A stretch of DNA of 40,002 nt. It comes from Atractiella rhizophila (taxonomy: Eukaryota). The stretch's first letter is position 1. Each line of letters opens with the position of its first letter. The stretch spans positions 1 to 40,002 of the forward strand of contig MU271607.1 in assembly GCA_021432655.1 (NCBI GenBank). The letters are read 5' to 3'. Below are positions 1 through 40,002 of the stretch, piece by piece. The position numbers and the translations under genes are program-made. The notes under the pieces were generated by a model. That model searched no databases. It had not been told where the DNA came from and saw nothing but the letters and a program-made list of their open reading frames with translations.

Positions 1-927
1 GAATCTCGACAGATCACTCAAGTCTATGGATTCTACGACGAATGTCTGAGGAAATACGGAAACGCAAACGTTTGGAAATTCTTCACCGATCTCTTCGATT
101 ATCTGCCCCTCACTGCCCTGATCGATGATCAGGTAGGCGTCCTTTCTCTCCCTAACCTTAATACTTTGCCTCCTTTCAATCCTAACGTCATCATCAGATA
201 TTCTGTCTTCACGGCGGCCTCTCCCCCTCCATAGACACCCTCGACCACATCCGCTCCATCGAACGCATTCAAGAGGTACCTCACGAAGGTCCGATGTGCG
301 ACCTCCTCTGGTCCGACCCCGACGATCGTTGTGGATGGGGTATCTCGCCCCGTGGCGCCGGATACACTTTTGGGCAGGACATCAGTGAAGCCTTCAACCA
401 CAACAATGGATTGACATTGGTGGCGAGGGCACATCAGGTGCGTTTATCCTTTCTCTGGCGACGGAGCGGTGTGGGATGAAGCTCCTTTCGTCCAATACGG
501 AATATTCTTCCAGTATCCCCAAGCAGAGGATGGCTGACTGACAGATTGTTGTTGTGACAGCTCGTGATGGAGGGCTTCAACTGGTCGCACGAAAAGAACG
601 TGGTCACGATCTTCTCCGCCCCCAACTATTGCTACCGATGCGGCAACCAGGCGGCGATCATGGAGCTGGACGAGAAGCTCCAATACACCTTGTCAGTCCC
701 TCCCTCGTTTATTCCCCTCATCCCTATCCTCTCCCCTCTCCCCCTTTACCCGATCTCGGTCTTGGTGACTGATCCCATCTGCGATCGACAGCCTCCAGTT
801 TGACCCTGCACCGAGGACCGGGGAACCGTTGGTCTCGCGGAGAGTACCGGACGTGAGTTCATCCCTTCCTTCTTGTCTCCTTGATGCGATCGGAAATTGA
901 TTGGATTGGGTACAGTATTTCCTCTAA
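1..927 (+). CDS. PPH21: Ser/Thr protein phosphatase 2A catalytic subunit, 5'-truncated by the window edge, multi-exon
   Basis: Spliced translation [26 protein letters not shown]...[19 protein letters not shown]...[26 protein letters not shown]...[11 protein letters not shown]...[21 protein letters not shown]. The last exon 916-927 encodes YFL and TAA, giving the PP2A-type DYFL C-terminus. Confidence 0.95.
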
Positions 928-1652
928 TAGTCGTCCCTAATTTCCCTTCGGCCATCCTCCTTGTCACGCTGTCACCTCATTGAACACATCACTACCTCCC
1001 GATTTCCGATCACAACCCGTCCCCGAAAAGAAAATAAAACGACGAACAAAATCCGTACTGCCGATCGAGCACAAGAAGAAGAAAAAAGAAGGAATAAATT
1101 CACTGTTTGAAGCAGAAGAAGAAGTATTGATTGGTTGGTTGGCATCGAATCTTTCAAGTCTAATCGAGTACAATCTCAAAGAAGAGGAACATTTCAAGTC
1201 TGAGTCTGATGATGTTGGATGTACATGTGCCTCAGTTTCTGTTCCAAGTTCGTCCCTTACTACTACTATATTCTTACCCTGTAGACTCTTTCCTTCTTCC
1301 CTTCCCTTCCTCCCTTTTTTATATTTCCCTCTCTCGACAATTTTGTTGGTGTGCGTACCCTTGGTCAATGAACTGGCTTTTGAACCAGGATGTGAGGCAT
1401 TGGACTATAGATATTCACATTTGCGACATCAGCATGAATCTTAACGATCTCAACAGGTATGGTATTCACTCAAATTCAGATCGGATAGATGGATAGGATA
1501 AATCCCTGGTCAAAAAATGGGGCACGTGCAAAGTACTGATGCCGGAAGCAAACTCTCGAGGAGGGAACTTTCCAGAGTTCGCGTCGTCTGTGTGCAGAAG
1601 AACGACCAACACCTAACCCTCACTCTTCCCATCCGCTACATATCCTTTCTAA

Positions 1653-2179
1653 ATGTCAGCCACTCCCACCGCCCAGCCCGAAGTGCTCTGGGCACAGCGA
1701 TCGAGGCAGGTCATTTTCTGGTCCCTCGTCAAATGAACAACTTTTATTGATGTTCGATGTGGTGGCTCGCAGCGATGTGGACGCTAACAGGAACGTCATC
1801 TGGCTCACCATCTCCGTACCTGACCTGGATCCGAGTTCTGTCAAGGTGGAATGGACGAATCCTTCCCATCTCAGGTTCGAAGGCACTTCGAACCCTCCTC
1901 ACATGCAGAAAGGGTCGACAGCTTCTCAGGTCGAGAAGAAACACTTTGTGTTCGATTACGACCTCTTTGGAGAGGTGGAGGAGGTGACAGAAAAGAGGAG
2001 GCTGACAAATAAGAGCTTGATTTTGACAGTCAAGAAGAAGAAGCTGACGGAGGAGTATTGGCCAAGGTTGATCAAGGAGAAGAAGAAGGATGACGATGCC
2101 GATCTTCCCCCTCTAGAAGTTCGTCCTTATTCCTCCTCTCCCTCCCCTTGTCCGCTTACTTCTATTTTCGCAACAGTGA
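1653..2179 (+). CDS. SBA1: p23/Sba1/Wos2-like Hsp90 co-chaperone (CS domain), apparently internally shortened
   Basis: Exon 1 (1653-1705) MSATPTAQPEVLWAQRS carries the p23 PEVLWAQR motif. A GC-AG intron (1706-1772) follows. Exon 2 reads ...IWLTISVPD...YWPRLIKEKKKDDDADLPPLE. A probable intron 2119-2176 precedes TGA at 2177-2179. Confidence 0.8.
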
Positions 2180-2954
2180 CACCTTACATGATCGAGGACT
2201 TGCTTGGATCGAACGCTCTTGAAACTCGCCTTACACCGTCTGTTGTGTAGCTATCGACAAGAAATAGCGAAAATAAAATGTCCCATTTATTGTTACATCA
2301 GCTCACATCCTTCGGGTCGCATGCTCGGATTCATCTCTCCATCGGGAGCCTGATCAAAAGTAGCTGAATTACGCAACCGTCCATTCAAACAGTCTCAATA
2401 TCCGACGTCTATGTGTTTGAAAGAGAGCGATAAATATACGCAGGATAAGATGTTGTCACAGGCACTGAATAAATGAAGCGGTACAGGATGTCGATGATGA
2501 GCCTGAGACGGGAGCTACAAAGGAAGTAAAGCAAGAACAGCAAAAAACGGCCGTGTGTTTCAACTTCTCGAGATTGTCCAATTCCACGAGAATGAGGCGG
2601 AAGATTAGGGAGCAAAGATGGGACACGAGTGTTTGCCGATATCATCTCTCTGGAAACGATGATATGGACGATGTTGAAGGGTCGCTGATGGGGTGCGAAG
2701 GGCAGGGAAGATATGAAGGAGCGTAGACGGTGAGAAAGAAATGTGTGATTTAAAGGTGGCGACGGCCGCACTTGGAAAAAGGAGAGTGTTAGTTAAAGAG
2801 AGGATGAGCGCTGACGAGCTGTGGTCCATGGTGCGAGAAACATCTAAAACGGAAAGGGAACGAAGAATAGAGTCCCTTCGCACGTAGTCAGTATTTCATT
2901 TCGACGGGCTGAGAGAATAAGAATGGCGCACAGGGATTCCTACAAGGAATGAGT

Positions 2955-4061
2955 TTAGGACATCGGGGGATAGTCTTCGTCTTCCTTCGGCAGCCTCCGC
3001 TGAACCACAACAAATAATTTCAGCCAGACTGGAAAAGCGTGACGGCAGAAAGGAAGGCGAACTTTGCCTAGCCCGACTCCGACACTTATTGTATCCAGAG
3101 CAAGCGTGGCATTCACTGTGATACCCAGGAGGTTCACATCCTGTATAATCATTAGAAGGAGGCGATGAGAGAACACAAGATACTTACTACGCTACTGTAG
3201 ACCATAATCACAGACGTGGTGAGTAAAAGATTGGGGTCAGTTCATCATGATGCGACTTACATGCTGCTGATAACGACGTCAGCAAACACACATGATCGAT
3301 GGAACGAGAGGACACTCACTCGCTGTCGGCGGAAAAATGGTCCAATTCAGCAATAACTCAGCACATGAGCGGGCAAACTCACCTACTGTAAGAGCAACAG
3401 TGGTCAGCCCAGAAATCAACAAAAGAAAGTTTGTGGAAGAAGAACTTACTCTCTATTCAATAGAATCATGACAAGCGGGTCGCGGTGACCTTGATAAGCA
3501 GGCTTTTGGCACTAGAAAGTATAAACTTACGCGCTGCGATGGAATGTCGCCGTCAGCACTATCCTACGTAACGGAGAGGGAGGGGAGGCTCACCAGCTGC
3601 GACGAAGAATAATCATCGAGCACAGTCAATGTTCTGATTGCAATGATGAAACAATGCTTACCCGCTGATACAGACGTCAGCAAAGATGCAAAAATAGAGA
3701 AACACACGTACCTTCTGTAATTCGCAATTCGAGGAATCACAAGCAGTGAGATTAGTTGATTATTTAGAGCGTTGCACTTACTCCCTATCGCGGAATCAGA
3801 CTTCAATTCTGTCAATCGAGGGACGGAGACCTACCAACTGGGCCCACCAGAACAAGGACGCTCCGTCAGAGGTAAGAAATAATGGCGTGAACAAGAGCGC
3901 ACCATCGAGCCTTTATCCTCCTGCCGCCAATGTGTCAATGATTTACTCAGGTCGAAACACAAGTTAACTTACGCTGCTGGGCTAGATTCGGGGGAGGCAG
4001 CCAAGGCAAGCTGAGTGGTCCACAGTCCCAAAGCGAGAGAGATGAGGGCAGCAGGGCGCAT
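2955..4061 (-). CDS. Micro-exon gene encoding an 88-aa small secreted prepro-peptide (15 exons, ten of them 3 nt)
   Basis: Exons on the minus strand: 4061-3973, 3920-3903, 3837-3835, 3784-3782, 3714-3712, 3664-3662, 3596-3594, 3533-3531, 3452-3450, 3385-3383, 3322-3320, 3263-3261, 3194-3188, 3140-3063, 2999-2955. All 14 introns are GT..AG, 47-78 nt, with branch-like YTRAY/YTGAC motifs. The joined 267 nt is stop-free: MRPAALISLALGLWTTQLALAASPESSPAARIKARCWESGCADSDISVDVNLLGITVNATLALDTISVGVGLGKRRLPKEDEDYPPMS*. Confidence 0.85.
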
Positions 4062-4287
4062 TGTGGATTTTTCGAAAGTGATGATGTACAAAAACAAAGT
4101 GAAAGAGGCCGAAATGAAGGAGGGGAAGGGCCAGGAGCGAGCAGATCGAAAAGATAACGTCGAAGGCAGGCTGCGAGGGCGGGAAAAAGTGAGGGTGCCA
4201 GGCGGCGGGGATATTATACCACTTTTTGGACCGCTGTTCGCGAATTCGACCGCCTTGTAATTAGAAGTTTTGGCGCCGTCCGTTTAC

Positions 4288-4788
4288 ATGAAATTGTTGC
4301 GTGCCGTTCCCCGTCCTTTCTTTGGAACGTTGAGAGCTTTCTTACTCGACAAAGGCAGAAGATGGAAGTATTCTCAGTGCTCGTTGCATTCAAGAAAGAG
4401 GATTATCCACCGTGAAGAACCACTTAGAAGATGTAACTTGAGCAGAGGCAGTGGTCAAAAAATCGTCAAGGTGATGGCAGGACAACAGTTGCTGAAGCGA
4501 GAATTTAGCGAACTCCGGACTTGGAATGGTGGAACGCCACAAGAAACTACGCCCGAAGTATTTCTGTCCTTACAACCGAGCAGGAAGGTCCTCCATTCAA
4601 TCTCAGCCAATCACGCTGCCCGAGTTGATCGAAACCCGAAGAGGTTCGCAAACAGCAGCTTTGAGGTTCGTCTCTTGAGTGCTGAAAAGGAATACATGCT
4701 GTCTTCCCCGGCGTTCACTAAGCGAGCAGAAGTATTCGGAGGTGTGATGGACCATGTGCTAAAATCCGCAAATTTGGGACTATTCTGA
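4288..4788 (+). CDS. Hypothetical protein (start uncertain)
   Basis: Open frame of about 170 codons with a protein-like C-terminal half, divergent from the micro-exon gene. No family recognised. Confidence 0.3.
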   Translation: MKLLRAVPRPFFGTLRAFLLDKGRRWKYSQCSLHSRKRIIHREEPLRRCNLSRGSGQKIVKVMAGQQLLKREFSELRTWNGGTPQETTPEVFLSLQPSRKVLHSISANHAARVDRNPKRFANSSFEVRLLSAEKEYMLSSPAFTKRAEVFGGVMDHVLKSANLGLF

Positions 4789-5049
4789 ACCAATCGGGTT
4801 ATTTGAAAATCATTCATTAACAAACCTTACTTTGCTTGTCCAAGGCACGTCATGTGATTCTAGGAAGCTCTGCACTTTTTGAGTGATCGCGGAGTTGGAG
4901 TTGATCGAGACTTTGGGATTGGGATCCAGTATCGAGAGAGCAGGAAAAGAGAGCTACGAACCGCAGTAAATGTTTCATTATCAGCATTTCTTCCATGCGT
5001 TAACCTGAGTTGACGAGCAGGATAAGGCACAAACATCTGTGAAATCATC

Positions 5050-5946
5050 ATGTCGCTTTTACGTCCATTTGTCGCTACGGACCTCTTCAAGTTCAACAAC
5101 GTCTGCACCTCTTTTCTCACCCCCTTCTGCTCACATCACGCTCATCGAATTTCCGGTGCAGATCAACCTGGACTCATGGACAGAGACTGTGGGTCTTTCC
5201 ATCCAGCCCTGCTGACAAAAATCGAAGTGTTCCCAATACCATCGTGCATACAGTTCAGCACGTTTTACTACATGAACTACCTTTGTAGCTGGCCAGACCT
5301 TTTCAGCGTCCAAGAATCGCCAGATGGAACCTTGATGGGCTACGGTCCGTCCCCCTCCTTGTCGTCTTCTCCTACGAATGCTTAGGAGCGATCTAGTGAT
5401 GGGGAAAACCGAAGGTGTACAAACAGACTGGCAGTACGTCCACCCCCTTCTTTCTGCACTATCTCCTTCCGTCATCAAAGAACACTGAGCTCACGCGGGC
5501 GAGTTAGTGCTCACGTGTCTGCGATCACTGTAGCGCCATCGTATCGACGCCTGGGACTCGCCTCCAAAATGATGGGCCTCTTGGAGCGGGTTGGGAACAA
5601 CCAACAAGTAGGTTCCCTTCATTCGTACATCGATCGAAGGATGCACTTTGATTTTTTATAGGCCTGGTTCGTTGATCTATTCGTCCGACCATCAAACGAG
5701 ACCGCTGTGGACATGTATGAGAGCATCGGATATTCGGTTTATCGGAAGGTGAGAGGTTATTATGGAGGTGGAGTGAAGGAAGGAGAGGAGGACGCTTATG
5801 GTGTGTACCCACTCTCTTTAAATTCAGTCATTTCATTCTGCCGGAACCCAGATATGCGAAAAGCCTTACTTAAAGATGTCCACCGAATATCAGTGAGAGA
5901 AAACGGGAGGTCATACAGCGTCGATCCGAATGAAATATATTGGTAG
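5050..5946 (+). CDS. NAT3: N-terminal acetyltransferase B catalytic subunit (NAA20/Nat3), 7 exons
   Basis: Spliced MSLLRPFVATDLFKFNNINLDSWTET..YYMNYLCSWPD..MGYVMGKTEG..WHAHVSAITVAPSYRRLGLA..FVDLFVRPSNETAVDMYESIGYSVYRKVRGYY..EDAYDMRKAL. Confidence 0.93.
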
Positions 5947-6057
5947 TTTATGCAAAGAAGGCAAAAAAGTGTGTTATGTTTTACACTTGATCTCTATAGC
6001 AGAACTACATTGGTTGCATTTCGGTACAGGAGCAAGTTATATGATTCTATTGTAAGA

Positions 6058-8046
6058 TCAATCGTTTCTGTCGACCAGAACCGGGGTTGAGACGGGCGGG
6101 ATATCGAATTTCAGGGTTCTGTTCATCTTCTTTCTCGGCACAGGAGCTGAGGAACAATGCATGAGATTGAGACGAAGTAAAAACGACGAGCGTACCGTTG
6201 ACATTCTCGGTAATATAAAACCGACGCAAGAGCATGATCGCCTCCTCTCTCTTATAGCCACCAAGAGCCACATAAGGTGGAGAGTGTATCAGGCGTGGGC
6301 TTCACAACATCGATTGGTAAGCAAATTCATTCAAGAAACCGAGGAGTCTCACTCATCATGCACATTCTGTACGCCACCGCAACCACCAAACCGCTCATTC
6401 GCGCAACCATAAATCACCATCCCAATGCCGACTTGTCTCAACGCAGAAGCGCACATGAGACAAGGTTCGACCGTGACGTAGAGAGTCAGGTCGCTGAGAG
6501 GGACCTGATGTTCGTGAGGAGAGACGGCGGGATGTGCGTCGGACGGAGTGAAGTAGGTCGATCGATGAGGGAGGAGGAGGGAGAGTGCATCGAATTCAGC
6601 GTGCAAGGTGGCCTGTTGGTGCCATTAACTGCTACTTCTTAGTTCAGTTTGGTACTGTAAACAATTTGCAAGAGAATAAATCTGCTTCCCCAGCTGCAAG
6701 AAATTGTGTCGCATTGGGGAGTACAACCTTTGTGTCATCAAGAAGACCAATGTTGACCCTCTCCTATCGTGTCTGCCAGAGACAAGTTTGAGACCTTTCA
6801 GTGAAGCGACAGAATAGCCTTGAAAGACAATCGGTCGAACACCGGTCCATCTTCAATCAGAACGATCCATTGTACTCTATCAACGGTGAAAAGAACAGAA
6901 GCACCAATTAGAAAGTCCACCACAGTGGTAACATCTAACATCGGCTTCTTCTCTGAGCTCCACTCGCGTCAATAAATGTCGTCTCAGTTTATCATCAATC
7001 AAGCCAAGAGTCTTCTTCCCAAGAGGTAGAACAATTACCTGGCCACCGTTTACAGTCATACTTGAAGGTTTCTATCTTCATTCGTCAGATGATTAGAACA
7101 AAAATCACCGTCTTCTCTATATCTTCACAGTGGAAAAGGGGAGAGTGCGTTGACCCGAAAAGACAGATCACTGTGGCATCTAAATGTGTCTAGATGGTTG
7201 TATGAGACGATCCCACATAGGACTTAACCAGCTGGGAGATGCTCATAAGAGCTCTTTTAAGGTTTTTTGAACCTGTTTTGACTTGACTCGTAAATATCAT
7301 CATCTTCCTCCCCCCCATCCATAGGTGAGTGATAGGATTTTGAAACACATCGTGATGTGAAGCCATTAATCTAGTATTCAGAGAGAAAAGGACATTTCCT
7401 GAAAATAAGTTGGTTCACTATCTACTGCTTCAGAGTTGGATGAAATCATGCATGCCTCTAGCGATTGACAAAAACACATAGCATAAGATCTCTTTCAGTG
7501 GTCTTTAGGAGAAGAACGACAATTTACGTTGCCTTTAAAATGGAGCAACAAAGTAGGGCGTAGTGGTGAGCTATATGCTTACCTTGCTATCATTATGTAG
7601 AAGTCTTTCATTGAAGTATGCTTTCGTTGGATATCATGATGTAGCACTTCATTCGATGAAGGGGAAGAAACATTAAACAAATTGCGAGCGGGACGAGACA
7701 ATATGTGGCATCTCTCAAGTGAAACGATCCATTGCATTCTCCTTGTCATTCCAAATGATTTTGATCCAGTATGCCAAAGCAGTCCACAAGCAATAAGCAG
7801 AAATAAACGACATACATTTCGACTCTGATTCGTCCTATTCCTCCCCTTAGCAACTACCTCCCATCCCTGATCCCCGTCTCCATCACCATCTCCTATCTCG
7901 AGTCCTTTTCCCCTTCCCCTGACGAGCACACAACCAACCGGTATTTCACCCGCGCGCAACGCCTCCTCCGCCATCTCGAATGCGAGGTCCATGCACCGTA
8001 GGTCTTCCTTGCTCTGCTGAGAGGGCGGGACGAGGGTAGGTGCCAT
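6058..8046 (-). CDS. TAD2: tRNA-specific adenosine-34 deaminase catalytic subunit (Tad2/ADAT2)
   Basis: AEEALRAGEIPVGCVLV..GRNRTNQSRN|ATLHAEFDAL..LYVTVEPCLMCASALRQVGI..YGCANERFGGCG..EEAIMLLRRFYITENVNAPVP. HAE and PCxxC zinc motifs are present. The first intron (6613-7815) is 1203 nt. Confidence 0.92.
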
Positions 8047-8209
8047 ATTTATACAAAAGTGTGATTTGTGATTTGCGTCCTCGTCGATTGGTTGGCAAAA
8101 TCTGAGCTCACTTTGACCACCAACTTCACTTGCCACTGACACAAGTTGTGTCTACGCCAGGCAGCGCGTATCCCACCCATATCACTGTAGTATTTGAGGC
8201 GCAAAGAAG

Positions 8210-9383
<1,174 letters not shown>

Positions 9384-9646
9384 GCTTAGCAATCGATTGG
9401 AGCGTTGGAAGGGTGATGGAGAGGGAGAAGGGAGAGGATGTAAAAAGTTCTTTATATCCCTCCTTAGAGAGAAATCAGGGAGGAATGCATAATCTTTTTC
9501 CACTTGTCCATCTTTCTCGTTCCACTTTTTGACGAAAGATACATGCAAACGACGAATTCCTTGCAACGAACGTGAATAACATATGCACAGCCGACCCAAT
9601 CCTCCCCCCATCCTCCAAGTTTGTATGATAAGGAAAGACGAGACTC

Positions 9647-11143
9647 TCAAAATCCGTTCGTCCCGCCCCAACCCGGCGTCCTCCCCCCCACATTAGCATA
9701 GGGAGTCGACGCGCCCGCTCCGGCACCCGCACCAAAAAGGAGTAGCAGGATGAGCCTGGCCGGGTACGACGAGGGGGTCTGAGCGCTGAGGCCGATGAGT
9801 CCGGTGCCAGGAGCGATGGTGAGCGCGGCATTTGGGTCGTCGGGGTTATCGAGGGAGTGTCGGATGTGTCCTATCTTGCTGATCAGCTGCTCGATGCCTT
9901 TGTACACCACCTCTTCGGGCTTCATGGACCCCACCACTTCGACGTCGAAGTAGAAGCGGGACGGACGGAGGGTGTGGTCGTAGCCGGGGACGAGGAAACG
10001 TTGTGGGTCGTTGGGGTCGATGGAGTGCGGTGGCGGTTCGCGTTCGTACTATTTGCAACATTATGTTCATCTCGAGAGTGTCGATGAGAGACGCACCCGT
10101 CGATTTCCCTTGTCCCTATCCGCATGCTCCAAGAACCACTCCCTCCGAGGATCCGTCCCGACTTCATACCACAGATCTGTGTGTTGCATCTTGTTCCAAG
10201 GATCGTATTCGAACCCGACAGCCGAGACTGGTGACCATTTCGCGTGTTCTAGTGCCAGACCTTTGACCGCGTAGCAGTCAATGTGGATCTCTTGATTTCG
10301 ACGGAGCTTGAGGAGGGTGATGCCATTGCCAGTCGTTTTGTCATCTGTTCTCCCATCGTCGTTTCATGAGATGGCCTGGTGAGTGAGGAGAGGAAAGAAG
10401 AAGAGCTCACACCAAGGAGTTGCTGCATCCCCCACCTTCTCCGTCACCCGCACTAAGTCCTTCGTCGTCACCTCCCTCGTCTCGTCATACTCCTGAGACA
10501 CTTTCACGCGCAAAGTATATTTGATGGAACAAAGGTCGCAAAACTCTTCACACTCGCAGTCCTGTCCATCAATCCAATCGCTATGTCAGCCATTGCTTCG
10601 TCGCGAACCTGCTAGAAACGAAGGCAACATTTTAAGGGAGAGGGACCAACCCGATGGTAGTTCACTGGGAGCGCGTTCTCTGTTATTAGGAGGGGAACCA
10701 TACCCAGTCGATGAGCTATCATTTCATCGGGGAGGACGGATGAGTTGGCGTGGATGATGACTTGCTCGATCGCTTGATGGCACATAAAGATAATCCCACA
10801 AATATTGGCTCATCTCCATAGGGAAGGGGAGAAGAACACACCGATCGTTGGGATACATCCTATCATGGAGCGCCGTAACGAATTGGCGAGCCTTTTCTCC
10901 CATTCATTCTCTCAACAACAACTTCACGTGTAGACAACTCTGAACGAAAGAAGAGAAGGAAGAGAAACACACCCCAGTTCTACACCGTCAAGGATAAAAG
11001 CTACATGCTCATCGTTATAATCCGTGACTTGTACCTGTCCTCCCAGTTCCCCTCAACTCTACGCTCCACATGCAAATTACAAGGCACACTTTTAATTCTG
11101 ACCCGTTTGTGGTCCGTGGAGGATCGAGGGAGAGGGCTGACAT
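9647..11143 (-). CDS. RPB3: RNA polymerase II subunit 3, multi-exon
   Basis: [83 protein letters not shown]..|[65 protein letters not shown]. Confidence 0.93.
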
Positions 11144-11303
11144 TCTACAATGGTTACTTTGTCGATTTCGTTGTTCTGGTTTTTGGCCACAAATCGTGGT
11201 GGTGCGTATTTGGCCAGCATTTCGCTTCGGGTCCGCCGCAAACGACGACCTCGCCTTCTGTCTGTTTAAGCTGGGCCGATAAGCATAGATCGCCAGTGAA
11301 GAT

Positions 11304-14300
11304 ATGGTGTCTAAGTCCCACAGGCGTCTTGACTTGAGGAAGGCCAATTTGGCGGCTGTTCAAGGTGCGATGTCCTTCCACGAGCGTGCACTTTGTATCT
11401 GACGCCTATTCGTTGGTAGATGTTCCCTCCACCCCACCGCTTGGTAGCTCAAAGCTCGACTCCTCTCTTAAACGCCACACTGCTCTCATTAAAAAGCTCA
11501 AAACTTCCCTCCACAGCGCTCCGTCGGCGGAGTTCATTAAAGAGATCAAAGGGTTGACCATAATGAAATACATGGAGGAAGTCGTCAGTGCGGTCGTGGA
11601 GGGCACGGGGAAATGTAGGAAGGAAGGAGAGGTGCAAGGAGCTGTCGAGGTGCGTTTCCACTCAACTTGACTTGAAATGGAGCGACGCGGAACTGTTTCC
11701 GTTACGTCCATTCATAACCACCTGGGTTGTTTCAATGTCCAAGCATAAGCCCCCCTGTCTGTCACATCCATTAGGTATGCTGCCATTGATGGGCTGCTCT
11801 CTCGAATATAACCGGGCTTCCCGACATTCTTCATGGCCTGTCAATAATTAATGCGCGCGCAGGAGAATAATACGCGCCATTCACTATGCTTGCCAACCGT
11901 GAGAACGCTGCGTTATTCTCGAAAAGTGACTAGCCTCGCTAAAGCCCTCAGGACCGTTGATCCTGACACGCTCCATGTCAATTCTACAAAGTCTCACTAA
12001 ATTAGCCAAGACCGGCAGCTAACAGAATTATGTAGGTCATGTCCGCGATGCACCAACGCTTTCCAACACTGTTCACGCCGCCATTAACCGCAAACTTCCT
12101 CTCTCTTCTGGCACCCAGCAAAGCCTCCACTAGTGCAGCGCCTGAACAACGAGAGAAGGAAGATACCGCAAGAGTTTCTCGCCAACGAGTACTTCTACGC
12201 ATTTTCGCAGAACTCGAGCTCGTAGCTTTGGTGGTGATGCCCACTGGACCAACGAAGAACGAGGGCGAAAACACATTTCAGATCATCAAAGAACTCGTAT
12301 GTCGTCCTCTTCCCAGAATCACCAGAGAAGAGCTAATAATGCAATTATTGGTGTAAAGTTGACGGCAGACAAGGAGGCGCTCCTCCTTTCCATTCCTGTA
12401 GCTACGGCTTTCGCAAAGCAATTGGGCAATCTATTCCTTCCAAGCAGTGCAGACAACCCCCCTCTTGTTGATGATGCAGACAATTCACTTGGAGACGAAG
12501 ATATCATCCCCGTTCCCATGAAAGAAAAGTTCAAGAAACTTTTCACGCAGTATTATGATGCTCTAAGCAGGAGGGCTGTCAAAGAGAACCTTGTTCGCTA
12601 TCCAGTTGTTCGTACGGCTTAGGCTGACTGGTTTGAATCAGTTCATGAAGGAAACGGACCGCCGGAATCACGAAGCATACATTCGCTCAGGTCAAATTTT
12701 CGAGGATCGAGCTCAGAGTTACGAGACTCTGGCCAAGTCCTTTGAGAAGCTATGGGCTGGCGTGACGAGGTTTGTTCTCCGCCTCTATCGAACACAATCT
12801 ACAGCCTGAATATGTACCTGCAGCCTCTCAGAAGTCTTGGGAACATCCGTGCCTGAGCTGCCTTCCCTTCCTTCAACGACAATTACTTCTACTATTTCTT
12901 TTGGAGGCTCTACTGGTGGACCGACCGAAGGAGAAGGTGTGGGTAGCATCTGGGCTGATGAAGAAGAGCGAAAGTTTTACGAGGACATCGTGGACCTCAA
13001 AGGCGAAGTTCCTGGGAGCGTCCTTGTTTCCACCCAACAACCGCAGACCAGTAATGCACCAGCCAAACCTACTTCCGTCCCAGAACCTATCAAGGCAGAA
13101 GAGGCAGAAGACGACGATGACGCGTACGTTTTCCAGACCTCGTTCAGTCACCAAATTGAACTTGCATTTGGACAGACCCCCAACCTTAAAAGAAGATCCT
13201 GAGGAAGCTCTCCCTCCCGCACCCGCCGCACAGTTGCAAGCTATACTCGCCCGACTGCCAGAGTGTACAAGTCGAGCAACCATCGACAAAGCTGCTGTTG
13301 ATTTCGCTTTCTTGAATAGCAAACCGGCGAGAAAACGCCTGACAAGAGTACGTATTGGACGAAATGTTTGAATCAAGCTTAACACCCAACAGTTCTTAGC
13401 ATCCGTTAGCAGGAATCGTACCGACTTGTTGCCGTACTATGCTCGGCTGACAGCGACGCTGAGCAAGTATATGCCGGATATTGGGAGTGGGTTGATTGCT
13501 GCAGTGAGTTAACACCTTTCCGTTGACACTGATTTTGATTATTCCGTGAAGCTAGAAGACGAATTCCGCTACCTGCAAAGGAAAAAAAGCGTCAATCTTG
13601 CTGAAACGAGAGCGAAGGTTAGTACATCCTTGTGCATCACTTGTCGCGGCTGAAGCAACGTAGAACACGCGCTACCTTGCAGAGCTCACCAAATTCAAGA
13701 TCACGCCAAACCATCTCATCCTTTTCTGCATCAAGTCGTGTGTCGATGACCTTACCGGACCCAATGTTGACAATCTCTGTAATCTCCTGGAAGGCTCTGG
13801 TCGCTTCTTACTAAAATCTGAAGCGACTGGAGAGAAGACTGCTTCCCTGGTTGGTATTCTGACTCTACTATATGTAGCAAAGATTCATGAGGCCCGAATA
13901 GTTGGAGGTGATGAAACGGAAAAAGGCGGCTCAAAATTTCACCCATCAGCAAATAACTATGTTGGAAAATGCTTATTACCAGGTTAGTAGTGACGACAAT
14001 GTGTGCGACAAGCTCATAAGCTCGTTCAGTGCGATCCGCCAGACAGAGTCGTTATCCCGCCAAAGGAAAGAACGCCAATGGAACTGTTTCTGCGACACCT
14101 GTTTTTCAATGTCTTGACTAAAAAGACGATCGACTCTGTGATAAAGACGTTGAGAAAGATGCATTGGGAGGATCCCAAGGTAAGCGTTAATTTAGACCCC
14201 GATATGCAGCTCAGCTCCGTGCAGATATTTCAGTTGCTTGTGTCGCACTTTACGAAAGTTTGGAAAGCTAAATTCAGCAATATTCATCTGTTCGCTATCC

Positions 14301-15839
14301 TTCTTCATGATTTATCAAAGTTTCATCCGGACTTTCACGTTGTGGTCGTCGATCAAGTGCTGGAGAACCTAAAAGTCGGTATGGAAGTATGTAACTTTTT
14401 AAACGTCTCTACACAGTCTTATTTCTCTCTCAAGGTCAATAACTTTAAATACAATCAGCAGAGGATCGCCACCATCAAGTACATTGGCGAGATGTACAAC
14501 TATCGCGTTATCGATTCGAAAGTCGTTCTCGATGTGCTCTGGACCCTCACTATGTTTGGACATCGTGTGTCTCGACTTTGCGTCCCTAACCTGATTAAAT
14601 GCTATTTCCAGCTGGAAATCGCCCATCACCTGAGGATCCTTCTTTACGAGATGCCGCCGATGATTTCTTTAGAGTCCGGTTGACGTGCACTCTTCTGGAC
14701 ACTTGCGGATCATGCTTTGATCGAGGACAGCTCAGAAAGAAGCTTGACCATTTTCTCATCTTCTTCCAGGTAGTTCCCTTTCACTGCTTGAACATACCAT
14801 TCTAACAATATATGCCTCAGATGTACATTCTTGCGAAGCAAACTCCACCAATGGATGTCGGCTTTATGATCAACGACACTTTTGATGTTAGTTCGTTTAT
14901 CTTCCGGTCCCGTCGACTAACGATGTCAGCTAGTCATTACGCCCCAAGATGACGATGATGAAGACATACGAGGAAGCTTCGAATGCAGTAGACAACATGG
15001 TTGCCGCTAATCAGGCTGCCGTAGAATCCCACGAGCCTGGTGTGTAACATCATGCAGTTCGGCGTGATCTCACAGCATTTTAGCTGAAGAAGAGCTCGAT
15101 GACGATGCATCAGATGGAGAAGTCGATATTGCCAGTGATCCCATGGAACTAGCTTCAGACAGCGAGTCAAGCGATGAAGCTGAAGAAGACGTATGTGATT
15201 ATTCTTGGCCATACAATTAATCTGAAATCCGGTATGCGTAGCCTGATGCTCATGAGGCCGAAAGGGACGAGAGTGAAGACGAAGACGAGATGGAAATTGG
15301 TCGAAACACCTCCTACGGTCCTACTGTCGAGGATGAAGAGGAATTCGAAAGGGAACTGGCGAAGATGATGATTGACACTAGTGACTCTAGGAAGGCCGCG
15401 AATGAAAAGAGAACGGCCCTCGCAGATGTGGCGTTGCCTGTTTGGAAGAAAAAAGAAAAGATCCGGGATGAAGAACTGGATGATGAGGAGGATGGGCTTC
15501 AACACATGAAGTTCACGGTATTGACGAAGAAAGGGAACAAAAATCAGGTATGCTATTCTTCCCTCGATTCGACAAAATGCTAATTAGTTGCAGACACGGA
15601 CGCTGCAAGTACCTGTTGATAGTGCTATCGCTGTACACACTCGAAGCAAACAAGAGCAAGTGAGGGCAGAACAGCAGCAGCTCAAGAAGCTTGTCTTGGA
15701 GTTCGAAGAAAGAGAGGAAGCTCAGGAGAAGAAGAGTGAGTGATGCAGATGACTTGGGCTTTTTTGACAACGTCTTTCAGGTCTGCAAGAAAGTATGGCG
15801 AAGAGAGGTATCAGAATCAAGTACGGTGAACCAGCATAA
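11304..15839 (+). CDS. UPF2: Nonsense-mediated decay factor Upf2/Nmd2 (three MIF4G domains plus acidic C-terminus), more than 20 exons
   Basis: LDSSLKRHTALIKKLK; IWADEEERKFYEDIVDL; IDKAAVDFAFLNSKPARKRL; MLENAYYQCDPP; NNFKYNQQRIATIKYIGEMYNYRVIDS; DDFFRVRLTCTLLDTCGSCF; EEFERELAKMM; FTVLTKKGNKNQTRTLQVPVDS. Ends GEPA* at 15839. Confidence 0.94.
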
Positions 15840-16337
15840 CACTGAATAACTCGCTCTCGCTATCACTTTGCCGGTCGCACCCATTCCTTACAGGCACAAT
15901 GATGTCGTAAGCCGTGCAAACATCTGAAGCAATGCTCGGCGTCCACACTTCATGAACAGATGAGAGACAGGTGTTGGTAGTCTCTACCATTGGTTAGACT
16001 TACAGTGATGGTGGTGACGAAATCAAGTTTAGGCATGACATACCTGGCGAGGTAAAATTATAGAGTGAGCTGTGATGCAAATGAGCAAGAGCTACCTATT
16101 TTATCCGCACACAGATTCCTTGTTAAAATTGAGAGAGAGATCCAGGCACTAGTATTCAAGCATAGTTTGAATGGCAATAGGTGAACGGGGCACAGAGCTC
16201 GAATCATAGATCGCTCTTAAGAAATTAAAGCTGGTTGTAGTACAGTGTGACTGAAAGGCGGGCTCACTCACTGCTGGGTGACCATTTGTGATTTGTGAGC
16301 ATATTGGCGCTTCGTTACCACTTGGGAAGCAGAACAA

Positions 16338-17711
16338 ATGCAGAAACCCTTGAACGATCATCACCTTGACAGTCACGGTGTAGTAGCCAGTGTGGTACCA
16401 CCGCTCTCAGCAGCAGAGTATGCCTTCTGTGCCTCCATCCCCAAGCTCGAAGTCCATGCACATCTGAACGGCTCCATCCCACGATCTACTATCGCTGAGC
16501 TCAAAGAAAAGTTCTTGGAGGAAAATGGAGTTGAAGGGAATGAGGACCTCGTCAGCTGGGACCTTGACGAATTCACCATGGAGAAGATTGATGAGTGCGT
16601 GCCCAGGTGTCCTTTATGACTTTCGCAGTGCTAACGTCGTCGTGGGTGTATGATGACATAGCTTCTTTCCACTCTTCAGCTCCAAGATCTATCGTCTGAC
16701 GTCTTCTCCTTCCCTCCTCGCTCATGCCACCGCGGCAGTTTTGGACTACTTTCAATCCCACAATGTCGCCTATCTGGAACTCCGTTCTACTCCTCGTCTT
16801 TTTGCCAACTTGGATTCCTTTCTGCCTTACATCCAGACGATTCTCTCGTCCATCTCTGATTTCGCGGCCACAACCTCTCAAAAATATCGCCCATGGAAGA
16901 TGGTCACGAAACTGGTCCTCAGCGTCGATCGTCGTCATTCCATGTCTACTGCCTCTCAGATCATAGACGCTGCCATCATGCTCAAAAATCAGGGAGAGCC
17001 TGTTGTTGGCATTGACTTATGCGGAGATCCGAGATCAGGAGATCCAGTAGCTTTCAGGGAGTTATTCCTGAAAGCGAAGCACGCTGGATTGGGGACCACA
17101 GTACACTTTGCTGAGGTTCGTCTTTACGTCGTCAGTCTTGTGTCGCTTCGTACGCAAGATACATGATGTATTCAGTCCGCTGAGTTGAGGTTGAATAATA
17201 GATTCCTGATCCTCCTTCTGGCTTGGATTCAGATATGGAAGCACTTCGGTGCCTCACACCTGACCGTTTAGGCCATGGCACATACATTCACCGCTCATTG
17301 TCGACAGAACAGTGGGTGCTAGACTCTAAACAGAGGATTGCGATAGAGATGTGCATCACTTCGAACGTGTTTTGCGGCACGGTTGCATCGTTGGAAGAAC
17401 ATCATGTTCGATGGGCTATTCAGAATGAAGTGCCCATCCTCATTTGTGTGAGAGTTGTTTCTTTTGTTAACGGAGTGGGTGATAACTACCCTTTACCACA
17501 ACAGACGGACGATTCGCTGGTTTTCCGATGCTCACCAACAGACGAGTACTCCCTCGTGCTCAGCCTGATACCTGGGGCAGGACATGCGAGGAGAAAGGTG
17601 CTAATGGACATCCTGTCTCGTGGCGTTGAGCATCTGTTCTGCGACGAAGAAGAAAAGCAGTCTATCAAGCGATTGATCGAGAGTGTACCGTCAAGCCTTG
17701 AAGCGAATTGA
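16338..17711 (+). CDS. ADAL: Adenosine deaminase-like protein (ADAL/MAPDA-type, putative N6-methyl-AMP deaminase)
   Basis: PKLEVHAHLNGSI, YLELRSTPR, VGIDLCGDP, TVHFAE, PDRLGHGT, IEMCITSN, ILICTDD. The HAHLNGS and LELRSTPR motifs are typical of ADAL rather than classical ADA. Confidence 0.82.
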
Positions 17712-17863
17712 GGTGAGGCTGACAGAAACCAGAGGCATGTGTACATGCGTCAAGGTGGATTCATCTGTTTACAGAATATTTACAGGTCATTCTATACACA
17801 AGACGGAAATGTAAGCAGTATTTCATATATCTCGAAAAATGAGTATGGTTGTTGGATATCATG

Positions 17864-18928
17864 TTACTCGGAATCCTGATGAGTTCCTTTCGACACTGCA
17901 CTCCTCGTGTTCATGGCCGGTACGTCCTGATCCATCATGTTCACCTTCGCTTTCTTCTTAGGCGGTTCTCTTGCGACAAGAGACTCAGGGTTGTCGTCAG
18001 CCTGAAGCAAGCAAGACATCAGCGGTGTCTTCAAGCTATACCTAAGTACAAACCGCCTAGTCAACGGCGTTACCCTCTTCGTCATCTTCGCCGTTGCTAT
18101 TAGCTTTAACGCTCGTTTGCGTTTTTTCGAAACCTTTGTCGTCTTAGAATGCGTGGCATCGACATTGCAGAGAAAGAATCAAACCTCTTTGGCGCCATTG
18201 GCTTCGTAGTTTTCGGAGGAGCTTTCTTCCTCCTCTTCTTCAACATCGTCCGTGATATCCTGTAAGTGTGTCAACTTTGACGAATATCGTCCAAGATTGC
18301 GGCTGGCGTGACTAACCTCAGACTCATAAGCGTCTTCTTCTTCGACTACCTTTCCGATTTGGTCCTGATGCCCCCGACCGTTACTCAGTTTTCCTGAGAA
18401 GATAGGATACCGTACGTACCTTTTCCACATCCTCCTCATCCACAACGTGACCATCAACGTCGATTACGTCCTCTTCACCTCCTTCCTCGCTTTCCCGAAC
18501 CACGTCCTCCTTCCTGCCCAATTTCGCTTTTTTCTCTTCGACACTCTTCCCTGTGCTCTCCAAATCCACCTCGTTCAATTCGCTCGCTCTCTTCAGTACA
18601 TCCACCTAAGCACAGCACAGCCAAACACAGTCCAATCAGTGACTGCTTGCATCCATGAAATCCAATCAGACTCACGCCTTTGGGTGTTGTGATGTGCACG
18701 GCAGGGTTCTCCGCGTCGCCCTTCTTCGTAACTCTCGTGTTGTTCTTGCTCGTGATCGTCTTTGGCGTTTCGTCCACCGAGACAACTTTCCCTGTTGGAG
18801 TAGAGTCTGGAAGTGTAGCGTTTAGTAAGTGATGATATTGGTTGGGGATCTGGGTGAGACAGTTACGCACGACCCCAGTTCCAGGAGACTTCTTCCCCTG
18901 GTTGAAGCTCAGATGCTGGCTTGACCAT
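17864..18928 (-). CDS. Hva1/DUF2945 TUDOR-like domain protein with an acidic low-complexity tail (3' exons uncertain)
   Basis: MVKPASELQPGEEVSWNWG..PTGKVVSVDETPKTITSKNNTRVTKKGDAENPAVHITTPK..DVLKRASEL matches the recalled fungal Hva1_TUDOR pattern (VSWNWG..G.V....NPAV..I....VLK.ASEL). Confidence 0.7.
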
Positions 18929-19339
18929 GTTGGAAGAAATGGAGTGGATTTGTTTATGGCGAAAATGTACGTCCTGGTTGGGCGGAGAGGTTTTGCCAGT
19001 GCTCGTTTTATAGACTTGGAAATATGGCTGTAAGGGACCTCCTAAGGCTGGTCTCGCAAATCGAGATAAGTAGAGGCTCCCTCATATCTAGCCATGATAT
19101 CATTCGTGCCACTTCTGGGTTCAAAACAACAGCCGACAGCGACGATAATCTATCAAGTTGAGACAATAGATGTGTTATGTATGTAAAGCCCTTGTGCTGC
19201 TGTAAAGCTATATGAAGCATAAAGGAAGGAAGGGTCCTAGTTTGGCCATCTGTCATGAAAGGACAACAATGACGTCACGTGTAGAATGTAGAGAAAGACT
19301 ACACGTCGTCTCTCTAATCCTTCTCTAATCTCCTCCTCC

Positions 19340-19911
19340 ATGTCCGACTCTCCTCCATCAAGCCTCCCACCCCCACCAACGCTTCCCACCACCAACACAA
19401 CCTGGCGGGACGTCTCAGCATCCAAGCTCTCCTGGACGAGCGCGAAACGCGACCCCTGCGTCGTCGGCCCGCTGCTGTACGGCCTCGTGGGGGGGACGAC
19501 GGTGGGTGTCGGGACGCTCATCTTTAGTCGACGGGGTGCGTCTTCATTGTTACATCCGTCTCGTGCGCTCTGTGAGGCGGGAGGTGATGAGAGGTTAGTG
19601 TAGGGTCGAGACCTTTGAGGACTTTTAGCAACTTTGCGATTCCGACGGGTGCGCTTGTCGCGACTGTTTCTTGGTGTGTTTTACCTTTTCTGTCTGTGTT
19701 TGCGGAGTAGATCGGTTCGTTGAATGGTGGGTGGGACAGGTATGGATGTCGACGGAAGATGTTGATTGAGAGACAGAAGATGGAGGCTTTGAAAGACATG
19801 TATCGGTTGGCTAATTTGAAGAAGAAAGAGAAAGAGGAGGCGGAGAGGAGGGAGCGGGAGCGGTTGGCGAGTTCGAAGGAGGAGACGAAGAAGAAAGGGT
19901 GGTTTTGGTAG
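19340..19911 (+). CDS. COX20: Cytochrome c oxidase assembly protein Cox20-like, 3 exons
   Basis: PC motif followed by a Gly-rich TM (PCVVGPLLYGLVGGTTVGVG), a second TM (SNFAIPTGALVATVSW|YGCRRK) and a charged coiled tail ending KKGWFW*. Confidence 0.7.
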
Positions 19912-20003
19912 CTTTACCGCTCGAACTTGCTTTGATATTATCATTATCAATTCTCTGCTCCATGTCATGTTGATGTTGCGAAACAAAGATGTTTGCATCG
20001 AGC

Positions 20004-20450
20004 TCAGTGTCGAGCATAAGGAAGCAGCCTCTTCAACTTCCAAATCTCGTATCCCTTCGCATAAACCCTCTCTCCCAGCCTATTCAAGCTCGCAGGACTC
20101 TTCTTGCTCGTCTTATGTCTCTTTCCCGCCCTCATCTACACCCAAAAGCCTCAACACGCATCCCAGGCAGGACCAAGAAGGGGGAAGAGACGCACACGCT
20201 TGAACTGCCCATTAGCAACGACGATGAACCGCTTCGCCGCTCCCTTGTGCGTCTTCAGCTTGTACTTTGTCGGCTTCCGGAGGAGGAAGGCGGGCGAAGA
20301 GCGGGAGAAGGAGCGTGAGCTGTGCGGCAGGGAGAAGGCGGCGGAGCGCGGGAGGGAGAGGGTGCGGAGGGAGAGGGACGGCAGGAGGGACGGCCGTAAT
20401 GCGCTGCTGAGGGAAAGCGCTGTGGAGGAAAGGCGCAGGAGAGGTAACAT
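20004..20450 (-). CDS. Mitochondrial ribosomal protein bL35-like, 2 exons
   Basis: Targeting presequence, then KYKLKTHKGAAKRFIVVANGQFKR|MRAGKRHKTSKKSPASLNRL..KLKRLLPYARH*. This is the L35 signature KTHKGAAKRF..AGKRH..LLPY. Confidence 0.85.
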
Positions 20451-20533
20451 GGTCGTTTTTTGTGAACTAGAAAGAGACTACAGCGGGTAGTGAGTAGCAT
20501 CTCCGATGCCGATGCCGATGCTGGTGAGCAAGG

Positions 20534-21269
20534 ATGTCGTTCAACAAGCCAAAGTATCAGTTCGAGACCGCCGATGAGATCGCGAGCATTTTGAAAGACC
20601 CAGAGAAGAGGAATGGGGTCGATTATGCCATTGTCGATGTGCGAGGTGAGCCTTTCCTTCTTTCTTTTACACCAAAATGTTCACTAAATATCAGCGCAAC
20701 AGATGATGATTACATTGTACGCGGCTCTGAGTTCTTGCGAAAGATGTTGAAGGAGAAGTAAGGGGGGCAACATTCCGGGCTGCAAACATGTCCCTTCGAT
20801 CGAGATCAAGGAGAGAATTGCTGATCTGACACAATCTCTCACAGATGGTTCGTTTTTGCCCATATCTTATATAACACTTGTTGATAGTTACTGTTGCAGT
20901 TCCGCTGGTTATTGTATGTCCTCTTGTGTGTTGTAAGTCACGCTGACTTGCTCTGTGCTCAAGTTCCACTGCGCTCTCTCCCGTCCGTGTCTTCTTCTTT
21001 TCATCCTCCAAACGAATCTTTGAGGCTTCTGAATGGTGACAGAGCAGCGGGGACCCAACGCTGCCCTCTTCTACGCCAACCAGCTTCCTCCGGAATCTGA
21101 ACAGAGGGTCGTGGTGCTGAGACATGGCTTTACTGGATGGCAGGCCAAATTCAAGGTGAGCCTTGTCACCATCAGACTTCGTACTTTGTGCAGGATATTT
21201 TGGCACTCATTGTGAGTGCAGGATGATCCAAAGTTGGTGGAGAACTATGATGCTAGATTTTGGACTTGA
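20534..21269 (+). CDS. Cdc25-like rhodanese phosphatase / arsenate reductase (Ych1/Ibp1/Acr2 family), several 14-20 nt exons
   Basis: YAIVDVR|DDDYI|GGNIPGCKHVPS..|VPLVI|FHCALS|QQRGPNAA..VVVLRHGFTGWQAKFK|DDPKLVENYD. The HC-x5-R active-site loop is split across short exons. Confidence 0.85.
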
Positions 21270-21355
21270 CCGTGATGAATTCAGTCTTAGAGAGTAAGAG
21301 ATGTCGTTAATAGCCAATGAAATGTTAGAAATGTACATTGCATACAGCACTAATT

Positions 21356-23155
21356 TTACCCAAAAACATCATCCACCTCCATCGCCCTCTTTTCCGCCTT
21401 CTCCAACTCCTCCTCTCTTTCCCTCCTCTCCTTCTCCTCCATTTTCATTTTATACCTCCAACGCATCATCAGCTCTTTTCCATTCCAAGAACGAACCAAA
21501 AAAAACTCACAAAGCAGAATTCGGATCCTTCTCCGGATTCATACACAACCTCAACTGCTTATCCACCGCTCTAACCGTCTCCAACTCCACCTTCCTCTCC
21601 TCCTGCTCCCTAATGCATCGTCCAATCTCCTCCAACAGAAGCTTCATCTCCTCGTTCCCCATTTCGACGTCTCCTTTCTGTGGCTTCAGCTCCTCTTTCG
21701 CCGCTAGCCATCTCCACGCCTCCTCTGGATCCACGAGCACGAAGGTGGCGAGCGCGATCTGGGAAGGGGAGTAGAGGAACTCTAGATCTGTCAATCTCGC
21801 ATGGGCCAGCAAGGCCTGAACATCGGTGAGGCTTTCATGGAGTTTCGAAGCTCTCGTCGGGTCAAGATCGAGGGACTACACCGAACGAACGAGAACGAGA
21901 ACGCGAACGAGAACACGAATGACGGTTGTCAGGTGTGGCAAAGGAGGAGAGAGGGGGGAGAGACGAACCTGCATGTCGAGGAAGAGACCGTAGGCGGCGG
22001 TGTGGGCATGGTGCACTTTGAATTGGAATCCGAGGGATTGACAGATTACGAATTCGAGCTTGAGGATCTGGACGAGCGAATGCTTAGCCCTGCACACAGA
22101 CGTGGATGTTTAGCCAGTTTGGTCTAGATTTTTTAAGAAACTTCTGTAAAAATTCTCTCTGAAATCGTGAGCTGTTGCACACTGTGGACCACCAACGTGT
22201 TCCTGATCGCCTAAATCATCTCGAATGCTTCAAATAGATTATTTTTTGAACGCAGGAGACTCCGTTGATTGGAAGCAAAGGTGGAGCAGTATCCACCACA
22301 TGAGCGCTTTCTTTTCATGCATTTTTTTGATACGAGAATAACGCTTCTTTCAGTTTGTGTGCTCGTCTTTCAGTTCAGAGACGATAACCCTGTATATTTC
22401 ATGCATGGTTCCCTTGCTCTCTAATACGAGTCAATCTCACTACCCAAGCAACAGGGGTAAACACGATATAACTTCTGCCAAACGTGATATTAAATAGAAG
22501 TTAATAAGACAGATGTTTCAGTACATCTATCATGCCAAGTTGTCTTAATCATTTTCCCCAACTCCAGCCTAGCAAATTTCGATATGCATCCAATAGAACG
22601 CGTTTATTTTTTGCACTGTCTACATATATGGATTGCACTTATACATCAAACAATCACCAAATTTTCTGGTGCAGCTCACCATTCCCTCGTACAAAGACAG
22701 AACAACAAAAGACGTACCTCTTCCCGATCAGCTCTAACCATGTCCGCAAATTTATCAGCCTCCACTATCCAATTCTCCGTCTTGGTGCTCAACCAGAGAC
22801 ACGTCAACATGATATTCTTAGGATGATAATCCATCGCCGTGTTCCTCAAATAGAACCGCTTCACATAACTGACCGCCGTCGCCTCCACAGTCTCTGGAAA
22901 GTTGAGGGCGTTGCTAATTTCTCGTATTTTAGACAGATAGAACGTTTGGAGGAGCAACAGCTCGTGAGGAGGTGGAGGATTGAAGGATATGGAGGAGGAG
23001 CCGCTGGAGAGGGAGGATTCGAGACGCATCGCGTTCGAGATGCGCGTCACGGCAGACGCGTGCGTTTCTTCCCGCGCCTTCTGGAGAGAGGGTGGCGTGA
23101 ATCGCCAGTGCAGGTACTGGCTGGACAGCTCGTACGTCGCGATTGGCATTGGCAT
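21356..23155 (-). CDS. CCL1: Cyclin H / Ccl1 / Mcs2 (TFIIK cyclin)
   Basis: YELSSQYLHWRFT; VEATAVSYVKRFYLRNTAMDYHPKNIMLTCLWLSTKTEN; |ILKLEFVICQSLGFQFKVHH; LTDLEFLYSPSQIALA; VDKQLRLCMNPEKDPNSALY; ends DDVFG*. Contains a 650-nt intron at 22068-22717. Confidence 0.9.
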
Positions 23156-23332
23156 CGTCGTTTCATTCTAGCTGTACTTTGACAGCGTTGCCGGAAGTCC
23201 GATACGGCCACTGCTGCATTTTCCGGCCATCTCAAAAATTCCTGATTGAAAGCGAAAGAAATCGACAAAAACGAGGTTCTACGTCTCTCCCTTCCAAAAG
23301 CTGCACGCCACCCAACTACCACAGTCACTCAC

Positions 23333-25572
23333 ATGCCTCCCTCAGCATCTAAACAAAAGCGCCTGGCAGAAAAGGTGAGTCTTCCCGAGTTCCATCTTCA
23401 TCAGTACTCGAAGCTGATCGTTCGTTTCTGTGTACAGGCTGCAAAAGCAGCTTCCAAAGGAGTGAAGGAGAATGGCTCTACCTCCGCTCCATCCACCAAC
23501 GGAACCTCCACCCCGATCGCAGCTTCCAGTCGGACGTCGATGGATGGCTTGGACGAGATGAGCAAGCTCAAATTGGCCACCGATCGCTCAGGCAGCGGCG
23601 TCTTGACGAGCGACCCTCAGAGTAGGGATATCCAGATGGAGAGTTACACGCTTTCTTTCCACGGAAGACTGTTAATCGAGAACGCGAGCATCGCGCTCAA
23701 TTACGGACAGAGGTGAGTTTTTCGCTGCACGATTTGGGAAAGGAAGAGTGATGCGAACTCGTGTTTAGGTATGGGCTGTTGGGAGAGAATGGGTCTGGAA
23801 AGGTGAGCCTTGTTTTCCGGGTGGCGAGAGGACTGGAATGCTGATTTACATCGTCGAAATAGACCACTTTCCTCCGCTCACTCGCTGAGCGAGACGTCGA
23901 GATCCCTTCGCACATTGATGTCTATCTCGTCGCCGGCGAGGTCGAACCTTCGGATGTGAACGCGTTAGATTTCATCGTGAACTCGGCTCGAGAAAAGGTG
24001 GACCGGTTAGAGAAGGAATTGGAGGAGATGATGACCTCTGAATTCCCGGACGATGCCTTGATTCAACAGAAGACGGATGAATTGGAAGAGCTCGATCCTT
24101 CCACTTTCGAGAGCAAGGCTTCTTCCATCCTTCACGGTCTCGGTTTCACGGCTCAGACGATGCTGAAGAGGACCAGGGATATGTCTGGTGGTTGGAGGAT
24201 GCGTGTTGCTCTCGCAAGGGCCCTCTTCATCCGTCCTCACCTTCTTCTCCTCGACGAGCCCACCAATCACTTGGACCTGGAGGCTGTCGTGTGGCTCGAA
24301 GCCTATCTCAGCACTTACAGTCACATCCTCGTCATCACTTCACACTCTGCCGATTTCATGGATTCAATTTGCACAAATATCATGGACCTCAATCACCAAC
24401 GTCGTTTGACCTACTACGGAGGAAATTACTCAGCATACGTGAAGACAAAGACGGAAAACGAAGTCAATCAGATGAAGGCGTACCAAAAGCAGCAGGATGA
24501 GGTTTGTCCTTTCCATCCTTCCAATCCTCACATCGATGGCTGATAGAGATTGATAACAGATTGCACATATCAAGAAGTTCATCGCTTCCGCCGGTACCTA
24601 CGCAAACTTGGTGAAGCAAGCGAAATCGAAACAGAAGATCATCGACAAAATGGAAGCCGCAGGTCTCATCGAGCCCGTCTTTGTTCCTAAACCTCTCCGG
24701 TTCAACTTTGACGACATTCGAAAGATGCCTCCTCCCATCATCGCTTTCAATGATGTCGCATTTTCCTATTCGGGCAAGAAGGAGGATTTCTTGTATCAAG
24801 ACCTTTCCTTCGGTGTTGATATGGACTCGCGTGTGGCTATTGTTGGACAGAACGGAACTGGCAAATCTACTCTCCTCAATCTCATCACTGGGGACTTGAT
24901 GCCAGTCAAGGGAAGCGTATCCCGCCACTCAGGTCTCAAACTTGGTACGTCCAACTTCTCTTTTCCATGTCGATGCTAATGATTGACATCCTGGTCCATG
25001 TAGCCAAATACTCTCAGCACTCCGCGGACCAGTTACCGTACGACAAATCCCCTCTGGAGCACTTCGAGTCCACATACAAGCAACGTTTCCCCGAACGAGA
25101 CACTCAAGCCTGGCGCGCTCAGCTTGGTCGTTTCGGTCTTTCAGGCGCACATCAAACTGCCGCCATCCGCACGCTCTCTGACGGATTGCGGAATCGAGTC
25201 GTCTTCTCCCAACTGGCAATGGAGCAACCTCACGTCCTGCTCCTCGACGAACCTACGAACCATCTTGATATGGGTTCGATCGACGCTCTGGCGCGAGCGA
25301 TCAAGGAGTATGAGGGAGGAGTCGTCATTGTTTCTCACGATTTCAGACTCATCAGTCAGGTCGCGGAGGAATTGTGGGAGGTTAAGGATAAGAAGATTGT
25401 CAATCTCACTAAGCAGGATATCAATATTCAGCAGTACAAGAAGATCCTGTCGGATCGGTCGCAAAAGTTCGTTTTTCCTTACGTTCTTTCTGACAATGGG
25501 TATTGATGAAGGAATAGGCAAATCGAAAAGGCCAAATTGGTTTCGAAGGCTGCGAAATCTAACAAGGTCTAG
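23333..25572 (+). CDS. ARB1: ABC-F ATPase Arb1/ABCF2
   Basis: [14 protein letters not shown]; two ABC cassettes ([56 protein letters not shown]); linker [19 protein letters not shown]; no TM domains. Confidence 0.95.
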
Positions 25573-26617
25573 ATCTGTTAGGACTGATCACTCTTCTTGC
25601 TTGGATTGATTGACTGTGTGAATTGAATGCATCATGATTTGATATGATTTGATGATATAGACTGCTCCCTTATCATTCTTTCTCTCTGTCCTTATCACGT
25701 TCTATCTGTCCTTATCCGTCTCGTTACTGCCATCATCATGATCATTCTCATCGTAGATAGTTCATTCAACTCTTGTTTGATTGATTGAAGCAGCAAGATC
25801 ATGAAATGTTAGACATGTGTACAACCATTTCGTCTGTCACCCTGCTCGTGCTCTGTTCAAAGCTTTGTCGGTATTGGAAGGAGGATGAGGTGGGACGAGG
25901 CTAATAGACTTTCAGAGGAGTGTGCTGAATCCGTTGTGCCCGCTGATGCCTATGGCGCAAATCTTCAACAAACCACGCCGTGTCAGAACAATGCTTATGG
26001 ATAGGTGGTAAGAGGCAGGACGGACCAAAATGAACCTTTGACGGTGACTTCTTCATGAGAACGGCCGTGAGGGGCACTTGGACGAACTCAGGTGACCATG
26101 CATACGTTCTGTCGTCCTTGACGAAGTCATCATTTGCATTTCATAGCCCAATCAATACGAGCAGTCTCCATGAATGACATCTTGTTCCTCTCGGAGGAAA
26201 CGTAGGACGTATGGATGCAGAAGACTGCACGGGGGGTGCTTTACAAAGCTCGACAGCTGGAAATCATCACCGCCTGCGCAAGATAATGAACAGGGTGTAC
26301 TGCGAACGCAAGGAGAGACAAACATGCTTCCAAATGTCTTTTGGACCTGCAGTTTGAGGTTGCTCAGGCTATGGGCTACGGTTGCGGTTTGCAGATGTCC
26401 ACAGTTGAAAATCTGTATAGCACTCTATCTCGCATGTATGATTGAAGCTGGTCACAGAGCTCTGCATTAACACATCCTCAGGTTCTTTAAATTCTTCAAC
26501 CTGCGGCCACAATGATCAAGCATTTCCCGCTCTGAATCCCATCTAAATGTTTCAATCGGCAGCTAGATAGTCAACCATTTTCTACCTTCCATCCCATCCG
26601 AATCTAACTTGGTTACG

Positions 26618-28030
26618 CTACGTCCTCTTCTCCTCAACAACCCTCCCCCTCCCCGCTCCCACTTCCGGTTCCTCCTCCCCCACTACGCCCCCTCCGTCCA
26701 CCCCCTTCTAATCCTGCTTCCACCTGCCCGCGCTCCTCCTCTTCACCCGCAAGCTCTCCGCCCTTTACGCGTAGGCGCGGATTCTGGAGTTGTCTTTGAT
26801 GTCGGAGACTATGTTTGGAGGACGGAGGATGAGGAGGATGCGGAGGTCGTTAGGGAGTCGTCGAGCTTGTGCCAGTTTTTTGATGGACATGCCCGCTTTC
26901 ATAGAGTTGTTGAGACGGCTTTGACGGGTACGACCTCGATCTGTACTGTGCTCACCTCCTATTCTCTACCGTACCACTCTCCCATCCCATCTCTCGCTCT
27001 CCGGCGTCCCCCTCTTCCGTACCTAGCACGCATCATCTCTACTCTCCGGTCCTCCCGCCGCCTACTCTGCGGCCTCCTCTCGCTCGGTCTTGGAACGGGA
27101 ATGATTGAAGAGTCCGTGGACGCGGAGGAAGAAGAGGGGATCATGGATCACGGATGTTGCGAAGGCGTATGCGAGCGGGAAGGGGAATTGGGTCATTGCG
27201 AATGCGAAGCGGAAGAGTTTTTAAACAAGAAGGAGAGTCGAGGTTGCAGTGCCGGGTGGCGGGAGGGGGATGGAGAAGGTCGAGGTTCAGTTCCGGTTGG
27301 GCTGTTACCGAGGTATATGAACCTGGTTCTTAAGCCGAGCGTCTTGAGAGAGGTAGGGAGAGCTTCGGGAGGGTCGGCGGCCAGTGCTCATTCAGAGGAG
27401 GAACTGCAGGTCTCGTCTATCGGATTTTCATTTTTCATGAAGACCATAGTGACGATAGGAGCGTTCGAGTTGATACTCGATGCAGCCCACCATACCTCGA
27501 TTAGAATTACTCCGAAATCGAGACGAAATCGAGACTGGCATGCGTGCAGGCGTACGGGACACGATCGTCATCTTCGACTTCGGGTCGACGATCAACGGTA
27601 TGCACTGTACATTCCACCATCCCCATTCTCTCTATACCACAATATATCTTCACTAACAATAACCCACGAAACACATGGTTTGAACAAGTCCTCGTCTCCG
27701 TCCTCCCCCTACATCGCACCGGCCGAGTCTCCCGATACAGAAGGCGAACCGAAGCATACCACTTTGGGGCGGTTGGCTGACTACGTTTCAGGTTTTCGAG
27801 GGCGGGAAGACTGTTTGGTTTTTCATGGAGGGTACATCGTTGCGAAAGTGCGTCTCTCCTCTGCAGCTTGAAAGCGGTAGAGTGTTTAGGATCAGGACTG
27901 ATAGGTGCCAATGGGGTTCGTACGTACGTGTAACTGCGTTTTAAACATACAGTTATAAGCTGGTGGTTACGAAGCAGGATTACAATTCGATAGGACCACA
28001 GGCAGTCTTTTTCTTGGAGGCGCTGGCATT
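26618..28030 (-). pseudogene. Probable degenerate protein-coding sequence of unknown family
   Basis: The minus frame reads protein-like (KLFRFAFAMTQFPFPLAYAFATSVIHDPLFFLRVHGLFNHSRSKTEREEAAE*...GMSIKKLAQARRLPNDLRILLILRPPNIVSDIKDNSRIRAYA*) but has several TAG/TAA stops and frame changes. The 420-aa plus-strand ORF looks like its antisense shadow. Boundaries are approximate. Confidence 0.3.
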
Positions 28031-28888
28031 GTAAGTTGTGCAGAGAAGAAGGCGCTACAGTAATGGGTGTGTACAGTTTGGGTGTTGTGTCGGTTTATTT
28101 GAGGTAATTGTATGAAGAATCGGGAGAGGCTTTGTTATTTGCATTCGAAAGCTTCGCACTTTTGGCAATAGCCAAAGGGACGGAAGACGGTTCTACGTCA
28201 TGGTGCACTAATGGTCCGTCTTCCGTTTTCTTTGGGCTGACCGATCTATGCTTGAGGAGTAGTAGATATTGGTATTGCGAGTGACAAACTTCGCCTCACT
28301 TGCCCGCATCTTTCAAGGTAACTGCGACAATTGAGTCAGACTTACGTCTCCAAATCCTCACCTTACACCTTCACAAAAGAATCAGCCATACTCTCCGATC
28401 GCCTTGTCTTCCTCTGCTCAGTTCCCGCCGCTCTATTCCTTGAATGCATACTTTGTGTTCCCACCAGATCCAAACCGTCTCAACATACTAGGACAGATGC
28501 TTGAAGGAGGGATAGGAAGTTCGAGCCTAAACGGTGCGTTCGTACCTTTAGTTAGGAATGATTGATTCACAATTGTCCGTCCGCTCGAGATAGGGTCACG
28601 GTACGGTGTCCCAGGAGACGGTCTTTTTCCCTTATCCCTTGTTTTCGATCATCCTATAAAGCGTATTCTGGGCTTCATTTGCATCCCTTCTCTCCCAGGA
28701 TTTGCCCCTTCCTGTCCATCCTCAGAGCAGCTGGCTCTCGACGCTTCCAGTCCCTCCAGTCGCCCTTCAGTCATAAGGAAAGAACCTCCTCACTTCGTAA
28801 CTGGAAAGCCATACATTTTTTCCTTACCACACGTGTTCGTATTTCAACTTTGTGCTTGACTATTTAGCCTCCACCCGATGATGCCTGC

Positions 28889-30150
28889 TTGATTTCGACG
28901 GTTTGCCGCGAACCTTCCCGTCGTCGTCGTTCTTCGCTCTCCAACACACTCCGCTCCAACTTCATTCGCATTCTCAACTCTCTCTCGTTCCAGACGGCTC
29001 CTCTGCGGTCGTTAAACTCTGTTTCTACCTCGACTGGCACTTCATCTCTGCTCACGCTCGTTCTCAACCCTCGGGAAGCGTTATTATCTGTCGGCATTAT
29101 CACTCTTGCGGACTGCTCCTCCCTGCCGACCAACTTCTTCATCATGGCTCTCATGAGTACGAAGAGATCGGATTGGAAGCGGTTCGTCCTCACACATGTC
29201 GGCCTCAGATTAATCGATATTGGGGTCATCATCGCTTTCCCCCAGCCGCCGTTTTCACTGTCCCTACAGTCGTCGCTGGCGTAGGCGTGGCAATCGGCGG
29301 AGTTATTCTGACCGTTGAAGCGAATAAACCCAATGTCACCGTCCAAAAAGCCCTCGTGCGGGCGACAAAAGGTGCTTTTGTGGTCATCGGAATAGGCGCG
29401 CTGGGCTCAGGATTTATATATTTGATCACAGGCAACGCCGCTGCTGTCAACTTCGCCATCGTTGTAGTTGACTTCTGCGCTCGGGGAGTCAACGTCGTAT
29501 CCATTTTGGACGAAGCTTTCGATCATGGTAAGGGAACAGGGCTCATCAGTTCCTGTGTGGTTGTCGCATCTGGACTTACCGCGTTTCGAGACCGCAAACG
29601 TATTCCACCCATCCACCGGTTGAATCGTGCTATGCACAGGGCGGATATTGGGAGCTCCGTAGCTCTTGACCTCATCTGCCATAGTCGCCCTTCCATTGTG
29701 CGGGGTTCAGTCAACAATCTACCTCGCTACTTTTTTTCTCTCGCCAACGCCTTTTTCACAATGAGATACTTTCGAGCTTCTACTACTGTAGGGGATGCGA
29801 ATCTGGCTGAACGAACACTCCGTCAGCTCGACTACTTGTCTCGACTCTACGAAAGGTTGTTCAATCAAAGCAGCAATCAATGTACCGACCCCGTCGTCAC
29901 CGAACTTGTCGTCATTTTCGGATGCATGTTGGGATTGCGGATGCTTGGCTTTTCCCAAAGAGGAATCGTTACTGGATCTCCAGCGGCTTCAAACCAGAAT
30001 AGAATTCTTATGCTTCCCAGCCACAGCGCGCCACGAACGATCTTCAGTACTCTTCAACGGATGTCGGCTGGCGGACTCCTGGGGCCACTGGGAGACTTAG
30101 TCCAAAACACTTTTATCTTGATCAGGGCAGGCAGAGAAGTTTTTGATTGA
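28889..30150 (+). CDS. Hypothetical membrane protein, intronless, possibly frameshifted near 29240
   Basis: Long ORF 28903-30150 with Gly/Ala/Val-rich hydrophobic helices (VVAGVGVAIGGVIL, FVVIGIGALGSGFIYLITG). The overlapping frame 28889-29284 joins more naturally at IGVIIAFP/PAAVFTV. Confidence 0.45.
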
Positions 30151-30621
30151 TCCGTGAACACATACTGTTCAGCCTTCCTCAAAGGTCACAACTTCGCTGA
30201 GTACCTGCCACCTTTTCTTTCACCTCCGCTCTAACAATAAATCACTCTACATCTTCGTCTTCGTCTATTCCTCGCTTCGAGTTCCTAACAAGATTCTCAA
30301 GGTTGCTCCTTATAACGAAATTCTCTAACACGATGTACCTCCAACGATAAATATCTGTACTACTTTCCAGGTCAGGGATTCTGTGTGTGATGAATGATAC
30401 GACAAAGCATCTCCCATGCCGAGTGTGTGAAGATTTGTAAATATGTACAATCTCTACATTATGAATTTTGTTCCTAAGCACGTGATGTTATAGTGAGCTG
30501 TTTCTTGGTGCCTCAAAGATAGGGGCTGGACACGCCCAAGTAGCTTGAGGGACCCTTTCAATGATAGCATACGTCAGGGACTTTCCCTACAGCTTATAGG
30601 AACCATGGGGCTCTGAGAGCA

Positions 30622-30895
30622 TGATGGGGCCACGGGAGCACTTGCGCCTCCTCCTTCCATCACGTTTGGTGTGTATTAAGGCTTTCTTTCATCTTTGCTC
30701 GCGCTTTCTTATTATTCAGCCTTCTTTGCTATAAGAAGAATTGCCCTGCAAGTGCGAGACCCACTGCTTGTTTCGGTCTCGCACCTTGCAGGTAATGTAT
30801 TTCACTTATCACACATATACTACAATATTAACACTGCTTGTTTCGGTCTCGCACCTTGCAGTCTCATACGTCGCCACGCACTAATAATCTTATCA
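30622..30895 (+). repeat. 5' LTR (274 bp)
   Basis: Direct repeat of 35003-35276 with TG..CA ends. No mismatch seen by eye. Confidence 0.96.
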
Positions 30896-30897
30896 AT

Positions 30898-30905
30898 TGG
30901 TAGCG
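30898..30905 (+). promoter_or_regulatory. Primer-binding site, probably for initiator tRNA-Met
   Basis: TGGTAGCG lies 2 nt after the 5' LTR and equals the first 8 nt of the yeast Ty1 tRNAiMet PBS (TGGTAGCGCC). Confidence 0.65.
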
Positions 30906-31347
30906 TTCGAGGACTGCTTCTTCCTGAGCGCGGACCGCTAGAACTCAAACCATGTCGAGGAACTCGAACAGGGTCTGAAGGAAGCCGAAAAGTTGAAGCT
31001 AGAGAGCCTATAGTCACTCATGTACTAGGAACGTCCGTAGCTACTACTAGCTCATGCGATCCAAGCGAGCGGAGCAGGTTAGGAAGACGCAGCGGAGCTG
31101 GAAGCGCTGTAGGAGGCGGAAAGGTTGGAGAGGGCGTTACCGTTGCCCAAACTGTAGGCAAGGTCGTTGCTAGGGGGTCGTTTAAGAACGGCTCGTCGAA
31201 GCGGACCTGTGCCTTCATGGTCTATACCATCAAGAGGGCAGGGAGCTCAAAGCCCTATCAGCTTCTTCATTACTACCTCCACAGTACCGAAAGTCTGTAA
31301 GACCCGACTGATCCGCCACCCCTAAACCGATCTACTCTTGCTCGAGA

Positions 31348-32256
31348 NNNNNNNNNNNNNNNNNNNNNNNNNNNNNNNNNNNNNNNNNNNNNNNNNNNNN
31401 NNNNNNNNNNNNNNNNNNNNNNNNNNNNNNNNNNNNNNNNNNNNNNNNNNNNNNNNNNNNNNNNNNNNNNNNNNNNNNNNNNNNNNNNNNNNNNNNNNNN
31501 NNNNNNNNNNNNNNNNNNNNNNNNNNNNNNNNNNNNNNNNNNNNNNNNNNNNNNNNNNNNNNNNNNNNNNNNNNNNNNNNNNNNNNNNNNNNNNNNNNNN
31601 NNNNNNNNNNNNNNNNNNNNNNNNNNNNNNNNNNNNNNNNNNNNNNNNNNNNNNNNNNNNNNNNNNNNNNNNNNNNNNNNNNNNNNNNNNNNNNNNNNNN
31701 NNNNNNNNNNNNNNNNNNNNNNNNNNNNNNNNNNNNNNNNNNNNNNNNNNNNNNNNNNNNNNNNNNNNNNNNNNNNNNNNNNNNNNNNNNNNNNNNNNNN
31801 NNNNNNNNNNNNNNNNNNNNNNNNNNNNNNNNNNNNNNNNNNNNNNNNNNNNNNNNNNNNNNNNNNNNNNNNNNNNNNNNNNNNNNNNNNNNNNNNNNNN
31901 NNNNNNNNNNNNNNNNNNNNNNNNNNNNNNNNNNNNNNNNNNNNNNNNNNNNNNNNNNNNNNNNNNNNNNNNNNNNNNNNNNNNNNNNNNNNNNNNNNNN
32001 NNNNNNNNNNNNNNNNNNNNNNNNNNNNNNNNNNNNNNNNNNNNNNNNNNNNNNNNNNNNNNNNNNNNNNNNNNNNNNNNNNNNNNNNNNNNNNNNNNNN
32101 NNNNNNNNNNNNNNNNNNNNNNNNNNNNNNNNNNNNNNNNNNNNNNNNNNNNNNNNNNNNNNNNNNNNNNNNNNNNNNNNNNNNNNNNNNNNNNNNNNNN
32201 NNNNNNNNNNNNNNNNNNNNNNNNNNNNNNNNNNNNNNNNNNNNNNNNNNNNNNNN
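31348..32256. other. Assembly gap (909 N)
   Basis: Run of N inside the LTR element. Confidence 1.
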
Positions 32257-32586
32257 TCAGTCCATGCAGAACTTGAGCAACGAGCATATGAGAGGGGGCA
32301 ACAGTCTAGACTAACTAAACTAGAAATTCGGCCAAAGCTCAAGCTGAAAGCGAAACTTTAGAAACTTTCCACCTCTTCTGTAGCCTAAACACGAACTCTT
32401 CCATTTAGGTGAAAGAGGAGCTGCGCAGCAGCAGCACTTTGACTGGGTCATAAGTCGAGGTGGCTAGCTGAAGTGTCCGCGCCCCGGGGTGTGTAGCCAC
32501 ACCTACTCGAGCTCGACGGGTAAACCGTGCAAAGCGTCCAGGACTCCCCTTGCCCTCAAACCTAACTGCTGGTTCCTCTGTAGGCC

Positions 32587-34986
32587 GTGTACCACTCACT
32601 ACTAGGAGGAGAGGGTGAAGGTAAGGAGATTGGTAAAGAAAGAAAACGTCGAGGAACTCAGGCCGATTGGGGTCCACCGGCTCGGACGTTACGGTCTGTA
32701 CTCTCCTCGCACGGTATCAAACACGAACACACGGCTGCTTACACTCCTCAACAAAATGGTGTCGCGGAGCGTCTCAACCTCACTATTGCTGCTCTCATTC
32801 GTTCCACCCTCCATTCCTCCGATCTCCCCAAAAAGCTGTGGGGAGAGCTTGCCGTCGCAGCAATCCACATCATAAATCGTCGTCCAACGTCCGCGCTTGA
32901 AGGCAAGACGCCGTTTGAAGCCTGGACGGGCAAGAAACCGTCAGTTGAACACTTGCGAGTGCTGGGATGCAAAACTTACAGCCTTATCCCGCCTGAACCG
33001 AACCGACAAAAGCTTGATGCACGTTCGTGGGAAGGGAGATTGGTTGGTTATGACTGGGAAAGCAAGACTTATCGAATCTACAATCCCAAGAATGGGTCAG
33101 TAACCAAACACCTGCATGTTCAATTCGACGAGACCTACCCTGCATCTCTCCTGCAACCTGTCGAAGTCCAAACGAACGAAGTGATGGACCCTCCTGCTCC
33201 AAAAGAACAGTCAGAGAAGGTAGGAGACGGAGAAGAACAAAATGAGGGGGAGAGACCCACCGAAGTTCCATCGAAGGCGAAGCCTGACACACTTCCGCCT
33301 CGCGAACGCTCCCAGCGTACACGCCGTTCTCCTGCAGAAGCTCAGAAAGAAAACAGAACAAAGTATTTCGGGGACTCACCTCTTTCTGACGCTGTCGCCC
33401 GCATCACCGTTGCCTCGCCCACGCGAAACCTCACTCCGTCCTATGAGGAAGCTGTCAATGGTCCAAATGCCTCTCGTTGGAAGGACGCTTTCGACGAGGA
33501 GAGAGGGTCATGGAAAGAGAGAGAAGTTGGGGAGATGGGTCCGTTGCCTGAGGGGGAAAACGCAATTGGTTCGCGTTGGGTATTGAGGGAGAAGTTGGGT
33601 CCAGATGGAGAAACCATCCGTTTCCGTGCAAGGGTCGTTGCCCAAGGCTTCACGCAGCGCGAGGGCATCGACTATCAAGAAACCTTCTCCCCGGTCCTCT
33701 CCATGCCGTCGTTCCGCCTGATCCTGTCCATCGCTGCGAAGAATAAGTGGCCTGTCCATATGGTCGACATTTCAGCGGCATATCTCTACGGGAAACTTGA
33801 CAAACCTGTGTACCTTCGACCTCCTCCTGGCTGGGAAAATCCCGAACACCCAGACTGGGTCATTAAAGTCACGAAAGGAGTGTACGGTCTTCATCAGAGT
33901 GGTCGCGTTTGGAACGGGGATGCGAATGAGAAGTTGAAGAGCATGGGCTTCAAACAGTGCAAGTCAGAATCAACTATCTACACGAAGAGGGATGAGAAGA
34001 CTGGTAGATACGTACTGGTGGCAGTTTATGTCGACGACTTCCTTATCGTTGCCGAAAGCGACGAAGAAGCTGCACCGGTCAAAGAAGAACTTAGAAGACA
34101 TTACAAACTCAAAGATGAAGGCAGAGCTCACCATTTCCTTGGAATTCGCATTATCCAATCCAACGACGGAATCTCCATTGACCAAGAAGCCTACGTTGAG
34201 CGCCTGTTGGAGAAGTTTGGGATGGCAAACTGCAAGCCAGTTTCAACCCCGTTCGAACTTGGACAGAAGTTAGAACCAGCGACGGAGGAGGACAAAGAAG
34301 CTCACATCGACGAGCCGTGGACCGGTCGCTATCGAGAAGCTGTCGGCTCTCTGCTATTCCTCATGGTCGCCACTCGACCGGACCTCGCTTTCGCCGTCAC
34401 GCAAGTTGCTCAGTTCGCTGAGAAGCCTTCGTCGCAGCACTGGAAGGCCGTGAAGAGGATCTTTCGTTACCTGCGAGGCACCTCAGACTTGAAGATAGTC
34501 TACCAAAGTGGAGGAGAAGAACTTACTGGTTACTCAGATTCAGACTTTGCCGCTTCGCACGATCGTAAGTCGATTTCCGGAACACTGTTCATAAATGCTG
34601 GTGGAGCGGTTGTTTGGAGAAGCAAGAAGCAATCCGTTGTTACCCTCTCAAGCACTGAGGCTGAATACGTTGCTCTTTCCGTCGCCGCAAGGGAAGCTTC
34701 GTGGCTCCGCAACCTTCTCAACGACCTCGGTTTCCCTATCGACGGTCCGATCGACATCTTTGGCGACAACCTAGGCTCCCATCAGCTTGCCAACAACCCT
34801 GTCTTTCGACAACGAACGAAGCACATCGACATACCTTTCCACTACACCCGCGAATGTGTCTTCAACGGCAAAATCAAGCTGCTTTACATGGATACGAAGG
34901 ACCTTCCTGCAGATATGCTTACGAAAGGTGTTTCGAGGATGAAGATGGACAATGCGATGAAGGAGATTGGAATGGATGGAAAGTAG
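32587..34986 (+). CDS. pol: Copia pol fragment: C-terminal half of integrase, reverse transcriptase and RNase H (homology starts near 32700)
   Basis: GIKHEHTAAYTPQQNGVAER, KLDARS, HVQFDE, RFRARVVAQGFTQREGIDYQETFSPV, VDISAAYLYG, YVDD, YSDSDFA, SSTEAEY, RTKHIDIPFHY. The frame is uninterrupted. Confidence 0.95.
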   Translation: MYHSLLGGEGEGKEIGKERKRRGTQADWGPPARTLRSVLSSHGIKHEHTAAYTPQQNGVAERLNLTIAALIRSTLHSSDLPKKLWGELAVAAIHIINRRPTSALEGKTPFEAWTGKKPSVEHLRVLGCKTYSLIPPEPNRQKLDARSWEGRLVGYDWESKTYRIYNPKNGSVTKHLHVQFDETYPASLLQPVEVQTNEVMDPPAPKEQSEKVGDGEEQNEGERPTEVPSKAKPDTLPPRERSQRTRRSPAEAQKENRTKYFGDSPLSDAVARITVASPTRNLTPSYEEAVNGPNASRWKDAFDEERGSWKEREVGEMGPLPEGENAIGSRWVLREKLGPDGETIRFRARVVAQGFTQREGIDYQETFSPVLSMPSFRLILSIAAKNKWPVHMVDISAAYLYGKLDKPVYLRPPPGWENPEHPDWVIKVTKGVYGLHQSGRVWNGDANEKLKSMGFKQCKSESTIYTKRDEKTGRYVLVAVYVDDFLIVAESDEEAAPVKEELRRHYKLKDEGRAHHFLGIRIIQSNDGISIDQEAYVERLLEKFGMANCKPVSTPFELGQKLEPATEEDKEAHIDEPWTGRYREAVGSLLFLMVATRPDLAFAVTQVAQFAEKPSSQHWKAVKRIFRYLRGTSDLKIVYQSGGEELTGYSDSDFAASHDRKSISGTLFINAGGAVVWRSKKQSVVTLSSTEAEYVALSVAAREASWLRNLLNDLGFPIDGPIDIFGDNLGSHQLANNPVFRQRTKHIDIPFHYTRECVFNGKIKLLYMDTKDLPADMLTKGVSRMKMDNAMKEIGMDGK

Positions 34987-34991
34987 GATGC

Positions 34992-35000
34992 GAGGGGGAG
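34992..35000 (+). promoter_or_regulatory. Polypurine tract
   Basis: GAGGGGGAG 2 nt upstream of the 3' LTR. Confidence 0.85.
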
Positions 35001-35002
35001 TT

Positions 35003-35276
35003 TGATGGGGCCACGGGAGCACTTGCGCCTCCTCCTTCCATCACGTTTGGTGTGTATTAAGGCTTTCTTTCATCTTTGCTCGCGCTTTCTTATTATTCAG
35101 CCTTCTTTGCTATAAGAAGAATTGCCCTGCAAGTGCGAGACCCACTGCTTGTTTCGGTCTCGCACCTTGCAGGTAATGTATTTCACTTATCACACATATA
35201 CTACAATATTAACACTGCTTGTTTCGGTCTCGCACCTTGCAGTCTCATACGTCGCCACGCACTAATAATCTTATCA
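35003..35276 (+). repeat. 3' LTR (274 bp)
   Basis: Direct repeat of 30622-30895, followed by TSD GAGCA. Confidence 0.96.
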
Positions 35277-35386
35277 GAGCATACTGCAACTATGGTCCTT
35301 CAGTCTTCCCACCATCCTGTCAGGCTTGCCCCTACGCATTACCGAAATGCACCATCTGAAGTCACGTGACTGATACCACGTCATGT

Positions 35387-35494
35387 GAGGTCATGGGATC
35401 TTCCACACGCACAGAGGTCATAGGATCTTCCACATGCACAGAGGTCATAGGATCTTCCACATGCACAGAGGTCATAGGATCTTCCACACGCACA
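35387..35494. repeat. Minisatellite, 4 x 27 bp
   Basis: GAGGTCAT(A/G)GGATCTTCCACA(C/T)GCACA repeated head-to-tail four times with no spacers. Confidence 0.95.
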
Positions 35495-35749
35495 GGACAA
35501 ACATCATCGCTTCTAGCATGGCTTTTGGCTTAGAGGTGTTCAGCCATAATCTAGCAGATAGGAGCTTCACACCATTGCCCAATCAGACAGGCACAAATAC
35601 CAATTATCTGAATCAATGCTTCCTCTTTGTGCTGTCGACCCAGGTACGGTAGAATGGAGAGTGTCGCTTGGTGGATGGGGTTCTTAGATAAGAATGTTGT
35701 AGAGAAGTGAGTGGGAGTTTATACAAACAGGTGATTTCAGCATGTTCTC

Positions 35750-36522
35750 TTGCAACACCCACAACAGGGATGGAGGTGGAGAAGGGTTCAAATGGATTGT
35801 GGTTTAGACGATGGCAGAGTTGGTGGCAAAATCTGGCCACAACAAAATATCCTTAATTTTATCCCCAACCACCACGGGCCAGCCAAGAAATGGTTCTACA
35901 ATGTAGGTCAAAGAAAAAGGTTGGCCTGCAAACTTCATGCTGATAGAATTCACAGGACTTATCGGATGGTCACAGAGACCCACAACTATGATGGTGAAAG
36001 ATGACCATCCACCCTCGCTAGATCCACCCTCGCTAGATCCAGACTCCCCTCCATCCCTCATGCAGAAAAGTTCAAGACGTCAAATTTGATCCGCTAGTGG
36101 AACGTCCTTATGGTCTTCACTGGGTGCTTGATGGTGAAATTTTCAAAACTCTTTCAACAAACGAATTCGGCATTCCTAATGCTCAAGTCCACATCCTGAT
36201 CTCAAAACTCGCTGACAGATGGGTGGAAAACAACATGTAAGATCATTACACATAAAATGTCACATGGAATGCTAACTCGAGTCAAAGGCACAAGCAGCAA
36301 ATGTTCAACCATTCCTACGTTCGCCCCAACGGTAGTCGAGAGATGGTTTTGAGGATTGCGGACAGCAAAACTCAAGAATCCCTTGACAGAGGGCCAAATG
36401 AAGACTATATCAAGGATGTGCAGAAGCTCTATGGTATTGGGGAGGAGCGTCAGGTGGTATCGTCTGGATATATTGCCCGACATATGATTAATCCACGAAA
36501 TTGCGTGGAACATTCTGATTGA
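35750..36522 (+). pseudogene. Possible degenerate coding remnant of unknown family
   Basis: Successive protein-like segments (WPQQNILNFIPNHHGPAKKWFYNVG; KVQDVKFDPLVERPYGLHWVLDGEIFKTLSTNEFGIPNAQVHILISKLADRW; FNHSYVRPNGSREMVLRIAD) broken by stops and frame changes. A 15-bp tandem duplication ATCCACCCTCGCTAG lies at about 36007-36036. Confidence 0.3.
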
Positions 36523-37121
36523 TTGGTAAACCTGAGCCGAGATATACTCAGTTATCAACAACATTATTGTAACATCTGAACTTTGAACTTCGTTTGAATC
36601 AAGGTTTTCCTCCCTGTTTTCCTTATATATTTATTCTTGGTCGCCAAAGCAATTCCTTCACATATTCCTACCACTTAACTGATAACTAGCTTCGTCCACG
36701 CGTTCTGCTTAGGGACTCTGGCTTTTCTTTTGTACTCAAGAGTTGTGCCGCCTCTTACCAAAATGATTCTCTCAGGTGCTTTTCTTTGGCACTTTCTTTG
36801 TACCAAGGAAATAGTTCCCCTTCAGCCCTTCTTCTTGTTTGTGTCTATATTACAATCAATGACCACACTTATCGTTTGGGAAGTTGCCGAGAATCATTCT
36901 ATATCAGCACTCATATTTCCAACGTCCTTTACTCATGCCGTCTTCTGGATGACGGTGGAGATGTCAGCAAAACGATTTGACTTACTGCACCAGTTCCACT
37001 GACTCCTTTTCCTTCTGCGTCGAAGTGGGAACAAGCCAAAATGTAAGTTCTGCTGCTTCTCTAATTAAACATCCATTTGCAGAGGGAAGACCTTTGCAAA
37101 TATGCAACAAAAAGGCTGCTT

Positions 37122-39097
37122 TCACTCTTCAGCTAAAGCAGTTCGAAGCCACAGATCCAACCTATGTCCTTTCTCTGTCGCCGCCCATCGCTTCTCCACC
37201 CAACCGCCTTTCAGCTCCAACGTCCAAACGGCCACGCTCAAACCTTGCTCGCCGCTCGTGACCTTCACTCGCGCTCCATCTCTTCTCGCCTCTCCAAGTT
37301 TATCCACCTTCCACTCCTTCCCGCTCCCTCCATCTCCATCTCCGCCGCCACCACCTCCACCTTCGGAATGAATCAATCCGTCTGCGACGGCGCGAGCGAT
37401 TTGAGAGTGGATCTCGTCGTATCGCACTGTTGAAGAAGGCGAGAGACGGACTAGGATCGTCCGGCCATACACTGTGAGTAGGATATGACCTCCTATTGCG
37501 CCGATGCCTTTTGCTGCTGCTCCACTTTGTTCTTCCTTTCCTATCACGCTAGCTGCACCGACTAGAGAAGAAGAGGAAAAATCGAAAGGTGTGATCGAGT
37601 AGGAGGTGCTTCCTTCCGGAAGATGGGGTAGGAGGTGGTGTTTATGGAAGTTCGAGAGGCGGGTGTGAGTGGAGCGGAGGAGGGAGATGTAGGAGAGGAG
37701 GGATAAGAGGGGCGAGAGGAGAGATTCCGCCTTTTCTTTCCCGCCCAGTTTGCTTAGAGGGTTGAGTGGTCAAGGAGGGCAGTGGTTTGGTGCTGGAAAG
37801 AAGAGCTGTTGGCCGAGTTTATTGCAAAGGAGAGAAAGGTGTGGATCAGATGCGCGGCGATGAGGGTAGCATAAGCTGAGAGGGTAGGGTCTAGTTCGAC
37901 TTCCTCCTCTTGGGGTTTGGAAGAGTAAGAGATGTCGAGCACAGCTCCACTGGGTAGAGCGAGGGAGAACGACTCTTCCCCGCGCCGCTCAACGCGTTCC
38001 ATCGACCTCGCGTCCTTCTGGACCTTTTCGCCCACCCACCCAAATCTTAATACCTACTGATCTTGAAGATGAAAGAAGAGAAGACTGACTGCCTCCCACA
38101 TCGCTTTTTCGCAAGCTCTCCATCTTTCTTGCTCCCACTTCGCTTCTCCCTCTTCATCCTGCGAACTAGATGGCCGTTCCCAAACCCCTCTCTTTCCCTC
38201 CACACCCTTCAAACCGATCCTCAACTTCTTCTTCTCCTCCCCCTCTCCTCCTCCTGCACTACTGCTAGATCCGACATCAACAACAACCCGCACGCCTCCA
38301 GCAGGATTGACTCCAAAACCGGCGCCGATTCCCCTCTCCTTCCTTCCCAAATCATCCCTCCGAATAGTCCAACCCTCATTCCTGGCACCAATCCACTCCC
38401 TCCACTCCTTCTCCGCCCCATCCAACGCCGTCTTAATCTGCTTCTCCGCCGCAAAGAAAACTTGAGCGGCCTCAGCAATGTCCCTCCTCTTCCTCCCGAG
38501 CGCGACGGCGGACAACTCGAGCGATTCGTACTCTGTGCTCGGCGGATGGAGCACGCGAGTTGGGTGGAGGGAACCGGAGGGTAGAGGGAGAGAGGAGGGG
38601 TCTAAGTAGGTCGATGGGTCCGTGGGGTCGTCCAATGGGTGGAAGAGGAGGTTGAGGGTGGTGAGTGCGGCTGAAAGCGCGTTTTGGGCTTTTCTGCTCT
38701 CCATCGATCGTTGTGAGCTTCAATCTCCACCCTCCCCATGCCAAAGAAAGAAAGGGAGAGAAGGGAGAGGGACGGACGCGAGTTCAATCCAAGCTTTTTC
38801 TTGCACTCCTTCCAGTTCCGCCCTTCCGATCTCCCTCGTCCTCTTCCGTTTGCCTTCTCCTTCCTTCCCTTCCTCCTCTTCTCCTCCCTCCGTCATAGCT
38901 TGAACCTTCTCAATCGTGAGCGACCCAAAGTCTCCTCCATTGAGATCCCAGAGTTGAGGTAGAAGTGTGGAGAGGGCTTTGGAGGGGTCGGAGGAGGGAG
39001 ATGAGGAGCGGTAGATGGGCTGGGAGGTCTGGGGAGAGATGTCCCAATATTTGAGACCGCCATTTTCAGGTTCAGGTTGGAGGGAGAGGAGGGACAT
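37122..39097 (-). CDS. MED17: Mediator subunit Med17 (Srb4)-like, with an apparent frameshift near 37760
   Basis: MSLLSLQPEP..YWDISPQTSQPIY..ALSTLLPQLWDLNGGDFGSLT..acidic linker..AQNALSAALTTLNLL..KRRDIAEAAQVFFAAEKQIKTALDGAEKEWREWIGARNEGWTI. This resembles my recollection of the fungal Med17 N-terminal architecture; not verified by search. Confidence 0.6.
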
Positions 39098-39223
39098 GGT
39101 CGTTTTTTGCTGCAAAAGTTGGTTACAACGCTCATAATAAACAGCTTCGATCATCCCATCAGGGTCATAAGGAGGGAGAGAAATGGATGACGCACCTAAT
39201 ATACATGGATACAAACATCACAG

Positions 39224-39532
39224 TCACTTTGAACTCGACCCCAACCCTTCCTGAACGACAGGCACCTTCTCCTCTCTGCCAGCACCATGCACATCCCTCC
39301 ACCCTTCCCAGAGCCTCCAAACGCCCTCCGCCGAGTCTACCACCTTACAAGCTACCTCGATCTCTCTACTGAGCGCATTCATTTTCACAGAAATCGAATT
39401 GAAGTTCTGTCCCATCCACCACCATGCTCCCGTTAGCTGGACTCTGTTTCACAAGGAGAATTTATGCACCTGCGAAATCGAGGAGAGTAGGCGGGCACGC
39501 TCTGCTTCGAACTCAAGGGAAGGGACATCCAT
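39224..39532 (-). CDS. DAD1: DASH/Dam1 complex subunit Dad1-like, 2 exons
   Basis: MDVPSLEFEAERARLLSSISQ|NFNSISVKMNALSREIEVACKVVDSAEGVWRLWEGW matches the Dad1 pattern FE.ER..L...I...F......N.L.R.LE...V..LW. Confidence 0.65.
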
Positions 39533-40002
39533 TCTTAAACCTCAAGAACTCGCTTGGCCGGTGTGGGAGTATCAACAAATTGTCGAAGATTGGATCATAA
39601 AGCGCGTTTTTGGGAATGCGAACACGTGACATGCAGTACGGCATGTCGATTCCTAATGATTGCTTGTCGCGCTGCTGCTACGCATTATTTCCTCTCGCGT
39701 TTCTTTCGCGTGTTATGATAGCGCACGATAGTGAGCCAAGCCGTGATAATGTCATGTTGAGATGTAATTAGCACGTGATCGTGATGATTGGAAATTGATT
39801 GGTATTTTAGTTGAGGGACTGTCGCATTGCAGCTCAAATTGCTATCGTCCAGAGCAGTGTCTAAGACACTGCCAGAAGAAAGATACAAATTTATTGGATG
39901 TAGGTATTTTACTTCTCTGGGTAACCATTGTCTCATTGCATCGAACAACAGAGCAGACCGTTTTTGTTGACAGGTGCATAAAATGTGGTTCAAGAAGAAA
40001 AA

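Follow-up and report, generated by a model that had tools for sequence, protein, structure and literature searches.

Nine three-nucleotide exons and a six-nucleotide exon, joined in the message of a small gene of Atractiella rhizophila

Can a gene be divided so finely that one codon after another occupies an exon of its own, and is such a chain actually joined in the message? The question is raised by a locus of Atractiella rhizophila, a root-associated member of the Pucciniomycotina, that lies within a stretch of 40,002 nt (assembly GCA_021432655.1, contig MU271607.1, positions 1 to 40,002; hereafter the window). A reading of the letters alone had proposed ten consecutive exons of 3 nt on the minus strand, each set between an AG and a GT. 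It had gone on to suggest that a secreted peptide is tuned residue by residue through exon skipping, in the manner of the micro-exon genes (MEGs) of Schistosoma. These are two separate claims, one about structure and one about use, and the evidence treats them very differently.

The gene and its very short exons

The minus-strand gene starts with an ATG at 4061 and stops with a TAA at 2957-2955. Its coding length is 270 nt and its product has 89 residues (Table 1). Upstream, the 5'UTR reaches to at least 4353, where a contig from sequencing run X6 ends; this contig spans 3972-4353 and then runs on into the spliced block described below. Intron 1, between exon 1 and the 18-nt exon, is 52 nt long. 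The micro-exon array proper (3261-3837, minus strand) comprises ten exons, nine of 3 nt and one of 6 nt. Its introns are canonical and 47-78 nt long, and the triplets are spaced 50-81 nt apart. Of the two flanking short exons, the 18-nt exon is symmetric and the 7-nt exon asymmetric. The ten exons of the array supply 33 of the 270 coding nt, or 58 of 270 when the 18- and 7-nt exons are included. The plus strand between 2900 and 4100 holds no notable open frame.

The letters and coordinates of the triplets, with AG before and GT after, could be reproduced for all ten, and the proposal that the introns are in phase 2 is borne out for introns 1 to 12. The tenth exon has to be revised. Contigs use the upstream AG of a CAGCAG sequence, which makes this exon CAGCAT (6 nt) and leaves nine exons of a single codon. 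The peptide read from the letters, C-W-E-S-G-C-A-D-S-D-I, accordingly gains a serine, and the array yields the twelve-residue stretch C-W-E-S-G-C-A-D-S-D-S-I. The joined frame does run into the downstream open reading frame without a stop, as had been supposed, but that frame holds an in-frame intron of 63 nt (3062-3000). A product that includes the whole downstream frame (about 110 residues) is thus replaced by one of 89 once intron 14 is removed. Its removal is recorded by a joint from 2999 to 3063 in all four runs compared (X1, X24, X2 and X6), and the 21 residues that it would encode are missing from both database relatives of the protein (P0001 and P0002, see below). For the 3'UTR intron, the corresponding joint runs from 2874 to 2931 (cut +1) in X1, X24 and X2. 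The X6 joints at this intron are placed differently and carry extra letters because the X6 sequence is more divergent.

Table 1. Exons, introns and untranslated parts of the gene, in order of transcription
Feature	Position	Strand	Remarks
Exon 1, coding part	3973..4061	-	89 nt, ~30 residues, ends in phase 2
Exon 2	3903..3920	-	18 nt; followed by weak donor GTGCGC; RNA loose ends
3-nt exon TTG	3835..3837	-	sequence and loose ends of X24, X6, X1
3-nt exon GGA	3782..3784	-	sequence and RNA contigs
3-nt exon AAG	3712..3714	-	sequence and RNA contigs
3-nt exon CGG	3662..3664	-	sequence and RNA contigs
3-nt exon CTG	3594..3596	-	sequence and RNA contigs
3-nt exon CGC	3531..3533	-	sequence and RNA contigs
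3-nt exon AGA	3450..3452	-	sequence and RNA contigs
3-nt exon TAG	3383..3385	-	CAG in X24, synonymous in joined frame
3-nt exon CGA	3320..3322	-	sequence and RNA contigs
6-nt exon CAGCAT	3261..3266	-	X24 and X6 loose ends at 3140 and 3138; also used by P0001
7-nt exon TAGCGTA	3188..3194	-	phase shift from 2 to 0
Exon 14	3063..3140	-	78 nt, 26 residues; most conserved part of family
Intron 14	3000..3062	-	63 nt, donor GTTCGC, in frame and open
Exon 15	2932..2999	-	last 14 residues, TAA 2957-2955, start of 3'UTR
3'UTR intron	2876..2931	-	56 nt, donor GTGCGC
3'UTR	2500..2875	-	RNA contig cover down to 2500, edge of stretch examined

The clustering of these signals stands out clearly from chance. 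The pattern AGNNNGTRVG has 44 matches on the two strands of the window, compared with 23.0 ± 5.6 in 100 dinucleotide shuffles (maximum 37). Ten of the 44 fall on the minus strand within the 584 nt from 3256 to 3839, a span for which the shuffles lead one to expect 0.17 (Poisson probability of ten or more, ~4e-15). In the rest of the window, a looser scan finds AG-NNN-GT in groups of three at most. Two such clusters (22959-23136 on the plus strand and 25053-25238 on the minus strand) lie inside ordinary coding sequence and were set aside as chance matches. A pattern scan of metagenome contigs returned 595 matches, of which 0 were confirmed.

By inspection, the exon 1 peptide looks like the signal peptide that it had been taken for: a basic residue is followed by a hydrophobic stretch and an Ala-rich, Ala-x-Ala-like end. 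The product is therefore probably secreted. It also carries a C-x4-C motif, an N-A-T sequon and a K-R-R site before an acidic tail. Judged by its sequence, the protein is small and lineage-restricted. Searches started from the translation of the last exon and were repeated with its top match; they found two relatives only among 5.8 billion proteins, both entered at NCBI as 'hypothetical protein [Atractiella rhizophila]' (P0001, 80 aa, and P0002, 50 aa). HMMER with P0001 over 1.84 billion representatives gave a single match, P0002, and no Pfam family scored above its cut-off. A lead from the ESM Atlas was dropped, as it consisted of a low-confidence model of P0001 only (pLDDT 0.44) with meaningless bacterial look-alikes.

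The two relatives also show how automatic annotation has dealt with the array. Exon 1 of P0001 is identical to that of the window in 29 of 30 residues, and its C-terminal part differs by one residue. In this model the 18-nt exon is joined straight to the 6-nt exon and nine codons are lost. The P0002 model starts with the translated end of the intron that precedes the 7-nt exon. The expectation that gene predictors would miss the array is thus realized in both NCBI models, neither of which has the 3-nt exons, and the search of 5.8 billion database proteins did not turn up the correct product of 89 residues. The nine-exon skip of P0001 could instead be a minor real isoform rather than a prediction error. 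Within the window, tblastn finds no paralogue.

RNA contigs across the array

The RNA data are assembled contigs, not raw reads, so that rare isoforms are dropped and quantities are not given. Of the 24 runs listed, four (X1, X24, X2 and X6) were compared with positions 2500-4500; the others (X3-X5 and X7-X23) hold small shares of the stretch. X2 is the sole run recorded as RNA, and X1, X6 and X24 are presumed RNA libraries. Their many exon-exon joints argue that these three contain RNA-derived sequence. X2 itself covers 2683-3117 only; it confirms just the two downstream introns and is silent on the micro-exons. As a reference for the array, window exons 2 to 13 were joined according to their positions; with 6 nt allowed for the tenth micro-exon, this gives a block of 58 nt.

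This block is present in the contigs. In X6, a 441-nt contig matches 4353-3972 and then continues with 56 letters that are absent nearby, and a second contig matches exon 14 (3063-3140) and continues with 31 further letters. As displayed, the two loose ends jointly span the whole 58-nt block and are identical to the prediction at every position. X24 has both loose ends as well; they depart from the block in a single letter, the first of exon 10, and this change is synonymous. X24 and X6 carry the letters of exon 2 in their loose ends at 3972, and X1 carries them in the one at 3785. The earlier suggestion to look in RNA for the predicted spliced string was therefore sound in that the block is there (X6 and X24), but the string as first written is 3 nt short at the tenth micro-exon. 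The structure is confirmed at the RNA level: nine 3-nt exons and a 6-nt exon are joined in the message.

A joined block could in principle come from another copy of the gene, but the partly spliced molecules in X1 contradict this. One X1 intermediate runs from exon 2 through TTG and GGA into a retained 67-nt intron 4 (3781-3715). Another consists of the end of intron 4, then AAG, CGG, CTG and CGC, and then a retained 78-nt intron 8 (3530-3453). In X1, the joint from 3534 to 3712 has 5 letters in between, which correspond to CGG and CTG. Since these intermediates join micro-exons to the retained introns of this locus, the splicing belongs to this very locus. X1 also has a joint from 3140 to 3972, for which the intervening letters are not reported. 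In the introns, X24, X6 and X2 have no contig cover; we do not use this as evidence.

The contigs of X24 and X6 further include a variant whose letters at 3138-3140 match P0002 and which is joined to the same micro-exon block. The paralogue therefore has the array too, at least in its distal part. In X24, two variant contigs that each extend into the block, with depths of 128 and 121, add up to the full depth of 249 at exon 14. In all four runs, the contigs that reach the block show either full inclusion or retained introns, and joints that skip a micro-exon are absent from the contigs of X1, X24, X2 and X6. Full inclusion is the dominant assembled form; minor skip forms, and use of the downstream AG in CAGCAG, are possible, as contigs drop rare variants.

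Splice signals and competing readings

The tiny exons are followed by strong 5' splice sites. The donors of introns 3-13 (those after tiny exons) have G at +5 in 11 of 11 cases and A at +4 in 9 of 11, and three of the gene's four other introns have a GTGCGC or GTTCGC donor. In the neighbouring phosphatase gene, the donors read by eye are GTAGGC and GTGCGT. The observation that donors in the array are stronger than those of neighbouring genes thus stands, in that they come nearer to GTRAGT (in a small sample), and it points to efficient constitutive use. The branch-like motifs noted before the acceptors are present as YTRAY in 11 of the 13 introns upstream of exon 14, though not in every one: YTRAY is absent in intron 8 and lies 37 nt from the acceptor in intron 4, and these are the two longest. 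At the tandem acceptor CAGCAG (3269-3264), the X6 and X24 contigs use the upstream AG, and no use of the downstream one is seen in them.

If any single one of introns 1-13 is retained, an early stop follows, and in 10 of the 12 introns from 2 to 13 the stop lies at +2 to +4. A stop codon (TAA, TGA or TAG) falls there because phase 2 is combined with GTAAG, GTGAG and GTAGG donors, and an RNA that keeps one such intron is therefore truncated at once.

How might such a chain be processed? Intron definition is the usual mode of recognition in fungi, and each intron of 47-78 nt could be recognized singly in this way. A 3-nt exon makes up precisely the letters -3 to -1 before the next donor. The unit of codon plus intron would then carry complete signals that are left unchanged by the removal of its neighbours. 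As spliceosomes presumably cannot sit 3 nt apart, the introns would be removed one after another. The X1 intermediates show no strict 5'-to-3' order of removal: introns 2, 3, 5, 6 and 7 are gone while introns 4 and 8 remain. Taken together, we consider it probable that this is a real, expressed nuclear gene with a constitutively spliced chain of single-codon exons, workable through intron definition.

The main competitor in the original proposal was diversification: symmetric single-codon exons would be skipped in combination, as in MEGs, to give a family of secreted peptides. The layout lends itself to this, since all ten exon lengths are multiples of 3 and any combination stays in frame. The earlier count of single skips was recomputed with the same result, namely that eight of the ten leave the frame open, while loss of GGA or CGC creates TGA. 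The signal-peptide-like exon 1, the small lineage-restricted protein and the presence of at least two gene copies recall the schistosome genes (bioRxiv 10.1101/2023.06.21.545858), the P0001 model lacks nine codons, and the CAGCAG acceptor (3264-3269) could add or remove one Ser. Against this stand the two skips that create a stop, the strong donors expected of efficient constitutive splicing, the whole block in the contigs of X6 and X24, and the X24 depth at exon 14, which two block-bearing contigs account for fully. No skipping joint occurs in the contigs of four runs, which leaves residue-by-residue tuning by exon skipping unsupported, and we regard diversification as decidedly unlikely. A bolder version, in which independently skippable single-codon exons (including plus or minus Ser at CAGCAG) would yield combinatorial peptides from one locus of a root endophyte during its contacts with plants or microbes and the stop-bearing phase-2 donors would serve as proof-reading, seems to us similarly doubtful. 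If combinatorial skipping were true, fungi would have arrived independently at the schistosome MEG principle, and at the finest possible grain.

The same intermediates that place splicing at this locus can also be read as an expression gate. Twelve packed introns might be spliced slowly or in a condition-dependent manner, a retained intron would bring a stop and probably decay, and output would be set by splicing efficiency. The partly spliced X1 RNAs do keep introns 4 and 8, the longest and without a well-placed YTRAY, and retention of any one of introns 1-13 truncates the product. Intron retention is, moreover, the main regulated mode of splicing in fungi, according to established knowledge and PMC12861292. 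However, intermediates are to be expected for any gene in total RNA, their depth in X1 is 3-7 compared with an exon depth of 11-25, and one X1 contig (3505-3620) follows the genome without a break and may derive from DNA. We therefore hold such a gate to be unlikely. That there is no splicing here at all, with the block derived from an intronless paralogue or retrocopy and the local AG-NNN-GT run decayed or non-functional, is extremely improbable. A paralogue does exist, and the search for further DNA copies covered the window alone; yet the X1 intermediates fuse spliced micro-exons to the retained introns of this locus, contigs run from the block into exons 1 and 14 at 95-100% likeness, and chance cannot account for ten perfect AG/GT pairs that enclose the right letters.

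With the constitutively spliced chain as the preferred reading, there is still the matter of its origin. The array may have arisen as a 3-nt exon, together with parts of the introns on either side, was duplicated locally time after time and the copies then diverged. Duplication is suggested because the exons are equal in length and phase, and we put such an origin at about even odds. Almost no support for it comes from the sequence. Tandem Repeats Finder reports no array in 2500-4600. The intron cores have a mean local score of 7.4, which 1% of shuffles attain, only slightly above the 6.9 of the shuffles, and their maximum is unexceptional. Alignments of the introns recover splice and branch signals only, except for the last ~20 nt common to introns 5 and 11. 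A period-two pattern of branch-site quality was also considered and found no support in the alignments. We take the architecture to be tolerated, not required for function.

Comparison with known micro-exon systems

MEGs were originally described by DeMarco et al. (2010). In a more recent account, the symmetric exons of the Schistosoma genes number 10-20 and measure 6-81 bp, 15 bp in most cases, and the introns are 0.1-5 kb long (bioRxiv 10.1101/2023.06.21.545858). By that account, the gene described here resembles them in its conventional, signal-peptide-like exon 1 followed by a central run of very short symmetric exons, and in its small, probably secreted, lineage-specific product with several copies and poor automatic annotation. 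It departs from them in scale. The exons here are 3 nt and the introns 47-78 nt, and the micro-exons form a minor share of the coding sequence rather than most of it. Alternative splicing is documented in the schistosome genes, whereas none is seen in the contigs here. The host, moreover, is a fungus and not a flatworm, and no sequence relation to known MEG proteins was found among 5.8 billion proteins or by HMMER over 1.84 billion representatives.

Very short exons are on record in other fungi. In Coprinopsis cinerea, 26 genes between them contain 27 exons of 3 nt (PMC12230235), and Fusarium CYP621A has an exon of 1 nt (PMC12940212). Such isolated ultra-short exons share with the present ones a size of 1-3 nt, short canonical introns, correct splicing and a tendency to be missed by predictors (PMC12230235, PMC12940212). 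The difference lies in their number per gene: judging from the counts for Coprinopsis, a gene there has at most two 3-nt exons (PMC12230235), whereas the present array lines up nine exons of 3 nt, a 6-nt exon and a 7-nt exon with none of ordinary length among them.

Clusters of micro-exons are also described in animals and plants. Examples are a cluster of 3, 18 and 22 bp in human RPS24 (PMC12207440) and adjacent exons of 5 and 12 nt in a rice transcript (PMC8831610). Such clusters, of two or three neighbouring micro-exons, have few units, long introns and exon definition with dedicated regulators, and many are alternatively spliced, unlike the array in A. rhizophila. A further comparison is with recursive splicing and stwintrons, where 3' and 5' splice sites are likewise closely juxtaposed and stepwise removal is forced. 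In recursive splicing, however, AG|GT leaves nothing in the mRNA, whereas here every triplet is kept in the RNA contigs. In stwintrons, one intron interrupts the signals of another (PMC6616335), whereas each intron here is complete.

The array is thus an extreme form of micro-exon architecture, and no such run was found described in the literature searched. The search, with incomplete cover of subscription papers, likewise turned up nothing on the gene structure of Atractiella. For splicing and annotation specialists, its interest lies in several directions. With all its micro-exons included in the assembled mRNA, it marks how small and how closely spaced natural exons can be, and it indicates that an intron-definition spliceosome can process a dozen introns one codon apart. 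It offers a model for the order in which abutting introns are removed, for the use by U1 and U5 of an exon reduced to positions -3 to -1, and for strong intronic signals that make up for absent exon context. It also raises an evolutionary question, namely how a same-phase array with one intron per codon can arise and persist. From the side of annotation, both public gene models of the family are wrong, and further genes of this kind may be concealed among the small secreted proteins of fungi, where effector candidates are usually sought.

A search of 2000-5000 against Rfam gave one sub-threshold miRNA-like match at 2072-2147, which we take as chance. The gene has ordinary nuclear genes as its neighbours, namely a PP2A-type phosphatase, a MIF4G protein, an ABC-F ATPase, Med17 and a copia-type retroelement.

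Transcript variants and public models of the family

Both of the NCBI gene models that represent this family in Atractiella rhizophila, P0001 (which matches the studied gene) and P0002 (its paralogue), are mis-built. The P0001 model is missing the nine 3-nt exons, and the P0002 model starts within an intron so that everything upstream is absent. At the tandem acceptor of the tenth micro-exon, the upstream AG is the one used both in the RNA contigs (assembled from public sequencing runs) and in the NCBI model. One Ser would be lost if the downstream AG served as acceptor.

Two transcript variants, one orthologue-like and the other P0002-like, are seen in the runs X24 and X6 (window 3138-3140 and 3383-3385, minus strand). 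In X24 their depths are near-equal (128 vs 121). Exon 10 (3383-3385) reads CAG in X24 and TAG in X6, a synonymous difference.

Transcript ends

The 5'UTR reaches at least 4353 in the X6 RNA contigs, and X24 contigs cover up to 4440. Contig depth over 4062-4440 on the minus strand is below that of exon 1. Taken together, the 5' region suggests a major start near 4110-4180, plus a minor longer form.

On the other side of the gene, the 3'UTR intron begins 24 nt past the TAA stop. Further downstream, X24 contig depth rises to approximately 1200-1560 around the 74-codon open frame, compared to 130-400 over the coding exons. This excess may reflect paralogues summed together or 3' bias; a separate small transcript is a further possibility.

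Neighbouring genes

The phosphatase gene at the window's start has short introns whose donors, read by eye, are non-consensus (GTAGGC, GTGCGT). Farther along the window, the 799-codon frame looks like a Ty1/copia retroelement next to an assembly gap or masked stretch.

Features in and around the studied gene (window coordinates)
Feature	Position	Strand	Remarks
PP2A-type Ser/Thr phosphatase gene	1-900	+	Metallophos domain; cut off by window start
3'UTR open frame, ATG-initiated, 74 codons	2606-2830	-	from sequence
Spliced 3'UTR intron, 56 nt	2876-2931	-	joint in X1, X24 and X2 contigs
Tandem CAG-CAG acceptor, NAGNAG type	3264-3269	-	precedes tenth micro-exon
TATAAT-like box	4218-4213	-	from sequence
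Short upstream ATGs	near 4388 and 4287	-	TAA directly follows the ATG in one of them
Run of N, 909 bases	31348-32256	+	beside 799-codon open frame
Open frame, 799 codons	32587-34983	+	copia-type reverse transcriptase and retroviral SH3-like domains

Follow-up and report, generated by a model that had tools for sequence, protein, structure and literature searches.

A gene on the minus strand of the Atractiella rhizophila contig MU271607.1, within the stretch of 40,002 nucleotides analysed here (the window), probably encodes a real, orphan, secreted pre-pro-peptide, part of which is assembled from nine successive exons of only 3 nt each. RNA contigs show that the gene is expressed, with the tiny exons spliced together in frame and intron 14 excised, so that L-G-K-R-R is encoded in the mRNA. 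We propose that the product is an 89-aa pre-pro-peptide that undergoes processing by a Kex2-type convertase, a reading to which we give a probability of roughly 0.4. An earlier sequence-only reading of the same DNA had described a doubly processed secreted peptide, and that proposal is a fair hypothesis of which the C-terminal half is well founded.

When the reverse complement of 4250-2850 was read by its GT..AG borders, a start codon was found at 4061-4059 and the stop codon TAA at 2957-2955, which confirms the limits of 2955..4061 that the sequence-only reading had given. The start codon is the earliest ATG of its open frame and has A at position -3; the 123 upstream bases covered by RNA contigs contain no ATG. 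The contig ends at the outer border of this leader are only a weak hint of the transcript start, and a TATAAT-like box lies near 4213-4218, about 35 nt upstream beyond the leader. Scripted joining of the 15 exons gave 267 nt in frame and an 88-aa product, so that the splice model matched exactly the protein reconstructed earlier. The spliced product contains each feature listed for that protein: a signal peptide with LALA at its end, then IKAR and ADSD, the N-A-T-bearing alternating stretch, GKRR and an acidic tail. The loop CWESGC does begin at the joint of exons 2 and 3, the micro-exon junction at which it had been said to start. The frame and features thus stand as described; the length of 88 aa does not, because an RNA contig from run X6 and the public gene model P0001 both give 89 aa. 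Every intron in the micro-exon tract is GT..AG and 47-78 nt long. The coordinates of all features are collected in Table 1.

Table 1. Features of the gene and of its surroundings (window coordinates; strand given where reported).
Feature	Position	Strand	Content or evidence
5' untranslated leader	4062..4184	-	RNA contigs of three runs stop at 4184, 4174, 4169
Exon 1, 89 nt	3973..4061	-	Start codon, predicted signal peptide (residues 1-21, A-L-A end), start of Ser/Pro-rich pro-piece
Exon 2, 18 nt	3903..3920	-	R-I-K-A-R and first two bases of first Cys codon
Exons 3-11, nine successive 3-nt exons, all phase 2	3320..3837	-	C-x4-C loop and acidic spacer
Exons 3-7, 3 nt each	3837-3835, 3784-3782, 3714-3712, 3664-3662, 3596-3594	-	
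Exons 8-11, 3 nt each	3533-3531, 3452-3450, 3385-3383, 3322-3320	-	
Exon 12, 6 nt in RNA, adds one Ser	3266-3261	-	X6 loose end at 3140; P0001 reads C-S-I-S-V
Exon 13, 7 nt	3188..3194	-	Splice model, X6 loose end, P0001
Exon 14, 78 nt	3063..3140	-	Most of the beta-type core, N-A-T sequon, L-G-K of the putative cut site
Intron 14, 63 nt	3000..3062	-	Weak GTTCGC donor; in frame without stop; removal makes K|R-R
Exon 15, coding part, 45 nt	2955..2999	-	R-R, 12-residue acidic tail with D-Y-P-P-[MV]-S, stop codon
3' UTR intron, 56 nt	2876..2931	-	GT..AG; 23 nt past stop codon
Further 3' UTR	2711..2875	-	At least 165 nt; RNA contigs continue past 2711
Housekeeping gene pieces	13994-14683, 16657-17711, 23863-25506, 38054-38719		MIF4G domain, adenosine deaminase, ABC-F type double ABC ATPase, Mediator subunit 17, in that order

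Four of the 24 listed sequencing runs were examined (7 of the 24 are on record as RNA): X6 is on record as a soil metatranscriptome, X3 and X7 were taken as RNA by guess, and X1 is DNA. The small shares of the other 20 runs are uninformative on habitat. RNA contigs of X3, X6 and X7 cover exon 1, in which 29 of 30 residues match P0001. The joint 2999/3063, by which intron 14 is removed and GK|RR is formed, occurs in two of the three RNA-type runs (X3 and X6) and in none of the contigs of the DNA run X1, where no splice joints at all were found; its presence in X3 and X6 demonstrates that the K|R-R junction is real. In total, RNA contigs show the removal of 11 of the 14 coding introns (2, 3, 5-7 and 9-14). 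The X6 contig carries 27 loose letters behind 3140 that correspond to the last five letters of intron 8 followed by exons 9, 10, 11, 12 and 13, and introns 9-13 were therefore spliced in this transcript. In X3, a contig joins 3712 to 3534 through five letters that represent exons 6 and 7, which establishes the splicing of introns 5-7, and a loose end at 3785 shows exon 2 joined to exons 3 and 4. Thus, exons 3-4, 5-8 and 9-11 are each seen joined in RNA. Both the X6 contig and P0001 use the upstream AG of a CAGCAG tandem acceptor at exon 12; exon 12 therefore has 6 nt and the product 89 aa, with ADSDS before ISV. The sequence-only reading had taken the 3-nt form of this exon (3263-3261), hence the ten 3-nt exons of its 88-aa model. 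Exon 10 starts with C in the X6 contig, like the X1 allele at 3385, a synonymous change. The 3' UTR intron is removed as well, with the joint 2874/2931 in X3 and X6 and 10 fitting loose letters in X7.

Introns 4 and 8 were observed in the retained state only, with their neighbours removed, intron 4 in X3 and intron 8 in both X3 and X6; the X3 contig described above extends into both of them. These two introns may be slow or regulated splicing steps. Intron 4 (3715-3781) has its only CTRAY match 37 nt from the acceptor, and intron 8 (3453-3530), at 78 nt the longest of all, lacks any match to the CTRAY branch site. Intron 1 is covered solely by an X3 contig that joins 3140 to 3972 with the intervening letters unreported, and gives no direct sight of its removal. 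The micro-exon-coded part had earlier been called potentially variable, a suggestion that the RNA does not bear out: no exon-skipped RNA was found among the contigs of X3, X6 and X7, all RNA pieces observed include the tiny exons, and the form without the nine exons exists as the public gene model P0001 only.

Exons of 7 nt or less contribute 40 of the 270 coding bases. The pattern AG-NNN-GTRNGY occurs at 10 sites inside the gene, and shuffles predict 3.9 sites per 40-kb window on both strands together. Five further sites lie outside the gene (26961, 23887 and 16273 on the minus strand, 8441 and 23126 on the plus strand); these could be single 3-nt exons of other genes, their count being within the chance expectation of 3.9 per window. 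In the basidiomycete Coprinopsis cinerea, 27 single 3-nt exons have been reported in 26 genes (PMC12230235), and the portions of that report consulted here make no mention of a run of nine.

Using the 78-aa open frame over exons 14-15 as a query, we found two relatives only among 5.8 billion proteins, and a repeat with the better of them returned the same two; phmmer against 1.84 billion representatives retrieved P0002 only. NCBI lists both relatives as 'hypothetical proteins' from Atractiella rhizophila. P0001, of 80 aa, is this gene in a slightly different strain or allelic form: over exons 1, 14 and 15 it differs at two residues, of which one lies in the signal peptide and the other in the tail. 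In its model, exon 2 is followed directly by the 6-nt exon, so that the nine 3-nt exons, and with them the second Cys, are lost. The 50-aa P0002 is a second version with a model that begins within intron 12. The run X1 contains both versions of exon 14 at equal depth, and the variant contig translates exactly to the P0002 form. A tblastn search with P0001 and P0002 found the gene itself only, with no second copy inside the window. Scanning metagenomes with an alignment of exon 14 and both relatives returned 71 pattern matches but no relative, and a scan with a degenerate pattern of the 12-residue tail gave no match. Pfam returned nothing at E values up to 10 save DUF3778 (E 0.21, below the cut-off), the PDB sequences gave no usable match (one at E 2.9), and the protein Atlas gave no usable feature match. 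The structural neighbours offered by the Atlas were discarded as meaningless, resting on a model of pLDDT 0.44. We found no literature on small secreted proteins of Atractiella. As far as protein databases show, the protein thus appears to be an orphan of the species or genus; since genes of this kind are easily mis-annotated, relatives in other fungi may be hidden.

Exon 14 is the most diverged part between the two versions. Eight of its 78 nt differ, six changes being non-synonymous in five codons and two synonymous, and the resulting pN/pS of 1.2 comes from only these 8 changes; purifying selection on the supposed mature part is therefore not shown. The five replacements are D/S, L/V, A/G, I/T and V/L, and all except I/T keep the hydrophobic/polar pattern. 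In exon 15, none of the 45 nt is changed between versions and the tail is identical in P0002, and a single M-to-V change at the second-to-last residue is seen in P0001 and in the RNA of X3 and X6. We dropped the idea that the identity of the tail reflects a special constraint because the low divergence there is regional, the 204 nt of 2805-3008 carrying one listed difference in the X1 contig. Among the listed differences between the window and the second version in X1, the 132 nt of 3009-3140 hold 15 substitutions and one indel, compared with about 10 substitutions in about 820 nt upstream and one in 204 nt downstream, a contrast that is approximate because 18 further differences of the table lie outside those listed. 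This clustering may mark 3009-3140 as a hot spot of divergence or as the trace of an old conversion event.

These data also bear on whether the frame has a function at all. It could be incidental or decaying, with a transcript that serves another purpose as a splicing-regulated or non-coding RNA and yields no stable peptide. The X3 and X6 contigs that retain introns 4 and 8 would end the frame early, as this explanation expects, and it agrees with the pN/pS of about 1.2 in exon 14, one of the largest coding exons, and with the lack of relatives beyond one species in the searches above. However, the frame stays open across 14 splice junctions, the nine 3-nt exons share one phase, and the sole listed difference in a micro-exon (3385) is synonymous. 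Moreover, the second version keeps exon 14 open with an identical tail, and translation would start at the first ATG of the transcript, with A at -3. We regard a non-functional frame as very improbable.

The N terminus of the product contains Arg2, a 17-residue hydrophobic stretch up to residue 21 and A-L-A at -3/-1 by rule-based features, and the AF2 model places a helix at residues 4-20. These features fit the classical n/h/c layout of a signal peptide, in agreement with the signal peptide ending LALA of the sequence-only reading, and the protein is likely to enter the secretory pathway. The pro-piece that follows, ASPESSPAARIKAR, is rich in Ser, Pro and Ala, and pLDDT is below 50 at residues 26-34 of the AF2 model. 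It ends in the IKAR site, whose P4, P2 and P1 residues are Ile, Ala and Arg, respectively. At Kex2 sites P4 prefers Leu, other aliphatic residues being possible, and searches for K2PP effectors used KR, RR or LxxR (PMC8528282). The IKAR site fits a loose aliphatic-x-x-R rule only, and such a motif occurs in the first half of 35% of random 68-mers (n=20000); the site is not beyond chance. The motif that had been read as an LxxR-type site is thus present, but with Ala at P2 and 35% of random sequences qualifying it carries little weight, and a cut after I-K-A-R is doubtful.

By eye, the core behind the acidic spacer consists of three units of about nine residues, I-[ST]-V-x-[VA]-x-L-x-[GL]. In windows starting at residues 41-69 of the 89-aa form, the hydrophobic moment is 1.0-2.0 at the beta angle (170 degrees) and 0.2-1.0 at the alpha angle (100 degrees), with the window starting at 60 as the one exception (0.81 vs 0.62). 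The excess of the beta moment over residues 41-69 upholds the alternating beta-type stretch with N-A-T described earlier. Likewise, the AF2 model of P0001 contains strands at 38-44, 47-54 and 57-64, at a low-confidence mean pLDDT of 55.5. The N-A-T sequon is kept in both relatives. A self-association test with four copies of the P0001 segment 36-66 reached 0.04, the mark being 0.32, and was counted neither for nor against.

The same stretch could be thought to span a membrane. In such a type I single-pass membrane microprotein, the Cys loop would lie in the lumen or outside, a hydrophobic stretch of 28 residues would form the span, K-R-R would act as the stop-transfer signal by the positive-inside rule, and the 12-residue acidic tail would be cytosolic. 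The order of parts in the spliced product fits this arrangement, mean Kyte-Doolittle hydropathy over 19 residues peaks at about 1.56 by hand sum (9-residue windows reach 1.2-1.7), and the M/V difference keeps a hydrophobic residue at the last position of Y-P-P-[MV], which we take to be a Y-x-x-hydrophobic sorting motif. However, hydropathy is borderline, the stretch contains two Asp and two Asn, its pattern alternates strictly, with a low alpha moment and a high beta moment, and the AF2 model assigns strands to it and a helix to the signal peptide. Hand sums with the Hessa and Wimley-White scales gave an insertion energy that is unfavourable or borderline, and a kept N-A-T sequon would be useless inside a membrane span. 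We consider a membrane anchor improbable.

The strongest single argument for processing is the L-G-K-R sequence behind the core, in which P4 Leu, P2 Lys and P1 Arg are all three the residues preferred by Kex2 (PMC8528282). L-x-K-R occurs in 0.9% of random 68-mers, which places the C-terminal site beyond chance, compared with 28% for any [KR]R (n=20000). The basic site GKRR of the sequence-only reading is formed in the mature mRNA, and L-G-K-R is kept in two of the two relatives. In the AF2 model, residues 65-80 are coil, and L-G-K-R lies in an exposed, unstructured stretch behind the last strand. For the predicted cut at this site by a Kex2-type convertase, we put the odds just short of even.

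The basic residues and the tail might instead belong to a small protein that stays uncut, of which 68 residues would be secreted or wall-bound as a whole after removal of the signal peptide. Such a protein would show the same signal-peptide features, a dibasic pair is common by chance (28%), and a tail that is identical in P0002 and nearly so in P0001 is what one expects of a functional protein part. Against this, fungal proteins that carry a site of the L-G-K-R kind through the Golgi are as a rule cut. Also against it stand the exposed and unstructured position of L-G-K-R in the AF2 model and the rarity by chance (0.9%) of what is a preferred Kex2 context (PMC8528282). We consider the uncut form somewhat unlikely. 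Several points also count against processing as such: the acidic body, with two Cys only, differs from typical Cys-rich effectors; confidence in the AF2 model is low (pLDDT 55.5) and in the Atlas model lower still (0.44); a dibasic pair is found in 28% of random sequences and IKAR has no statistical weight; and K-R-R between a hydrophobic stretch and a Y-x-x-hydrophobic tail would also suit a membrane anchor.

The processed pre-pro-peptide remains the preferred reading, and its maturation can be outlined as follows. In the ER, the predicted signal peptide (residues 1-21) would be cleaved off behind A-L-A. A Kex2-type convertase would next cut after L-G-K-R (or K-R-R) in the late Golgi and free the acidic tail of 12-13 residues, and a Kex1-type carboxypeptidase would then trim the basic residues, as in yeast alpha-factor maturation, to leave a body that ends in G-L-G. 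The Ser/Pro-rich N-terminal piece of 14 residues may be lost through a further cut after I-K-A-R. The resulting peptide would be strongly acidic, with a net charge of about -5, and would have 39 residues with both cuts and 53 with the C-terminal cut alone; a C-x4-C loop would precede three short amphipathic beta strands. By analogy with the repellents of Ustilago, its most likely behaviour would be self-association into sheets at the hyphal surface or wall; alternatively, it might act as a soluble signal or a host-directed effector.

The tail is acidic and carries D-Y-P-P-[MV]-S. In nearly all plant tyrosine-sulfated peptide hormones, D-Y occurs in an acidic context, and the hormone lies at the C terminus of a precursor of similar size (PMC6698702). 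By analogy, the tail rather than the beta core might be the active part, such that the L-G-K-R cut would release from a root-dwelling fungus a 12-13-residue acidic D-Y-P-P peptide that mimics or competes with these hormones, and the beta core with its Cys loop would be a carrier or pro-region. We consider this idea far-fetched.

The gene lies in a neighbourhood of ordinary housekeeping genes in pieces (Table 1), and no cluster of genes for secreted proteins surrounds it in the window. A block of 19% G+C at 31001-32000 stands directly before an 800-aa open frame at 32584-34986, which matches RVT_2 (copia-type reverse transcriptase, E 4.5e-68) and, at E 1.8e-23, a retroviral SH3-like domain; a match to the integrase core rve_3 is below the cut-off at 20.8 bits. 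The segment 32584-34986 is a retrotransposon that has AT-rich DNA beside it.

Should the processing prove real, a root-inhabiting, early-diverging lineage of basidiomycetes (Pucciniomycotina, Atractiellomycetes) would have a Kex2 peptide precursor with one core that is flanked on both sides; the secreted peptides of fungi of this kind have hardly been studied. Neither public gene model is correct: one drops nine codons, that of the second Cys among them, and the other begins within an intron. Secretome predictions and peptidomics databases for this fungus therefore cannot currently find the product.

Among known systems, hydrophobins have eight Cys in a conserved pattern, and we rejected membership because the product has two Cys only and no Pfam hydrophobin match. 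The micro-exon genes (MEGs) of Schistosoma have a first exon for the signal peptide, symmetric micro-exons of 6-36 nt that hold most of the coding sequence, and variation by exon skipping. The present gene resembles them in its leading signal-peptide exon, its predicted small secreted product and its symmetric tiny exons that could be skipped without a frame shift. We rejected an assignment to the Schistosoma type, as exons of up to 7 nt hold only 40 of the 270 coding bases, the tiny exons have 3 nt and not 6-36 nt, and no exon-skipped RNA was seen in the runs examined. A tyrosylprotein sulfotransferase is not known from fungi. The plant precursors of PSK, PSY, RGF and CIF resemble the predicted precursor in their size of about 80-90 residues, the signal peptide and a C-terminal acidic D-Y peptide (PMC6698702), but nothing in the peptide is alike beyond D-Y, and the tail here has only 12 residues, four of them behind Tyr.

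In the K2PP effectors SnTox3, ToxA and SIX1/4/6, a signal peptide precedes a short piece of disorder type whose final Arg has an aliphatic residue at P4 (PMC8528282), and the layout predicted here looks similar. Here, by comparison, P4 is Ile and P2 is Ala, giving neither KR/RR nor a strict LxxR, a folded Cys-rich domain is lacking, and the strong site is C-terminal, not N-terminal. Atractiella, moreover, is a root endophyte and no known pathogen, and phmmer, Pfam and PDB revealed no sequence relation; the product is not demonstrably a K2PP effector. KEPs resemble the predicted product in their signal peptide and in having a short peptide next to a site of the L-x-K-R type, but they require several repeated cores between Kex2 sites (PMC6339444, PMC9769878), whereas the present protein has a single core of three strand-like units without cut sites between them. 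With one dibasic site and one core in an 89-aa product, and hence no repeated cores, KEP membership was rejected.

Rep1 of Ustilago maydis is cleaved in the secretory pathway, and the peptides released assemble on aerial hyphae into amphipathic amyloid fibrils (PMC3133707). Both proteins would be basidiomycete pre-pro-proteins, and the product predicted here is of similar size, amphipathic and of beta character. Rep1 gives 11 peptides from repeats (PMC3133707), in contrast to the one core and one strong site found here, and the two share no sequence similarity. The repellent peptides of Ustilago would thus be the nearest functional analogue, and by comparison with all these systems the product looks like one more lineage-specific small secreted pre-pro-peptide, of which the unusual part is its encoding.
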